Shown here in pieces: positions 1 through 64,000 of a DNA stretch of 64,000 bases (position 1 is its first letter; the number at the start of each line of letters is the position of its first letter). Below the pieces are notes generated by a model that saw only the letters and a list, made by a program, of their open reading frames with translations, was not told where the DNA came from and ran no database searches. The DNA lies in contig CAJBEU010000001.1 of assembly GCA_903952265.1 (NCBI GenBank), positions 51,992-115,991 on the forward strand, read 5' to 3'. Source of the DNA: an uncultured Rickettsiales bacterium. Lineage in GTDB: Bacteria; Pseudomonadota; Alphaproteobacteria; Rickettsiales; Rickettsiaceae. The position numbers were made by a program, and so were the translations under genes.

Positions 1-3000
1 GATAAAATTCTAAAAGGGGCAGGGCGTAGACCACTAAAGTCTATAGCCGATATGCTAAAAGGTAAGCACGGAAGATTTAGGCAAAATCTTTTAGGAAAAA
101 GGGTGGATTATTCTGGAAGATCGGTGATTGTGGTTGGGCCTAAGCTAAAATTACATCAGTGCGGCATACCAAAGCGTATGGCTTTGGAGCTTTTCAAACC
201 TTTTGTTTACGCAAGACTTGTAGGATATGGTCTTGCAAGCACGATTAAGGCTGCCAAAAAGATGGTCGAAAGTGCAAAACCTGAAGTTTGGGACATATTA
301 GAGGAAGTAATTTGTGAGCATCCTGTTTTACTAAATCGTGCTCCTACTTTACATAGATTGGGTATTCAGGCCTTTGAGCCCGTGCTTACTGAAGACCAGG
401 CTATTCATTTGCATCCGCTTGTTTGTACTGCTTTCAACGCAGACTTTGACGGAGATCAAATGGCTGTCCATATTCCTCTTTCAATCGAGGCTCAGGTTGA
501 ATCTCGAGTTTTAATGATGTCTTCTAACAACATTTTGAGTGCTGCAAATGGAAGTCCTGTGACGGTTCCTGATCAAGATATCGTGTTAGGCCTGTATTAT
601 ATGACAATGGCAATTGCCTCTGATTCTCTTAAAGCTTTTGGGTCTGTAGAAGAGATAGAGTACGCGATGCAGTTTGAGGCAAATCTAGGGTTACACACAA
701 AAATATTGTATAGAATGAAAAACTCAGAGGGAAAGAACTCTCTAGTTGAGACTACTTTGGGAAGATTATATCTATTTAATTTACTACCAAATCACCCTGA
801 GCTACCTTTTTCTTTAGTGAATAAACTTGTTTCCAAAAAGGATATTTCAAATTTGGTGCGAATTGTTCATAGATGTTGTGGTCCAAAAGCCACTGTGGTT
901 TTTCTGGATCAAGTGATGGCGCTTGGATTTAAATATTCTTGTCAATCTGGTATTTCTTGGGGAATGGACGATATGGTAGTGCCTGTTTCTAGAATGGAAT
1001 ATATTAATGAGACGCAAAAAGAGGTTGGAGAGTTTGAATCTCAATATAATGATGGGTTAATTACTCAAGGGGAAAAATACAACAAGACTCTTGACTCTTG
1101 GTCTCAGTGTACGGAGCGGGTGACGGATGCTCTAATGAAAACTATAGAGTTTAAAGACGGAGCAATCAACAGCACTCAAGACGTTAACTCTGTATATATT
1201 ATGGCTGACTCTGGTGCTAGAGGATCTGTTGCCCAAATCAAGCAGATATCTGGTATGAGGGGGTTGATGGCAAAACCTTCTGGTGAAATTATGGAAACTC
1301 CTATTATCTCCAATTTTCGAGATGGACTTACCGTGTTTGAGTACTTTAACTCTACTCACGGAGCAAGAAAAGGTTTGGCTGATACTGCTTTAAAAACTGC
1401 TAACTCTGGTTACTTAACTAGACGTCTTGTTGATGTATCTCTGGATTGTGTTGTCACCAAAGATGATTGCGGCACAGAAAACGGGCTACTGATTCGTAAT
1501 TTGTTTAGTGATGGAAGAATTATTATATCTTTAGAGGAACGGATTTTGGGTAGGGTTGTTGCACAAGATATTTTTGACTCAAAAGGGAGCTTGATTATAT
1601 CAAAGGGAGGTCTTTTAGAAGGACATCACCTTCCTGTTTTATCAGAAGCCGGAGTTCAAAATGTTAAGGTTAGGTCAGTTTTGACATGTCAGAACACCAA
1701 GGGAGTATGTGCTGCATGTTATGGTAAAGATCTTTCGACTGGAAGATTGGTTTCTGTAGGTTCTGCAGTAGGAGTAATTGCTGCTCAATCAATTGGAGAG
1801 CCAGGTACACAGCTTACTATGAGAACCTTCCATATAGGTGGTGCTGCAACTCGTTCTGTTGAGGCATCCTCTCTGGAAAGTAGCGTATCTGGAAAACTCA
1901 ACGTTGAAGATGGGCAGTGGAGTATCAATTCTTTAGGCCAAAAGGTTATTATAAACAGATCTTGTGAAATCTTTGTAACTTCAAATGAAGGCAAAGAGCT
2001 TGCAAGGTATAGAACTCCGTATGGATCTGTTTTACTCAAAAATGCGGGAGATCACGTAGAGGTTGGGGATAAGTTATCTGAATGGGACGCATACACAGTT
2101 CCTATTGTTGCAGACTCTGAAGGGGTTGTGTCTTTTGTGGACATGATAGAAGGAGTAACAATTAGAAGTACTACCGATCTTGATACAGGAGTGTCCAAGA
2201 AAATTGTTATAGAGAGCAGGGGTGCTTCTAACTTTGCTCCTAGAGTGGAGATTCATGCCCTAGTTGCTGCAAAGCGTACTTCAGTATCCTATATTCCTAT
2301 TAACTCAATGCTTTTGGTTGAGAACGGAGAATCGATAAAAGCTGGGGATGTAATCGCTCGTGTTCCAAAAGAATTTACAAAGACTAGGGATATTACAGGC
2401 GGACTACCTCGTGTTGCCGAAATTTTTGAAGCCAGAAAACCTAAAGATTACTCTTTGATGGCAGAGTTTGATGGGGTGATAGAGTTTGGTAAAGACTATA
2501 GAAGTAAAAGAACAGTAATTCTACGCAGAGAAGATGGAATTGGTGAAATTGAGTATGTTGTACCTAAAGACCGATATATTTCCGTTACTGATGGAGAGAT
2601 GGTAAAGAGGGGCAACGTCATAGTTGACGGGCAGCCAGTTCTACAAGACATCTTGCGAATAAAAGGAGTAGAGGCTCTTGCCGAGTATATGGTCTCTGAA
2701 ATTCAAGCTGTATATAGGCTTCAAGGAGTTAAAGTGGACGATAAGCATATAGAGATTGTGATAAAGCAAATGCTTCAAAAGATTCAAATTACAGATCCAG
2801 GAGATACCACTTTCTTTGCAGAAGAAAGAGTAGACTGTAGGGAATTTGACATTGTCAATGCCAAAATGTTAGCTAGAGGCATGCGTCCTGCTAAAGGGCA
2901 GATTGTGATTTCTGGTATAACCAAAGCTGCAACTCAGACGAGCTCATTTATTTCTGCTGCTGCGTTTCAGGAAACAACTAGAGTTTTGACAGATGCTGCG

Positions 3001-3126
3001 ACTTCTGAAAGAGTGGATGAGTTAGAAAGTATCAAAGAGAGCGTTATTACTGGCAGACTGATTCCAGCAGGAACTGGATTTTTTATCAGAAATTTGAAAA
3101 AAGTTGAACAAGATCTTGTTGAATGA
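1..3126 (+). CDS. rpoC: DNA-directed RNA polymerase beta' subunit, C-terminal ~1040 aa (5' end lies outside the window)
   Basis: Frame 1 is open from base 1. Translation contains [16 protein letters not shown] and the catalytic [12 protein letters not shown] motif. ORF track 52..3126. Confidence 0.97.
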
Positions 3127-3214
3127 TCGAATAATGATTTGAGTGATTGGCAAATTAATAGGATAATTGACCTGGTTTCATATTTATATCAAGACCTTTG
3201 AAAACTAGGTGAGT

Positions 3215-3235
3215 CGTGGAAGATCTGCTTCCACG
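3215..3235 (+). terminator. Perfect 8-bp hairpin (CGTGGAAG-ATCTG-CTTCCACG) downstream of rpoC; possible weak terminator or processing site
   Basis: Inverted repeat read directly from the sequence. No clean T-run follows, so intrinsic-terminator status is uncertain. Confidence 0.3.
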
Positions 3236-3260
3236 GTTCTAATTGACAAGATTGTTTTTT

Positions 3261-5003
3261 ATGTCTGACTCGCGTTCTATTGCATCTCCTTCTGCTTCTT
3301 ATTCTACTAAAGCAAATGGGCAAAATTTATTTCAGCAGCATTTGCTTGAGGTAAAGAAAGCTCTTTTGATTGTTTTTGGATTTTCCTTTTGTGTGAATTT
3401 GCTTGGGCTAATAACTCCTTTATACTCTTTGCAAATTTTAGATAGGGTTTTGGGTAGCGGCAATTTACAGACTTTGCTGATGCTTAGCCTTATTATGGGG
3501 TTGATACACTTTGTCATAGGGCTGCTACAGATTGCTAGGTCTTTTACTCTAATTAAGATTGGCAATTGGTTAGACAGCAACATCTCTCATCTTCTATTTC
3601 GTAGAGTCGTTTCTAATGCTGCAATTAACAAAACGATGGCTGGAGGCCAAATTTTAAGGGATTTTCAAGTGGTTAAAATGTTTTTAACTAGTGTAGGAAT
3701 AAATACTATATTTGACGCTCCTTGGACGATTGCTTATCTTATTGCTCTTTATCTTATTCATCCCTACATGTGTGTAATAGCTGTGGTTGGTGCTATTCTC
3801 ATAGTGAGTTTTGCCTTTTTCAACGCTTTTGCGACAAAATCTATTCTACAAAAATCTACTGAAAATTCTAATAAGAGTGTCAACAATTTAGAAATGGCTA
3901 CTCGTAATGCAGAAGTCATAGAGTCTATGGGGATGATGACAAATGTAGCCTCTGTTTGGAGAAAATATCAAATGCAAGCTTTGGACACTCAGTGTGTTGC
4001 AAGTTATAGGAACGGAATTATTTCAAATATTTCTGGATTCATTCGTAGTGCAATTCAGATGGCAGTTACTGCATTTGCGGCTTTTGTTATCGTTAGAACA
4101 CAAAGCGTTGATATGACGACGGGAGGAATGATAGCAAGCTCAATTTTGGTGGGTAAGGCTTTAGCTCCATTTAATAACTTCATTGGATTGTGGCAAAATA
4201 TTAATGATGCAATAAAAGCTTATGGCAGGGTAAATGCTGTACTAGATGCTCCAGACCTTAGGGACTTAGCAATGCCAATCGCAGTAGATCAAGGTGTTTT
4301 AATTGCTGAAAAGGTCTTTTTTTATTATCCGTCTGTTGGTGCTGCAAAGTACACACTACAGGACGTATCTTTTATAGTAGAGCCAGGTGAAATTTTAGCT
4401 ATCATCGGATCGAGTGCTAGCGGTAAGTCTACTATGGCTAAATTGTTAACTGGGATTTGGAAACCAGCTTATGGCACGATACGTGTGGATGGCTTGGAGG
4501 TATATAAGTGGCATAGAGAGACTTTTGGGTCACGCATTGGATATTTGCCTCAAGATGTAGAGCTTTTTAGTGGAACAGTATCAGAGAATATAGCTCGTAT
4601 GAGTACAGAATTTAATCCAGAGGATGTGATAAATGCGGCAAAGTCAGCTGGAGCACACGAATTAATTTCACGTTTGCAAGACGGGTATGACACAGACGTT
4701 GGTATTGGCGGCTCTAAATTGTCTGGAGGCCAAAGGCAACGCATAGCCTTAGCTCGTGCGTTTTATGGTAATCCCAAACTTTTAGTGCTGGATGAGCCAA
4801 ACGCAAATCTTGATACAGAAGGAGAAGAGGCTCTTGCAAGAGCCTTAGTGAAAGCTAAAGAGTTCAATATATCTTCAATATTTGTGTCTCATAGGTCATC
4901 TATATTGTCCATAGCTGACAAAATACTTGTTCTAAATTCGGGAATTGTTACCGCTTATGGCCCTGCTCAAGATGTTTTGGCAAGCATGGTGAGTGAAAAT
5001 TGA
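3261..5003 (+). CDS. Type I secretion system ABC transporter (permease + ATPase), PrtD/AprD-type
   Basis: N-terminal multi-TM domain plus an ABC ATPase. Walker A GSSASGKST, signature LSGGQRQRIALARA, Walker B LLVLDEP. No N-terminal C39 peptidase domain. Followed by an HlyD-family gene. ORF track starts at TTG 3243; first ATG is at 3261. Confidence 0.85.
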   Translation: MSDSRSIASPSASYSTKANGQNLFQQHLLEVKKALLIVFGFSFCVNLLGLITPLYSLQILDRVLGSGNLQTLLMLSLIMGLIHFVIGLLQIARSFTLIKIGNWLDSNISHLLFRRVVSNAAINKTMAGGQILRDFQVVKMFLTSVGINTIFDAPWTIAYLIALYLIHPYMCVIAVVGAILIVSFAFFNAFATKSILQKSTENSNKSVNNLEMATRNAEVIESMGMMTNVASVWRKYQMQALDTQCVASYRNGIISNISGFIRSAIQMAVTAFAAFVIVRTQSVDMTTGGMIASSILVGKALAPFNNFIGLWQNINDAIKAYGRVNAVLDAPDLRDLAMPIAVDQGVLIAEKVFFYYPSVGAAKYTLQDVSFIVEPGEILAIIGSSASGKSTMAKLLTGIWKPAYGTIRVDGLEVYKWHRETFGSRIGYLPQDVELFSGTVSENIARMSTEFNPEDVINAAKSAGAHELISRLQDGYDTDVGIGGSKLSGGQRQRIALARAFYGNPKLLVLDEPNANLDTEGEEALARALVKAKEFNISSIFVSHRSSILSIADKILVLNSGIVTAYGPAQDVLASMVSEN

Positions 5004-5024
5004 GATAAATAAAAAACTAATTGT

Positions 5025-6524
5025 ATGACAGATAAAAGTCAGGATTTTAGAAGCCATGGTGCTTTACATAGCGGCATCATAGAAGAAAAAATCATCAAGA
5101 GAACTTTTTGGAAAGGTTATAGCAAAACCTTTGTGACCAAAGTATTAGAGATTTTTCAGGGTCTTCTTGTTTTTGTGGATCAGTTTGTAGATTTTATAAT
5201 TAATCGCAACGTTTCAAGGCTCAATGATGTGGTTGTTTATGCAAGACCTCCAATACTGTTTGGTTTGTACGTAATCTTTATTTTTATCATATGTGGAGGA
5301 TATTGGGCTGTTTTTGCACCTCTTGATAGCGCTGCTCATGCTAATGGTGTTGTTATTGCTACTGTGGATAAACAACGTATTCATCACGTGCAAGGAGGTA
5401 AGGTAAGAAAGATCTTTGTAAAGCAAGGGGACATAGTAAATGAAGGTCAAGTGTTGATGGAACTATGTTCTCCAGAAGCTAGGGCCAATTATGAAATCTA
5501 CTTAAATAATTATTTAGACGTTCTTGCTTGTCAAAACAGGCTTGTTGCTCAAAGAGATGGTGCGGCTCAGATAGCCTTTGATGAAATGCTGGTTAAAAAT
5601 AGCAAGCAGGAGAGAATCGAAAAACTACTCTCTATTCAAAATAAAATTTTTCGTGAGATGCAAGACTCTCATAAAAATAAAATCAATTTGCACCAGCAAG
5701 AAATACAAAAATGCATTCAAAAACGTGACTCCTTAAATGCTCAAATAGAATATGCTAAAGAAAATTTTAAGTTTGTTACTGAGCAACTAAAGGTGAGTTT
5801 GCAGCTGGAAAAAGATGGTTTTGCTTCCAGATCCGACTCTGAAAAATTGCTTTCCGAACAAGCAAGGGGCAAATCTATTCTTGCGGATAATCTTGCTAAT
5901 CAAGCCAACTTAGAAAAGGAAATTTTGTGTCTTGAGATCAAAATTCAGGAAGAGCACAACAATAGGTTTCACTCGATATTAAGAGAGCTAAAGGAGACTC
6001 AAAGTAAATTATCCGAGGTTAAAGAGCAGTATAACAGAGTGAAAGAAACTTTTGATTCTCAAATTATAGTATCACCGATGCGAGGTGTTGTGACTTACCT
6101 AGTGAGAAAGTCTCTGATTCACCCTCAGTCTGAGATTGGTGGAGTTACTCCAATAAGGAGTCATTTGGTTGTAGAAGCTAAAGTTTCACCTCAAGACATT
6201 GGTTCTGTGCGCGTGGGGCAGCAATGTAAGGTAAAATTTACAGCTTTTAAATCAAGAACTTCTCCTTTATTTAATGGTGTAGTGACTTCTATTTCTCCAG
6301 ATACTATGGAAGAGATTGGTCCTAGAGGAGAAAGAGCGCAATTATACGTTGCAAGATTGGAGATGGATAAAAAAGAGTTGGATGAATTCTTAGAGCCTCG
6401 TGGTATGGAACTAATTCCAGGAATGCAGGCATCTGTAAACATTGTTACCGGTACCAGAAGTTTATTTAGGTACTTGATGGATCCTGTGTTAGATCAGACG
6501 TTTAAAGCATTTAAGGAAAGATAG
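5025..6524 (+). CDS. Type I secretion membrane fusion protein (HlyD/PrtE/AprE family)
   Basis: One N-terminal TM helix, a long coiled-coil middle and a C-terminal beta region ending TGTRSLFRYLMDPV, as in HlyD-family adaptors. Lies 21 nt after the ABC gene. Confidence 0.85.
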   Translation: MTDKSQDFRSHGALHSGIIEEKIIKRTFWKGYSKTFVTKVLEIFQGLLVFVDQFVDFIINRNVSRLNDVVVYARPPILFGLYVIFIFIICGGYWAVFAPLDSAAHANGVVIATVDKQRIHHVQGGKVRKIFVKQGDIVNEGQVLMELCSPEARANYEIYLNNYLDVLACQNRLVAQRDGAAQIAFDEMLVKNSKQERIEKLLSIQNKIFREMQDSHKNKINLHQQEIQKCIQKRDSLNAQIEYAKENFKFVTEQLKVSLQLEKDGFASRSDSEKLLSEQARGKSILADNLANQANLEKEILCLEIKIQEEHNNRFHSILRELKETQSKLSEVKEQYNRVKETFDSQIIVSPMRGVVTYLVRKSLIHPQSEIGGVTPIRSHLVVEAKVSPQDIGSVRVGQQCKVKFTAFKSRTSPLFNGVVTSISPDTMEEIGPRGERAQLYVARLEMDKKELDEFLEPRGMELIPGMQASVNIVTGTRSLFRYLMDPVLDQTFKAFKER

Positions 6525-7127
6525 GTCCAGAGGGGCTTTCTACCGCTTTTGTTCACCTATTAGCTCATGGCCCCAGCCTGGTTCTTAGAGAATTCGGTCT
6601 GCTCCTTAATACAAGGTGCATCTTGTAGTTTTGGTAGCCTAGAAAAGTTCCGTGGCCTTATAAAGGTCTAGACAAACTCTGTGGAAATTTACGTTTTTTT
6701 TCTGGCCTATAGCAAGCTAGAAATTTGTTAAAGTTTTTTTTGATCAAAGCCTTGCTGCGTTTAAATATTTTTTGAGCAGCAAGCTAAAAGCTTCGTTATT
6801 AAAAATTTTTGCTCCTTATGCAAAAAGATTATGCCAAGTTAAACTGAGCTTTTTATAAAGCTCCACTTAGGGATTTCGAATCTTTAAGCCAAATGCTGGC
6901 AATTTTATTGAAAAACCAGAGTGTACAACTGATTGGCCGAACTTTGAGATAAGGTACGGTATTTTAATAAGTTTCGTGAAACTCAAAAGGATCATAGACT
7001 AGAAATTGAAGAAAATCACAAAGGTTTATCAGCCTTGAGAGGGTTAGATGCTTGACGCACTAGGAGGAAAACCTGAATTCTGATGCATTCGAAATACTTT
7101 GAGCCAAAAGTATTCTATTTTTTTGAG

Positions 7128-7201
7128 TTGCGGAGGCAGGATTCGAACCTACGACCTTTAGGTTATGAGCCTAACGAGCTTCCAGACTGCTCCACTCCGC
7201 G
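7128..7201 (-). tRNA. tRNA-Met(CAU), most likely initiator tRNA-fMet; CCA not encoded
   Basis: Reverse complement folds as a 74-nt cloverleaf: CGCGGAG/TG/GAGC-AGTCTGGAA-GCTC/G/TTAGG-CTCATAA-CCTAA/AGGTC/GTAGG-TTCGAAT-CCTGC/CTCCGCA/A. The C1 x A72 mismatch is the bacterial initiator hallmark. Confidence 0.9.
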
Positions 7202-7251
7202 TCACAAGGAGTTTTTAGCACGTAAAGTGCTAAACTGCAAGTTTATTAGCA

Positions 7252-7467
7252 CTAAAAAGAGAGTCCTGCGAATTTTTTCTTGAAAGCATTAACACTTTTG
7301 CTTGTTGCTTGAGAATCTGTAAGACCCTTACCGGTCCACGCCGGATGTTCTCTAAAATCTACGTCCATCAAAAACTCAGCTCCTTTGTATGTAGATTTAG
7401 TCTCAAATGTATCTTTTCCTATTCTGATCTTAACAGTGGTGTAAGATGGATGAATGTCTTTTTTCAT
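7252..7467 (-). CDS. rpmE: 50S ribosomal protein L31
   Basis: 71 aa starting MKKDIHPSY, with typical L31 length and N-terminus. Confidence 0.93.
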   Translation of the reverse strand: MKKDIHPSYTTVKIRIGKDTFETKSTYKGAEFLMDVDFREHPAWTGKGLTDSQATSKSVNAFKKKFAGLSF

Positions 7468-7507
7468 TAAAATTTACCTAAACAATAGCAAGTGGGTGAA
7501 GTCTATT

Positions 7508-7789
7508 TTACGATTTTTTTGAGATCAGGACTTTCTTTATTTCTATCGCTTTTTTAGAAAGTAATGAATCTTTTGCTTGCAATAGATAGTTGTCAAGTCC
7601 ACCTTTGAGTTCTACGGTCTTTAAAGCATTGGGAGTAATTCGCATTTTTACAAATATCTTTAGCGAATCGCTAAACAATCTTTTTTCATGTAGGTTAGGT
7701 CTAAATGTACGGCTGGTTTTGCGTTCTGAGTGAGAAACGTTATGACCATAACGCACACTGGTTGATGTAAGTTCGCAAATTCTGGACAT
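7508..7789 (-). CDS. rpmB: 50S ribosomal protein L28
   Basis: 93 aa, MSRICELTS..RYGHNVSHSERKTSRTFRPNL, typical of L28. Directly upstream of rpmE. Confidence 0.93.
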   Translation of the reverse strand: MSRICELTSTSVRYGHNVSHSERKTSRTFRPNLHEKRLFSDSLKIFVKMRITPNALKTVELKGGLDNYLLQAKDSLLSKKAIEIKKVLISKKS

Positions 7790-7900
7790 ATTGCCTACCT
7801 AGTGTTAATAGAAATGAAACCACTATAGCTTGGTATGTTACATAACAAATGCTTTAGGGTCAAGAGTCGCTATGATGAATATGGAGGTAGCTTCGTCAAC

Positions 7901-10426
7901 ATGAAAGAATACAAATCAGTAGCAGAATTTAAAAAGGATCATAGTTATGATTTGCTAAACCCCATGATGCGTCAGTATGTGGACATTAAGGCTACTTGTC
8001 AGGACAGTCTTTTATTATTTCGCCTTGGAGATTTTTACGAGCTATTTTTTAAAGATGCCGAAATTGCAAGTTCTGTTTTGAATTTGGTTTTGACAAGCAG
8101 AGGTAAGGCTTTGGATGAGATTGAAATTCCAATGTGCGGAGTTCCTTATCATGCACTAGAAGGATATTTAGCTAAGCTAGTTGCAGAGGGCTTTACTGTT
8201 GCTCTGTGCGAACAGCTAGAATCTCCCTTGGAGGCTAAAAAAAGGGGAGGAAGTAAAGCCTTAGTAAAAAGAGAGATAGTGAGGATTTTTACGCCAAGCA
8301 CAATCATAGAGGAGTCTATGGTAGACACGGCTCTGCCTAATTATCTCATTTCTTTAGTTGTTAAAGATAGCTCTGATCAGTGTACTTTGTGTTGTGTAGA
8401 CCTTGGGGCTTGTGACATTGTTGTGCTTGACGTAGAAGCTATCAGTATTGCCTCCGAACTTGAAAAGCTGCAGCCAAAAGAGTTGATTATAAGTAAACGT
8501 GACGTTGAAAATGGTAATCTAAACAAAATATTGGAGCCGTTTGGAAGAAAATTACTAATTCAAGATAATAGTTGGTTTGCTGTTAGCAAATCAATCAGGG
8601 TAATACAGGATTTTTACGAAATTGCTTCAATAGAGGCAATAGGTCAGCTGAGCAAGAGCCAAATTCAAAGTGTAGGAGTTGTTCTTGAATATCTAAATAT
8701 TACACAAAAAACGCGTGGGGCTTTACCTATGCCTCAAATTATCAACACTTCTGATTTTATGAGCGTGGACCTTGCAACGCAGCGCAATTTAGAGATCACC
8801 TCTTCCAACTCAGAGTCTGGCATTAGTCTGTTTTCGATTTTAAATCGCACTGTTACTAAAGCCGGAAGTCGTTTATTGTATAAATATCTTAAAAACCCCC
8901 TCTCTATAATCGATAAAATTAACGAAAGATTAAAAGTTACGGAATTTTTTTACATTAACGAGCCGTTATCAAAAAAAATACACAGTTACCTTCATCTGAC
9001 AGGAGATCTAGAAAGATCTTTGACAAAAATATCGCTGCATAGATTTGGGCTGCAAGATTTTCTTACAATCAAAACAGGTATTCAAATTGGAAGCAAAATT
9101 AAAGAAACTTTTAACAAGTTAGTTGATCTGGACATACCAATTTTGCTGAAAAATATAATTAAGGATATTGTGGACATATCAGAACTGTACAACGAAATTG
9201 ATTCCTCCATCAAAAAGGAAAATCTGCCTATAAATTTAAATGATGGAGGTTTTATTTGCCCTAATTATCACTCAAGACTTTCCAATTTAAATGCCCTACT
9301 CAAACAAAATGCTGAGGAACAGAATTTATTGAGGCTTAAGTACGCAAAAATTACTGGTATTGAGAATCTGAAAATTCAGCAAAATAATCTCATGGGTTTT
9401 TTTATTGAGGTTCCACAAAAACAAGCCCACAAGGTGGATACAAATCTTTTTGTGCACAAACAAACTACTACCACATCCGTGCGCTTTAGCACAAAAGAAC
9501 TTACAGAATTGGAGGTCAATTTTAGAGAAACCAAACATCAGGCTGTAGCTTTAGAGCATGAAATTTTGGTCAGCATAGCTGAGAAAATTAAATCTCAATC
9601 GGATAAAATACGTCTTTTAGGGGGAGCGTTTGCTCGTCTGGATGTATTTTGTGCGCTTGCAAGCGTTGCAAAGACTATGGATTACGTGATGCCAACCCTT
9701 AAGGCTAAAGGATCAACTTATATTCAAAGGGGCAGACACCCAGTGATAGAGAGTGTTCTTGGACGTTCTGGAGACTGTTTTGTTGCCAATGACTGCATAT
9801 TTGATGAAGAAAAAAACGTGTGGCTTATTACCGGTCCAAACATGGGTGGAAAAAGCACATTTATGAGGCAAAATGCTCTTATAATTTTTATGGCTCAATT
9901 GGGTTCTTTTGTACCAGCCCAAACTGCTGAAATCAAAATAGTGGACAAGCTTTTTTGTAGAATAGGGGCAAATGATGCACTCTCTAAAGGACAATCTACC
10001 TTCATGGTAGAAATGTGCGAAACCTCTTCTATTTTAGCTCAAGCTACTCCTGGATCTTTAATAGTTCTTGATGAGGTAGGTAGAGGTACTTCTACTTATG
10101 ATGGCATCGCAATTGCAGCAGCTTGTGTTGAATACATAGCAAAAAAACTTGGAAGTAGGTGTCTGTTTGCCACTCACTACCATGAGTTAACTCAGCTAGC
10201 ATCAGTGTTGCCTGGCGTGTCTAACTATACTGTTGAGGTAAAAGAATTTGATGAGAAAATTACCTTTCTGTACTCTATCGTTTCTGGTACAGCTGATAAA
10301 TCTTATGGAGTTCATGTTGCCAGGATTGCTGGCCTTCCTGCCTCTGTGTTAAACAGAGCAAATGCTATATTAACCAAATTAGAGATACAGCATACAGCAG
10401 TTCAGCTTTGCAATAGTCTCGATTGA
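7901..10426 (+). CDS. mutS: DNA mismatch repair protein MutS
   Basis: NPMMRQY..FRLGDFYELF N-terminal mismatch-binding motif. Walker A GPNMGGKST, STFMVEM, DEVGRGTSTYDG. ORF track begins at 7835; ATG 7901 gives the usual N-terminal length. Confidence 0.95.
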   Translation: MKEYKSVAEFKKDHSYDLLNPMMRQYVDIKATCQDSLLLFRLGDFYELFFKDAEIASSVLNLVLTSRGKALDEIEIPMCGVPYHALEGYLAKLVAEGFTVALCEQLESPLEAKKRGGSKALVKREIVRIFTPSTIIEESMVDTALPNYLISLVVKDSSDQCTLCCVDLGACDIVVLDVEAISIASELEKLQPKELIISKRDVENGNLNKILEPFGRKLLIQDNSWFAVSKSIRVIQDFYEIASIEAIGQLSKSQIQSVGVVLEYLNITQKTRGALPMPQIINTSDFMSVDLATQRNLEITSSNSESGISLFSILNRTVTKAGSRLLYKYLKNPLSIIDKINERLKVTEFFYINEPLSKKIHSYLHLTGDLERSLTKISLHRFGLQDFLTIKTGIQIGSKIKETFNKLVDLDIPILLKNIIKDIVDISELYNEIDSSIKKENLPINLNDGGFICPNYHSRLSNLNALLKQNAEEQNLLRLKYAKITGIENLKIQQNNLMGFFIEVPQKQAHKVDTNLFVHKQTTTTSVRFSTKELTELEVNFRETKHQAVALEHEILVSIAEKIKSQSDKIRLLGGAFARLDVFCALASVAKTMDYVMPTLKAKGSTYIQRGRHPVIESVLGRSGDCFVANDCIFDEEKNVWLITGPNMGGKSTFMRQNALIIFMAQLGSFVPAQTAEIKIVDKLFCRIGANDALSKGQSTFMVEMCETSSILAQATPGSLIVLDEVGRGTSTYDGIAIAAACVEYIAKKLGSRCLFATHYHELTQLASVLPGVSNYTVEVKEFDEKITFLYSIVSGTADKSYGVHVARIAGLPASVLNRANAILTKLEIQHTAVQLCNSLD

Positions 10427-10487
10427 CTTATTTAAACAATATACTTGAAATAATTTAACAATTTTTGACAAAAATTTTACTTGATCT

Positions 10488-10516
10488 CTTGAACTTTAAA
10501 TGTGGGTTTCTATATA
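10488..10516 (+). promoter_or_regulatory. Putative RpoH (sigma-32)-type heat-shock promoter of groES-groEL
   Basis: CTTGAA (10488-10493), 16-nt spacer, CTATATA (10510-10516). This matches the alphaproteobacterial sigma-32 pattern CTTGAA-N16/17-CnTATnT and sits about 55 nt upstream of groES. Confidence 0.4.
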
Positions 10517-10569
10517 GATCAATGTGACAGGTCACTTAATTAATAAACAAAATAAAAATGAGGTTTTTT

Positions 10570-10860
10570 ATGAACAACATAGAGCCCCTTTATGAGCGCG
10601 TGGTCATTGAACCAATAGAACAGGAAGAAAAAACTGGTGGAGGGTTGATTATTCCTGATACCGCAAAAGACAAGCCTATGCGCGGCAAGGTAATTGCTGT
10701 AGGTCATGGATATAGATCCGAAGATGGCAAAATTACTCCGCTAAAAGTAAAAGTTGGAGACGTTGTTGTTTACGGCAAATGGGGCGGTACTGAAGTGAAG
10801 CTCAATAACAAAGACTTAGTTGTAATAAAAGAGTCTGAGCTATTTTGCATTATCAAGTAA
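10570..10860 (+). CDS. groES: Co-chaperonin GroES
   Basis: [32 protein letters not shown], typical of GroES. GAGG lies 6 nt before ATG 10570. ORF track start 10558 is an in-frame upstream ATG. Confidence 0.95.
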
Positions 10861-10897
10861 CCATCGTTTGTTCGATTAACTATTAAATTCAATCTAA

Positions 10898-12550
<1,653 letters not shown>

Positions 12551-12565
12551 AAAATCCTCTATTAC

Positions 12566-12603
12566 AAAGGGAGTCCCAGTTTATATGGGCCTCCCTTTTT
12601 TGA
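12566..12603 (+). terminator. Rho-independent terminator of groESL
   Basis: AAAGGGAG ... CTCCCTTT stem followed by a T-run, 16 nt after the groEL stop. Confidence 0.7.
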
Positions 12604-12807
12604 CGTGACTTTATTGGTTGAAGAACTTGGTGGGAATAATGTTCTTAAAGCTGACTCTTATATAGAGAATAATCCAATTTTTGGATTCATATCTAAAGTT
12701 TTTCCATTCCAGGCCCGACTGCACTTCTTTTCTTTTTTACATCAGTTGCGCAACGCGGGCGCTCATCTAATACCTTGATCTAAAACAATTTCAGAGTTTT
12801 TAGTTTT

Positions 12808-13689
12808 TTAAACTTTCGTTTTATTAGAAAAGAACTCTGAGTATGTGCTCCAAGCAGTGATGCAGATTATGATTGCTGCTGCAATCCATATGTTACCAGA
12901 GGGAATTTCTCCAAACCAAAGATATCCTACGATTGTAGTAAAGATTATTTCTAGATACCTATAAGGCGCTAAAGAGCTTAGATCCGTGTATTTATAGGCA
13001 GTTATCATAAAGAAAAATATAGCATTTCCAGCTACGCTCAAAGCTGTTAAAAGTCCTATTTCTTGTATGTTAGGTGCGTTCCACTCAAAAAAGACTAGGG
13101 GAGCAACCATTATTCCACTTAGTAAGGAAGAGAAAAAAATCGAATCTAGCAAAGGTATCGAAGTAGAATTTACCAACATTTTGTTAAATATTTCCATCAA
13201 TGCAAAAATGCAAGCAGAGCCTGCCAGTGCTACCACATGTATGTCTATTGCTCCTTTTTGTTCTGAGCAAATATATATAGAGCAAAAGGCTATTATTGCC
13301 GCTATCCATCTCTGTATTTTAACTTTTTCTTTGAGTAGTATTGCAGCAAAAGCTAAGGTAAATAAGGGTATCGTAAATCCGACTATCGTAGCTATTACAA
13401 TATGTACCTTTGTGACTCCATAAGTGCACAGCAAGATAGCAGGCACATACATTACGCTTCTTGCAAGATGTACTTTCGTATACTTACCTATTTGCATTTT
13501 GCCAATAAATGGCAGTAACAATAGCGCACTAAACATGCATCTTAACGTGACAATTTCTGAGACTGGAAGAGTAAAGCTTAGTTGCTTAGATATTGCATCG
13601 GTAAGTCCCATCAAAGTCACGCTAAGTGTAAAGTAAATAGCGCCTAGCATGTGAGCTTTGTTTGATTTAAGCTCTGTATTTAAATTCAT
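12808..13689 (-). CDS. DMT superfamily (EamA-type) transporter
   Basis: 293 aa, about 10 hydrophobic helices arranged as two EamA-like halves. Substrate cannot be inferred. Rickettsial EamA homologues import S-adenosylmethionine, but that is not shown here. Confidence 0.8.
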   Translation of the reverse strand: MNLNTELKSNKAHMLGAIYFTLSVTLMGLTDAISKQLSFTLPVSEIVTLRCMFSALLLLPFIGKMQIGKYTKVHLARSVMYVPAILLCTYGVTKVHIVIATIVGFTIPLFTLAFAAILLKEKVKIQRWIAAIIAFCSIYICSEQKGAIDIHVVALAGSACIFALMEIFNKMLVNSTSIPLLDSIFFSSLLSGIMVAPLVFFEWNAPNIQEIGLLTALSVAGNAIFFFMITAYKYTDLSSLAPYRYLEIIFTTIVGYLWFGEIPSGNIWIAAAIIICITAWSTYSEFFSNKTKV

Positions 13690-13783
13690 TATATTTTTTG
13701 GAAAAAGTTTGCAGCAAAAAGCGTTTAACTGGATCTCCCTTTTATGTTAGAAGAACAGTTTTTGTTAAGAATTTTGATTCTTT

Positions 13784-14785
13784 TTAGATGATTTGGTCTT
13801 TTTTGTAAAGGTGCTCGTAAGCTGCATGCGATAAAACTCTTCCTCTTGGTGTGCGATTAATAAATCCTATTTGTATCATATAGGGCTCCATTATGTCTTC
13901 TATTGCATCTTTTTGTTCCGATAATGCGGATGCTATGGTTTCTATTCCTACTGGGCCACCCTGATAGTTTTCTGCAATGAACTTTAAGTATTTATAATCA
14001 TTGCTGTCTAGGCCCTTTTTATCCACTTCTAAATTGTTCAGTGCAAAATCTGCGAGAGACTTATCTATCACATTTTTGTTTTCTGAAACTGCAAAATCTG
14101 CAACCCTTCTAAGTAGTCTCAGAGCTATTCTAGGCGTTCCTCTAGAGCGCTTTGCAATTTCTAATGCACCATCTTTTTGTATGTTGATTGAATATACAGC
14201 ACTAGCTTTTAGTATTATAACTTGTAGGGCGTCTGAAGAATAAAATTCCATTCGCAAGGGTATTCCAAATCGGTCTCTTAAAGGGTTGCTAAGTAGACCA
14301 AGTCTTGTCGTTGCTCCTATTAAAGTGAATCGTGGCAAGTTAATTTTTACCGATCTTGCGCTTTGTCCTTGTCCAATTAATATATCCAAAGAGAAATTTT
14401 CCATAGCGCTATACAGCACTTCTTCCAGCGCGATATTGATTCTGTGTATTTCATCAATAAATAAGACGTTATTTTCCTTTAAATTTGTAAGTAATCCAGC
14501 AAGGTCTGCTGCTTTAGAAAGTATCGGCCCAGAGGTTGATTTTATAGGGCTTTGCATTTCTGTTGCAATAATTGATGCCAAGGTAGTCTTGCCAAGACCT
14601 GGGGGGCCGCATAGAAGCACGTGATCTAAGGCCTCTTTTCTACTTTTTGCTGCAGATATAAAGACTGATAAATTGTGCTTTAAATGATCTTGACCTATAA
14701 AATTTTCTAATGTTTTGGGCTGTACTCTTTGATATGAATCTTCGTCTTTCATTTTGGGGGAGAGCACTGAGTCGTCCGAACTCAT
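13784..14785 (-). CDS. ruvB: Holliday junction branch migration helicase RuvB
   Basis: Walker [17 protein letters not shown], and the [14 protein letters not shown] sensor region. Confidence 0.96.
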
Positions 14786-14820
14786 GGAAAATAATTTTAA
14801 GAGTTAAAAGTATATGGCTC

Positions 14821-15405
14821 TTATTTTAGAGACAATTTTATTAAATCCTCCAAGGATAGTGTAGAATCTTCAAATTGCTTTTGTACATTTCTCACTTTTT
14901 CTAGAGCATCGGTATAGTTAATTCCTAGTGCAGTAAGTGCCAGAGCCGCGTCTACTAGGTTGGAGTTCTGATTTGGGAGTGTGTCTAAAATTTGGTACTC
15001 TTTTAGTGCGCTTACTTTGTTTTTAAGCTCCAGAATAATCCTATCTGCAAGCTTTGCTCCAATTCCTGCAACACTGGTAAGTAATGCCTTATCTTTTGTG
15101 ATTATTGCATTTGATAAATCGTTCGGAGAAAAATGTGACAACATGGACATTGCCATTTTAGTGCCAACTCCACTAACAGATTGTAGCAGAGTGAATGTTG
15201 TTTTTTCAATGTGGGTTTCAAAGCCAAAAAAAAGAATGTACTGCTCCCGTATCTGAGAAGAGACAAAAAGGTTGATGATTTGTCCGATAAAAGCTTTGTT
15301 TAAGACAGATTTTGTGCTCAATATTTGATATCCAAGACCCTGAGTTAAGACCATCAGGCTGTCTTCGTATATATGGTCTACTGTGCCGATAATTTTTGCT
15401 ATCAT
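14821..15405 (-). CDS. ruvA: Holliday junction DNA-binding protein RuvA
   Basis: MIAKIIG..GYQI.. N-terminus and HhH motifs (VSGVGTKMA, VAGIGAKLADRI). Directly upstream of ruvB. Confidence 0.9.
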   Translation of the reverse strand: MIAKIIGTVDHIYEDSLMVLTQGLGYQILSTKSVLNKAFIGQIINLFVSSQIREQYILFFGFETHIEKTTFTLLQSVSGVGTKMAMSMLSHFSPNDLSNAIITKDKALLTSVAGIGAKLADRIILELKNKVSALKEYQILDTLPNQNSNLVDAALALTALGINYTDALEKVRNVQKQFEDSTLSLEDLIKLSLK

Positions 15406-15406
15406 T

Positions 15407-16729
15407 TTAAGGCAGCTTTACCCAATGGGGATCGGTTGCGTTATATGGAGTTGGAACTAGAATTTTTAGATTTCCGTATATGTCAACCTTATATAATTTC
15501 CAAGCTCTGAAGCCATCAACAGCAACCGGATGTTCCAAAGAATAAATTAGGAAATGACCGTTTGGAGACCAGCAATGTCCTTGAATCATTCTGGCAGAGG
15601 CAACTATAGTTTCTTTTTGAGTGCGAAGATTTATTACTGCAAGACGAAAGCCTTGACCTCTTAGTATTTTTATACAGGCGACTCTATCTCCTCTTGGGGA
15701 CCATGTTGGTTCAGCATAAACCCCTTCTGCATTTGGACAAAGAGGCCTTACGTTGGACCCATCAGAGGACATTACGTATAGTTTAGGAGAGCCTGATCTA
15801 TCTGAGTTAAAGACTATATTTTTTCCATCAGGAGAATAGTTAGGAGAGGTGTTGATAGACATTCCTCTGGTTAATTTTTTTAGACTTTTTGTTGCTATCT
15901 CCAATTCAAATATGTGAGTTATTCCTTTGTGTGCAATAGAAAGTAGAGCCTTTGTGCCGTCGTTGGAAAATCTTGGGGCAAAGACGTTGCCCGGTACGCT
16001 TGTAAGTAAAATTTCTTCTCCTGAGTAAAGGTTTCTCAGGAATACTTTTGACATTCCTTTTCTAAAATCTGAGTAAATGATTTTATCATTTTGAGGAGAA
16101 ATTTTGGGGGAGATTGCAACATGTTGTCCATTCGTTAAGTATCTATGATTCTCTCCGTCATGGTCCATTATCGCAATTCTTTTGACGTATGAATTTTGAC
16201 TACTTTTGCTGATGTACTCCGATACATATGTTATTCTACTATCGAAATATCCATCTTCACCGGTAAGGCATAGATAGATGTTGTTAGCAATTTTGTGAGC
16301 AACTCGCCTTACTGAGTTTTTGTGAAATTCAATTAATTTGTGAGATACGCTTTTGCCTAGGACTACATCCCAGATGCGAAAGTTTATTGTGTAAACGTTT
16401 GAGGATATTTCACTAATTTTGGCATTTACCAAAATTGTCGCATTGATTTTTTTCCAAGCAGGAAAAAAAGGCGTGCTACTTATTGGAGATAATTGCTCTA
16501 TGAAAGCTTCTTCAGATATAGTGCTAAACAGTCCTGAGTTATTTAGATCCTGTTTTATGATCGACCTAATCGCTTCTGCCATATTTTGTTGTCCTTGATG
16601 GCAGTCAAAGGTATTGATTGCTATAGGAATAGGAGAGTAATTTTTTCCGGAAATTTCTACGTCTATCTGATTTGATAATGCGCTTGAGTATGAAAAAATT
16701 GAAAGGATATATAATATCAGGTTAATCAT
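15407..16729 (-). CDS. tolB: Tol-Pal system periplasmic beta-propeller protein TolB
   Basis: Signal-peptide-like MINLILYILSIFSYSSALS. C-terminal repeated propeller motifs (SPKISPQNDKIIYS, APRFSNDGTKAL, SPNYSPDGKNIVFNSDRSG, EPTWSPRGDRVA). ORF track extends to 16840; ATG at 16729 gives a proper signal peptide. Confidence 0.85.
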   Translation of the reverse strand: MINLILYILSIFSYSSALSNQIDVEISGKNYSPIPIAINTFDCHQGQQNMAEAIRSIIKQDLNNSGLFSTISEEAFIEQLSPISSTPFFPAWKKINATILVNAKISEISSNVYTINFRIWDVVLGKSVSHKLIEFHKNSVRRVAHKIANNIYLCLTGEDGYFDSRITYVSEYISKSSQNSYVKRIAIMDHDGENHRYLTNGQHVAISPKISPQNDKIIYSDFRKGMSKVFLRNLYSGEEILLTSVPGNVFAPRFSNDGTKALLSIAHKGITHIFELEIATKSLKKLTRGMSINTSPNYSPDGKNIVFNSDRSGSPKLYVMSSDGSNVRPLCPNAEGVYAEPTWSPRGDRVACIKILRGQGFRLAVINLRTQKETIVASARMIQGHCWSPNGHFLIYSLEHPVAVDGFRAWKLYKVDIYGNLKILVPTPYNATDPHWVKLP

Positions 16730-16916
16730 TTTTAGATAACTAGCAGTGCTCCGATTGAGAGAATACAGACTATTGCTAAAAGGCTTCTGTGTCAATTTTG
16801 ATGCAAGAATGTACTTAAAATAAGGGATATGCAGCTCCATTGACTTTATTAATCAAAGTTTATCTATTGACACTTAGAAGTTGTTATAGCTAGAATCCCC
16901 AATAGTGTAGTGCTTT

Positions 16917-16992
<76 letters not shown>

Positions 16993-17029
16993 ACTAGTCC
17001 TGTGTGTCTTTCTGTTATGCAAAGCTTTT

Positions 17030-17629
17030 GTGAATAATCCTAAATATAGAGTAATCTTGGCTTCTGCTTCTCCTGCAAGGCTTGACTTACTGAGTAAAAT
17101 TGCTGGACATACTCCTGAAGTGATGATTTCCGACATAAATGAGGATATACTTCCGAAAGAATTACCAAGAGTGTATGTGGAAAGAGTGGCGGTGGCCAAA
17201 TTATCCAAGATTTTGAATCAAATCGACTCGGGTTACGTTGTCTCTGCTGACACTGCTGTAGTTTTGGGTCGAAGTATTTTGCCCAAGGCCATAAATGACG
17301 AGCTGGTCAAATCTTGTTTGGAGAAAATTTCTGGTAGGCGTCATAGGGTTTACACCAGCATTTGTGTTGCTTTTAAACAGGAAAACTTGCAGGTAGTGAA
17401 AAAAACTTGCGTGGTTATGAGTGTGGTAAAGTTTAAGTGCCTTACAGATAAAGAGATAGATTGGTACGTAAAGTCTGGTGAAGGCATAAATAAAGCTGGA
17501 GGTTACTCTGTTCAAGGGCTTGCTCAGTGTTTTGTCTCTTTTTTGAGGGGGTCGGTATCGGGTGTTATGGGTCTTCCTCTTCTTGAGTTAAAAAATATGC
17601 TTTTGTCGATTGGATACAAAATAACTTAG
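17030..17629 (+). CDS. maf: Maf-like nucleoside triphosphate pyrophosphatase
   Basis: VILASASPARLDLL N-terminus, about 200 aa, C-terminal GYSVQGLA..F motif. GTG start. Confidence 0.85.
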   Translation: MNNPKYRVILASASPARLDLLSKIAGHTPEVMISDINEDILPKELPRVYVERVAVAKLSKILNQIDSGYVVSADTAVVLGRSILPKAINDELVKSCLEKISGRRHRVYTSICVAFKQENLQVVKKTCVVMSVVKFKCLTDKEIDWYVKSGEGINKAGGYSVQGLAQCFVSFLRGSVSGVMGLPLLELKNMLLSIGYKIT

Positions 17630-17686
17630 CGTCACTTTAGTAATTTAGACAAATTCTTTAGGGATTCCTTTGCTAAATTTTTTTAT

Positions 17687-18409
17687 ATGGCCGGACATTC
17701 TAAATTTAAAAACATACAACATAGAAAGAATGCTCAAGATTTGAGGCGAGCTAAGATTTTTACTAGAGTTGTAAGAGACATACAAAATGCTGCAAAAAGC
17801 GGAGGAGGAGATCCTTCCAAAAATCCTCGCTTATATTCTGTTCTTATTCATGCTAAGGGAATTAACTTGCCTAAGGATAGAATAGAAAGAGCAATAAGCA
17901 GTGCATTAAACACAAAGGAGCAAGATGATTATATCGAAATGCGATATGAAGGTTTTATTGACGGGATTGCCCTTATAATTGAGGTGTTAACGGATAATCG
18001 CAATAGATCTGCTGCTCAAATCAGATCTATTTTTAACAAGTATGAGGCATCGCTTGGTACTGTTGGTTCTGTCTCTTTTTTATTTATGCGCAAAGGGGTA
18101 ATTTTATACGATTTATCTATTTGCGATTCAGATATTTTTCTTGATGCCGCAATTACCGCTGGTGCTTTGGATGTTGCAAACGACGAGGATCATCATTTTT
18201 GTTATACGACTGATCAAACTTTTTGCAATGTTTTGGAAAATTTACAAAAAGCTCTCGGTAATTGCGCTGAGGCTTCGATTCAATGGACTCCTCTTGAGTG
18301 CGTGAAAGCTTTTGATGAAGTCACAAAAGAAAAAGTGGAAAGGCTTGTTGAAGCACTGGAAGCTTTAGATGACGTACAAAAAGTAAGTACGAATTTGATG
18401 GATGTCTGA
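17687..18409 (+). CDS. yebC: YebC/PmpR family DNA-binding transcriptional regulator
   Basis: MAGHSKFKNIQHRK signature N-terminus; 240 aa. Confidence 0.93.
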   Translation: MAGHSKFKNIQHRKNAQDLRRAKIFTRVVRDIQNAAKSGGGDPSKNPRLYSVLIHAKGINLPKDRIERAISSALNTKEQDDYIEMRYEGFIDGIALIIEVLTDNRNRSAAQIRSIFNKYEASLGTVGSVSFLFMRKGVILYDLSICDSDIFLDAAITAGALDVANDEDHHFCYTTDQTFCNVLENLQKALGNCAEASIQWTPLECVKAFDEVTKEKVERLVEALEALDDVQKVSTNLMDV

Positions 18410-18495
18410 ATTTTGGATTTTTTGGTATAAAATTCAAGAGTTCGATTTAACCTTAAGAATATCGTTTTTCATATCAACAAAGTAATCAAACCTTT

Positions 18496-20352
18496 ATGAC
18501 CAACTTAAAAAGTGAAACTCGCGACTTTAGTGCGGAAATAGGCAAGGTTTTGCATTTAATGATCAATTCTCTTTACACAAATAAAGATACTTGTCTGAGA
18601 GAGTTGATTTCTAACGCAGCTGATGCTTGTGACAAACTAAGATACTTATCTCAATTTGATCCTGCTTTTTGCAAAAGGCAAGAAGAGTCTAAAATTACGA
18701 TATGCATTGACAGACAAAATAATAAATTAAGAATCAAAGATTCTGGAATAGGAATGAATAGAGAGGAGCTTTTAAGCTACTTAGGAAGTATTGCAAGCTC
18801 GGGCACTCGTCGTTTTTTAGAGCAAATGACAGGAGATAAAAAAAACGATAATACCTTGATAGGTCAGTTTGGAGTTGGCTTTTATTCTGTCTTTATGATA
18901 GGAAGCAGAGTTGAGGTGAAAACTTGTAAAGCCGGAGACGATCAAAGCTATCTTTGGACTTCTCAAGGGTTGAGCTCTTATACCATAAGCAATTTAGACG
19001 AAAAGTGTGAGGGCACGGAGGTTGTTATATATCTCAAAGAGTTGGAGGACAATTATCTTGATTTTGATTACGTGAAAGGCGTGATATTAAAGTATTCAGA
19101 CAACATTTCTGTGCCTATCTTTTTAGAAAAATCTGAAAGCGTAGAAAAGACCCAAATTAATAGTGCTACGGCTTTGTGGGCTCTAAATAAATCTGAAATC
19201 TCTTCAGAGCAGTATAGAGACTTTTATCAGCGTGTTTTTTATGCAACTGACTTGCCTTGGAAAATTTTGCATAACAAAAACGAAGGTTTTGGTGGATTTA
19301 CTAATCTGTTGTTTATTCCTTCTGAAAAGACTTTTGATTTATTTTCGTCAGATCGAAAACGTAGGGTCAAATTGTATGTAAAAAGAGTCTTTGTTACAGA
19401 AGAGGGAGTAGATTTAATACCTTATTACCTCAGATTTGTTAGGGGCGTTATTGATACAGATAGTGTGTCTCTGAATATTAGTCGCGAGATGATTCAAAAT
19501 AGCCCGGCTTTGGCTACAATTCAGCGCGTTGTCACGACTAGAATCCTAAAAGTTCTTAAAGAAGCCATGCAATTGGCATTTGAAGAATACAAAGTTTTTT
19601 GGAATAATTTTGGTGCCGTTGTAAAGGAGGGGTTATGCGAAGACTCTGCGAATGTAGAAATTCTTTTAGAGTTGTGCTTGTTTTATAGTGCATTAAGTGG
19701 TTCTTACGTTACTTTGTCTCAATATTTAGAGAAACAGAATCAAGCGGAAAAAAAAGCTATATACTATATTACCGGAGAGTCTTTGGAGAGTTTATCTAAT
19801 AGTCCCCAGATAGAGGGGTTTTTAAAGCAAAATGTGGATGTGCTATTGATGATTGATGCTGTGGATAGTTTTTGGCTCAGTATGATAAGTCAGCATAAAG
19901 ACATTCCTTTTGTATCAGTTGCAAAGTCCAGCGTTGTTCTTCCAAATTCATCTTCTCAGGATTTGGGTGCTTCAAAGGATGCGTCTTCCTCTCTTTGCCA
20001 ATATTTTAAAGAATGTCTAGGCGCTTTAGTAAAAGACGTGCAAATTTCGAAAAAATTGGTCGATAGTCCTGCTTGTCTTGCTGTAACTGACGGCTCTATG
20101 GATTCACGCATGGAGAGGTTTTTATTGTCTCAGAATCACATATCAAGTATATCTGCTAAAGTGATGGAAATTAACTTTGATCACCCTTTAATTCGGCAAA
20201 TTAATTCTAAGGTACTAGAAGGGAGCTGTGATGAATCTACTAAAGATCTTGTATTGATACTATTTGACCAAGTTTTGCTTTCAGAAGGGGATCAAATCAG
20301 GGATGTGAGGGCATTTTGCAGAAGGATCAACGACTTGGTTATAAAAGGCTAA
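18496..20352 (+). CDS. htpG: Molecular chaperone HtpG (Hsp90)
   Basis: ELISNAADACDKLRY, GQFGVGFYS, and VRGVIDTDSVSLNISRE. Confidence 0.95.
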   Translation: MTNLKSETRDFSAEIGKVLHLMINSLYTNKDTCLRELISNAADACDKLRYLSQFDPAFCKRQEESKITICIDRQNNKLRIKDSGIGMNREELLSYLGSIASSGTRRFLEQMTGDKKNDNTLIGQFGVGFYSVFMIGSRVEVKTCKAGDDQSYLWTSQGLSSYTISNLDEKCEGTEVVIYLKELEDNYLDFDYVKGVILKYSDNISVPIFLEKSESVEKTQINSATALWALNKSEISSEQYRDFYQRVFYATDLPWKILHNKNEGFGGFTNLLFIPSEKTFDLFSSDRKRRVKLYVKRVFVTEEGVDLIPYYLRFVRGVIDTDSVSLNISREMIQNSPALATIQRVVTTRILKVLKEAMQLAFEEYKVFWNNFGAVVKEGLCEDSANVEILLELCLFYSALSGSYVTLSQYLEKQNQAEKKAIYYITGESLESLSNSPQIEGFLKQNVDVLLMIDAVDSFWLSMISQHKDIPFVSVAKSSVVLPNSSSQDLGASKDASSSLCQYFKECLGALVKDVQISKKLVDSPACLAVTDGSMDSRMERFLLSQNHISSISAKVMEINFDHPLIRQINSKVLEGSCDESTKDLVLILFDQVLLSEGDQIRDVRAFCRRINDLVIKG

Positions 20353-20425
20353 TTTTTTTTCAATTATAAAGCAGATCTGGATTCATTGAAATTTCTGACC
20401 TGTCTTATCTTTATTTAAGGTTTTT

Positions 20426-21655
20426 GTGCTAAGTAAATCCTCTCGGAATAAGTCTTTTGCTTTGTGGAACAGTATTGGGGTTGCAATTGAATATTACGAT
20501 TACGTAATATTCTTTCTTTTAATTCCTTACATGTCTTCTGCATTTTTTGGATCAGAGGATCAAGATTTTGGAATAATGAGAATGTGCCTGATAGCTGCCA
20601 CTGGTCCTTGGAGTAGGTTGCTGTTTTCGTTTATTTTCTCACACCTTGTGCGCCATTACGACGTTAGACTCATTCTTGTTTTTGGAATGTTTGCAATGTC
20701 TGCTGCGACTTTTTGTATAGGGTGGATTCCTGATTTTAGCAATATCGGAGTTACTTCAATTGTTTTGCTTGTTGTGTTTCGAGTGGTACAAGGCATAGCG
20801 TTTTCTGTAGAGATGCCAAATTCTTTGATTTTTGGATCTCTATATTTACCAAAAATCTTTAATATTTTTTCCTCTATAACAATTTCCAATGCTGCGTTTG
20901 GAGGAGTGTTGGCACATGCTATAATGTGGTTACTGGAAATTTATTTTTCAAAGCAGCAAATGTCTGAGTGGGCTTGGCGCATACCTTTTTTCTTAGGAAG
21001 TCTAATAGGCTTTGTAGGTATTGTTATGAGACGAAAACTTATTTTTCGTACTTCGTATTTAGTTGAAGAAGCTCAAGTAAAAGCATCATCGCATTTATCT
21101 GATTTTTTTAGGCTAGACATTTGGAATTTGGTAAAAGTTGCTTTGCTTTGGATTATTCCTCTATCAATGATTTTTAACTACATGTCTTTTCCTTATCTTT
21201 TCTCCAAAAATTACGGATTCAGTAGCCAAAGCATTTATCCTGCAACTATACTTGGCTTAATTGTTTCAGGATTGTATGGAATTGCGTTTGGAAAATTCAC
21301 TCAGGCTTTTGGATTTGCTGGCAAAGTTCAGCATCATCTGATCTTTTATGCGCTTTTTATGACGGTCGCGTGGATATTTTTGGGAAAATCCATAATTTCT
21401 ATTTATATTTTTTGCGGATTATATCAAATAGTTTTGACTAGCCTGATGAATATCGCTTCTAAGCTAAGTTTACGCGTATTAAAGACTGAAAGCAGAGTTT
21501 TTGTCATTGCTTATAATGCCGCTAATGCTATTTCTAGTTTTATCACTTTTTTTATTGTTCCGGGAAAGTATAATGCTTATTTCGCATTGCTTTTAATCTT
21601 TTCGTGCTCGGTTTATATGATATCTGTGGATAAAAGATCTAGAGCTTTTGATTGA
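20426..21655 (+). CDS. MFS transporter (metabolite:H+ symporter/ProP-like)
   Basis: 409 aa, about 12 TM helices. N-terminal IEYYDYVIF resembles the EWYDF motif of ProP-type MFS proteins. GTG start. Confidence 0.75.
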   Translation: MLSKSSRNKSFALWNSIGVAIEYYDYVIFFLLIPYMSSAFFGSEDQDFGIMRMCLIAATGPWSRLLFSFIFSHLVRHYDVRLILVFGMFAMSAATFCIGWIPDFSNIGVTSIVLLVVFRVVQGIAFSVEMPNSLIFGSLYLPKIFNIFSSITISNAAFGGVLAHAIMWLLEIYFSKQQMSEWAWRIPFFLGSLIGFVGIVMRRKLIFRTSYLVEEAQVKASSHLSDFFRLDIWNLVKVALLWIIPLSMIFNYMSFPYLFSKNYGFSSQSIYPATILGLIVSGLYGIAFGKFTQAFGFAGKVQHHLIFYALFMTVAWIFLGKSIISIYIFCGLYQIVLTSLMNIASKLSLRVLKTESRVFVIAYNAANAISSFITFFIVPGKYNAYFALLLIFSCSVYMISVDKRSRAFD

Positions 21656-21765
21656 GGCGTTGGATTGTGATTTTGTGTTTACATGAACATTGGAGCAAGA
21701 TAATGTGGGGTCCTCATAACCTAATCTTGTTGAATTTACGGGATTTTTTTGAATTATAACGTACT

Positions 21766-22467
21766 ATGAATACGAAGAAACAAGGACAATTGTGGTTTGT
21801 TGTGCATAGAGAAGGCTACGCGATCATACTTTTTGCTTCTATTGGGACATTTTTTTTGGCGATGTTGAGTTCTACTCTGGGCTGGATTGCGTTGTGTGCG
21901 ACGGTTTTTTGTTGCTATTTTTTTCGTAATCCTGATAGATTCTCTCCTGTTAATGATGGTTTAATTTTGAGTCCGGCAGATGGAATTGTGCAAAGCATAT
22001 CAGTTGTTGCGCCTCCAAAAGAGTGCGGATTAGAGCAAGGGGGAATGCTTAGGATAAGCATCTTTTTAAGCGTTTTTGACGTACATGTTAACCGAATACC
22101 TTGCAGAGGAAAAATAAGTAAATTATTTTATAATCCAGGAAGATTTATAAGTGCCACTTTGGACAAATCAAGTGAACAGAATGAGCGTCAATCTGTTGTT
22201 TTAGAAACTGCTGAGGGAACGAGGGTGGTGTTTGTACAGATTGCTGGTTTGATAGCAAGGCGGATAGTGTGTGAGCTTAAAGAGGGCCAAGAAGTTCATC
22301 CTGGAGAAGTCTTTGGGATAATAAAATTTGGAAGCCGCATGGACGTTTATCTGCCTAAAGATACCAACGTTCTCATATGCTGTGGCCAAAGAATGGTTGG
22401 GGGAGAAACAATCCTTGCTGATTTGGGCGATAGTAGTCGGGCTCTGTCTTTTGAATTGAAGAGATAA
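21766..22467 (+). CDS. psd: Phosphatidylserine decarboxylase proenzyme
   Basis: About 230 aa alphaproteobacterial-type Psd with an FGSRMDVY self-cleavage (GS) motif near the C-terminus. Adjacent to pssA. Confidence 0.9.
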   Translation: MNTKKQGQLWFVVHREGYAIILFASIGTFFLAMLSSTLGWIALCATVFCCYFFRNPDRFSPVNDGLILSPADGIVQSISVVAPPKECGLEQGGMLRISIFLSVFDVHVNRIPCRGKISKLFYNPGRFISATLDKSSEQNERQSVVLETAEGTRVVFVQIAGLIARRIVCELKEGQEVHPGEVFGIIKFGSRMDVYLPKDTNVLICCGQRMVGGETILADLGDSSRALSFELKR

Positions 22468-22518
22468 AGGTGGTTTTTTCGATAGTTACATATACTTTAA
22501 GTAGATCTTTAAACACTT

Positions 22519-23298
22519 TTGAAATTTTGTATTAAACAATCTGTGTCCAAATCTTTATTGCTTATTAGACTAATTCCTAACCTTTTGACTTTTTCAGCTT
22601 TATCCATCGGATTTAGTGCTGTTCGTTTTGCCTTAGACGGTTCTTGGGAAAAGGCCGTGTGGTGTGTGATTTTAGCGGACATATTGGATATGTTAGACGG
22701 GCGTGTTGCAAGGTTTTTTAAAGTCACCTCGTCTTTTGGTGTGGAGCTTGACTCATTAGCTGACTTGATAAATTTTGGGGCCGTTCCGGCTTTGATTATT
22801 TATTTGTGGAGTTCTTCTGTGTTAATTAATAAGTCTAGTAAAATTTTATTGTGGTGTGCTGGCTCATTTTATTTAATTTGCGCCGCAATACGCCTTGCAA
22901 AATTCAACCTAGTAGCACACAATATTCGTTCTGAAGAGGGCATACGTTACTTTTTCTTCGGAGTTCCGACGAGCGTTGCAGCGATCTTTGCTTTAGTTCC
23001 TATAGTATGGGATTTTTCCTTGCGGCATCATTTCAATTATTCTCTCAAGGGCAGCATTTTATTGGTGCCTTATATAGTCTTCGTTGGAATACTGATGGCT
23101 AGTCGCATTCCGACTTTTTCTCTAAAATCCGTCAGAGTTTCTCACGAATACATTTGGATGTTACTAACATCATTTGCGATTTTAATTTTTGCTCTAGTTC
23201 TCTATCCTTGGTATTTGTTGCCTATCTGTACCTTATTGTATTTAATCAGTATTGTCTTTAGTGTTATATTTTTTGACAGACTTAAAGGTAGGCAGTAG
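22519..23298 (+). CDS. pssA: CDP-diacylglycerol--serine O-phosphatidyltransferase
   Basis: CDP-alcohol phosphatidyltransferase motif DILDMLDGRVARFFKVTSSFGVELDSLADL; multi-TM. TTG start as given by the track. Confidence 0.85.
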   Translation: MKFCIKQSVSKSLLLIRLIPNLLTFSALSIGFSAVRFALDGSWEKAVWCVILADILDMLDGRVARFFKVTSSFGVELDSLADLINFGAVPALIIYLWSSSVLINKSSKILLWCAGSFYLICAAIRLAKFNLVAHNIRSEEGIRYFFFGVPTSVAAIFALVPIVWDFSLRHHFNYSLKGSILLVPYIVFVGILMASRIPTFSLKSVRVSHEYIWMLLTSFAILIFALVLYPWYLLPICTLLYLISIVFSVIFFDRLKGRQ

Positions 23299-23472
23299 CC
23301 TCACGTTTGGAATTCAGTTCTTTGTACTTTTTTGTGCTTCTTATTGAATGATGCTGATTTTGGCATCTATAAATGTATGCCTTTTGATCATATAATTCAC
23401 ATGTATGTTGCATAACTGAGTGGGTTTTTCCCTTTCTTATTCAAATAAAGATTAATATTATTGTATAGAAAA

Positions 23473-24975
23473 ATGTCTATAGCCAGAGGAGTAGAGTTGC
23501 TTGAGATCATCGACGCTTTTGCAAGAGATAAAAACATGAGTGTTGAATTTGTTTGCGCAATAGTTGAAAGTGCCCTGGGTGCTGCCTGTAACCAAAAATA
23601 TGGAAAAGACCACGACATTAGGGCCGTGATAAATCGTAAAGATGGCAATGTGAGCCTTTATAGGGCCAAAGTGGTTGTCGAAGAGGTCTTAGACGATGCA
23701 AGAGAAGTATCTTATGAGGAAATTGCTTCAAAAGGTGAAAATTACAAAGTGGGAGACCTTGTTAAAGATCCTTTGCCTCCGTTTGAATTTTCTTCAAGTG
23801 CCGCTCACACAGTAAGGCGTGTTCTTTTTCAGCAAATGCAACTAGCAGAGAGGGAGTCTGAGTACAATGCTTTCAAAGATCGGGTGGGGGATATTGTTAG
23901 CGGAGTGGTAAAGTTTGTTGATTATAGAGGCGGCGTTACTATAAGCATTGCTGGCAATGCAGAAGGGCTCATTTCTAGAAACGATTTGTTGCCAACAGAC
24001 AGATTTAAGGAAGGAGAGAGAATTAGGGGATATATATACAAAGTTGAACCTAGAGATCGTGGTGCCCAGATCTTTTTGTCTAGGACTCATGCAGAGATGG
24101 TCTCTAAGCTTTTTGTTTTAGAGGTGCCGGAAGTCTATGACGGTGTAGTAACAATTAGAGGGGTTGCACGAGAAGCAGGTGCTAAATCAAAAATTGCAGT
24201 TTCTTCTGTTGACATTGCAATAGATCCAGTTCGTGCATGCGTAGGTCCTCGGGGTAGTAGAGTACAGGCAGTAAGCAATGAACTAAATGGAGAAAAAATT
24301 GATGTAGTGCTCTGGCACGAAGATCTTGCTCAATTTACCGTAAATTCTTTGGTTCCAGCCTCTGTAGAAAAAGTGGTTATTCACCAAAATTCAAGAATTA
24401 TAGAGGTCGTGGTACCTGAGGGAAAATTGAGTCTTGCAGTTGGGCGTCGCGGACAAAACGTCAGACTTGCTTCTAGGTTGGTTGGTTGGGAAATAAAGCT
24501 TTTAACAGCTGATCAAGAATCAGAAAAGCGTTTAGATCAATTTCAATCTTGTACCAATAGCCTTGTTGAGGCTCTAGATGTAGATGAAATTTTGGCTCAA
24601 ATGCTTATTTCCGAGGGTTTTGGTTCTGTGGAAGCTCTTGTAAAGTCTGATGAAAAACAAATCTCCTCAGTAGAGGGGTTTAGCGTGGAACTTGCAAGGG
24701 AGTTGCTTAGCCGTGCAAAAGAAGCCTATGCTAAGAAGCAAGCTGAGAAAGATTCTTATCTTAATGCCAATGGTGTTGAACTTGAATTATTGAACTTTCT
24801 CTCGGGAATTGAGTGGAAGGACTTTACACGCTTGGTAGACTATGGAATTAAGACAATAGAGGATCTTGGAGAAATTACTCTAGAGGAATTTAAGCAATGC
24901 GTGCAAGACCCTGTTTGGAGTTCTGCAAAGGTTCGCACTTTACTTCTTAATGCCCGAAAAGGCATTTCTGCATAA
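23473..24975 (+). CDS. nusA: Transcription termination/antitermination factor NusA
   Basis: N-terminal domain, S1 and two KH domains (GPRGSRVQAVSNELNGEKIDVV; VGRRGQNVRLASRL), then C-terminal acidic repeats. First ATG is 23473; track TTG is 23461. Confidence 0.95.
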   Translation: MSIARGVELLEIIDAFARDKNMSVEFVCAIVESALGAACNQKYGKDHDIRAVINRKDGNVSLYRAKVVVEEVLDDAREVSYEEIASKGENYKVGDLVKDPLPPFEFSSSAAHTVRRVLFQQMQLAERESEYNAFKDRVGDIVSGVVKFVDYRGGVTISIAGNAEGLISRNDLLPTDRFKEGERIRGYIYKVEPRDRGAQIFLSRTHAEMVSKLFVLEVPEVYDGVVTIRGVAREAGAKSKIAVSSVDIAIDPVRACVGPRGSRVQAVSNELNGEKIDVVLWHEDLAQFTVNSLVPASVEKVVIHQNSRIIEVVVPEGKLSLAVGRRGQNVRLASRLVGWEIKLLTADQESEKRLDQFQSCTNSLVEALDVDEILAQMLISEGFGSVEALVKSDEKQISSVEGFSVELARELLSRAKEAYAKKQAEKDSYLNANGVELELLNFLSGIEWKDFTRLVDYGIKTIEDLGEITLEEFKQCVQDPVWSSAKVRTLLLNARKGISA

Positions 24976-25011
24976 TGTGTATTTAAAACAATAAGGTATG
25001 GCTTTTGGCCT

Positions 25012-27408
25012 ATGGTAGAGGATAAAAAAGAAGAGGGTTTTCAGGAAAAAAAGAAGAGAATTACTCTTGGTGTTGGAGGCCCTTCATTAGATAAAGATGC
25101 AATTAAGGCCAGATTTTTGTCTGGTAGTAGCAGAGATTCTATCGCAGTTTCTGTTAGAACTAACAAGGTGGTTTCTTATTCTGTGTCTTCCAGCGATGGT
25201 ACAAACGATCTGGAGGCTCTCAAGATTGCCAAGGACGAGACACGCAAACAGATCGATCTAGCTTTTAACAAACCTTTTTTAAGCCAGGAAGCGGAACAAA
25301 TTCAGCAAGAAATTGCAAGTAAAGCAGAGTTGCCTACAGAATTAGTTCCTGTAGAACTAGATGCATCAATTTTAGTTGATTCAGTCGTTGTAGAAGATAA
25401 GGCTGTTGTTTTGGCTAAACCTGCACGACACGTTAACAAACACGACATCGAAGAACAAAAAGGTGAGCCTAGCGTAGATGACAAAGCTCAAACTTTTCGC
25501 AATAAAGAGAAAGACTCTCGCAGATTACATAAAGCTAATCTGATGAGGCTGAGTCAGGTAGGAGAAGATGAAATAGTCACTATTAGAAGTTTATCGGCAA
25601 TAAAAAGGGCAAAAGAAAAAGCAAAAAGGCGTAGTTTTCTCAACAACTCGGTAGGGGTTTCCAAAGTTTATAGAGAGATATCTCTTTCTGGGCCCATGAT
25701 TGTGTCTGAATTAGCTCATTCTATGTCTGAAAAGGTTGTGGATGTGGTTAGAATTTTGATGGACTTGGGGATTATTGCACGAGCTAATGAGGTTATTGAT
25801 GAGGATACAATCGAGGTTGTTGCTTCTTCTTTGGGTCATACGGTTAAAAAGGTTTCTCAAGATCTAGGAGTGCATGCTTTAATTCAAAGCTTTGTAGATA
25901 AGGAGGAAGATTTATCTCCTCGTCCTCCAGTTGTAACAATCATGGGTCATGTTGATCACGGAAAGACTTCTTTACTAGACGCACTGAGAAAAACTGACGT
26001 AGTGAGCGGTGAGGCTGGGGGCATCACTCAGCATATGGGTGCTTATCAGATCAGTTCCGGAGACAAGCTTATTACTGTTTTAGATACTCCAGGGCACGAG
26101 GCTTTTTCTCAGATGAGAAAAAGAGGCGCTCAAATTACGGACATTATTGTGATTGTGATAGCGGCCGACAGCGGTATTAAGGAGCAAACTATAGAATCAA
26201 TTGCTCACGCAAAATCTTCTAATATTCCTGTAATAGTTGCTATTAACAAGATAGATAAGCCCGGAGTAGATTTGGATCGTATAAAAAATATGCTTGTGGG
26301 TCACGACATTTTGCCAGAAGAAATGGGCGGAGATGTTCTTGTTGTTCCAGTGTCTGCTAAAGCTAAAACTAATCTTACGGGCCTGACTGATGGAATCTTG
26401 CTTGTCGCAGAGATGTTACATTTAAGGGCTAATTGCAATGTCTTAGCCTCTGGTGTTGTTATAGAGTCCTCTCTAAATGCTACAACCGGGGTTAGTGCCA
26501 CAGTTTTAGTCAGAAGGGGTAAGCTTGCCGTTGGAGATGTTTTGGTGGCTGGAAATAGTTTTGGCAAAGTAAAAAGATTGGTCAATCATAAGGGAGTTAG
26601 TGTAGAGTATGCGCTGCCATCCACTCCGGTGGAGGTTATGGGTCTTGGTTCTTTGCCTCAGGCTGGAGACCAATTTCTTGTAGTGGAGAATGAAAAAAAG
26701 GCTAGAAGCCTTATTCGCAGCGACGATAATCAAGATAAGCCCCTTAATGTTCCTACTAGAACCCTGGCAAATTCTTTATCTAGGGGTTCTGCGAAGCAAT
26801 TATTTGTGGTTCTAAAGGTAGACGTACAAGGGTCTTTGGATGCTATTATAGGAGGTCTGACTAAAACTATTCATGAAGATGTTAAGCTTTGCATTTTGCA
26901 CTCTGGAGTTGGAGATGTGAATGAATCTGATGTGCGCCTTGCTTGTGCATCTCGGGCTATTATTCTCACATTTAACTCTGGAGTAATCGCTAAGGCTTCA
27001 AAAATGGCAAAAGATAAGAATGTAGAAATTAGATCCTATAAAATAGTTTACGACTTACTAAGTGAGGTAAAATCCTTACTAAATGACATGTTAAGTCCTA
27101 TAGAGCATGAAAAGGTTATAGGAGTTGCAATTGTTCTGCAGGTATTTGAAATCACCAAATTTGGCAAAGTTGCAGGATGTAAAGTGAAAGAGGGTCTGAT
27201 AAAACGTGGATATAGGGCTAAAATCTTGAGAGACGGTAAGCAATTGTGTTTGACTTCTATAGTTCAGCTCAAGCGCCAAAAAGACGACGTTAAGGAAGTA
27301 AAGGAATCTTTTGAATGTGGAATTGGATTGGAAAAATTTACTGATATTAGAGAAGGAGATATGATAGAGTGCGTTGAAGTGACGTCAGAAAAACAAAAAT
27401 TCTTCTAA
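25012..27408 (+). CDS. infB: Translation initiation factor IF-2
   Basis: G-domain motifs GHVDHGKTSLLD, DTPGHEAF and NKIDK. Follows nusA. Confidence 0.96.
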   Translation: MVEDKKEEGFQEKKKRITLGVGGPSLDKDAIKARFLSGSSRDSIAVSVRTNKVVSYSVSSSDGTNDLEALKIAKDETRKQIDLAFNKPFLSQEAEQIQQEIASKAELPTELVPVELDASILVDSVVVEDKAVVLAKPARHVNKHDIEEQKGEPSVDDKAQTFRNKEKDSRRLHKANLMRLSQVGEDEIVTIRSLSAIKRAKEKAKRRSFLNNSVGVSKVYREISLSGPMIVSELAHSMSEKVVDVVRILMDLGIIARANEVIDEDTIEVVASSLGHTVKKVSQDLGVHALIQSFVDKEEDLSPRPPVVTIMGHVDHGKTSLLDALRKTDVVSGEAGGITQHMGAYQISSGDKLITVLDTPGHEAFSQMRKRGAQITDIIVIVIAADSGIKEQTIESIAHAKSSNIPVIVAINKIDKPGVDLDRIKNMLVGHDILPEEMGGDVLVVPVSAKAKTNLTGLTDGILLVAEMLHLRANCNVLASGVVIESSLNATTGVSATVLVRRGKLAVGDVLVAGNSFGKVKRLVNHKGVSVEYALPSTPVEVMGLGSLPQAGDQFLVVENEKKARSLIRSDDNQDKPLNVPTRTLANSLSRGSAKQLFVVLKVDVQGSLDAIIGGLTKTIHEDVKLCILHSGVGDVNESDVRLACASRAIILTFNSGVIAKASKMAKDKNVEIRSYKIVYDLLSEVKSLLNDMLSPIEHEKVIGVAIVLQVFEITKFGKVAGCKVKEGLIKRGYRAKILRDGKQLCLTSIVQLKRQKDDVKEVKESFECGIGLEKFTDIREGDMIECVEVTSEKQKFF

Positions 27409-27434
27409 TTTTTTTGAGAGCAGCAAGACGGAAA

Positions 27435-28013
27435 TTATTGTTTGTTTATAGGAGCAACTTCAACTGATATAACTTCTGGAACGTGATACTGCAGTGTCGT
27501 CTGAATTCCATGTTTTAGAGTCATCTCAGAGCTTGGGCATCCTCTGCAAGCTCCCACCAAAGAGATTGTTACAACTCCATCTTGAAAGCCGTGATATACT
27601 AAATCTCCTCCATCCATAGCAATCGCTGGTCGTACGTATTCTTCCAAAATCTGTTTTATTTGATCATCTACAGAACTGCTGTTTGAGTAATCAATCGAAT
27701 TTTTTTCTACATCTTCTTCTTTGATTTTTCTATCAAAAACTTTATTGGTAAGGCTAAAATGATCAATAATCGTCAAAATAGCTTTTGATTTTATTAATTC
27801 CCATGAAGAGTTTTCTTTCTTTGTTAGGGTGATGAAATCATTTCCGAAAAACACAACTTCTACTTCCTCTATTAGAAAAAGCTTACTTGCTAAAGAGCTT
27901 TCATGACAATCTTCTAGGGATAGAAAGGTTTTAGATTCCTTGGGACTAATTGGCCTAAAGCATACAAATTTCACTGCATCGGGATTTGGAGTACTTTCAT
28001 CTTTGATTAGCAT
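27435..28013 (-). CDS. NifU-family Fe-S cluster assembly protein (Nfu N-terminal domain + NifU C-terminal domain)
   Basis: N-terminal TPNPDAVKF (Nfu_N-like) and a C-terminal GACRGCPSS CxxC motif. Confidence 0.85.
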   Translation of the reverse strand: MLIKDESTPNPDAVKFVCFRPISPKESKTFLSLEDCHESSLASKLFLIEEVEVVFFGNDFITLTKKENSSWELIKSKAILTIIDHFSLTNKVFDRKIKEEDVEKNSIDYSNSSSVDDQIKQILEEYVRPAIAMDGGDLVYHGFQDGVVTISLVGACRGCPSSEMTLKHGIQTTLQYHVPEVISVEVAPINKQ

Positions 28014-28022
28014 GCTTTATCT

Positions 28023-29579
28023 CTAATTTAAGTGTTTTTGTAGCAACTTTTTGGAATCTTCTTTGCCTAAAATAGCTAAAAGGGATCCTAACCTTGGCCC
28101 ACTATCTTGTCCTAATAACACTAGATACATTTGCTGAAAATATTCTTTTAGAGGAATTGACTGATTTTTCATTCCAAGAGAATAAATGTAATTTTGTAGT
28201 GCCTGTGCATCTATTTCTCCTTCAATTTCGTTTATGTATTTTAATAAAAGTGCAAGATCGGATTTTTGCTCCGTATTAGCAACTAGGTTAGCTTTATTGC
28301 CCTTTATAAAATCTTTGTAGTAAAGATAAGCCTTTTGAATAAGTTGTAGTAAGAATTCAGACGTGTCACTGGTTAGGTTTTTTCTGTAGTATTTTGTGAT
28401 TATATTCAACAGAATAGATTCGTTTTCTACGTTTGAGGCTGATGCTACGTTTATCAGCATTGTAAAATTTATTCCATGAGTTTCTAGAACAGGTACTATT
28501 CCATTGTGAATATGATGCGCAGGGTTGTTATATCTTTCCTGTTCGGTTTGGCCAAAGTATGCCTGATTTAAATTTATATATTCGTCTACACTTTTGGGAA
28601 CGACGCCAAGATGCATTTTTTTTGCCCTTTCGGGGTTTTGGTAAATGAAAAGTTTCAAACTTTCAATCGGTGCGTAAAAAAGCCATTGATCAAGGTCTAA
28701 GCTATTTCCTTTAGATTTAGATATTTTTTCTCCGTTTTCTCCTAAAAAATGCTCGTAATGAAAATCTATCGGAGAGGGCCTGCCTAAGATTTTACATATC
28801 TGAGAATACAGGGTCGAGTTGCAACTTACGTCCTTTCCGTACATTTCAAAATCTACATTCAAAGCTGCCCATCTCATTCCAAGGTCAGCTTTCCACTGTA
28901 ACTTACAATTGCCTCCAGTCACTTTAGTAGTGACTAGATCATTTGTTATTGGATCTTTGTATGTAATTGTATGATTTTTTACATCCTTCTCTAAAGTGGG
29001 TACTTCTAGGACTTTGTTAGTCCTTTTGCATATAGGCATGAATGGTGAATAAGTCTCTTTCCTATTGTTTAGAGTAGGCAGAACTGCTGCCATAATTTCT
29101 TCATATTTTTCTAAAACTTTGACTAGATACTCGTCAAATTTGCCACTTTTGTAAAAATCTGACGCAGTGCATAATTCGTATTCAAAACCGAATTTGTCTA
29201 AAAAAGACTTTACCTTTTTGTTCATATTTGCACTAAAGCTTTCTTCTTCTTCAAAAGGATCCGGTATACTCGATAGTGGCTGATTTATGTATTTAGCCAG
29301 CATCTCTTTATTGGGAAGATTGAGTGGCACTTTGCGCAATCCGTCCATGTCGTCAGAAAAGCAAATTAGTTTCGTAGGTACGTCGCACATTTTTCTCAAT
29401 GCATTTAGCACCATGGAGGTTCTTAAAACCTCACTAAAAGTACCAATGTGCGGCAATCCTGATGGACCATATCCGGTTTCAAATAGAACGTATCCCTTAC
29501 CGTTGTGATGATTTTCTATTTTTGATTTAATTTTTTTTGCCAAAACTACAGGCCAGGCGTGGACACTTTCAAAATTCAT
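28023..29579 (-). CDS. lysK: Lysyl-tRNA synthetase, class I
   Basis: 518 aa. HIGH-like PHIGTFSEV and KMSKS-like KISKSKG, with the class I LysRS architecture typical of alphaproteobacteria/Rickettsiales. Confidence 0.9.
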   Translation of the reverse strand: MNFESVHAWPVVLAKKIKSKIENHHNGKGYVLFETGYGPSGLPHIGTFSEVLRTSMVLNALRKMCDVPTKLICFSDDMDGLRKVPLNLPNKEMLAKYINQPLSSIPDPFEEEESFSANMNKKVKSFLDKFGFEYELCTASDFYKSGKFDEYLVKVLEKYEEIMAAVLPTLNNRKETYSPFMPICKRTNKVLEVPTLEKDVKNHTITYKDPITNDLVTTKVTGGNCKLQWKADLGMRWAALNVDFEMYGKDVSCNSTLYSQICKILGRPSPIDFHYEHFLGENGEKISKSKGNSLDLDQWLFYAPIESLKLFIYQNPERAKKMHLGVVPKSVDEYINLNQAYFGQTEQERYNNPAHHIHNGIVPVLETHGINFTMLINVASASNVENESILLNIITKYYRKNLTSDTSEFLLQLIQKAYLYYKDFIKGNKANLVANTEQKSDLALLLKYINEIEGEIDAQALQNYIYSLGMKNQSIPLKEYFQQMYLVLLGQDSGPRLGSLLAILGKEDSKKLLQKHLN

Positions 29580-29663
29580 GAAATTGAGGTTTTGATTTAA
29601 TATAGAATGTTGTAGTGAATGAAATCGTCTCAGTTCGATCCGTGAATAATTCCTTTAGCCTTT

Positions 29664-30008
29664 TTAATTGTGTTTGGGAGTAATTGGAGGATTAGTAGTG
29701 CAATATTTTTCAAATTTGTTTGTCTCTTTTGCGTGCTTTTCTGCCTGAGGCAAGGGCGGTTTGCTTTTAAGTATTGCAGGCCACTCCTTGCTTAACTTTG
29801 CATTCATTTCTACCCAATGTATTGATTTTGGAGACTCAGGTTCTATTGCGCCAACCGGACATTCTGGTTCACACACTCCGCAATCTATGCATACATTTGG
29901 ATCTATTACTAGCATCATTTCTCCTTCGTGAAAGCAGCTCACTGGACATACATCTACGCAGTCGGTATACTTACATTTGACGCATGCATCTGTGACAACG
30001 TATGCCAT
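29664..30008 (-). CDS. fdxA: 7Fe ferredoxin (FdxA-type)
   Basis: [23 protein letters not shown] plus [12 protein letters not shown] cysteine clusters. Confidence 0.9.
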
Positions 30009-30217
30009 ATTGCTTTTGAGTTTTATCTAATGACTGTGTCCAGATTATTAGATAAAAGTGTGCGGCACAACACAAAAAGTGAATTTATTCAAATCTTAGG
30101 GCTTTTCTTTTGCATTTTTATCTTGTCATAGATTATTCGATGTGGTAGTTAGTGAACCATATACACGATTGGCTTTTGCCTGCTGATTGTGCGTTTTGCG
30201 CACGTCTTGCATTAAGC

Positions 30218-30297
30218 GGTCCTTTTGTTTCTTGAGTTGCCACTCACTTTTAACTTTCTTGACCTTGTTTTTTCTAGGAGCTTTCTGTTTTTCAGCT
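30218..30297 (+). promoter_or_regulatory. Pyrimidine-rich, G-poor tract in the rho 5' leader (candidate rut-like autoregulatory site)
   Basis: Sequence ...tccttttgtttcttgagttgccactcacttttaactttcttgaccttgttttttct... lies 70-150 nt upstream of the rho ATG inside a 359-bp spacer. Confidence 0.3.
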
Positions 30298-30367
30298 TGA
30301 GTGCTGATCGATCGACTTGTTGTGCGATTTTTATCTAAATAAAATAACCAATTATAATTAGGGATTT

Positions 30368-31759
30368 ATGCTGAGGGAAGATAATAACGGTATAGTTCGT
30401 GATCATGAGTTAGATTTGCAAGAAGCAGAAAATGCTTCCGCTATTTCTGAAAATGATAATGATTTTGTTTTGAGAATTTTTGGTGGCAACAAAGTTTATT
30501 TAAATCAATTGAAAAGCAAGTCTCCGGAGGCTTTGCACGACATTGCAAAAGAGTGTGGACTAAAAAACTCTGGTAACATGCTAAAACAAGAACTTTTGTT
30601 TTCTATACTTAAGAAAGTTGCTGAGCACAGGGGTGAAATTGTAGGAGAGGGGCTTTTGGAGGTTCTTTCTGATGGTTTTGGATTTTTGAGATCTTCTAGC
30701 TCTAATTATCTCGCAGGTCCCGACGATATCTATGTTTCTCCAAATCAGATCCGCAGGTTTTCTCTGCGCACCGGAGATACAGTTGAAGGGGAAATTAGAG
30801 CGCCAAAAAACAATGCAGAAAGATATTTTGCATTAGCAAAAGTCAATACTGTAAACTATGCACCTTTGAGAGATGCGGCAAATCGCATTCACTTTGACAA
30901 TTTGACACCTCTTTTTCCTGAAGAAAAGTTACAGCTTGAGACTCCAAAGGCGGACGTACGAGATATGGGGGCTCGTGTAATAGATTTGGTAGCTCCTTTG
31001 GGTAAAGGGCAGAGAGGGCTTATTGTTGCTCCTCCTAGAACAGGAAAAACTGTATTGTTACAAAATATGGCTCACTCCATTTCTAAAAACCATCCAGAAG
31101 CAATTCTGATAGTACTTCTTATTGATGAAAGGCCCGAGGAAGTTACAGATATGCAAAGATCTGTAAAAGGGGAGGTTGTAAGTTCAACCTTTGACGAACC
31201 AGCAAGCCGTCACGTGCAGCTTGCAGAACTCGTGATCGAAAAGGCAAAGCGTCTGGTAGAGCATAAGAGAGATGTGATTATTTTGCTTGATTCTTTAACC
31301 CGTCTTGCAAGGGCTTACAATGCTGTGATGCCTTCCTCTGGAAAAGTTTTAACCGGAGGGGTGGACGCAAATGCATTACAAAGGCCTAAAAGATTCTTTG
31401 GAGCTGCTCGTAATGTCGAACATGGAAGTTCTTTGACAATAATTGCAACTGCCCTTATTGAAACAGGCTCCAGAATGGACGAAGTGATTTTTGAGGAATT
31501 TAAAGGAACAGGAAATTCTGAAATTGTTTTAGATAGACGCATTGCAGACAAGCGAACATATCCAGCAATCGACATAAATAAGTCAGGGACAAGAAGGGAG
31601 GAGCTTCTTGTGGATAGGGCAACTTTAAACAAAATGTGGATTTTGCGTAGAATTTTAGCGCCCATGAATACTTTAGAATCTATAGACTTTTTACTTACAA
31701 AGCTCAGGAGTACTAAAACCAACGTAGAATTTTTTGACTCAATGAATACTCATGCTTAA
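30368..31759 (+). CDS. rho: Transcription termination factor Rho
   Basis: RNA-binding GFGFLR and Walker A APPRTGKT. Has an N-terminal extension of about 40 aa relative to the E. coli length. Confidence 0.96.
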
Positions 31760-31818
31760 GGTTGATTTATTGAATGATTTTTACTACCATAGAGATACAA
31801 TAATTTGATACTTTAAAA

Positions 31819-32133
31819 ATGAATATTGGTAGCTGCTCGGCAGTAAGCAACTTACTTGTGGATCTTTGCTTTGCGTCTCGTAACGACTTGTCGAATTCCA
31901 AGGATAATGAAAAAGGTTTTAGTTTAAATCCTGTTTCTGCAAAGCAATTGGACGATTTTGCCTTGCGCGATTGTTTTAGCCGAGCTGTAAGCAAGGCATT
32001 TTTTTGTCTAGGAGACTCTGAACAAAGTTTGCAGCAGAGTATTTTTAGACGTTTTCAAGCTCACGTTTTTTTTGATGCCTTGATGCAAGATAAGAAAGAT
32101 AACAACTCAGGAGCGCTGTCTTTTTATGTCTAG
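31819..32133 (+). CDS. Hypothetical protein; possible FlgJ-type rod-binding domain protein
   Basis: 104 aa. AKQLDDFALRDCFSRAV ... GDSEQSLQQSIFRRFQAHVFFDAL loosely parallels the A-K-x-F-E-A-x-F-L-x-x-M-F motif of alphaproteobacterial rod-binding proteins, recalled from memory. Its stop overlaps the next ORF start. Confidence 0.4.
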   Translation: MNIGSCSAVSNLLVDLCFASRNDLSNSKDNEKGFSLNPVSAKQLDDFALRDCFSRAVSKAFFCLGDSEQSLQQSIFRRFQAHVFFDALMQDKKDNNSGALSFYV

Positions 32134-32524
32134 TGAAAATACCGACGTTGCTTTTTTAGATGATGCATGCAAAAAGCTCTTGACTGCTGTGGAAGATTTG
32201 ATAAATGCAACTGAAGATGCAAAAGAAGCCGTGCTTTTAAGCAAAGGAATTGAGGCTTGCTTTTTGCGCTCACAAGAGTGTGCGACAGCTGCGAAGTCAG
32301 CGTTTGAGTCTCTAGAAGGACAAAAGCTGTTTCCTGAAGGATTAAGCTCCATTATGAGGGAGAAAATTCAGGAGTCAGTAGAGCGGTGGCATGCTGTTAT
32401 GCAAGATTTTGCTTTTCTTGCAAAGTCTCAAATGGACAAGGCTGAAAATGCGATTTACAATTCCCAAAATGTGCAGGGTCCTTCGAGTGAAGGTCCTGGT
32501 GTTGTTTTGAACGATTCGGTATAG
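32126..32524 (+). CDS. Hypothetical acidic, helix-rich protein; possible FlgN-like export chaperone
   Basis: 132 aa, with no recognisable catalytic motif. Its size, charge and position immediately upstream of the FlgK-like ORF fit FlgN/FlaN. Start overlaps the upstream stop (ATGTCTAG). Confidence 0.35.
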   Translation: MSSENTDVAFLDDACKKLLTAVEDLINATEDAKEAVLLSKGIEACFLRSQECATAAKSAFESLEGQKLFPEGLSSIMREKIQESVERWHAVMQDFAFLAKSQMDKAENAIYNSQNVQGPSSEGPGVVLNDSV

Positions 32525-32527
32525 AAA

Positions 32528-32539
32528 AAGGAGGTGATC
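32528..32539 (+). promoter_or_regulatory. Extended Shine-Dalgarno AAGGAGGTGATC before the 470-aa ORF
   Basis: A 12-nt stretch that would pair perfectly with the canonical 16S rRNA 3' tail (GATCACCTCCTT). The GGAGG core ends 7 nt before ATG 32542. Confidence 0.6.
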
Positions 32540-32541
32540 TC

Positions 32542-33954
32542 ATGAGCACTCAAATTGGGGGTCTTGGGCTTTTTAACGTTGAACGTGAGATGAAGCTTTT
32601 GCTTCAAAGATCTCAAGATTCTTCTAGGGCTGGCGTGCCTTTGCGCACAGTTTATGAATCTGTGGCTGTCTCGGGCAATCTTTATAACCTGAAACAAGGC
32701 CTTTCTTGTGATGTTGCGTTAAGCATTCCAAAGCAATTATGTGATGCTACTAGCAGGGCTAGTGATGCTCAAATTCTGGACGAGTATTCATCAAGAATTC
32801 ATGCAGCCCTTGTTGAGCAAGATGGTAGATATTCTATTCTTAAAAAGATGGAAGAGTTTTGTCAGATGGGGAAAGCTGGTCCTGCTAATTCTGCCAATCA
32901 GTGCTCTGAAAAAACTATGGATACTCTCCAGGATTTGACAAATAAATTTAACGAGTCCTACAAATTTCTCTCGGATCTGCAAGTTCAGGTCTTTGAGTCC
33001 ATAAAGGTAGAAATTGAGTCTGTTAACAAATCAATTACCGGTCTCTTTGGGCAATATGAGGACATGAAGAAATCCAGTCACTCTAACAGAGCTTTGATGA
33101 CGGGAAGGTACTATGATGGCTTACTTGAGCTTTCTGAAAGCATCGGAATTGAAATTCCTTTAAGTGGAATTGAGGATGGCGACATGCCTTCCAAGGTTTC
33201 AGTAAAAGCGCCAGGGCGCGTTTTAGAAGATGTACTCAAGTCTAAGTTAGTTCTTGGAGTCGAACTTGTGGATCCTAACGAGTGTCTGGATGCTATCCAG
33301 ATTTTAATAAAAAATTACGACTCTTCTGACTCTGGATCTGAAAAAATTGATGGTATTTTATACGCTGATCTTTCTAAGGAACCCAGTTCAGATAAAGACT
33401 TTATTGATGGAAAGATAACTACTAATGTAGGCGAAAAAACTCTTTTGGTGGTTGATTCTTCTAAAGCTCAGGCGCAGGGAAAGCTTGGCGCTTTGCTAAG
33501 GCTCTATACAAATGTCATTCCGAGGCAACAGTGGCGTTTGCATAAACTTGGAGGGATAGTGTTGAAGAATGCTGTTGTGGATTTTAAGGACGGAAAGGTT
33601 AGCGTTAGAAACGGGCTTGATGTTGCTAAAATCTTTGATACTTTGCCTAGCATTGTCAATTTTACTAGTAATGCTAAATCACAGTCAGCGATAGACCTCG
33701 CCATTGATAGTTTTACAAAAAATCTGAGTGAAATTTCAGAAATGCGTAGGTCCTTTATTGAAGGGAAGAAGGTTGCTGAGGATTTGTTAGAGCGCGCTCA
33801 ATCTGAGAGAGAGAATTTTGTAAAGATTAGCCAAAACGAATACATGGAGCGTATGCGGGAGCTCAATATGCAAAAAGAACTATTGATGAGAATTTTGGAT
33901 ACAATGATGAATTTTTATAAAAGCGTTGCCAAACTTGGGTCGTCCGTAGGCTAA
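32542..33954 (+). CDS. Hypothetical protein; putative highly diverged flagellar hook-associated protein 1 (FlgK-like)
   Basis: 470 aa with helical termini and a beta-rich middle. GKLGALLRLYTNVIPRQQWRLHKLGGIV resembles the FlgK GxLGGLLxFRxxxLDxxRNxLxQLA motif. N-terminal SQDSSRAGVPLRT compares with SxNIAxxxxPGYxR, and C-terminal NEYMERMRELNMQKELLMRILDTMMN compares with the FlgK DEE..NL..FQ..Y....+.I...DEMLDTL tail. All comparisons are from memory. Confidence 0.5.
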   Translation: MSTQIGGLGLFNVEREMKLLLQRSQDSSRAGVPLRTVYESVAVSGNLYNLKQGLSCDVALSIPKQLCDATSRASDAQILDEYSSRIHAALVEQDGRYSILKKMEEFCQMGKAGPANSANQCSEKTMDTLQDLTNKFNESYKFLSDLQVQVFESIKVEIESVNKSITGLFGQYEDMKKSSHSNRALMTGRYYDGLLELSESIGIEIPLSGIEDGDMPSKVSVKAPGRVLEDVLKSKLVLGVELVDPNECLDAIQILIKNYDSSDSGSEKIDGILYADLSKEPSSDKDFIDGKITTNVGEKTLLVVDSSKAQAQGKLGALLRLYTNVIPRQQWRLHKLGGIVLKNAVVDFKDGKVSVRNGLDVAKIFDTLPSIVNFTSNAKSQSAIDLAIDSFTKNLSEISEMRRSFIEGKKVAEDLLERAQSERENFVKISQNEYMERMRELNMQKELLMRILDTMMNFYKSVAKLGSSVG

Positions 33955-33976
33955 TAATTAATAATAATAAATTTAA

Positions 33977-34798
33977 ATGGGGCGATATTATATGCGAATT
34001 CCATCAATGACGAGCATACCACATGGGTCTGCTTCGATTATGCATCTTAGAAAGCTTGAAAATGGATATGCCAGAGCTTTGGATAGATCTAAAGAAAATG
34101 AGGATATTGTGCATCTTGAAGAGATGTCTCACAGCGAGCGCATGGAGTTTCTAAAACACGACGGTGCCTTAAGACAATTGCAGCAAGATAATGAGCGTGC
34201 TGACTTTGCTAAAGTAGAAGTTACAAGGGTTCTCGACAGAGTCAGATCAATTCGTAAAGACATGCAAAGTCTCTATAATTTAGAACTGAAGATAGATAAA
34301 TGCACCGATCCTGTAAGGCTTTTGGCTATGAATTATGCTTTCCAAAAACAGCAGCTAGCCCTACAGGATAAGATTTTCGATCTTGCTGATTCCTTAAAGT
34401 CCAGTGATTTTTATGATGGATCTCTCATAGCCATTGAGATTAGGCCTGGGTATACTGTCAATAGTTCGTCAGAGGGCTCGACCTTAGAAGTGCTACAGTT
34501 CGTGGGACTCAATGTTGTGGGGCCGGGCTTTTCTTTTAGCAACAGAATTAAGTACTTAGACCTGATTCTTATCCCTCACTTAAGTCAAGATATGGAAACT
34601 TGTGATAGGGCTCGAGAGGTGATTGATGCAGAGATAAAAATGCATAAATCTATAATTTCTAAATTGCACGTAAGTCAGGACAATAGGAAATTACAGCGGG
34701 CTGATGCTAAGAATAGGCTAGATAGCTTTCTTATGTTTCTTTGGGATCAGATGAGATGGTCCAGAGATATGATGAAGATGATGCAGGGAATGTCATAA
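33977..34798 (+). CDS. Hypothetical protein; putative highly diverged flagellar hook-associated protein 3 (FlgL/flagellin-family-like)
   Basis: An internal ATG at 33992 gives an MRIPSMTS start, like the MRI(S/T) start of FlgL/flagellins. Helical N-terminal region with a VLDRVRSIRKDMQSLYN segment. The C-terminus MMQGMS resembles the enterobacterial FlgL tail DMQGMS. Follows the FlgK-like ORF as in flgK-flgL pairs. Confidence 0.45.
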   Translation: MGRYYMRIPSMTSIPHGSASIMHLRKLENGYARALDRSKENEDIVHLEEMSHSERMEFLKHDGALRQLQQDNERADFAKVEVTRVLDRVRSIRKDMQSLYNLELKIDKCTDPVRLLAMNYAFQKQQLALQDKIFDLADSLKSSDFYDGSLIAIEIRPGYTVNSSSEGSTLEVLQFVGLNVVGPGFSFSNRIKYLDLILIPHLSQDMETCDRAREVIDAEIKMHKSIISKLHVSQDNRKLQRADAKNRLDSFLMFLWDQMRWSRDMMKMMQGMS

Positions 34799-34825
34799 TT
34801 TTATTAACTTCGTGAATATGTTTTT

Positions 34826-35149
34826 ATGTTTGCTATAATTAAAACTGGCGGAAAGCAGTATAAGGTGGAGCCCGGGAGCGTCTTGCAGGTTGAAAAACTT
34901 GATTTTCCGACCGGTTCCCACAACCAGATCAATGACGTCTTGTTGCTATCGAACAACCTTGCACTATCTGTTGGAGCTCCTTTTGTGGAGGGTGCGTCTG
35001 TTATGATAGAGGTAGTTGAACATTTGCGAGAAGATAAAATTATTGTTTTCAAGAAAAAGCAAAGAGCAAACTACCGAAGAAAGCACGGGCACAAGCAGCT
35101 TAAGACAAAAATCAGAATTTTGGACATAGTGTGCCAGGGTTCTGTATAA
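34826..35149 (+). CDS. rplU: 50S ribosomal protein L21
   Basis: MFAIIKTGGKQYKV N-terminus; 107 aa. Confidence 0.95.
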   Translation: MFAIIKTGGKQYKVEPGSVLQVEKLDFPTGSHNQINDVLLLSNNLALSVGAPFVEGASVMIEVVEHLREDKIIVFKKKQRANYRRKHGHKQLKTKIRILDIVCQGSV

Positions 35150-35182
35150 ATAGGCGTTATTTTATTTAAATATTGTTGAAAT

Positions 35183-35446
35183 ATGGCTACCAAAAAATCT
35201 GGAGGCACCTCCAGTAATGGAAGGGATTCTGCTGGTCGTAGACTTGGAGTAAAATGTTCAGATGGACAGTTCGTACCTGCTGGGAGCATCATAGTGCGTC
35301 AGAGGGGGACCAAATTTCTTTCTGGGTCTGGTGTGGGCTTAGGGCGGGATCATACAATCTTTGCAAAGCAGCCCGGAGTGGTGAAATTTCTTAGAACCGT
35401 GAGAAACAGGGTCTCTATTTCTGTTATTGAATTAAGTGTTCTGTAG
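35183..35446 (+). CDS. rpmA: 50S ribosomal protein L27
   Basis: [24 protein letters not shown]; 87 aa. Confidence 0.95.
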
Positions 35447-35462
35447 AAAGCTTTCTGCCTTG

Positions 35463-35528
35463 TGGTATAGATTTTTTCAGGAAACTCGAGCGGCCTTTTT
35501 GTTTGCCTGATACCATGTTGTGTGTTTT
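35463..35528 (+). terminator. Extended imperfect hairpin after rpmA followed by a T-rich run (possible terminator)
   Basis: TGGTAT(35463-68)...CAGGAAAC...GTTTGCCTG...ATACCA(35510-15), then tgttgtgtgtttt. Confidence 0.35.
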
Positions 35529-35648
35529 AAGTGGGCATCCTTTGGTAAAAAGCTGCCCTACATTGAGTAAGCTCTCTGTATAGCTGGGGGTCTTAGAATG
35601 CTTCTGTTTGTTTAACCAAATCTGACCTCAAACGAACAATACGACTCT

Positions 35649-35684
35649 AAAAAAGGGAGCTTTTCTGTTGCTTGGCAAGCCCCC
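35649..35684 (-). terminator. Rho-independent terminator ending the tmRNA coding piece
   Basis: Minus strand GGGGGCUU-(14 nt loop)-AAGCUCCC followed by UUUUUU. Confidence 0.6.
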
Positions 35685-35930
35685 ACAGCCACCGGTGGTT
35701 AGCAGCACTTAAGCTGCTAGAGCCATCCTTTTGTTGTTGTCGTTTCCGTTTAAGAAACTTGATCTTTATTTTGGAAAACCAAAACAGGTGATCATTCCTG
35801 AGCAAAAGTCACTCCTTTATTCAGCATGTCGATCCTAATTCATCCCCATTTGGTGGAGATGCCGGGTACTGCCCCCGGGTCCATTACTGCTATTTCAAAT
35901 GCCATTTATTGCCATAGCTTTGCAGCAATA
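35649..35930 (-). ncRNA. ssrA: Circularly permuted (two-piece) tmRNA gene: acceptor piece about 35851-35926, 3-nt spacer, coding piece 35847-35649
   Basis: On the minus strand, ...GGAC-CCGGG-GGCAGUA-CCCGG-CAUCUCC-ACCA (CCA at 35851-35853) is followed by AAU. Then comes GGGGAUGAAUUAGGAUCGAC, resembling the canonical tmRNA 5' end GGGGCUGAUUCUGGAUUCGAC. GGGGAUG pairs with CAUCUCC, giving the G3:U70 alanine identity pair. Tag frame ..AAC GAC AAC AAC AAA AGG AUG GCU CUA GCA GCU UAA (..NDNNKRMALAA*, stop at 35709-35711), with the stop inside an AGCAGC-UUAAGU-GCUGCU hairpin. The 5' boundary is guessed from a TTGCTA-N17-TAAAGT promoter-like element. Confidence 0.8.
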
Positions 35931-36082
35931 CGACTTTATTACCTATTTTGGTTGATAGCAAGGGGTAGTTTTTATTTAGATTTGATTGACCAGCATACAG
36001 GGATTTTATCCTTTAGCTACTTTTGGATTATTTGTTATTTTTGTTATATCATTACTTTTCTTAATTAAATTTTACTTTTACT

Positions 36083-37102
36083 ATGGGTAACGGTGTTACG
36101 GACCTTGTAATAATAGGAGGAGGGCCGGTTGGTTTATTTGCTGTATTTCAGGCCGGAATGCTTGGAATGAAGGCTCATTTATTTGACTCTTTGCCCACAT
36201 TGGGGGGGCAATGCTCATCTTTGTATCCGCAAAAACCCATATATGACATTCCAGGGCATCCAAAAATTTTGGCAAAAGATCTGATAGAGAATTTATTGGA
36301 GCAAGCAAAGCCATTTAATCCTGTTTATCATACAAACGATCAGGTGTTAGAAATTGGAAGAGGCGAGAATCAGATATGGAAAGTATGTTCTAAAAAAGGA
36401 TGTGAAATTTATACAAAAGCTATTGTTATTGCTGCCGGAAATGGATCTATTGGCCCAAACCGTCCCGCAATTCAGGGTCTGGAAAAATTGGAAGCAAGCG
36501 GATCTATTTTATATCATTTAGATGATCCTCAGCAATTGCGTGGTCAAAATGTTGCAATTGCCGGAGGAGGGGATTCTGCAGCTGATTGGACTAATCTTTT
36601 GGGAAATGTAGCAAAAAAAGTTTATCTTATACACAGAAGAGAGAACTTTAGCTGTATGCCGTGTAGTTTAGAAAAAATAAACGAATTGTGCACAGAGGGC
36701 GCTGTTGAAATTCTTGCTCCTATGCAGGTTGAGGGATTAAAAGAATCTAATGAAACGTTAGAGGGTGCGATACTGAAAGACTCAAAAGGTGAAAAAAAGT
36801 TCTTGCAAGTAGATAAGATACTGTTTTGTTATGGCCTCAAAATGAATCTAGGGCCCATACTAGAATGGAGTATCGAATTAGTTAAGAATCAAAGTAAAAT
36901 TAAAGTAGATCCAATTACATATCAAACAAATCTTGCGGGAGTGTACGCTGTTGGGGACATAGCATTTTATGAAGGTAAGCTGAAGTTGATTTTGACTGGT
37001 TTTGCAGAAGTTGCTTCGGCTTTACATAATGCTCACAGTTATGTTTTTCCAGACAAAGTACTACGTTTTCAATATTCTACTGACGTTGGGGTGCCACATT
37101 GA
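36083..37102 (+). CDS. Ferredoxin--NADP(+) reductase, thioredoxin-reductase-like type
   Basis: Two dinucleotide-binding motifs (IIGGGPVG; IAGGGDSAADW), about 340 aa, lacking the TrxB CxxC redox motif. Confidence 0.88.
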   Translation: MGNGVTDLVIIGGGPVGLFAVFQAGMLGMKAHLFDSLPTLGGQCSSLYPQKPIYDIPGHPKILAKDLIENLLEQAKPFNPVYHTNDQVLEIGRGENQIWKVCSKKGCEIYTKAIVIAAGNGSIGPNRPAIQGLEKLEASGSILYHLDDPQQLRGQNVAIAGGGDSAADWTNLLGNVAKKVYLIHRRENFSCMPCSLEKINELCTEGAVEILAPMQVEGLKESNETLEGAILKDSKGEKKFLQVDKILFCYGLKMNLGPILEWSIELVKNQSKIKVDPITYQTNLAGVYAVGDIAFYEGKLKLILTGFAEVASALHNAHSYVFPDKVLRFQYSTDVGVPH

Positions 37103-37996
37103 ATGCAATCTGTAATTATTGATGGACGCAAAATAGCCAGTGAGTTGATGGATCGGGTAGCAAGGGTTGTGTCTTTGTTAAAAGAAGATTATTTGGTGGT
37201 GCCTAAGTTAGCCATCGTATTGGTGGGTAAGGAGGAGTCTAGTAAAATTTATGTTAGAACAAAAATTAATGAGGCCAATAAAATAGGAATTTTAACAGAT
37301 TTGATACGCTTTGAAGATGGTTGCAAAGAGTCAGAGATAATTGAAACTATAAAAAGGCTCAATGAAGCCCCCAACGTACACGGCATTATCATTCAGTCTC
37401 CGCTTTCCGCTAATTTATCATTTAAGGAGATTTCGCAAGTAGTGAATTTCAGAAAAGACGTAGATGGGTTTCACGTCATAAATGCTGGTATGTTGGACTG
37501 TAATATTGGAGAATGCTTTATTCCTTGTACTGCACTTGGATGCCTGGGTTTACTTTTTTCTGTTCATAATAGTCTAAAAGGCAAACATGTGGTGATGGTT
37601 GGCAGGTCAAATATTGTTGGACGTCCATTATCCTCTTTATTGCTGAATTTTGATGCAACTGTAACGATCTGCCATCGTGCAACACTTGATTTGGCTAGAC
37701 TAATGAGGTCTGGAGAGATTGTTATAACTGCAACTGGTGCTGCAAACCAGTTCACTAAAGAGCATTTTTCTAAAGGTGCTACTATTTTGGATGTAGGCAT
37801 TACAAGGACTGAAAATGGCATTAGAGGAGACGTAGATTTTGAGAATTTACTTGGTCACGCAGCATGTATTAGCCCGGTGCCAGGAGGGGTGGGTCCTATG
37901 ACGGTTGCTTGTTTGATGATTAACGTAGTGCGAGGTGCCTGTCTTGCTGAGGGATGTAGCTTACATCAAGGCTTATACGATACATTTCACATGTAA
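37103..37996 (+). CDS. folD: Bifunctional methylenetetrahydrofolate dehydrogenase/methenyl-THF cyclohydrolase
   Basis: IDGRKIA start, VGRSNIVGRP and PGGVGPMT motifs. The ATG abuts the preceding TGA. Confidence 0.95.
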   Translation: MQSVIIDGRKIASELMDRVARVVSLLKEDYLVVPKLAIVLVGKEESSKIYVRTKINEANKIGILTDLIRFEDGCKESEIIETIKRLNEAPNVHGIIIQSPLSANLSFKEISQVVNFRKDVDGFHVINAGMLDCNIGECFIPCTALGCLGLLFSVHNSLKGKHVVMVGRSNIVGRPLSSLLLNFDATVTICHRATLDLARLMRSGEIVITATGAANQFTKEHFSKGATILDVGITRTENGIRGDVDFENLLGHAACISPVPGGVGPMTVACLMINVVRGACLAEGCSLHQGLYDTFHM

Positions 37997-38001
37997 TTTT
38001 C

Positions 38002-38670
38002 ATGTACACTCTTTGGTATCATTCGTCTTGTCCTTTGTCTAGGCAATTAAAGTCGGTGCTTGATCATCTGTCAGTAGAGTACCACATGATAAGATCAGAT
38101 TATTGGCGACCAAATAATCAACTCTTTGATATAAGTCCGTTTGGTATGGTTCCTTTGTTAAAAACTAAAAGCATAGGAGTCATCGACGGCATGTACCCAA
38201 TTATTGAATATTTAGTTGCTACTTATCCTAACTTACATTTATTTCCCACAGCTATTGCACCCTTGTGTGAAATGCGTAGGCTGCTAGCTATTATAAATGA
38301 GAAATTTTATCTACAAGTGACTAGACGTATAGTGCAGGAAAAGTTTGTTCGTTTGATGACCGGAACTGGAAGTCCTAGAAGAGAGTATCTAAGATCTGCC
38401 TCAGTAAGGCAGGCCGGGTATCTTGATTATTTTTCTTTGATGATTAAAGAGCGTAGTTTTCTTGTTTATGACAAGATTAGTTTTTCAGATGTGGCTCTTG
38501 CTGGGCATGTATCTATTTTAGATTATTTTGGCATGATTGACTGGTATAAATATCCATTTTTGCGTTCTTGGTATCAGATTATAAAATCTCTTCCTTATTT
38601 TCGCTGTATTTTAGAAGAGAAAATAGGAAGTTTTATTCCGCCTGACTACTATTTGGATCTAGATTTTTAA
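38002..38670 (+). CDS. Glutathione S-transferase-like protein
   Basis: Thioredoxin-fold N-terminal domain (LWYHSSCPLSRQ..., FGMVPLL) plus a helical C-terminal domain; 222 aa. Confidence 0.7.
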   Translation: MYTLWYHSSCPLSRQLKSVLDHLSVEYHMIRSDYWRPNNQLFDISPFGMVPLLKTKSIGVIDGMYPIIEYLVATYPNLHLFPTAIAPLCEMRRLLAIINEKFYLQVTRRIVQEKFVRLMTGTGSPRREYLRSASVRQAGYLDYFSLMIKERSFLVYDKISFSDVALAGHVSILDYFGMIDWYKYPFLRSWYQIIKSLPYFRCILEEKIGSFIPPDYYLDLDF

Positions 38671-38693
38671 TTTTTTTAAAAACTCCTGTACTT

Positions 38694-39170
38694 ATGAGAA
38701 TCTTTGGTATTGATCCTAGCGTAAGGGTTTTGGGGTGGGGGGTTGTTGAAAAACAAGATGGATCTTTTCGATATGTAGCCAGTGATACTGTCTATACAAA
38801 TCCACAAGAAACTATGTCTATGCGCCTTTCTAAATTATTTAAAAAACTAGAGTCTCTAATTGATGAGTATTCTCCAAATTTAATTGCTATTGAGACTGCT
38901 TTTTTGAAGGATGATCCATCTGCTTTTTTAAAACTTAGTAATGTTCAAGGAGTTGTTATGGCTCTTGCTGGCATCAAAGGTATTGAGCTTAAAGAAGTTG
39001 CCCCAACTTTGGTAAAAAAAACACTTACAGGTAATGGCAGAGCTGGTAAAGAACAGGTACGCAATATGGTGGTTAATGTTTTATTAAATCAGGGCATCAA
39101 ATTTAGCAGTTATGACGAATCTGATTCTTTGGCTATTGCTTATACAGCTGGAGTTTATTTCAATCTTTAA
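38694..39170 (+). CDS. ruvC: Holliday junction resolvase RuvC
   Basis: MRIFGIDPS start and the conserved acidic residues pattern (IETAF; DESDSLAIA); 158 aa. Confidence 0.93.
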   Translation: MRIFGIDPSVRVLGWGVVEKQDGSFRYVASDTVYTNPQETMSMRLSKLFKKLESLIDEYSPNLIAIETAFLKDDPSAFLKLSNVQGVVMALAGIKGIELKEVAPTLVKKTLTGNGRAGKEQVRNMVVNVLLNQGIKFSSYDESDSLAIAYTAGVYFNL

Positions 39171-39175
39171 AAAAG

Positions 39176-39595
39176 CTATCTGGAAAGTATCAGTATCGTT
39201 ACGAGAACTACTAAAGCGCAAACTGTTGGAATCACCTTGTTAATTGCACTGTCCTCTTTGAGCATCGCTGTAGGTTTTCTCAGGATCATGTTTGTGTTTA
39301 TGTTTACAGTTTGTTGATTTTGAGGTTTTTCCTGAGGAACAGACTTAGGATTTATGCCTAGATATTGAGTGTAAATTCTGTAATAACCGTGCGCGTATAC
39401 TGGTGCGATTATTTTTGCTAGAGTTGTTACTCCTTTTTCCGGATCTTCCAGCATTTCTAGATACTCTTTGCTTATATTGAGGGCTTCGTGCGCATCATCT
39501 ATAGAGAGTAACAAAGACTGCCTTGCCGTCCTTAGCTCTACGCACGCAGATCTGTTAGGTAACATGAAATAGCTATCCTTAGTAATTTGGTTCAA
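39176..39595 (-). CDS. Helix-turn-helix domain membrane protein (RodZ-N-terminal-like)
   Basis: LRTARQSLLLSIDDAHEALNISKEYLEMLE HTH-like segment and a single C-terminal TM helix; 139 aa. Confidence 0.5.
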   Translation of the reverse strand: MNQITKDSYFMLPNRSACVELRTARQSLLLSIDDAHEALNISKEYLEMLEDPEKGVTTLAKIIAPVYAHGYYRIYTQYLGINPKSVPQEKPQNQQTVNINTNMILRKPTAMLKEDSAINKVIPTVCALVVLVTILILSR

Positions 39596-39627
39596 AAATC
39601 AACATAAAATTTGCACGAAGAAGAACT

Positions 39628-41142
39628 CTAATCTTTTTTGTCATTATTCTTACAAAATATCACGTCAGATATTTCTTCTACGTTGAACAGGCTTTTTAGT
39701 GTATTCCACTTATCTGTGCTTGTGATCTGTTCAACTATTCGTTGTTTTATAGAAACAGGTTTCCTAGGTGTGTGCTCTACTAAAACTCTGATTAGAGGGT
39801 TAACAAATTTCAGAGCTTCTGTCAACTTATGATTTAATTGCTCTTTGCTCCCTTCTTTAGATATTGTTAGCGTTTTACCATCGTAGTTGATTACTTCGAC
39901 TTCGTTCATTAGGTAATAATATAGCTCAAAATGGCGGTTTTCGTACAGATGCTCCAGTGCTAAAAACAAGTTGTTGTTTTTCTGTGCTTTTGAATTGTCT
40001 TGAGGGCAAGGGACGGAGTTTTCTTCTATACTCAAAATACACAATATTTTCATTACTAAAATCTCTGCATTTTGTAAGTATAGAGATACGTCTTTAAGCT
40101 CTCTAATACAATTAAAGGTTAGTTGCCACGCTAATGTAAGCTTTGTAAGGGTCACACTATTGATTATATCTGTTAGCTGATTTTTGTAAGACTCATATTG
40201 AGCAAGTGGATAATCAGAAATCATTTTTAATTTGCAGCATAGGCACACGACTTCAAGAATGCCTTCCAATAAGGAGTAAAGATCGGCTGACGAATAATAT
40301 ATTGAGTTGATGATTTCGACTGCTTCTTTGATTTTTCTTGCAAAAATATTGGTTACGACAAGTATCAACTGATTTATGTCTACAGCTCCAGTAATTTTAG
40401 ATATGGTCTTTATGGTAATTTTTTCTCCTGACTCTACTGACATTCTTGCCTGATCTAACCAGGATAATGCATCTCTTGCAGAGCCTTCACTTTTTAGCGC
40501 TATTGTTTTAAGAGCGTCTTCGTCAAAATGTACTTTTTCTTTTTCGGAGACAAATTTTAGCAAATCAACCAGTTGCTCGATTGTAAAGCGTTTCAGGTCA
40601 AATCTTTGGCACCTCGAGATTATTGTGGAAGGCACTTTTTGTATCTCGGTGGTAGCAAATATAAATACTAAGTGTGGAGGGGGTTCCTCAATAATTTTTA
40701 GAAGTGCGTTAAAAGCTCCCTTTGAGAGCATATGCACTTCATCTATTATGTAGACTTTATATTTTCCAAGCAAAGGTTTGTAATCTCCGTCATCTATTAT
40801 GCTTCGTACGTCATCTATTCCAGTATGACTCGCAGCGTCCATTTCTGTTATATCCGGATGGCTGCTGTTAATGTATTGAGTACAATTTTTACACTTTTCA
40901 CAAGGAACTATGATTTTGTCTATCAAGGATTGATTCGTACAGCTGATTGTTTGAGCTATGATCCTTGCAAAAGAGGTTTTGCCTATTCCTCTCATACCCG
41001 TGAGAATGTATGCCTGGGCAATTTGACCTGTAACAATAGATTTTGTTAAAATTTCGGCAAATATTTCCTGTGCTCTTATTTTATTGAAAGAATTAGGCCT
41101 ATATTTACGGATTAAGGGTAGATAATGTGGGGTGTTATTCAT
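39628..41142 (-). CDS. dnaX: DNA polymerase III subunit gamma/tau
   Basis: Walker A GMRGIGKTS, zinc module CEKCKNC, DEVHMLS, SRCQRF; 504 aa. Confidence 0.93.
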   Translation of the reverse strand: MNNTPHYLPLIRKYRPNSFNKIRAQEIFAEILTKSIVTGQIAQAYILTGMRGIGKTSFARIIAQTISCTNQSLIDKIIVPCEKCKNCTQYINSSHPDITEMDAASHTGIDDVRSIIDDGDYKPLLGKYKVYIIDEVHMLSKGAFNALLKIIEEPPPHLVFIFATTEIQKVPSTIISRCQRFDLKRFTIEQLVDLLKFVSEKEKVHFDEDALKTIALKSEGSARDALSWLDQARMSVESGEKITIKTISKITGAVDINQLILVVTNIFARKIKEAVEIINSIYYSSADLYSLLEGILEVVCLCCKLKMISDYPLAQYESYKNQLTDIINSVTLTKLTLAWQLTFNCIRELKDVSLYLQNAEILVMKILCILSIEENSVPCPQDNSKAQKNNNLFLALEHLYENRHFELYYYLMNEVEVINYDGKTLTISKEGSKEQLNHKLTEALKFVNPLIRVLVEHTPRKPVSIKQRIVEQITSTDKWNTLKSLFNVEEISDVIFCKNNDKKD

Positions 41143-41311
41143 AGTTAATCCAGCTTATTCCGTTTTTAAGTATCAAGTTTTGTTAACAATTCGTGTATTT
41201 TCTTCAGTAAGGCTTACAGAATGACCTAGAGAAAAGTGTAACTCAAAAAGCAACTTTGTTCTTTCTGAGTCTATTGAAAAACATCCAATTTATCTTAGAT
41301 TATAGGGCTTT

Positions 41312-41395
41312 TGAAACAGCGGTGACCCACGCAACATTGCCGAGCTGCTTCTTTCGACCTGACCAAGTGAGCAACGTAGCGCGCCCACCGCTTGA
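41312..41395 (-). ncRNA. ffs: Signal recognition particle RNA (small bacterial 4.5S type)
   Basis: The minus strand reads AGCGGUGGGCGCGCUACGUUGCUCACUUGGUCAGGUCGAAAGAAGCAGCUCGGCAAUGUUGCGUGGGUCACCGCU. GGUCAGGUC-GAAAG-AAGCAGC matches the conserved domain IV core, and the ends pair (AGCGGUG/CACCGCU). Boundaries are +/-10 nt. Confidence 0.8.
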
Positions 41396-41490
41396 TCTAA
41401 GGCTAGCATTTTTTAGTTTTAACAGCAACTTTTATAGAGTTGAAAGCAAAAACAAATATTTTTAAATCAAGGCCTTTTGATACAAGCTGA

Positions 41491-43047
41491 TTAGTGTTTT
41501 GCTATTGCTTTGTTGTATTCCTTACCAAGGTGATGTACCGCGTAGTACCAAACCAAACAAGTCATGATGAATACAGTCATCAAGTAAGTGCCTATTGAAC
41601 CATAGGTCGCTGAAGGTATTATAATGAAAGCTCCAGCTTGTAAAAGGGATCCTAAGGATTTACCTAGCTTGCTTCCGATGACTTCTGTACAGGCTTTTCC
41701 TTGTGTTTTTAGCTCTGAATCCAGAGGTACATATAGCATTTCTTTTGTGGCATCAAAAAGAGTGTATTTTGTAGATTTAATTATAATATTTTGTGCTGTT
41801 CCGGCAATTAAAGCCACTAAAGCTGGTTGTATAGAAAGAATTGCTGCTATGCCTGATTCAATTACCGAGAAATTGGTAGATGTAAAAAATATTAATCCAG
41901 AAATCAGAGTACATAGCGGAGGAATTGTTGCTCCTACTGTCCAACCAAATCTTCGTATAATTTGGGAGCCTAGTAAGACGCATAGCAAAGTTACTATACC
42001 GCTGCATTTTAGAGTAAATCCCGTAAAAGCCATGTTTAATTCTGGCATACGGTAAAGTAGCCTCATTTTCTCTCTCCATACTAAATCTATTGTGCTGATC
42101 GCAGTACCGTAGGAAATCAATAACAGCCCTATGAGTCTTACATATCGAGACTTTGCTACTATTTTGATACTATCAGAGAGTTTTTGATTTCGTTTTACTA
42201 GTAATGAGGCCTGAGTGATTATGTTTTTATCTATTATGAAGTGATTTAGTATCCAAAAGAGAGCTATGATCAATATGCCTAAAATAGACATAATAGATAG
42301 AGTGATTTGCACACATAGTACAGTTCTGGGAGTGCTTAGATTAAGCAAATCAGTTAGCGTAGAGGCTATATTTGTTATGTTTGCAAGTAATATTCCTGAG
42401 ACAAAAAGGCCTGTTTGTCCAAGCAGACCAAAGAGTATGTAAAATCTCTTAGATTCAGAAACTGATGTTACAGAATTTATGAACTGCCAAAACAATAGAG
42501 CAAAAACTACGTTGGACCACATTTCGGCTATTACGTATAGCAGAGCACAATCCCAATTTTTCAGGATGAGCATGAACCATTTAAGATGTGGCCACTGAGT
42601 ACCAATTTGCAGCAAGATTGCGGATGAGTCACTCATTCCTCTGTTTGGAAAAAGTAAAAAAGCAAAGGCCATAAAGAAGAAGACGAAAAATCCTACAACT
42701 GCATAGAATATGTATTCAGTCTTTACGTGTTTTATTATTTTTACGTAAGCAATGCTTACCAGTATCGCTAAAGGCAATACGCACCATATCTTTAGTATCG
42801 AAATTACTTCTGTGGCCACCAGAGTTGTGATAAGAGAGTCCTTTAGGGCCTTGGCTATATTCTGCACAGAAAGAATGCAAAAGAGCAAAGCTGTGATTGT
42901 GCAGAACCTCGGAAGTTCAGATTTGCGTATTGGAAATACTATCTCTAGAAATCGTTCCCAGGTCTGGTTTAGCGAGTTAAAAAACAGGAGTCTCGCACTC
43001 TTTGCGAGAGTGGGTACAAGCATTATTTTTTTTGTAGAAAACTGCAT
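41491..43047 (-). CDS. tlc: ATP/ADP translocase (Tlc/NTT nucleotide transporter family)
   Basis: 518 aa, about 12 TM helices. LKDSLITT..EVISILKIW.VLP, WQFINSVTSVSESKRFYILFGLL and KYTLFDATKEMLYVPLDSELKTQGKACTEVIGSKLGKS closely parallel Rickettsia Tlc1 as I remember it. Confidence 0.93.
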   Translation of the reverse strand: MQFSTKKIMLVPTLAKSARLLFFNSLNQTWERFLEIVFPIRKSELPRFCTITALLFCILSVQNIAKALKDSLITTLVATEVISILKIWCVLPLAILVSIAYVKIIKHVKTEYIFYAVVGFFVFFFMAFAFLLFPNRGMSDSSAILLQIGTQWPHLKWFMLILKNWDCALLYVIAEMWSNVVFALLFWQFINSVTSVSESKRFYILFGLLGQTGLFVSGILLANITNIASTLTDLLNLSTPRTVLCVQITLSIMSILGILIIALFWILNHFIIDKNIITQASLLVKRNQKLSDSIKIVAKSRYVRLIGLLLISYGTAISTIDLVWREKMRLLYRMPELNMAFTGFTLKCSGIVTLLCVLLGSQIIRRFGWTVGATIPPLCTLISGLIFFTSTNFSVIESGIAAILSIQPALVALIAGTAQNIIIKSTKYTLFDATKEMLYVPLDSELKTQGKACTEVIGSKLGKSLGSLLQAGAFIIIPSATYGSIGTYLMTVFIMTCLVWYYAVHHLGKEYNKAIAKH

Positions 43048-43135
43048 ACGCGGATTCTATTGTAGTCAGTCTTTTTAGTCAAGTTTGGTAAAATCTGTGG
43101 TACCATTACTAGGAAATTTTATCAAAAAGCTTTTT

Positions 43136-44494
43136 ATGAATCAAAAAATGGACTGTTTTGAAAATTTTTTGAAGCTTTTTTATGAAAAGAGAGTGGGTAT
43201 TTTAGGTCTTGGAATTACTGGCATGAGCTGCGTTAAAGCGGTGCATCCAATTGCAAAGTCTTGTATTTGTTTTGATGATAACCCGCAAGCCAGTAAAAGC
43301 ATTCCTTCATCTTTTTTCAATGTTACTGTATCTAACAATGTCTGCGATGATTTATGGTCGTGTATAGACATTTTGATTACTAGTCCTGGTGTGATTACCT
43401 CTGGAGAGGGTGCTCATCCGTTAATTGCCCGGATGAAAAAACTCTCTATTCCTCTGATCTCTGATGTAGAGATGTTATTTGTTAAATATCCTAATGCAAA
43501 ATATCTGGGAATTACCGGAACTAACGGAAAAAGTACAGTAACAGCGATGACTGCGCATATTTTGCAGTCGTGCGGATATAATTATGTTGCGGGAGGTAAT
43601 ATTGGAGTGCCTTGCATGGATTTACCAAAAGCTGATGGTTACGTTTTGGAGATTTCTTCTAATCAATTGGAATTACTCAAAAACGCCTGCTTTGAAGTAA
43701 TTATAATCACGAATCTAACTCCAGATCATCTAGATCGTTACGGTAGTCTTAGCAATTACTATTTGACTAAGCTGTCTATTTTAAATTTTTTGTCTTCTAA
43801 AGGCACATGTATTACTAGTGCTTTTGATGAGGATCTATCTTATAAAATTTCTAAAGAAAAATTTGCCCATTCGTTGATCATCAAAAATCGTAATGATGAA
43901 TTACCACCTTTGGCCCTATTTTCCAATTCACCTATACGACCTGAAAATCAGGATACTATCCCATTTTGTTTAAGCTCTAATTCCTTTCTTGCAGCGCTTG
44001 CTTGCAAAATTGTTGGATGTGCTTTTGATGCAATAGAGGAAGGAATTAAATCTTTTAAGAATTTGCCTCACAGGATGCAGCATGTAGGGGATCTAAAGTT
44101 AATATCATTTATTAATGATAGCAAAGCAACAAACGTAGAGTCCACTCTATATGCATTTGCAGGTTTATCTCAAGAGGTATATTGGATTGCTGGAGGCAAA
44201 AACTTAGGGGCGGACCTATCTCCTCTTGAGCAATATCATAACAAGATAAAAAAGTGTTATTTTTTTGGAGAATCCAGGTTTGCCTTGCATGAGCTATTCG
44301 CTCCTTTGGTAGAGTGCTTTCTTTGTGAAAATCTCGAGGAAGCCTTTCAAAATTCAGTGAGAGATGCATCTTTTTCAACTACAAAATGTATTGTTTTATT
44401 TTCTCCAGCTCATAAATCTTTTGATCAATTTAAAAATTTTGAGGAGCGGGGGATGGCTTTTGTAAACTTGTGTAACAAGCTTATAAGTATCTAG
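43136..44494 (+). CDS. murD: UDP-N-acetylmuramoylalanine--D-glutamate ligase
   Basis: GLGITGMS N-terminal Rossmann motif and GITGTNGKST ATP site, with Mur ligase middle and C-terminal domains. Track TTG start is 43085; first ATG is 43136. Confidence 0.9.
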   Translation: MNQKMDCFENFLKLFYEKRVGILGLGITGMSCVKAVHPIAKSCICFDDNPQASKSIPSSFFNVTVSNNVCDDLWSCIDILITSPGVITSGEGAHPLIARMKKLSIPLISDVEMLFVKYPNAKYLGITGTNGKSTVTAMTAHILQSCGYNYVAGGNIGVPCMDLPKADGYVLEISSNQLELLKNACFEVIIITNLTPDHLDRYGSLSNYYLTKLSILNFLSSKGTCITSAFDEDLSYKISKEKFAHSLIIKNRNDELPPLALFSNSPIRPENQDTIPFCLSSNSFLAALACKIVGCAFDAIEEGIKSFKNLPHRMQHVGDLKLISFINDSKATNVESTLYAFAGLSQEVYWIAGGKNLGADLSPLEQYHNKIKKCYFFGESRFALHELFAPLVECFLCENLEEAFQNSVRDASFSTTKCIVLFSPAHKSFDQFKNFEERGMAFVNLCNKLISI

Positions 44495-44533
44495 AACTAT
44501 CTGCTTATTAAGAGCTTTTGTTAGGTTTATTGG

Positions 44534-46267
44534 ATGATATCTGTATTAGGTAAAACTTGGATCAGTAGGGAAGAAAACTACTCGGAAATTGCTGCTGTGA
44601 TGAACGGTTATGGCGTAGGGCAACTAGTTGCAAGTCTTGCCCTCAGTAGAGTTTCTTTGAGTGAGATGTCTAACTTTTTAGAGCCAAAAATTGTTAAGCA
44701 GATGCCAGATCCCTTTTCATTACTAGGCATGGAAAAAGCTGTGCACCGTTTTATTGAGGCAATAGAAAATGGAGAATGCGTTTGCGTATTTGCTGACTAT
44801 GACGTAGATGGAGCAACTTCCGCTGCATTACTTGTTCATTTACTTAAACATCTCAATGTTAAACATTTTGTTTATATACCAGACAGAAGCAAAGAGGGTT
44901 ACGGACTATCTATAAATGCAGTTGAACAGATTTTACAAAAAGCATCTTGCCTCATTACTCTAGATTGTGGATCTAGTTCTCATGAAGAAATATCCTTTGC
45001 AAAAAGTAAAGGACTAGACGTAATAGTAATTGACCATCACATGTCGGATAGGGTAGTAGTTGACGCTGTGGCTGTGATTAACCCTAATAGAATAGATGAA
45101 AATTCACAATTGCAGTATCTGGCAGCGGTTGGAGTGACCTATTTGTTTTTAGTTGGACTTGTATCGCGACTAAAGAAAAAGACCCGGCATTCCTTTTTGC
45201 TGGAATCATTTCACCTTTTGAACCTACTAGATCTTGTTGCTCTTGGAACAGTGTGTGACGTTGTTCCGATTGTGGGTCTTAATCGCGCTTTTGTAAGTCA
45301 AGGGCTTAAAGTGATTAGAATGCGTACAAATTTGGGATTACGTACATTGATTGATTGTGCTAACTTGCACGAATATATTCGCTCTTATCATTTGGGATTT
45401 ATTCTTGGCCCAAGAATTAACTCAGGAGGCAGAGTTGGAGAAGCGGATTTAGGCGTTCGTTTATTAACTTCAAGTTGTAGTATAGCCGCAAAACAAATTG
45501 CCATTGTCCTTGATGAGCACAATACTCAGCGTAGAGTAATTGAAACGAAATCCATTGAAGAAGCCCAAAGTGCAGTTGGTCAAGAAGAAATAAAAGATCT
45601 AATTGTTGTGGCAAAAGATGATTGGCACGTTGGAGTGATAGGAATAATGGCTAGTAGGTTGGTGGATATTTATAATGTTCCTGTAGCTGTTGTTTCCTGG
45701 AACGGAGAAGTTGGAAAAGCCTCTTGTCGCTCAATTGACGGGTTTGATTTTGGAGCAACAATTTTGTCTGCAAAAGCAAAGGGTCTTTTACTGTCTGGTG
45801 GGGGGCACAAGATGGCTGCAGGATTTAGCGTAAGTAAGTCTAAATTTGAAGAGTTAAAAACATTCCTACAACAAAGATTTAATAAATTAAATTTGCCTCA
45901 GCATTCTGTGAGGCATTTTGACGCAACACTTAATCTTGAATCCCTAAACTTGGATCTTTTGGATCAAGTACAGATGCTGGAACCTTTTGGCTGTAGCAAT
46001 CCGATGCCATGTTTTTATATAAAAAATGTAAATGTTGTATACTCAAAAGTTGTGAAAGAGGATCACGTATATTGTGTCCTGGGTTCACAGATAAATAATA
46101 AAGTGCGAACTACTGCAATTGCTTTTGGAGCTATGCGCAATAGAATAGGGTCAATTTTACTCGGAAAAACTAAAATACCGATTTCGGTAATTGTGACTCT
46201 GCAAAAACACAGTTGGTCTGGCAATGAAAGCGTAAGATGTTTTATCAAAGATATTATAGAATTCTAA
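44534..46267 (+). CDS. recJ: Single-stranded-DNA-specific exonuclease RecJ
   Basis: DHH-family motifs DYDVDGATS, DCGSSS and VIDHH, with a GGGHKMAAG DHHA1 motif. Confidence 0.93.
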   Translation: MISVLGKTWISREENYSEIAAVMNGYGVGQLVASLALSRVSLSEMSNFLEPKIVKQMPDPFSLLGMEKAVHRFIEAIENGECVCVFADYDVDGATSAALLVHLLKHLNVKHFVYIPDRSKEGYGLSINAVEQILQKASCLITLDCGSSSHEEISFAKSKGLDVIVIDHHMSDRVVVDAVAVINPNRIDENSQLQYLAAVGVTYLFLVGLVSRLKKKTRHSFLLESFHLLNLLDLVALGTVCDVVPIVGLNRAFVSQGLKVIRMRTNLGLRTLIDCANLHEYIRSYHLGFILGPRINSGGRVGEADLGVRLLTSSCSIAAKQIAIVLDEHNTQRRVIETKSIEEAQSAVGQEEIKDLIVVAKDDWHVGVIGIMASRLVDIYNVPVAVVSWNGEVGKASCRSIDGFDFGATILSAKAKGLLLSGGGHKMAAGFSVSKSKFEELKTFLQQRFNKLNLPQHSVRHFDATLNLESLNLDLLDQVQMLEPFGCSNPMPCFYIKNVNVVYSKVVKEDHVYCVLGSQINNKVRTTAIAFGAMRNRIGSILLGKTKIPISVIVTLQKHSWSGNESVRCFIKDIIEF

Positions 46268-46291
46268 CTTTTGGGTAATTTTTAAGAATCT

Positions 46292-47638
46292 ATGGAGAAA
46301 GATTTACTGATAGATGAAGCCGTAAAGTCGCCTGAGTATACAGTGACAGAGTTAACACTAATGATGCGAAAAACTATAGAGACAGAGTATTCTCAGGTTT
46401 TTGTAATAGGGGAAATATCTGGGTGTAAAATTGCTAATTCTGGACATGCATATTTTAACCTAAAAGATGAACAAAATCTTATAGGATGTGTTTGTTGGAA
46501 TTCTGCTTTGCGCAAATTTAATTTTGCCCTTGAAGATGGCATGAGTGTTATTGTAAAAGGGAATGTGACTATTTATGGAGGGCAATCAAAATACCAAATT
46601 AACGTAACAAGCATCAGACTCTCGGGAGAAGGGCGATTGATGCGAATGTTTCAGGAACTAAAAATTCGCCTTTCAAAAGAGGGCTTGTTTGACCAAGTTT
46701 ATAAAAAATCTATTCCAACTTGGCCAGCGGTAATTGCAGTTGTTACCTCTCCTCAAGGAGCTGTATTTTGGGATATTATCCATAGAATTCGTGAACGTTT
46801 TCCTACTAAGGTTATTTTATACCCTGTTGCAGTGCAAGGTTCCTCATCTGCAGATGAGGTTGTAAAAGCAATATTTTTGCTTAATGATCTAAATTACATG
46901 CAAGACTCTTCTCCAGATGTTATTATTTTGGCTAGAGGCGGTGGATCTATCGAAGATTTATGGAGCTTTAATGAGGAAAAAGTGGTTCGATCTATTTTTG
47001 ATTCAAAAACTCCGATAATTTCTGCTATAGGTCACGAGACAGATTTTACTTTAACCGATTTTGTTGCAGATCTTAGAGCTCCGACTCCGACTGCTGCAGC
47101 TGAATTTGTAACTCCAATGACGGTGGATTTTAAAAATCGTCTTATTTCTTTTGGATTGAGGCTTAGTGGTTTATATGGTTCATATCTAAAGCAAAAGCTG
47201 AATTTACTCAATGCTTATTCGGTATCAGAGCACAATTTAATTGGATTGCTGCGAAATAAAGAACAAAGATTTGACGATCTTGATTCAAAAATGCGTTCTT
47301 ATAACTGGAGATTTTATTTAGAACATCTGCTAAGGCACAAGCTAAAACATGAACCTGTAACTAACTTAATTAGTATAAAGCAGCTTTTGCTTAAAAATCT
47401 TGCAAACGTTTTGAATCGAGTTTCCTGTCAATATTTGGAAGATCGTTCTAAAAGTTTAAATCTTAACTTTATTCAGATGCAAAAATTAGATGTGAGTAAA
47501 GTTTTGAGGCGAGGTTTTGTTCTTGTGAGAAGTAAAAACAAAGTGCTTAGTAGCGTAAAAAATTTAAAAGATTCCGAACTAGTGACTCTGGAATTTTATG
47601 ACGGCAATATAAAGGCTGAAGTAAAAGGTTCTTGTTAG
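46292..47638 (+). CDS. xseA: Exodeoxyribonuclease VII large subunit
   Basis: N-terminal OB-fold region (VTELTLMMRKTIE..GEISG...SGHAYFNLKD), then ARGGGSIEDLW and GHETDFT motifs. Confidence 0.92.
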   Translation: MEKDLLIDEAVKSPEYTVTELTLMMRKTIETEYSQVFVIGEISGCKIANSGHAYFNLKDEQNLIGCVCWNSALRKFNFALEDGMSVIVKGNVTIYGGQSKYQINVTSIRLSGEGRLMRMFQELKIRLSKEGLFDQVYKKSIPTWPAVIAVVTSPQGAVFWDIIHRIRERFPTKVILYPVAVQGSSSADEVVKAIFLLNDLNYMQDSSPDVIILARGGGSIEDLWSFNEEKVVRSIFDSKTPIISAIGHETDFTLTDFVADLRAPTPTAAAEFVTPMTVDFKNRLISFGLRLSGLYGSYLKQKLNLLNAYSVSEHNLIGLLRNKEQRFDDLDSKMRSYNWRFYLEHLLRHKLKHEPVTNLISIKQLLLKNLANVLNRVSCQYLEDRSKSLNLNFIQMQKLDVSKVLRRGFVLVRSKNKVLSSVKNLKDSELVTLEFYDGNIKAEVKGSC

Positions 47639-47649
47639 GTAAATAATTT

Positions 47650-48333
47650 ATGAGTCAATTTGACAAGCGTAAGATTGAGAATCGCAATCTATCCAAATCT
47701 TCTCGTAAATGGGTGGAAAGGCATATTTCAGATCCTTATGTACATCTTTCTCGCAAGGATGGTTATTTGAGTAGGGCGGCATACAAATTACTTGAGATGC
47801 AAGAACGATTTCATCTGATAAAAGGCTCTGATATAGTAGTAGATTTGGGTGCAGCTCCAGGAAGTTGGACTCAAGTTGTAAGCAAAATTGTCCTGCCAAA
47901 TAAAGGCCTCATTGTAGCTGTGGATCTTCTACCTATGCAGGCCAATCTAGCTTGCACATTTATACAAGGCGACTGTAAAGATGAGAAAATTATTGAAAAA
48001 GTTATTCTTGCTATTTCTCTTTTTTACAACGAGCAGCGCATGGGAGGATTAGGGCTTGCAAATGTCATATTGAGTGACATGTCGCCAAATATGAGCGGGT
48101 GCAAAAGTACAGACCACTTAAGATGCATGATTCTATGCGAACAGGTGCTTTCGATATCGGAAAGAATATTAACAAAGGGAGGCGCTATTGTGATGAAATT
48201 TCTACAGGGATTAGAGCAAAAAGAGTTTTTGCAAAAGCTTAAAGATAGATTTAAAAAAGTTAAGTTATGTAAGCCTGAGGCTAGCAGAGTAGAATCATGT
48301 GAAGTTTATATAGTAGCTCTGAGTAAACTTTAG
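47650..48333 (+). CDS. rlmE: 23S rRNA (uridine-2'-O)-methyltransferase RlmE/FtsJ
   Basis: YLSRAAYKLLE and the SAM-binding VVDLGAAPGSW motif. Confidence 0.92.
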   Translation: MSQFDKRKIENRNLSKSSRKWVERHISDPYVHLSRKDGYLSRAAYKLLEMQERFHLIKGSDIVVDLGAAPGSWTQVVSKIVLPNKGLIVAVDLLPMQANLACTFIQGDCKDEKIIEKVILAISLFYNEQRMGGLGLANVILSDMSPNMSGCKSTDHLRCMILCEQVLSISERILTKGGAIVMKFLQGLEQKEFLQKLKDRFKKVKLCKPEASRVESCEVYIVALSKL

Positions 48334-48770
48334 ATTTGCATCTCAGCTTTACGAATTTCTTTTTGGTCTAGGTATAATTTTACCTCTATTATTGGCTTAG
48401 TATTTGCAAGATAGTTTTTCGCTACTTGGGGCCACTCAAATAGGATTAGATCCCCTGATAATATCGCTTCTTCTATTCCTAGTTCTAGTAATTCGTTTTC
48501 GTGTTTTAAACGATATAGATCGTAGTGGTAAACTCGTTTTCTTGAGGTTTCATAGATATTGAGCAGTGTAAAAGTTGGGCTATGTACGTTTAGTTCTTTA
48601 TCTAAATAATTGCTTACTATGCTTTTACACAGCGTTGTTTTGCCTGTGCCCAAGTCTCCTTGCAGCATTATGATATTTGCACAGCGTTTATTTGAGATTT
48701 TGGATAATATTGAGCCTAGGCGCTGCGTGGTTCTTAAAGAGCTCAGTATGCAGGTAAATGAGGAAAACAA
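48330..48770 (-). CDS. tsaE: tRNA threonylcarbamoyladenosine biosynthesis ATPase TsaE
   Basis: LQGDLGTGKTT P-loop, YHYDLYRL and EW motifs; 146 aa. The stop overlaps the rlmE stop by 4 nt (convergent). Confidence 0.85.
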   Translation of the reverse strand: MFSSFTCILSSLRTTQRLGSILSKISNKRCANIIMLQGDLGTGKTTLCKSIVSNYLDKELNVHSPTFTLLNIYETSRKRVYHYDLYRLKHENELLELGIEEAILSGDLILFEWPQVAKNYLANTKPIIEVKLYLDQKEIRKAEMQI

Positions 48771-48800
48771 ATAAACAACCCTTGCGTAGTATAAAATTAG

Positions 48801-49769
48801 CTATATATCGGAGCAGCTTGCAATATTGACAACTATGTCATTTAAAGTGAGAAATCCTAGATATTTAGCGTCTTCATTTACAATCATTGCAAACCCATAT
48901 TGATGTTTTACAAAATGCACTAATTGATTTGTGATACGTGTATTTTTTTCAATTGTCTTGATAGGAGTAATTGCGCTATTAATTATTTTTTTTAGTGACT
49001 GTGCATCGTTGTTTTGATCTTTTTGAAGAGATTTTAGCAATAGAGGTACGTGAAGTATTCCAATAATATTATTTTGAGTGTTTTGCCAAACCGGAATTTT
49101 TGAATAGGGAATAGATAAAGCTGCTTCCAAGAATTTTTCTGTTTCTAGTTCGTAGTTTATATGTTGAAGCGAATCAAGGTTGGTCATTATTTCTGTTACA
49201 ACAGTTCTGCCTACTTTGAGTGTTTGTGACGAAGAATCTAGATAATCCTCATCTAAAGGAGATTCTCTGTAGTTCTCTCCTTGATGTAATTCGTACAAAG
49301 GATTCGGTTTTATGTGCTTGCGGACTTTATTAGTAATTTTGTCTAATGTGTTGCTAAGAGGAGAGAACACAATAAGCAAAAACTGAAATAGCGGAGAAGA
49401 ATTAATTAAAATCGATTCTGCTTTTACTACCGCTACGATTTTTGGCAAAATATCTACAAAAGCGATAATTAAAATTGGAGTAATTACCGAAGATGCTATT
49501 AATCCAATCTCTTGTCCACAAAGCTGTATTGCTGTAGAGGTGCTTAAAGCGGTTGCAAGGGTGCTCAAGACATTATCTGTTATTACTAAAACTGATATTA
49601 TTTTTCCTTTTATTGGAAATAACTCCAGTGCTTTATCAGAGTTTTTGACTCCTCGTAATTTTGCTAGCTTAATCTTATTTAGGGTAGATGCAGTGATCGC
49701 CGTCTCCATTCCAGACAAAATTGCCGACATGGCCAGCAGTATTACTATGGCGATAAAATTAAATATCAT
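48801..49769 (-). CDS. CNNM/DUF21 transmembrane + CBS-pair domain protein (hemolysin/CorB-like family)
   Basis: Four N-terminal TM helices starting LSGMETAITAS, followed by a CBS-pair-like region. There is no obvious CorC_HlyC C-terminal domain. Confidence 0.7.
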   Translation of the reverse strand: MIFNFIAIVILLAMSAILSGMETAITASTLNKIKLAKLRGVKNSDKALELFPIKGKIISVLVITDNVLSTLATALSTSTAIQLCGQEIGLIASSVITPILIIAFVDILPKIVAVVKAESILINSSPLFQFLLIVFSPLSNTLDKITNKVRKHIKPNPLYELHQGENYRESPLDEDYLDSSSQTLKVGRTVVTEIMTNLDSLQHINYELETEKFLEAALSIPYSKIPVWQNTQNNIIGILHVPLLLKSLQKDQNNDAQSLKKIINSAITPIKTIEKNTRITNQLVHFVKHQYGFAMIVNEDAKYLGFLTLNDIVVNIASCSDI

Positions 49770-49855
49770 TACTTAAGGAAATTAGTTAATTGACTCAGAG
49801 CTCAAAAGGTAAGCTTTTTTCTCTTTAGTGAGAATAAATGGAAGGAGCTTCTCTC

Positions 49856-50698
49856 TCATTTTACCTTTTCTTGCCATAAAAGGCGGTTAAACTCTGCTCC
49901 ATAAATGAATATTATATTTGTAATGTAGAAAAATAATAGTGTCGCTACGATGCTGCCTAGTGATCCATACACCAAATCTAATTGATTATACATTGCTATA
50001 TAGCTAGACAAAAGTCTTCCACTGATTACCCACAGTATTACGCTGATCAAAGCTCCAGGCCACAGCTTTGTGAGAGATAATTTTACATTAGGAATTAAAT
50101 AGTAAAGCATCACTGTGGATGCAAAAAGTATCAGATAAAGAGCAAAATACCTAAGACTTGTCCACATTGGGCTTAAAGCTTTGACCAGAAAGTTTATTTG
50201 TGAAAAGTGACCAAGTATTGCGGGGGCTATTACTAAGGCACCAAAAGCGCAGAATATACAAAGGCTTATTAGTAGAAATTGTACCGTACTTAACAATCTT
50301 CGTACCAAATATTTGGGAGGAGAATGAATTTCATATATTCGGTTTAAGATTGTACGAATTCCTTCCACCAAAGAAGAAACCGTCCAGACACTGCCAAATA
50401 GCGCTAGAGTCATAAGGCTTTTTGGAGGGACTTTAGTTAAATACTCTATATGTATCTTGATTGATGCAGTTGTCTCATTTGGCAGATTCATCAGCAGCCA
50501 TTGTACCAATTTTTGTCCAGTATCAGAAGCGCCTACCATGCTTGTTGTAACTAGAAAAAATATCAAAAAAGGAAAAAGGGACAAAAGAATCATAAAGGAC
50601 ATATATCCTGCATGCTCTACTCCGTCATGATCTATGGTTTTTACTAGGGCGTTGTATAGAGTTCTGAAAATTAGTGTAACAGTGTTTAATTTTTTCAC
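49856..50698 (-). CDS. YihY/BrkB family inner membrane protein
   Basis: DHDGVEHAGYMSFMILLSLFPFLIF, typical of the YihY N-terminus; about 6 TM helices, 280 aa. Confidence 0.8.
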   Translation of the reverse strand: MKKLNTVTLIFRTLYNALVKTIDHDGVEHAGYMSFMILLSLFPFLIFFLVTTSMVGASDTGQKLVQWLLMNLPNETTASIKIHIEYLTKVPPKSLMTLALFGSVWTVSSLVEGIRTILNRIYEIHSPPKYLVRRLLSTVQFLLISLCIFCAFGALVIAPAILGHFSQINFLVKALSPMWTSLRYFALYLILFASTVMLYYLIPNVKLSLTKLWPGALISVILWVISGRLLSSYIAMYNQLDLVYGSLGSIVATLLFFYITNIIFIYGAEFNRLLWQEKVK

Positions 50699-50755
50699 GA
50701 TTTAAGACAGATTGTATATGTATTAGCAAAGACCCGATGAAGAAATATCGATCAT

Positions 50756-51598
50756 TTAAGACGTTTCTTTTGATGCGTATTTTTTGATTTGTTCAATTTT
50801 TAGAAATGACAAGAGGCCGCGTAGTTCCTGTTTTGCTGCTAGGTGGGATATAGTTAGTTGTTTTGTCTGAATGTTTGTTAAATCAATTAGGGTAATTCCT
50901 TGCAGAAAAAGTTCTCTAAATATCACTCTTTCACTAAATCCTGGTGCAATTTTGCACTTTATTCTTTTTGCTATTCCGTCAATTACTTCTGCAACGGCTC
51001 TTTTGTTTTTTGCATCTATGTTGCTGAGACGATTGCGCAAAACTACCCAGTCTATCTGTCCCCCGTCTCTTTGGGCTCTTACTAACTTTTGTTTCCAGAC
51101 CATTTCACTATAAGTAGAAAGTCCATTGATTTTAAAAGAATCTGGGTCAACTTTTGCTAATAGATCTATGTCTAGAAAGCTATCGTTAATTGGAGTGACA
51201 ATGGTGTCTGCATAAGAATGGGCAAGTGCAGAAAGAGAGCAAATGCTGGCTGGTGTATCTATTACTATTACATCTACCCTGTTTTGTAGGTCAGATATTA
51301 TGCTTTGTATTTCTTCTTTCTGCTTAGATCGTATCAGCTCTGTCTCTTCAAAATTAGGAGATATAAGAAAGTGTTCTGGAAGGCTGAGCTGAAACTGATT
51401 TTGCTTTTTATTATAATTTTGTCGATTTTCAATATATGTAGTAAGGGAGTGCTGATGTACGTCTGTGTCTATACTTGCTACTTTAAGACCAAAATCCATT
51501 AATCCGGCAATTAGGTGCATACAGCAGGTAGTTTTTCCAGCCCCGCCTTTGGTATTTCCTATGACGAATACGTAAGGAGCTTGAGTACGATTTTTCAT
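50756..51598 (-). CDS. mipZ: Division-plane positioning ATPase MipZ (ParA/MinD superfamily)
   Basis: Deviant Walker A GNTKGGAGKTT. IDTPAS, TPINDSFLDIDLL, DWVVLRNRLS and ISHLAAKQELRGLL closely parallel Caulobacter MipZ as I remember it. Confidence 0.85.
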   Translation of the reverse strand: MKNRTQAPYVFVIGNTKGGAGKTTCCMHLIAGLMDFGLKVASIDTDVHQHSLTTYIENRQNYNKKQNQFQLSLPEHFLISPNFEETELIRSKQKEEIQSIISDLQNRVDVIVIDTPASICSLSALAHSYADTIVTPINDSFLDIDLLAKVDPDSFKINGLSTYSEMVWKQKLVRAQRDGGQIDWVVLRNRLSNIDAKNKRAVAEVIDGIAKRIKCKIAPGFSERVIFRELFLQGITLIDLTNIQTKQLTISHLAAKQELRGLLSFLKIEQIKKYASKETS

Positions 51599-51637
51599 GT
51601 CTTATTTCAGAAATACCTGCAAATTTAGAATATTTTT

Positions 51638-53155
51638 TTATTTAGAGCTCGAATCTGGTTCATAGAATTTTGATATCCATCTGGTAAGTAAGGCTACTCC
51701 AAATCCATTGCCTCCTTCAGTGCATCCCGGTTTTGATTTTTTATTGTATGCGACTCCTGCAATATCTAGATGAGCCCATCTTATTCCATCTTTTATGAAA
51801 TGTTTTAAAAACTGTGCAGCAGTAGAGCTTCCTGCTTCTCCGTGACACTTGGATATATTTGCTACGTCTGCGATATTTGATTTTATTGCTTCTTCATAAT
51901 CTTTATGAAGGGGCATATGCCAAATTTGATCTCCTGTTTCTTTGCCAGCAATTTTTAATTCATTTACTAGTTCTTGATCATCGCTAAAGCAGCCAGCGTA
52001 AGTAGAGCCAAGGGCTACAACTATTGCGCCCGTTAGCGTTGCAAGATCAATGATAATTTTAGGGCTGAACTTTGATTGTGCATACCAAAGTGCATCTGCT
52101 AAAACAAGCCTTCCTTCGGCGTCAGTGTTTAATACTTCTGCGGTCTTTCCAGACATTGTAGTGACTATGTCACCCGGACGTTGAGCGTTGTGTCCTGGCA
52201 TATTCTCTACAAGACCCACCACTCCTATTGTGTTAATTTTTGCCTCTCTAAGTGCTAAGGCTTTAATTGCTCCGACAACAGCTGCAGAGCCAGCCATGTC
52301 GTACTTCATTTTATCCATGTTGCTTGCGGGCTTAATAGAAATTCCTCCTGTATCAAAGGTTACTCCTTTGCCAACAAGGGCTATTGGGGCCACGGTTTTT
52401 TTATCTCCTTGATATTTGATCACCACCAACTTTGATTCTTGAGCTGAGCCTTGACCAACTCCAAGCAGTGCTCCCATACCTAGGGTTTTCATTTCACTTT
52501 CACCTAAAATTGAAACCGATACGCCTTTTATTCCGTCAAATTCCTCTTGAATCTTTTTTGCATAAGATTCAGGATACAGGTGGTTAGGTGGTAAGTTTAC
52601 ACAATCTCTAGCAAAAAATATTCCTTTGGCCACACATTCTAATTGGTGAAAATTTTTCTCACTTTGCACAGCATCCTCAGTAAAGTGGATTGTGATAGTC
52701 TCTGTTTGGACGTTTGTGGCTTTTTCAGTTTTATACTGGTCAAATTTATAACTGGACAGTAATGCTCCGTAGGCAAGGTTTGCATTCCAAAATGCCTCAG
52801 AATCTTGTCCAATCTCTTTGCCTAAGGAAATTTCGGAGCGCAAAATTTGATTTGTTGAGAGAACGCTAAATAGTAAAGAGCCTAGATCTTGAATTTTATC
52901 TTCTGACATGTCAGACAATTTTCCAACGCCTATAAGTATGACATTTGAAATCTTATCGATGTTTAAAATGGATAGAATTTTTACACTTGAATATTGTCCT
53001 TTAAAGACTGTACTAGATTTTAAAAATTCTTTCGCGACTAAATATTGGTTGGTGTCTTGCTTTGCGTGAGAATTTGCAAGTACTTGTAAATTTTCGTCTA
53101 CAAAGAGGCATAAAGCAGAGTTTTCCGGAGACTGCTTAAAGGAGATTTCTAACAT
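51638..53155 (-). CDS. pepA: Leucyl aminopeptidase (M17)
   Basis: VGKGVTFDTGGISIKP, NTDAEGRLVLAD, and DLATLTGA. Confidence 0.95.
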   Translation of the reverse strand: MLEISFKQSPENSALCLFVDENLQVLANSHAKQDTNQYLVAKEFLKSSTVFKGQYSSVKILSILNIDKISNVILIGVGKLSDMSEDKIQDLGSLLFSVLSTNQILRSEISLGKEIGQDSEAFWNANLAYGALLSSYKFDQYKTEKATNVQTETITIHFTEDAVQSEKNFHQLECVAKGIFFARDCVNLPPNHLYPESYAKKIQEEFDGIKGVSVSILGESEMKTLGMGALLGVGQGSAQESKLVVIKYQGDKKTVAPIALVGKGVTFDTGGISIKPASNMDKMKYDMAGSAAVVGAIKALALREAKINTIGVVGLVENMPGHNAQRPGDIVTTMSGKTAEVLNTDAEGRLVLADALWYAQSKFSPKIIIDLATLTGAIVVALGSTYAGCFSDDQELVNELKIAGKETGDQIWHMPLHKDYEEAIKSNIADVANISKCHGEAGSSTAAQFLKHFIKDGIRWAHLDIAGVAYNKKSKPGCTEGGNGFGVALLTRWISKFYEPDSSSK

Positions 53156-54279
53156 TTTTTACCTAATAGATTTTTGATTTGAACTAGTGCTAAACTCCAT
53201 AAGATCGATGATACAGAAGCTAAAACTAAACCAGTTCTTACAAAATTTAAAGACCCTTTATCTGTAAAGGATAGTTCTCCTATAAAAAGGCTCATAGTAA
53301 ATCCGATTCCTGCAACTACTGATACCGAATAAACATCCCACCAAGATAGATGGATCATTTTTACCGACCCTACTTTAATTGTCACCCATGTAAAGAAAAA
53401 TATTCCTATTTGTTTGCCTAGAAAAAGTCCCAGAAATACTCCTAAAGTGATTGGGTGGATAAAAGATTTTAAATTTAAAGAGGAAAAATCTATGTTACAA
53501 GCGCTAAGGGCAAACAAGGGTAAAATTCCTATTTTTACGATTTTATTCAAAATACCTTCTGATTTTTGTAGAAATTGAGTTTTTTGAGTTGCGGGAAAAA
53601 ACGCTCCTACAATTACGCCAGAGACAGTTGCATGAATTCCGCAAATATGTAGGCCCACCCATATCAGCACGCCAGATGCAAAGTAATTCAATACATTGTT
53701 TGAACTATTTCTGTTGTGGTATACAAGCATTGCTATTCCGATCAACACTAACAATAGTGACTTTAAAAATATATCGTTGCTGTAACACGATGCTATCAGA
53801 ATGATAGCTCCAAGATCGTCAAAAATTGCTAAAGCAAGCAAAAACATTTTAGCTGGCTGAGATATTTTGGCTCCCATTACAATGTTAAACACTCCTACAG
53901 CAAAAGCTATGTCAGTAGCGCACGGCACAGCAAAAGCTCTATAATTTTGCGGTTCTGAAATATTGATTAAGAGAAATATTCCCGCGGGCACTATCATGCC
54001 TCCAAGTGCTCCAATTAATGGAAGAAGAGCCTGATCTTTTTTTGCAAGTGAACCAATTAGAAACTCTTTCTTAAGATCCATCGTGACAGTTAAAAAAAAG
54101 AAGGCCATGAGAACGTCACAAATCCACTCTTTTATTGAGAGGGAGCCAAAGCATGCTGAAAAAAAAGAATCGTAGTATTGAGCGTAAATTTTGGAATTTG
54201 CTAAGTAAACAGCAGCAATGGAAAAAGATATCAAGCAAATACTACTTAAAGTATCTAGCTGGATTTTCAATTTTTTCAT
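53149..54279 (-). CDS. nhaA: Na+/H+ antiporter NhaA
   Basis: About 12 TM helices. Motifs FFLTVTMDLKKE, CATDIAFAVG and LALAIFDDLGAI (the conserved DD pair). Track ORF runs to 54336; ATG 54279 (MKKLKIQ) is more plausible. Confidence 0.88.
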   Translation of the reverse strand: MKKLKIQLDTLSSICLISFSIAAVYLANSKIYAQYYDSFFSACFGSLSIKEWICDVLMAFFFLTVTMDLKKEFLIGSLAKKDQALLPLIGALGGMIVPAGIFLLINISEPQNYRAFAVPCATDIAFAVGVFNIVMGAKISQPAKMFLLALAIFDDLGAIILIASCYSNDIFLKSLLLVLIGIAMLVYHNRNSSNNVLNYFASGVLIWVGLHICGIHATVSGVIVGAFFPATQKTQFLQKSEGILNKIVKIGILPLFALSACNIDFSSLNLKSFIHPITLGVFLGLFLGKQIGIFFFTWVTIKVGSVKMIHLSWWDVYSVSVVAGIGFTMSLFIGELSFTDKGSLNFVRTGLVLASVSSILWSLALVQIKNLLGKKC

Positions 54280-54425
54280 GCGGGTTCGATTTTTAGTGTT
54301 AAGTTTTATAGCAGCATAAGGTTTTATACTCAGCAATTGAGTAGCGTATGAAAATTTTACTTTTTGTTTTGCTCTGCATTTCTTGCCTTATGCTTTATTT
54401 GAACATAGAATTGCCTTTTATGTTG

Positions 54426-54500
<75 letters not shown>

Positions 54501-54524
54501 TTGGACCTGGGTTGTATTTAATAC

Positions 54525-55433
54525 TCAGACTTGTTTCCCTTTTGCTTCCTTGAGTTTTTTAAAATCTTCGTCTGCGTGGTAGGAAGATCTTGTAAGCGGG
54601 CTGGAAGATACCATTGAAAAACCCTTTGCCTTTGCAAGTCTTTCGTAATAATGAAACATTTCCGGAGTTACATATTCTACTACATTGGCGTATTTGGGTC
54701 CTGGAGATAGATACTGACTTACTGTTAGGAAATCTACTCTTGCTGCAATTAAATCGTCCATCACTTGCATTACTTCTGTTTGACTTTCCCCTAGGCCAAG
54801 CATAATGCCAGATTTGGTAAATATGCTAGGGTCAAAGTTCTTAACGTCATCAAGCAACCTCAAAGAATTATAGTAGCGAGCGCCGGGCCTTATTGCCCTG
54901 TATAGAGAGGGCACTGTTTCGATGTTGTGGTTATAAACATCTGGTTTTGCCTTTACTACAATTTCAAGAGCCTTTGGTTTACGCAGAAAATCTGGAGTTA
55001 GAACCTCTATGGTTGTTTGTGGGGATGTTTGTTTTATTTGCAAAATGCATTGAGCAAAATGGTTTGCTCCTCCGTCTTCTAGATCGTCTCTATCTACTGA
55101 AGTGATAACGATATGAGAAAGACCAAGGGCCTTTACGGAAAGTGCTACTCTTTCTGGTTCATGTGGGTCTACTGGACCTGGCACTCCAGTTTTGACATTG
55201 CAAAATCTGCATGCTCTTGTACAAGTTGATCCTAATATCATTATAGCGGCATGCTTTTTTGCCCAGCATTCTCCAATATTAGGACAGGATGCTTCCTCAC
55301 AAACTGTGTTGAGATTTAGCTGAGTTATGATTTCCCTAGTTGCTGCATATTGAGTCGAGTTTGGAGAACGAACCTTGAGCCAAGATGGCTTTTGAGATAA
55401 AAGATTGTCTTTTGAAACTGTAGAATCTTTCAT
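54525..55433 (-). CDS. lipA: Lipoyl synthase
   Basis: N-terminal [12 protein letters not shown] cluster and radical-SAM [10 protein letters not shown]. Confidence 0.96.
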
Positions 55434-55446
55434 TCTAGTGGTTTAT

Positions 55447-56016
55447 CTAAGAAGGAGAAGCCGGTGTTATGTTGCTTAAATACCATCTAGGGTCAGATTG
55501 CTTTGTATGTCTGCTAAAAGTCCATTTGTAGTCCGGCGATTGAGTGAGCATTGTGATGAAGGCTTTATTGCTGAACATATAGGCTTCTGTTACTTCTGCT
55601 GCATTGTAGCTCTCTTTGGATATTTCCTTTAAAACAGGTGCTAAGGACTTACAATTAGAAATAAAACCTGGATCCGTTAGTTCCTTTAAAGTTGCATCAT
55701 TAGCACTAACTACTGCAGTTGCAACTGCCCGCATTGCCTCTCTTGCACTTTTTACAAAGGAAGAAAGCGAAAAATTTTCAACCTTTGCAATGATATCCGC
55801 TAATCCAGAAAGAACTTCCTCCTTATGCTCTGGAAAAATTAATTTGTGATCTACAATTGGTGCTTTGACTACAGAGTTGGTTACGTCCTTTACTATACTG
55901 ATTTTACCCAAGCTGTTAGATACGAACTGGGCTCCACCAGTTTTTCCAATAATCGATATTAGCTTGCTCACTAAAAAGGCTACTATGCAGGTTATAATCA
56001 GAAATTTGATCATCAT
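55447..56016 (-). CDS. Tim44-like domain-containing membrane protein
   Basis: N-terminal TM helix. The C-terminal YKWTFSRHTKQSDPRWYLSNI resembles the WTF.R....P.W.L end motif of alphaproteobacterial Tim44-like proteins. Confidence 0.7.
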   Translation of the reverse strand: MMIKFLIITCIVAFLVSKLISIIGKTGGAQFVSNSLGKISIVKDVTNSVVKAPIVDHKLIFPEHKEEVLSGLADIIAKVENFSLSSFVKSAREAMRAVATAVVSANDATLKELTDPGFISNCKSLAPVLKEISKESYNAAEVTEAYMFSNKAFITMLTQSPDYKWTFSRHTKQSDPRWYLSNITPASPS

Positions 56017-56198
56017 TATCTACTGCGTTATGTTCATTGATGTTGGATTGTTATTGAACTCGAGTTTGCTTTTCCTTTTGATAGTATTGTTTGAATGGAA
56101 ACATAGGCGACTTCAAGTTAAAAGCAATAAACTAACGACGATTATAATCCACAACTAGAAAAATTACTATCTAGAAGGAGTGGCGCTGGCTTTTTTAC

Positions 56199-57116
56199 TC
56201 AAGAAGGATTTTTTTTTAAAAAAGGGTGAGACTCGTAAGCTTTTTTTAAGTGTGTAAGTTCAATTTTGGTGTACTTTTGAGTGGAAGAAAGGCTAACGTG
56301 TCCTAACAACTCCTGTATAGCTCTAAGATTTGCTCCATTATTTAGTAAATGGGTTGCAAAACTGTGTCTAAAAACGTGAGGAGTGACATTTTTTGACAAA
56401 CCTAAGGCGTTTCTCATTTTTTGTATTATTATTCTAAATGTGCTTGCATGTAAGGTTTTTCCAAATTTTCCAACGAAAATTGGCTCGTTATCTGATAAGA
56501 CGAAAGGTATGCGATCTAGGTAATCACTTAATTTTGAGCGTAGTATTGGTAATAAGGGTATTATTCTTTCCTTCTTTCCTTTTCCTTTGATTTTTAAAGC
56601 CTCCTCTTTGAGATGATTTTTTGTGACAGACAAAGCCTCGCTTATTCTAAGACCGGTAGCGTATATAAGTATTAGGAGCGTTTCGTCTCTGAGATTAGTC
56701 CAGTCTTTTTTTATGTTAGACAAATGAGCGATGCACTCTAGCGTATCATCTATACTAAGGGCCTTTGGATTTGTTACAGCTTTTTTTGGCGTTTTAATTG
56801 AAAAAATCTTGCTGCTTTGGCAACAGTTGTGGTCTATCAGAAATTTGTAAAAATTGCGCATAGATGCAACTGCCCTTGCTGAGCTGCTTGCAGCCTTTTT
56901 CTGACTAAATCTGAAAGCGAGCCAACTGCGAAAAGTTCTTATGTCTGAATCGACAATCATTTGCAACGTAATTTCACAGCTTAAGTATTTAAATAAAAAC
57001 CTTACAAAATCTTCAAAATCATTTGTATAAGCAATTACCGTGTGGGCCGAGTAGTTTAACTGATATTTAAGGTGAGTGATCCAGTTGCTTTTTGCATCTT
57101 CTAAGGTTTTAAACAT
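56199..57116 (-). CDS. Tyrosine site-specific recombinase, XerC/XerD type
   Basis: N-terminal SAM-like domain (WITHLKYQLNYSAHTVIAYTNDFEDF). Catalytic region TGLRISEAL, HVFRHSFATHLL and LGHVSLSSTQKYT. There is no flanking mobile-element context. Confidence 0.88.
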   Translation of the reverse strand: MFKTLEDAKSNWITHLKYQLNYSAHTVIAYTNDFEDFVRFLFKYLSCEITLQMIVDSDIRTFRSWLAFRFSQKKAASSSARAVASMRNFYKFLIDHNCCQSSKIFSIKTPKKAVTNPKALSIDDTLECIAHLSNIKKDWTNLRDETLLILIYATGLRISEALSVTKNHLKEEALKIKGKGKKERIIPLLPILRSKLSDYLDRIPFVLSDNEPIFVGKFGKTLHASTFRIIIQKMRNALGLSKNVTPHVFRHSFATHLLNNGANLRAIQELLGHVSLSSTQKYTKIELTHLKKAYESHPFLKKNPS

Positions 57117-57156
57117 TTGTATCCAAAAAATTAGTCATATGAACGACATTATTCTT

Positions 57157-58485
57157 TTATTTACCGATGCAAAAATTTGCAAAAATCGAACCCAAAACGT
57201 CCTCTACTCCTATTTCTCCTGTCAAGCAACGCATTTGACTACAGGCGAGCCTTATCTCTTCGGAAACAAATACTGGATCTTCTATAAACAGTGCCTTTTC
57301 AATGCATTCTAGAGCTTTTTTTAAACTAGTTCTGTACCTGCTTCTAGTTAATCCTGGCATTGAGGAAGGACCCGCCAGTTTTTCAGCTTTTTTGATTATT
57401 GCATCAGTTAAATTGTTTATTCCGTATTGAGTTTTACACGATACTAAAATTGCATCCCCTACATTTTCGATGTTTGAAATGTCGATTTTGTTGATCACTA
57501 TTATCGTATCTTTGTCTTTTAGTGACTGAACTGTCTCGCTAATATAGGCGTCTTTAGAGGCGTCTAGCATTATTATTTTCACGTCACAATCGGCGAAAAG
57601 ATTTACTGCTTTTTCTATTCCTATTGACTCTACTTTATCTTTAGAGTCATGCCTGATGCCTGCAGTGTCGTATATAATGAACGGATATCCTCCTATGTCT
57701 AAATGAGCCTCAAGAATGTCTCTGGTGGTTCCAGCGATATCGGTTACGATTGATATGTCTCTGCGAGTAAGGCAATTTATCAGGGATGACTTTCCTACAT
57801 TTGGTTCTCCAAATATGCCAAGACTTATACCAGACCTTAGCCTTTCTCCTCTACGATTGTCATTTATGTGCAGTAAAATTTGAGACTTTAATTTCAGTAT
57901 AGATTCTTTACTTTTGAGCGCTACTTTTTGTGGTAGATCCTCTTCGGGAAAATCTATGTAGACCTCTATTAATGCCAAAATACTTATTAGTTGATCTTTC
58001 CAAGACGAGTAGAGTTTTCCAAGTTCTCCAAGCATCTGTTTTGAGGCTTGTTTGTGTTGCATGGATGTTTCTGCGTCAATCAGATCCGACAATCCTTCAA
58101 CTTTGGTAAGGTCCATTTTATTATTCCAAAACGCCCTTTTAGCAAATTCTCCTGGCTCTGCAAGACGCACACCTTGGCAAGAGGCAAGAGTTTCCAAAAG
58201 TATATCAGCAACTGCTATGCTTCCGTGTGTGTGAATTTCGGCCACATCTTCACCGGTGAAACTACGTGGGTTTTTAAAAAAGACCACCATTGCTTGGTCT
58301 ATAAGGTAACTCGGAGATGTCCGAAAATCGTACACTTTGCTTAGCTGCATTACGCCAGGAGCTGGGGTGGGCTTTTGAGTCAATTTTTGCAACAAAAACT
58401 CAGTTTTCTCTCCTGAGATGCGAAACACGGCAACTCCAGATTTACCTCTAACTGAGGCTTGAGCAAAAATCGTTTCCATAACCAT
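57157..58485 (-). CDS. mnmE: tRNA modification GTPase MnmE
   Basis: ETIFAQAS..GVAVFRISG, G-domain GEPNVGKSSL and DTAGIR, and the C-terminal FCIGK motif. Confidence 0.95.
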   Translation of the reverse strand: MVMETIFAQASVRGKSGVAVFRISGEKTEFLLQKLTQKPTPAPGVMQLSKVYDFRTSPSYLIDQAMVVFFKNPRSFTGEDVAEIHTHGSIAVADILLETLASCQGVRLAEPGEFAKRAFWNNKMDLTKVEGLSDLIDAETSMQHKQASKQMLGELGKLYSSWKDQLISILALIEVYIDFPEEDLPQKVALKSKESILKLKSQILLHINDNRRGERLRSGISLGIFGEPNVGKSSLINCLTRRDISIVTDIAGTTRDILEAHLDIGGYPFIIYDTAGIRHDSKDKVESIGIEKAVNLFADCDVKIIMLDASKDAYISETVQSLKDKDTIIVINKIDISNIENVGDAILVSCKTQYGINNLTDAIIKKAEKLAGPSSMPGLTRSRYRTSLKKALECIEKALFIEDPVFVSEEIRLACSQMRCLTGEIGVEDVLGSIFANFCIGK

Positions 58486-58565
58486 ATTATATTGAGTTCC
58501 ATTTCAGGCCTCAACGTGGGGTTAGTTTTGACCGAAGAAAATGTTTTCATGCTCTCAATTACAGT

Positions 58566-59567
58566 TTATGGGAGCATTTCTTGCTGTTTTGAGGATTCTG
58601 AATCCATTTTTTTGAACACGTCAGACCATTCTCCTTGCATTGCCGACTTTGCATACTCTGTTACTCTGCTCTCAAAGAAATTTGCGTGTTCAATTCCATT
58701 GAGAATTTCGTCAAGCCAAGTTAGAGGATTTTTCTCTACCATATAGATTTCTTTGAGGCCTAGCTGTATTAACCTTCTGTCGGCTATATAGCGTATGTAC
58801 TTTTTTACGTCTCTTGCGTTGAGCCCTTGAACGTCTCCGAGCTCAAAAGCAAGATCTATAAACGCATCCTCTAGATGAACTATAGTTGAGCAGGCTTTGT
58901 ACAGTGCGCTTTTAAGTTTTTCTGTCCAAATTTCAGGATTTTCCTGAACAAAGGTGTTAAACAGTCTAATTATTGAGTACATGTGAAGAGTTTCGTCTCT
59001 TACAGACCACGTGACGATTTGACCCATTCCTTTGAGTTTGTTAAATCTGGTGAAGTTCAACAAAATAGCAAAAGATGCGAACAGTTGTAGTCCTTCTGTA
59101 AATGCTCCAAATGCTGCAAGAGTAAGGGCTATTTCTTCTTTTGTATTTGTTCCAAAGTCGGCCATATAGTCAGACTTGTCGGCCATTTCTTTGTATTTTA
59201 AAAAGGCCTGGTACTCTACTTCTGGCAGGCCCAATGTATCTAGTAGATGGGAATACGCCGCTATATGTACGGTTTCCATATTTGAAAAAGCCGCAAGCAT
59301 CATCTGTATTTCTGGAGGCTGAAATACTCTAGAATAATGCTTCATATAGCAATTGTTTACGTCGATATCTGCTTGAGTAAAAAAGCGCAATATTTGAGTA
59401 ACAAGATTCTTTTCATCTCCTGTTATGTTGTATTTCCAGTCTCTGATGTCGTCACTCATTGGAACTTCTTCTGGAAGCCAGTGAATCTTTTGCTGCGTAT
59501 ACCATGCCTCGTAAGCCCAAGGATATGCAAAGGGCTTATAGGCCTTACGAACTTGTAGTAATCCCAT
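58566..59567 (-). CDS. nrdB: Ribonucleoside-diphosphate reductase beta subunit (class Ia)
   Basis: Di-iron/tyrosyl radical motif NMETVHIAAYS (E..H...Y) and a second RDETLH site; 333 aa. Downstream of nrdA. Confidence 0.93.
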   Translation of the reverse strand: MGLLQVRKAYKPFAYPWAYEAWYTQQKIHWLPEEVPMSDDIRDWKYNITGDEKNLVTQILRFFTQADIDVNNCYMKHYSRVFQPPEIQMMLAAFSNMETVHIAAYSHLLDTLGLPEVEYQAFLKYKEMADKSDYMADFGTNTKEEIALTLAAFGAFTEGLQLFASFAILLNFTRFNKLKGMGQIVTWSVRDETLHMYSIIRLFNTFVQENPEIWTEKLKSALYKACSTIVHLEDAFIDLAFELGDVQGLNARDVKKYIRYIADRRLIQLGLKEIYMVEKNPLTWLDEILNGIEHANFFESRVTEYAKSAMQGEWSDVFKKMDSESSKQQEMLP

Positions 59568-59614
59568 ATTTAGTACCTAATTAATTCTAGTTAAAGTTTA
59601 TTTGCTTATTGTAA

Positions 59615-61420
59615 TCATTGGCAAGCAAGACATTCATCTTTTTGGTCATTGTTTGTGCTTTCCTCTTTTGGTTCTTGAAATTTAAAGGCCTTGTGGGAAA
59701 CCTTTTCCGCTCTTTGAATTGAGGTGGATCTACAGTAATACATTCCCTTTACTCCGAGTTTCCAAGCCATGTAATGAATGTCGTGCACGTCTTGCTTTTC
59801 AGAGTTACCAGCCAAAAAAACGTTTAGAGACTGAGATTGGGTGATGTAAGGAGTTCTTTCTGCTGCAAGTTTAATAATCCAGCGTTGGTCTATTTCATAG
59901 GCAGTTTTGAAAACGGCTTTTTCATGATCAGAGAGAAATTCCAGATGCTGCACTGAGCCTTCATGAGTAGAGATGGAGGACCATACTTGTTCGTTGTTGT
60001 GGCCTTTTTCTTCAAGAAGCTTTTGCAGATTCTTGTTTCGAATGTTAAAAGACCCACTGAGAGTTTTTTGCGTAAAGCTATTTGCTGTAAAGGGATCTAT
60101 TCCTGGGGATGTACTATTTGCGATAATGGATATAGATGCAGTTGGAGCAATAGCGGTTGTATTGCTAAATCTTAATTCCACTCCAACCTCGGCTGCGTCT
60201 GGGCAGGCTCCTCTTTCTTTTGCAAGAGCAATAGAGGCTGCATGAGTTTGTTCGCTTATGTGCTTAAAGATTCTATGATTCCAAACGTTTGCCATTACTG
60301 ATTCTAATGGAATGCTGTTAGCTTGCAAAAATGAAGTAAATCCCATAACTCCAAGTCCCACGCTTCTTTCTCTCGTGGCGGCATATTTTGCTTTTGCCAT
60401 TTGGCTTGGAGCTCTATCGATAAAATCTTGTAAAACGTTATCCAAAAATCTCATGATGTCTGGAATGAAATCTTGATTTTCTTTCCATTCGTCAAACTTT
60501 TCTAAGTTGAGGGAGGAAAGACAGCAAACACCTGTTCTTTTATTGCCCAAGTGATCTCTTCCAGTGGGTAGAGTAATTTCGTTGCAAAGGTTTGAGGTCT
60601 TTACCTTTATACCAAGCTTTTTATGATGCTCTGGAATCAGATTATTGACTCTGTCGATAAAGAGCAGATAAGGCTCTCCAGTTTCTATTCTGGTGGCTAA
60701 AATTTTGATCCATAGATCCCTTGCTGAGATTTTTTCAACAACAGATCTATCATGAGGACTAAGCAAGCTCCACTGAGCATCATCTTCCACTGCTCGCATG
60801 AACGCATCGCTTATGACGACGGCGTGGTGTATGTTGAGGGAGCGTCTATTTAGATCTCCACCAGTTGGTCTACGAAGTTCTATAAACTCTGAGATTTCTG
60901 GGTGATCAACTGGAAGATACACGGCCGCGCTTCCTCTTCTTAAGGACCCTTGAGAGATAGCAAGAGTCATTGCATCTTGCACTTTTAGAAAGGGTATTAT
61001 TCCTGAAGTTTTGCCGTTTCCTTTTACAGGTTCGTTGATTGAACGTACATTTCCCCAGTAAGTGCCAATTCCTCCTCCTCTAGATGCTAACCAGACATTT
61101 TCGCTCCAAACATCTACGATGTCCTCCAGATTATCTTCCACGTCATTTAAAAAGCAAGATATTGGAAGACCTCTCTTGCTGCCTCCATTGCTTAGTATTG
61201 GAGTTGCTGGCATAAAAAGCAGCATGCTCATGTAGTCATAAAGCTTTTGAGCGTGAGCAACGTCATTTCCGTAGTAACTTGCAACTCTGGCAAATAGATC
61301 CTGAAAGTCTTCTTTTTCAAAAAGATACCTGTCTCGCAGAGTTGCTCTTCCAAAATCTGAAAGTAAATTATTGCGAGACTCATCTGTTTTTATGTTAAAC
61401 TTTCTCTCAATCAAGGACAT
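59615..61420 (-). CDS. nrdA: Ribonucleoside-diphosphate reductase alpha subunit (class Ia, short form)
   Basis: Active-site SNLCNEI and a C-terminal CLAC redox pair. At 601 aa it starts directly with the LSDFGRATLRDRYL region. Confidence 0.95.
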   Translation of the reverse strand: MSLIERKFNIKTDESRNNLLSDFGRATLRDRYLFEKEDFQDLFARVASYYGNDVAHAQKLYDYMSMLLFMPATPILSNGGSKRGLPISCFLNDVEDNLEDIVDVWSENVWLASRGGGIGTYWGNVRSINEPVKGNGKTSGIIPFLKVQDAMTLAISQGSLRRGSAAVYLPVDHPEISEFIELRRPTGGDLNRRSLNIHHAVVISDAFMRAVEDDAQWSLLSPHDRSVVEKISARDLWIKILATRIETGEPYLLFIDRVNNLIPEHHKKLGIKVKTSNLCNEITLPTGRDHLGNKRTGVCCLSSLNLEKFDEWKENQDFIPDIMRFLDNVLQDFIDRAPSQMAKAKYAATRERSVGLGVMGFTSFLQANSIPLESVMANVWNHRIFKHISEQTHAASIALAKERGACPDAAEVGVELRFSNTTAIAPTASISIIANSTSPGIDPFTANSFTQKTLSGSFNIRNKNLQKLLEEKGHNNEQVWSSISTHEGSVQHLEFLSDHEKAVFKTAYEIDQRWIIKLAAERTPYITQSQSLNVFLAGNSEKQDVHDIHYMAWKLGVKGMYYCRSTSIQRAEKVSHKAFKFQEPKEESTNNDQKDECLACQ

Positions 61421-61629
61421 AGTGATCTAGCAACTGTCTAGTTTGTAAATAGCCAATATTAAATGAAATGGCGGCCAATATTGCAAAGCCATGATAGACT
61501 TTAGAAACCTTTTTGTAATCAACAAATCGTCCAGAATTTTTATGATTTTTTCTTTGTAAAGTATTTTTTAGACTTTACATATCATGCAAAATGCGCATCT
61601 TTGAGTTAATTTAATCGGGTTCTAGTAAG

Positions 61630-62724
61630 ATGACTGATGGGTTCTTGGACCATGTAAACAAATTACTGGTCAAACAGAGAAATTTGCAAAATGAGCTAAC
61701 AGGTATTCAGGACATAGGGGGTCCTTTGTACGTAAAAGTTGCAAAAAAGATTGCGGACATGGAGTTTTTAGTCAATCAGGCACAAGAATACTTAAGTATT
61801 ACGCAAGAGAAAAATGACCTGGAAGCTATGTCTAAAGAGAATAGCGAAGATAAAGATTTTCTCGAATACGTGCTAACAGAAACACAAAATCTTACAAATA
61901 ATCTTTCGGAAGTAGAGAATAGAATCAAGCAGACTCTGGTTTCAAAAATAGAAGAAAGTAGCGAAAATGCGATTTTAGAGGTTAGGGCTGGCACTGGGGG
62001 AGAAGAGGCAGCTTTGTTTGCAACAGAACTATTTCTCATGTATCAAAAATATGCTGCTTTACAAAAGTGGAAATTTGAGATTTTAAGCATTAGTGAAACT
62101 GACATCGGAGGCTTTAAGGAAGCCATTGCTTTGATATATGCTTCTAATGCTTTTGCCAAACTTAAGTTTGAATCAGGAGTTCACAGAGTACAAAGAGTGC
62201 CTGCAACAGAGACAAAGGGCAGAATTCACACGTCCACCGCAACGGTCGCAGTTCTTCCTGAAGCAAAAGAAACTGAAATTGTTTTGGAAGATAAGGATTT
62301 AAAAATTGAAACTTGCAGATCTTCTGGTGCCGGAGGTCAGCACGTAAATACAACAGATTCAGCCGTGCGTATATTGCATATTCCTACTGGTATTTGTGTT
62401 TCGCAGTCAGACGAACGGTCTCAGCACAAAAATAAGGCAAAGGCTCTAAAGATTCTGCGATCTCGTGTGTTCGAATTAGAAAAGAATCAAAAAGACAACG
62501 CAAGAGCAAGTGATAGAAAATCTCAGGTAGGTTCTGGAGAAAGGTCTGAAAAAGTCCGCACTTACAACTTTCCCCAAGGTAGGGTTACTGACCATCGCAT
62601 TAATTTTACAGTCTATAATATAGAGGAAGTGGTAAAGGAGGGGCGTCTTGACGAGATAATTTCTCAACTCTCAATTGATCATCAAGCAAAGCTTTTTGCT
62701 AATTTTGACTCAGAAAAACTTTAG
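61630..62724 (+). CDS. prfA: Peptide chain release factor 1
   Basis: RF1 tripeptide region RVPATETKGRIHTS (PxT) and GGQ motif SGAGGQHVN. Confidence 0.96.
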   Translation: MTDGFLDHVNKLLVKQRNLQNELTGIQDIGGPLYVKVAKKIADMEFLVNQAQEYLSITQEKNDLEAMSKENSEDKDFLEYVLTETQNLTNNLSEVENRIKQTLVSKIEESSENAILEVRAGTGGEEAALFATELFLMYQKYAALQKWKFEILSISETDIGGFKEAIALIYASNAFAKLKFESGVHRVQRVPATETKGRIHTSTATVAVLPEAKETEIVLEDKDLKIETCRSSGAGGQHVNTTDSAVRILHIPTGICVSQSDERSQHKNKAKALKILRSRVFELEKNQKDNARASDRKSQVGSGERSEKVRTYNFPQGRVTDHRINFTVYNIEEVVKEGRLDEIISQLSIDHQAKLFANFDSEKL

Positions 62725-62863
62725 GTACACTGGGGTTTTTACATTTAGGTCTTAAAACTAAATAATTAGTCAGACTGACTATTAGTGATTATAGCGCCTA
62801 GACATTAATAAATTTATGTGGTAGCGGTGAAGAGTAAAGCTTTTTTACCTAGCTGTTTTGTGC

Positions 62864-63883
62864 ATGATTCGGTCTTTAGAGCTGATGGCAAGCTTTCACA
62901 GAATGTGTGAATGCGATACTTGGGATGAGATCGTGAAGATCACGGGTAAGACTAGGGAGAGTGTTGCATTGGAGCTTGGAGAGCTTGAACTTGTGTTGGG
63001 AAAGAAGCTGATTCATAGGCATCCTGAGGGAAGTGTTGCAAGTAGCTTTAGCGGCAGATTCTTCATGCCAACAGATGCCGGAATGAAGTGGTATCTGCTG
63101 ATTGGGGAGATGCTTAAGAACCTTGCACCTGGGGATTATTCTACCGAAAGTGCTTTTTTCCACATCATGAACGACTCCTTAGGGCTAGCTGGCAACAAAT
63201 TGCTAGACGTCACTGGATCTGTTGTAACTTTTTCATTTTTTTCCTTTGGTCATATGCAAAATATGAGGATCTTCACTAACAGTTTTTTGTCATTTTATTG
63301 CATAGAATCAGTTCTTGCTCAGTTATTGTATAAGTATAAAGGCCTGCTTTTTTCGACCTTTGGAGATGAAGAAAGGCATTCGGAGGATTTCGATGTCTAT
63401 TTTCTTCCATACCATTTTCCTAAGGAAGATTTTATAGCAGAGACTTTTGCTGAGGGGAAGACTTTTCTATACGCTCATCCTTCTTACATAGAAACTGCTG
63501 GTGCTCCTAAAAAACTCGCAGACCTACGTGATCACCTTTTGATACGTTCCAAAGACTCGACTTCTGCGCGTGCAATTGGAGTAGAAAAGTTTGGGACGAT
63601 TAGAGATTATCTACCTACGCTACATCATAAAAGATTCATTGAAGTTGCAAGCTTTAATTCTTTGCTTAATCTCGTAAAAATGGGTTCTGGTATTGTTGCA
63701 CTTACTGACCTTACCCATCGGATCACTCAGGCCAACTTACAAAAAATTGCCCCGCTTGAAGAGGAGCAAGAATTTGTATATCGAAATTTTACTTTTGGTT
63801 TTCATCAAAAACACAAGTCTAATCCCGTTGTACAAGACCTGGAAAAGGGTTTGCGCACAATATTCTCCAACTTTAATCAGTAG
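62864..63883 (+). CDS. LysR-family-like transcriptional regulator (atypical, long)
   Basis: N-terminal winged-HTH pattern LELMASFHRMCECDTWDEIVKITGKTRESVALELGELELVLGKKLIHR, followed by a substrate-binding-like domain of about 250 aa. Track TTG start is 62858; ATG is 62864. Confidence 0.65.
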   Translation: MIRSLELMASFHRMCECDTWDEIVKITGKTRESVALELGELELVLGKKLIHRHPEGSVASSFSGRFFMPTDAGMKWYLLIGEMLKNLAPGDYSTESAFFHIMNDSLGLAGNKLLDVTGSVVTFSFFSFGHMQNMRIFTNSFLSFYCIESVLAQLLYKYKGLLFSTFGDEERHSEDFDVYFLPYHFPKEDFIAETFAEGKTFLYAHPSYIETAGAPKKLADLRDHLLIRSKDSTSARAIGVEKFGTIRDYLPTLHHKRFIEVASFNSLLNLVKMGSGIVALTDLTHRITQANLQKIAPLEEEQEFVYRNFTFGFHQKHKSNPVVQDLEKGLRTIFSNFNQ

Positions 63884-63896
63884 TTCAGCTAACTAA

Positions 63897-64000
63897 ATGT
63901 CAGACGTTAAAGGTATAAGGCGCACCACCTTTGGTACGTTTATTGGAACTGCTCTGGAGCAGCATGACTTTGCTGTTTATACGCATCTTCTTGTTGTCAT
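63897..64000 (+). CDS. 5' end of an MFS (ProP-like) transporter gene, truncated by the window edge
   Basis: ATG at 63897. MSDVKGIRRTTFGTFIGTALEQHDFAVYTHLLVV.. has the G..xE..DF..Y N-terminal pattern also seen in the MFS at 20426. Confidence 0.45.
   Translation, partial: MSDVKGIRRTTFGTFIGTALEQHDFAVYTHLLVV

Follow-up and report, generated by a model that had tools for sequence, protein, structure and literature searches.

A highly diverged FlgK homolog in a conserved four-gene block between rho and rplU of uncultured Rickettsiales-like alphaproteobacteria

The junction between the flagellar hook and filament of Salmonella consists of two layers made of 11 copies of FlgK and 11 copies of FlgL (PMC12221982). 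FlgN, the export chaperone specific for FlgK and FlgL, delivers its substrates to FlhA (PMC8527033). FlgN varies strongly in its primary sequence, and the criteria for its identification include gene position and protein length; in Bacillus subtilis the gene belongs to the flgM-flgN-flgK-flgL operon (PMC4054197). Among aquatic Rickettsiaceae, Midichloriaceae and basal Rickettsiales families, flagellar genes occur commonly, the sets being patchy across the order, and a flagellum serving host-to-host transmission was proposed for aquatic Rickettsiales (PMC10847448). Partial flagellar sets in endosymbionts are also known from Buchnera and from a placozoan Midichloriaceae symbiont (PMC6879607).

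Here we describe four unannotated, tightly coupled genes, ORF1 to ORF4, located between rho and rplU in a 64-kb stretch of DNA, the whole of which is hereafter called the window. The best explanation of this block, to which we assign a probability of about 0.58, is that it is an operon for the hook-filament junction (flgK-flgL), extremely diverged and passed on vertically, with two small accessory genes upstream, and that it is fixed at this site in a clade of uncultured Rickettsiales-like alphaproteobacteria that live in fresh water and carry TLC. The gene order, small-small-flgK-flgL, would be that of the B. subtilis operon; in contrast to the latter, ORF1 has no detectable sequence similarity to FlgM, and the block gives no sign of regulation by sigma-28 or FlgM. 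Similarly to the endosymbionts with partial sets, an intracellular genome-reduced lineage would keep some flagellar parts, with a possible function in secretion or transmission instead of constant motility. However, those endosymbionts keep the basal body and the export gate while their junction genes are reported missing, whereas here the junction genes are the ones seen.

Gene layout and conservation of the block

The host tmRNA is of the alpha type and thus assigns the DNA to an alphaproteobacterium; one of the relatives carrying the block is the freshwater 'MAG: Rickettsiales bacterium RE-15aug16-152'. As noted in the original prediction, the same DNA encodes a TLC ATP/ADP translocase (41491-43047, - strand; PF03219, E 6e-133), and the block is the only one in 64 kb lacking a housekeeping assignment, all other tested ORFs belonging to ordinary families. 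No other flagellar gene (export, rod, hook, motor or filament-cap) was found in the window, as predicted, or in the 10 kb beyond its right edge, so the 'orphan' status of the block applies to about 74 kb. Genes of these classes were not seen in the relatives' flanks of the block either. The GC content of the block is the same as that of its flanks, which makes a recent transfer unlikely.

The original prediction described four co-directional, tightly coupled ORFs of 104, 132, 470 and 273 aa, with an 8-nt overlap, gaps of 17 and 22 nt, and a 12-nt perfect Shine-Dalgarno sequence before ORF3. All of this is read directly in the sequence (Table 1) except for the ORF4 start and the gap before it. 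In all orthologs and in most public gene calls, ORF4 starts at the methionine of the MRIPSM motif, and the ORF3-ORF4 gap is therefore 37 nt, compared to 22 nt with the upstream ATG. The ORF1 stop and the ORF2 start overlap in ATGTCTAG. The Shine-Dalgarno sequence AAGGAGGTGATC is fully complementary to the canonical 3' end of 16S rRNA and occurs only once in the window; the chance expectation is 0.26 even with one mismatch allowed.

Table 1. Features of the rho-rpmA region in the window.
Feature	Coordinates	Strand	Description
rho	30368..31759	+	context; conserved upstream neighbour, ending 59 nt before ORF1
ORF1	31819..32133	+	104 aa; small protein, no role assigned
ORF2	32126..32524	+	132 aa; acidic, small, helical by periodicity; candidate FlgN-type export chaperone
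Shine-Dalgarno AAGGAGGTGATC	32528..32539	+	12 nt; the ORF3 ATG lies 7 nt after the GGAGG core
ORF3	32542..33954	+	470 aa; highly diverged FlgK (HAP1, hook-associated protein 1) homolog
ORF4	33992..34798	+	268 aa; predicted flagellin-superfamily D0-D1 fold
ORF4, longer version	33977..34798	+	273 aa; alternative upstream ATG at 33977
rplU (34826-35149) and rpmA (to 35446)	34826..35446	+	context; conserved downstream, starting 27 nt after ORF4

The order rho-(ORF1)-ORF2-ORF3-ORF4-rplU-rpmA is kept in all 11 relatives' loci, with Rho identity down to 75%; the exceptions are a fragmented ORF3 in one locus (L006) and two short contigs that end before ORF4 (L009 and L014). The four proteins are 41-64% identical in four close genomes. 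The 8-nt overlap is found in all seven loci that have ORF1, and a purine-rich Shine-Dalgarno sequence precedes ORF3 in most relatives. Intergenic gaps remain short: 7-20 nt between ORF2 and ORF3, 3-40 nt between ORF3 and ORF4 (one locus excepted), and 15-51 nt between ORF4 and rplU. The dN/dS ratio of the block is 0.19-0.35 in the L001/L003 pair, where dS is unsaturated (ORF1 0.35, ORF2 0.19); for rho and rpmA the window/L001 pair, with saturated dS, gives 0.03-0.06. Such conservation of the proteins and of their coupling, together with these dN/dS values, exceeds chance: the four genes are real, intact and translationally coupled, and evolve under purifying selection throughout the clade.

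On the + strand, the region spanning rho to rpmA showed no terminator-like site. Together with the housekeeping neighbourhood, this is unusual for late flagellar genes and counts against the reading of the block as a flagellar operon.

The FlgK homolog and the downstream flagellin-fold protein

The predicted FlgK-like nature of ORF3 was borne out by independent sequence tests with profiles and HMMs, and by a structural comparison using AF2 and Foldseek. ORF3 was compared with the FlgK profiles FlgK_D1 (PF22638) and TIGR02492 and with FlgK structures (PDB 2d4y, 9go6, 9u4r, 5xbj, 4ut1, 9gsx). The window protein has colinear matches to FlgK_D1 (E 2.9e-5, 24.2 bits, under the cut-off of 28.6 bits) and to TIGR02492 (E 1.4e-8, 34.5 bits, under the cut-off of 170.75 bits). 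The ORF3 family comprises ten proteins in 1.84 billion representatives, and one of them (P0011) exceeds the Pfam gathering score (38.1 vs 28.6 bits). The best four matches of the family profile among PDB sequences are all FlgK. When 53 E. coli proteins, flagellar ones and decoys, were scored with the family HMM, FlgK came first (19.4 bits; runner-up 3.6), and hhalign aligned family columns 83-215 with columns 92-223 of E. coli FlgK (E 0.002). For the AF2 model (pLDDT 72.5, pTM 0.73), the first 11 PDB matches in Foldseek are all FlgK (best E 2.6e-8, TM 0.64), whereas non-FlgK matches have TM below 0.2. We conclude that ORF3, which has the D0/D1/D2 layout of axial proteins, is a genuine, very diverged homolog of FlgK.

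ORF3 shares with FlgK the overall predicted fold, the colinear D1 helical domain, the long N- and C-terminal helices, a variable outer domain between conserved termini, and a flagellin-fold gene directly downstream. Conserved residues are concentrated at positions 1-80, 181-220 and 421-460, while region 221-400 contains up to 48% gaps; conserved termini and an indel-rich middle are the conservation pattern of an axial protein. In contrast to known FlgK proteins, ORF3 is about 10-15% identical to them in structural alignments, scores under the Pfam and TIGRFAM cut-offs, and is located between rho and rplU without flagellar neighbours. It is also shorter (470 aa vs 547 aa in E. coli), homologs ranging from 371 to 480 aa in the whole family and from 371 to 449 aa in the deep branches. 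The terminal motifs Flg_bb_rod and Flg_bbr_C were undetectable by profile search in every family member.

The AlphaFold model of ORF4, built from seven sequences, has a pLDDT of 78.1 and contains a four-helix D0-D1 core; of its outer domain, only a short loop and a beta segment (137-181) remain. The reference families were Flagellin_N (PF00669) and Flagellin_C (PF00700), with FlgL and flagellin structures in PDB 9go6 (chains L-V), 8uxk and 8cxm. The top 14 Foldseek matches are flagellin cores and the Salmonella FlgL chains of 9go6 (probability 1.00, TM 0.48-0.71) with modest E-values (2e-3 to 1e-2), whereas unrelated helical bundles have TM of about 0.2. The claim that ORF4 is FlgL-like is thus upheld by the predicted fold and not by sequence profiles, as Flagellin_N, Flagellin_C and FlgL profiles match none of the ten family members. 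The model supports assignment of ORF4 to the flagellin/FlgL superfamily by its D0-D1 core. This fold fits FlgL and a minimal flagellin alike, as does the size of 268 aa. The MRI N-terminus and the location downstream of flgK are further shared features; ORF4 directly follows the FlgK homolog in every locus reaching that far, and FlgL (HAP3) is the most likely identity of the modelled protein.

The profile results also have a bearing on the locus as a whole: the undetectable Flg_bb_rod, Flg_bbr_C, Flagellin_N and Flagellin_C motifs in all members count against a flagellar operon, as do the scores of the window ORF3 under the cut-offs and the very small size of the family.

The two small upstream genes

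In 11 of 11 loci, ORF2 immediately precedes the gene of the FlgK homolog. It encodes an acidic protein (15 kDa, pI 4.48; 106-132 aa across the loci) with amphipathic helical periodicity (z=3.1) and a single conserved break (Pro/Gly) around residue 70. By position, size (132 vs 138 aa), charge and periodicity, ORF2 is compatible with a FlgN-type chaperone (PF05130), as originally proposed; in contrast to FlgN itself, it has no detectable sequence similarity to this family. The FlgN profile matched none of the 11 members, and no match to FlgN, FliS or FliT was found in Pfam, NCBIfam, PDB sequences or by hhalign.

ORF1 is 41-55% identical in close relatives and 18-30% in distant ones; in the deepest branches (L010, L013, L014) it is either missing or beyond recognition. 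Its nine members have no Pfam or PDB match, and helical periodicity was not observed (z=0.7). The proposed similarity to the rod-binding domain of FlgJ was not supported, given this phyletic pattern, the lack of Rod-binding matches in all nine members and an hhalign probability of 0.2% against E. coli FlgJ. The hhalign comparison with E. coli FlgM was also negative. Among E. coli flagellar proteins, the family HMM scores FliS highest, but the 7 bits are marginal (E 0.03, 53-protein set) and lose significance after multiple testing. The hook-junction module as originally outlined is therefore retained for ORF3 and for the ORF4 fold, with ORF2 compatible and the FlgJ component unsupported; the outcome in which none of the four proteins has profile or structure similarity to flagellar proteins clearly does not apply.

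Alternative readings and possible role

A possible though unlikely alternative is exaptation of an orphan block: the export gate, rod, hook and motor would have been lost, and the FlgK-like/flagellin-like pair would survive with two small partners, repurposed without a flagellum. The proteins could assemble by themselves into a helical filament or a structure at a tip, or could be released by another route and interact with the host, being expressed together with the housekeeping rho-rplU-rpmA unit. This agrees with the lack of other flagellar genes in about 74 kb, with TLC as a mark of energy-parasitic intracellular life, with housekeeping neighbours just 15-59 nt away and no terminator-like site in between, with the undetectable terminal motifs, which mediate hook and filament contacts, with the shrinking of D2 in ORF3 homologs of the deep branches, and with the reported absence or rarity of flagella in several crown Rickettsiales groups (PMC10847448). 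However, about 74 kb provides little information on a genome whose size is likely above 1 Mb, and the retained chaperone-like gene and predicted D0-like terminal helices fit continued T3SS export and polymerisation. Three further considerations argue against exaptation. Bacterial flagellar genes are often scattered over the genome. To our knowledge, axial proteins are exported only by the flagellar T3SS. Finally, much faster evolution of FlgK than of Rho is the normal situation, and in this light the dN/dS values of the ORFs are not abnormal.

It is more doubtful that ORF4 is the filament protein, a minimal flagellin, accompanied by a FliS-like ORF1 and a FlgN-like ORF2. The best Foldseek E-values and TM for ORF4 belong to flagellin cores (8cvi, 8cxm, 9hpz, and Caulobacter FljL 8uxk with TM 0.71), FlgL chains being slightly lower (9go6_L, E 5e-3, TM 0.63), Caulobacter flagellins are of about the same size, and FliS is the best match of ORF1; but the flagellin-FlgL difference is within noise, the FliS match is not significant, and, as far as we know, flgL is almost universally the next gene after flgK.

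Decay of non-functional flagellar remnants into pseudogenes is very improbable and largely refuted: the extreme divergence from canonical families and the ORF3 of L006, broken into five pieces, would suit it, but frames, lengths, starts, overlaps and Shine-Dalgarno sequences are intact in 10 of 11 relatives' loci, dN/dS is well below 1, and the L006 frameshifts look like sequencing errors, since they also affect the essential rplU and tend to fall at homopolymers. Equally remote, and also largely refuted, is an unrelated coiled-coil system mimicking flagellar motifs, which would explain why no family gives a significant sequence match to ORF1, ORF2 or ORF4, but not why three independent sequence models and the full-length fold relate ORF3 to FlgK, or why the ORF4 model matches flagellin and FlgL only.

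If the block is a junction operon, ORF3 and ORF4 would, by analogy with Salmonella, leave the cell in unfolded form through a flagellar type III export gate whose genes lie in another part of the genome. They would then polymerise via the terminal helices, at the tip of an axial structure resembling a hook. ORF2 could be the cytoplasmic export chaperone delivering both proteins to FlhA, and ORF1 may be its lineage-restricted accessory or regulatory partner. The structure served might be a conditionally expressed flagellum for host-to-host transmission, or a reduced flagellum-derived export organelle. The block would represent the known flgK-flgL module in a very diverged form, and a lineage of energy parasites would retain parts of the flagellar hook junction that are invisible to routine annotation.

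Layout and conservation of the four-gene block

The four genes between rho and rplU were originally predicted to form a diverged flagellar module encoding, in this order, FlgJ-like, chaperone-like, FlgK-like and FlgL-like proteins. Re-reading of the sequence upheld most of the proposed layout. The genes are co-directional at the predicted coordinates, ORF1 and ORF2 overlap by 8 nt (ATGTCTAG), the gap between ORF2 and ORF3 is 17 nt, and the 12-nt Shine-Dalgarno sequence preceding ORF3 (AAGGAGGTGATC) occurs once in 64 kb, with a chance expectation of 0.26 even if one mismatch is allowed. The start of ORF4 and the gap before it were revised: a start reading MRIPSM is shared by the orthologs and by most public gene calls, and leaves 37 nt between ORF3 and ORF4. 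The GC content of ORF1–ORF4 (0.39–0.43) is like that of their surroundings. The GC skew is strongly positive (0.1–0.2) over roughly 1–50 kb of the window, where forward-strand genes dominate, and close to zero beyond ~50 kb, where the genes turn to the reverse strand.

Features of the window discussed in the text
Feature	Position	Strand	Remark
ABC exporter and HlyD-family protein genes	3261-6524	+	directly after rpoC
rho	30368-31759	+	upstream neighbour of the block
ORF1	31819-32133	+	104 aa
ORF2	32126-32524	+	132 aa
Shine-Dalgarno sequence of ORF3	32528-32539	+	AAGGAGGTGATC, 12 nt
ORF3	32542-33954	+	470 aa
ORF4	33977-34798	+	273 aa; ortholog-supported start 33992, 268 aa
rplU	34826-35149	+	downstream neighbour of the block
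tmRNA, two-piece (permuted)	35653-35965	-	directly 3' of rpmA
TLC ATP/ADP translocase gene	41491-43047	-	adjoins dnaX
LysR-MFS-LysR-MFS	62864-63883	+	continues beyond the right edge

The gene order rho-(ORF1)-ORF2-ORF3-ORF4-rplU-rpmA recurs in all 11 loci of relatives as far as the contigs reach; the exceptions are a fragmented ORF3 in one locus (L006) and two short contigs (L009, L014) that stop before ORF4. The 8-nt overlap of ORF1 and ORF2 is kept in each of the seven loci with ORF1. The gaps across relatives are 7–20 nt between ORF2 and ORF3, 3–40 nt between ORF3 and ORF4, and 15–51 nt between ORF4 and rplU. The only outlier is the locus of a named Rickettsiales MAG (L011), where 305 nt (11401–11707) part the ORF3 and ORF4 homologs; possible causes are a misplaced start, inserted sequence, or a frameshift in the N-terminal part of ORF4. 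Across the set, Rho is 94% down to 75% identical to its counterpart in the window, ORF3 63% down to 25%, and ORF4 57% down to 21%. FlgK usually evolves much faster than Rho.

The family is rare in public data. Among 5.8 billion proteins, a word-indexed search yielded three ORF3 homologs; when 1.84 billion cluster representatives were searched exhaustively with an HMM, ten ORF3 family proteins scored E<=1e-3, and three of these are fragments. All four proteins are hypothetical or nameless in the public sources (Pfam, NCBIfam and source names).

Similarity of the block proteins to flagellar proteins

Profile searches link ORF3 to FlgK. The FlgK_D1 domain (PF22638) matches ORF3 of the window with 24.2 bits (E 2.9e-5) and its relatives with 28.4, 27.3, 24.9 and 23.9 bits, at a gathering cut-off of 28.6; a distant member of the family (P0011) exceeds this cut-off with 38.1 bits over profile positions 11–208 of 233. 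The TIGR02492 model matches residues 64–166 of ORF3 at model positions 70–172 (34.5 bits, E 1.4e-8), and the relatives match colinearly with 31–44 bits, the E-values being 1e-7 to 1e-11 overall and 1e-10 to 1e-11 in the close relatives, all of which are colinear. All these scores are far below the flgK_ends equivalog cut-off of 170.75 bits. The N-terminal Flg_bb_rod (PF00460) and C-terminal Flg_bbr_C (PF06429) domains had no match at E<=1 in any of ten ORF3 family members.

Direct comparisons point in the same direction as the alignment becomes deeper. Searches of PDB sequences with the single ORF3 sequence and with a four-sequence profile gave nothing significant; with a ten-sequence family profile the best four matches were all FlgK, weakly (E 0.02–0.19). 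Similarly, hhalign of a shallow ORF3 alignment against the single E. coli FlgK sequence was not significant, and that of a deeper alignment gave an E-value of 0.002 over 126 colinear columns. Run on 53 E. coli proteins (flagellar, chemotaxis and decoy), the ORF3 family HMM gave FlgK 19.4 bits (E 1.5e-6), followed by FlgL (3.6 bits), FliC (2.6) and FlgE (-1.9). By sequence, FlgK is thus the nearest of the axial paralogs to ORF3, ahead of FlgB/C/E/F/G, FlgL, FliC and FliD. Its conservation profile is of the axial-protein type: residues 1–80, 181–220 and 421–460 are conserved, and 221–400 are indel-rich.

The AlphaFold2 model of ORF3 (pLDDT 72.5, pTM 0.73) has long terminal helices at residues 3–25 and 431–468, a helical core, and a beta-rich insert of low confidence. 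The best 11 Foldseek matches of this model in PDB are all FlgK, from Salmonella, Campylobacter and Burkholderia; the top one, 9u4r_CC, has an E-value of 2.6e-8, probability 1.00 and TMq 0.64, and the first non-FlgK match has a TM-score of 0.14. The model therefore has the FlgK fold, with D0/D1 helices and a beta-rich D2. With the FlgK_D1 and TIGR02492 matches (both below the curated cut-offs for the window protein), the family HMM and the 11 leading Foldseek matches in agreement, the predicted FlgK-like character of ORF3 is borne out, and ORF3 is a highly diverged FlgK homolog.

For ORF4, sequence methods altogether gave no link to any family. Flagellin_N (PF00669) and Flagellin_C (PF00700) had no match at E<=5 in any of ten family members in the Pfam and NCBIfam scans, searches of PDB sequences with the single sequence and with profiles (one of four sequences) were negative, and so was hhalign against E. 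coli FlgL with both the shallow and the deeper alignment. Axial termini common to ORF3 and ORF4 were sought by comparing the two family profiles with each other, with no significant result. The AlphaFold2 model of ORF4, built from seven sequences (pLDDT 78.1), consists of helices 11–33, 47–103, 107–136, 182–223 and 229–266 and a short intervening insert of loop and beta structure. Its top 14 Foldseek matches are all flagellin D0-D1 cores or FlgL chains of the Salmonella junction complex 9go6 (probability 1.00, TM 0.48–0.71, E 1.8e-3 to 1.4e-2); unrelated helical bundles reach a TM-score of about 0.2. The modelled ORF4 thus has the D0-D1 four-helix core of flagellin and FlgL.

ORF2 lies directly upstream of the FlgK homolog in all 11 loci, and its family members are 106–132 aa long. 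The protein is acidic (pI 4.48), and its helical amphipathic periodicity is above that of shuffled sequences (z=3.1, in a crude test); a single conserved Pro/Gly break lies at about residue 70. The FlgN family is highly variable and is recognised by position and length, among other criteria (PMC4054197); ORF2 agrees with FlgN in both. ORF2 is thus compatible with the proposed FlgN-like nature in position, size, charge and helical periodicity, but not in sequence: the FlgN profile (PF05130) had no match in Pfam and NCBIfam scans of 11 family members, the family HMM scored E. coli FlgN with 1.1 bits, and hhalign gave a probability of 0.1% in a weak test with this single sequence as the target. 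Likeness to FliS or FliT was not detectable.

The FlgJ-like reading of ORF1 is unsupported, since no similarity to FlgJ or its rod-binding domain was found. The Rod-binding profile (PF10135) matched none of nine family members, the ORF1 HMM scored FlgJ with -0.6 bits, and hhalign against E. coli FlgJ gave a probability of 0.2%, again a weak test with a single target; an equally weak comparison with the single E. coli FlgM was negative. The best E. coli flagellar match of the ORF1 family HMM is FliS, with a marginal 7 bits, and ORF1 has no helical periodicity. Scans of all ORF1, ORF2 and ORF4 family members against Pfam and NCBIfam produced only scattered coiled-coil noise. Of the four proteins, ORF1 shows the weakest conservation. 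Its range is limited to the shallower branches of the clade; in the deepest ones it is absent or cannot be recognised, and there the region between rho and ORF2 (L010, L013, L014) holds only a spacer of 160–345 nt or a 45-aa ORF without clear similarity. The order of the four genes is equally like that of the B. subtilis flgM-flgN-flgK-flgL operon (PMC4054197).

Host lineage, possible function and alternative readings

The taxonomic marker used for the window is a two-piece tmRNA of the alphaproteobacterial type (RF01849, 170.9 bits). The TLC ATP/ADP translocase named in the original prediction was confirmed (PF03219, E 6e-133). Its gene adjoins dnaX and is syntenic in a distant block-bearing relative (L013, 19158–20672, reverse strand), so this marker of energy parasitism is clade-wide. 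Lineages with TLC are described as the order's 'intracellular stage' (bioRxiv 10.1101/2023.01.31.526412), and flagellar genes are reported as common in aquatic Rickettsiaceae, Midichloriaceae and basal families of Rickettsiales (PMC10847448). The sole named relative with the block, found by a search with a 6-sequence alignment, is 'MAG: Rickettsiales bacterium RE-15aug16-152' from a freshwater reservoir; the remaining ones come from lake or other metagenomes and SRA assemblies. The window also encodes MipZ and a type I secretion-like pair of an ABC exporter (ABC_membrane and ABC_tran) and an HlyD-family membrane fusion protein, the remainder being ordinary housekeeping genes. The pair is possibly another export route in this genome; no connection of it with the block is drawn. 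At the right end of the window, a gene pair for a LysR-type regulator and an MFS transporter is duplicated in tandem, and the array continues in the adjoining sequence (L015, 10001–14677).

In Salmonella, the 11 protofilaments are continued between hook and filament by two layers, built of 11 FlgK and 11 FlgL subunits, with D0 lining the channel and D2 exposed (PMC12221982), and FlgN acts as a chaperone of both proteins, docking them on FlhA for export (PMC8527033). By homology, ORF3 and ORF4 would leave the cell through a flagellar type III gate, presumably encoded in another part of the genome, and would assemble into polymers at the end of a hook-like structure, and ORF2 may be their export chaperone.

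As originally stated, the window contains no further flagellar genes, and none was found in the 10 kb past its right edge or in the flanks of the relatives' loci; the ~74 kb formed by the window and these 10 kb thus show no flhA, flhB, fliPQR or flgE. The canonical terminal motifs of axial proteins are undetectable in the family members. The block sits among housekeeping genes: no intrinsic-terminator-like site was found on the forward strand from rho through rpmA (30368–35446), a promoter scan of this region gave matches at chance level, and the block may be co-transcribed with its neighbours. Only these three observations speak for a scenario in which this TLC-bearing clade lost the motor, rod, hook and export gate and has kept only the FlgK-like and flagellin-like pair, with two small partners, for a very long time in the rho-rplU-rpmA unit as a new, flagellum-independent structure for self-assembly or host interaction; we regard this scenario as rather unlikely, and favour a role of the pair at a hook-filament junction.

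The structural matches of ORF4 include both flagellin and FlgL, and the protein might be a minimal flagellin, which we consider quite improbable. An ORF4 homolog lies directly downstream of the ORF3 homolog in all nine loci reaching that far, and since the gene thus follows a flgK homolog, FlgL is the more parsimonious assignment. The FlgL-like reading of ORF4 therefore stands on fold and gene position, but gains nothing from any sequence profile.

That the genes are decaying relics is contradicted by their selection and by their conserved coupling. In the unsaturated L001/L003 pair of relatives (dS 0.24–0.44), dN/dS is 0.35 for ORF1, 0.19 for ORF2, 0.30 for ORF3 and 0.34 for ORF4, as compared with 0.03 for rho and 0.06 for rpmA in the window/L001 pair, whose dS is saturated (~1.2); therefore ORF1–ORF4 are under purifying selection, evolving several-fold faster than their neighbours. 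The one broken locus is L006 (8500–10600), where the ORF3 homolog is called in five fragments and ORF4 is truncated. infB and the essential rplU are disrupted there as well, with many indels at homopolymers. Sequencing error is probable, or as likely as pseudogenisation, which we reject as unproven because rplU is frameshifted too. An unrelated coiled-coil system merely mimicking flagellar motifs is contradicted by the FlgK matches of ORF3 in Foldseek and HMM comparisons and by the flagellin and FlgL matches of ORF4.

Implications for flagellar gene surveys

The block is an extremely diverged variant of a known module, unseen by routine annotation and limited to a small uncultured clade. Two of its four proteins are flagellar axial proteins, ORF4 by its predicted fold, despite being annotated as hypothetical or left nameless. 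Surveys of the presence and absence of flagellar genes in Rickettsiales and other endosymbionts depend on such annotation, and conclusions on repeated loss of flagella, on transmission strategies, and on what the ancestor of Rickettsiales and of mitochondria was like are drawn from them (PMC10847448, PMC6879607). One of them, based on KEGG and BLAST, reported flgK and flgL as missing in a gene set that was fairly complete in other respects (PMC6879607). Junction proteins can diverge past profile detection and yet stay under selection, and therefore some of the reported 'losses' may be false negatives. The compact family, with FlgK of 371–480 aa and FlgL or flagellin of ~270 aa, offers material on a minimal hook-filament junction. 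If these genomes lack the export apparatus, the block would be a rare case of axial proteins reused outside the flagellum, and only a loss of the rest of the flagellum would make it considerably more interesting.
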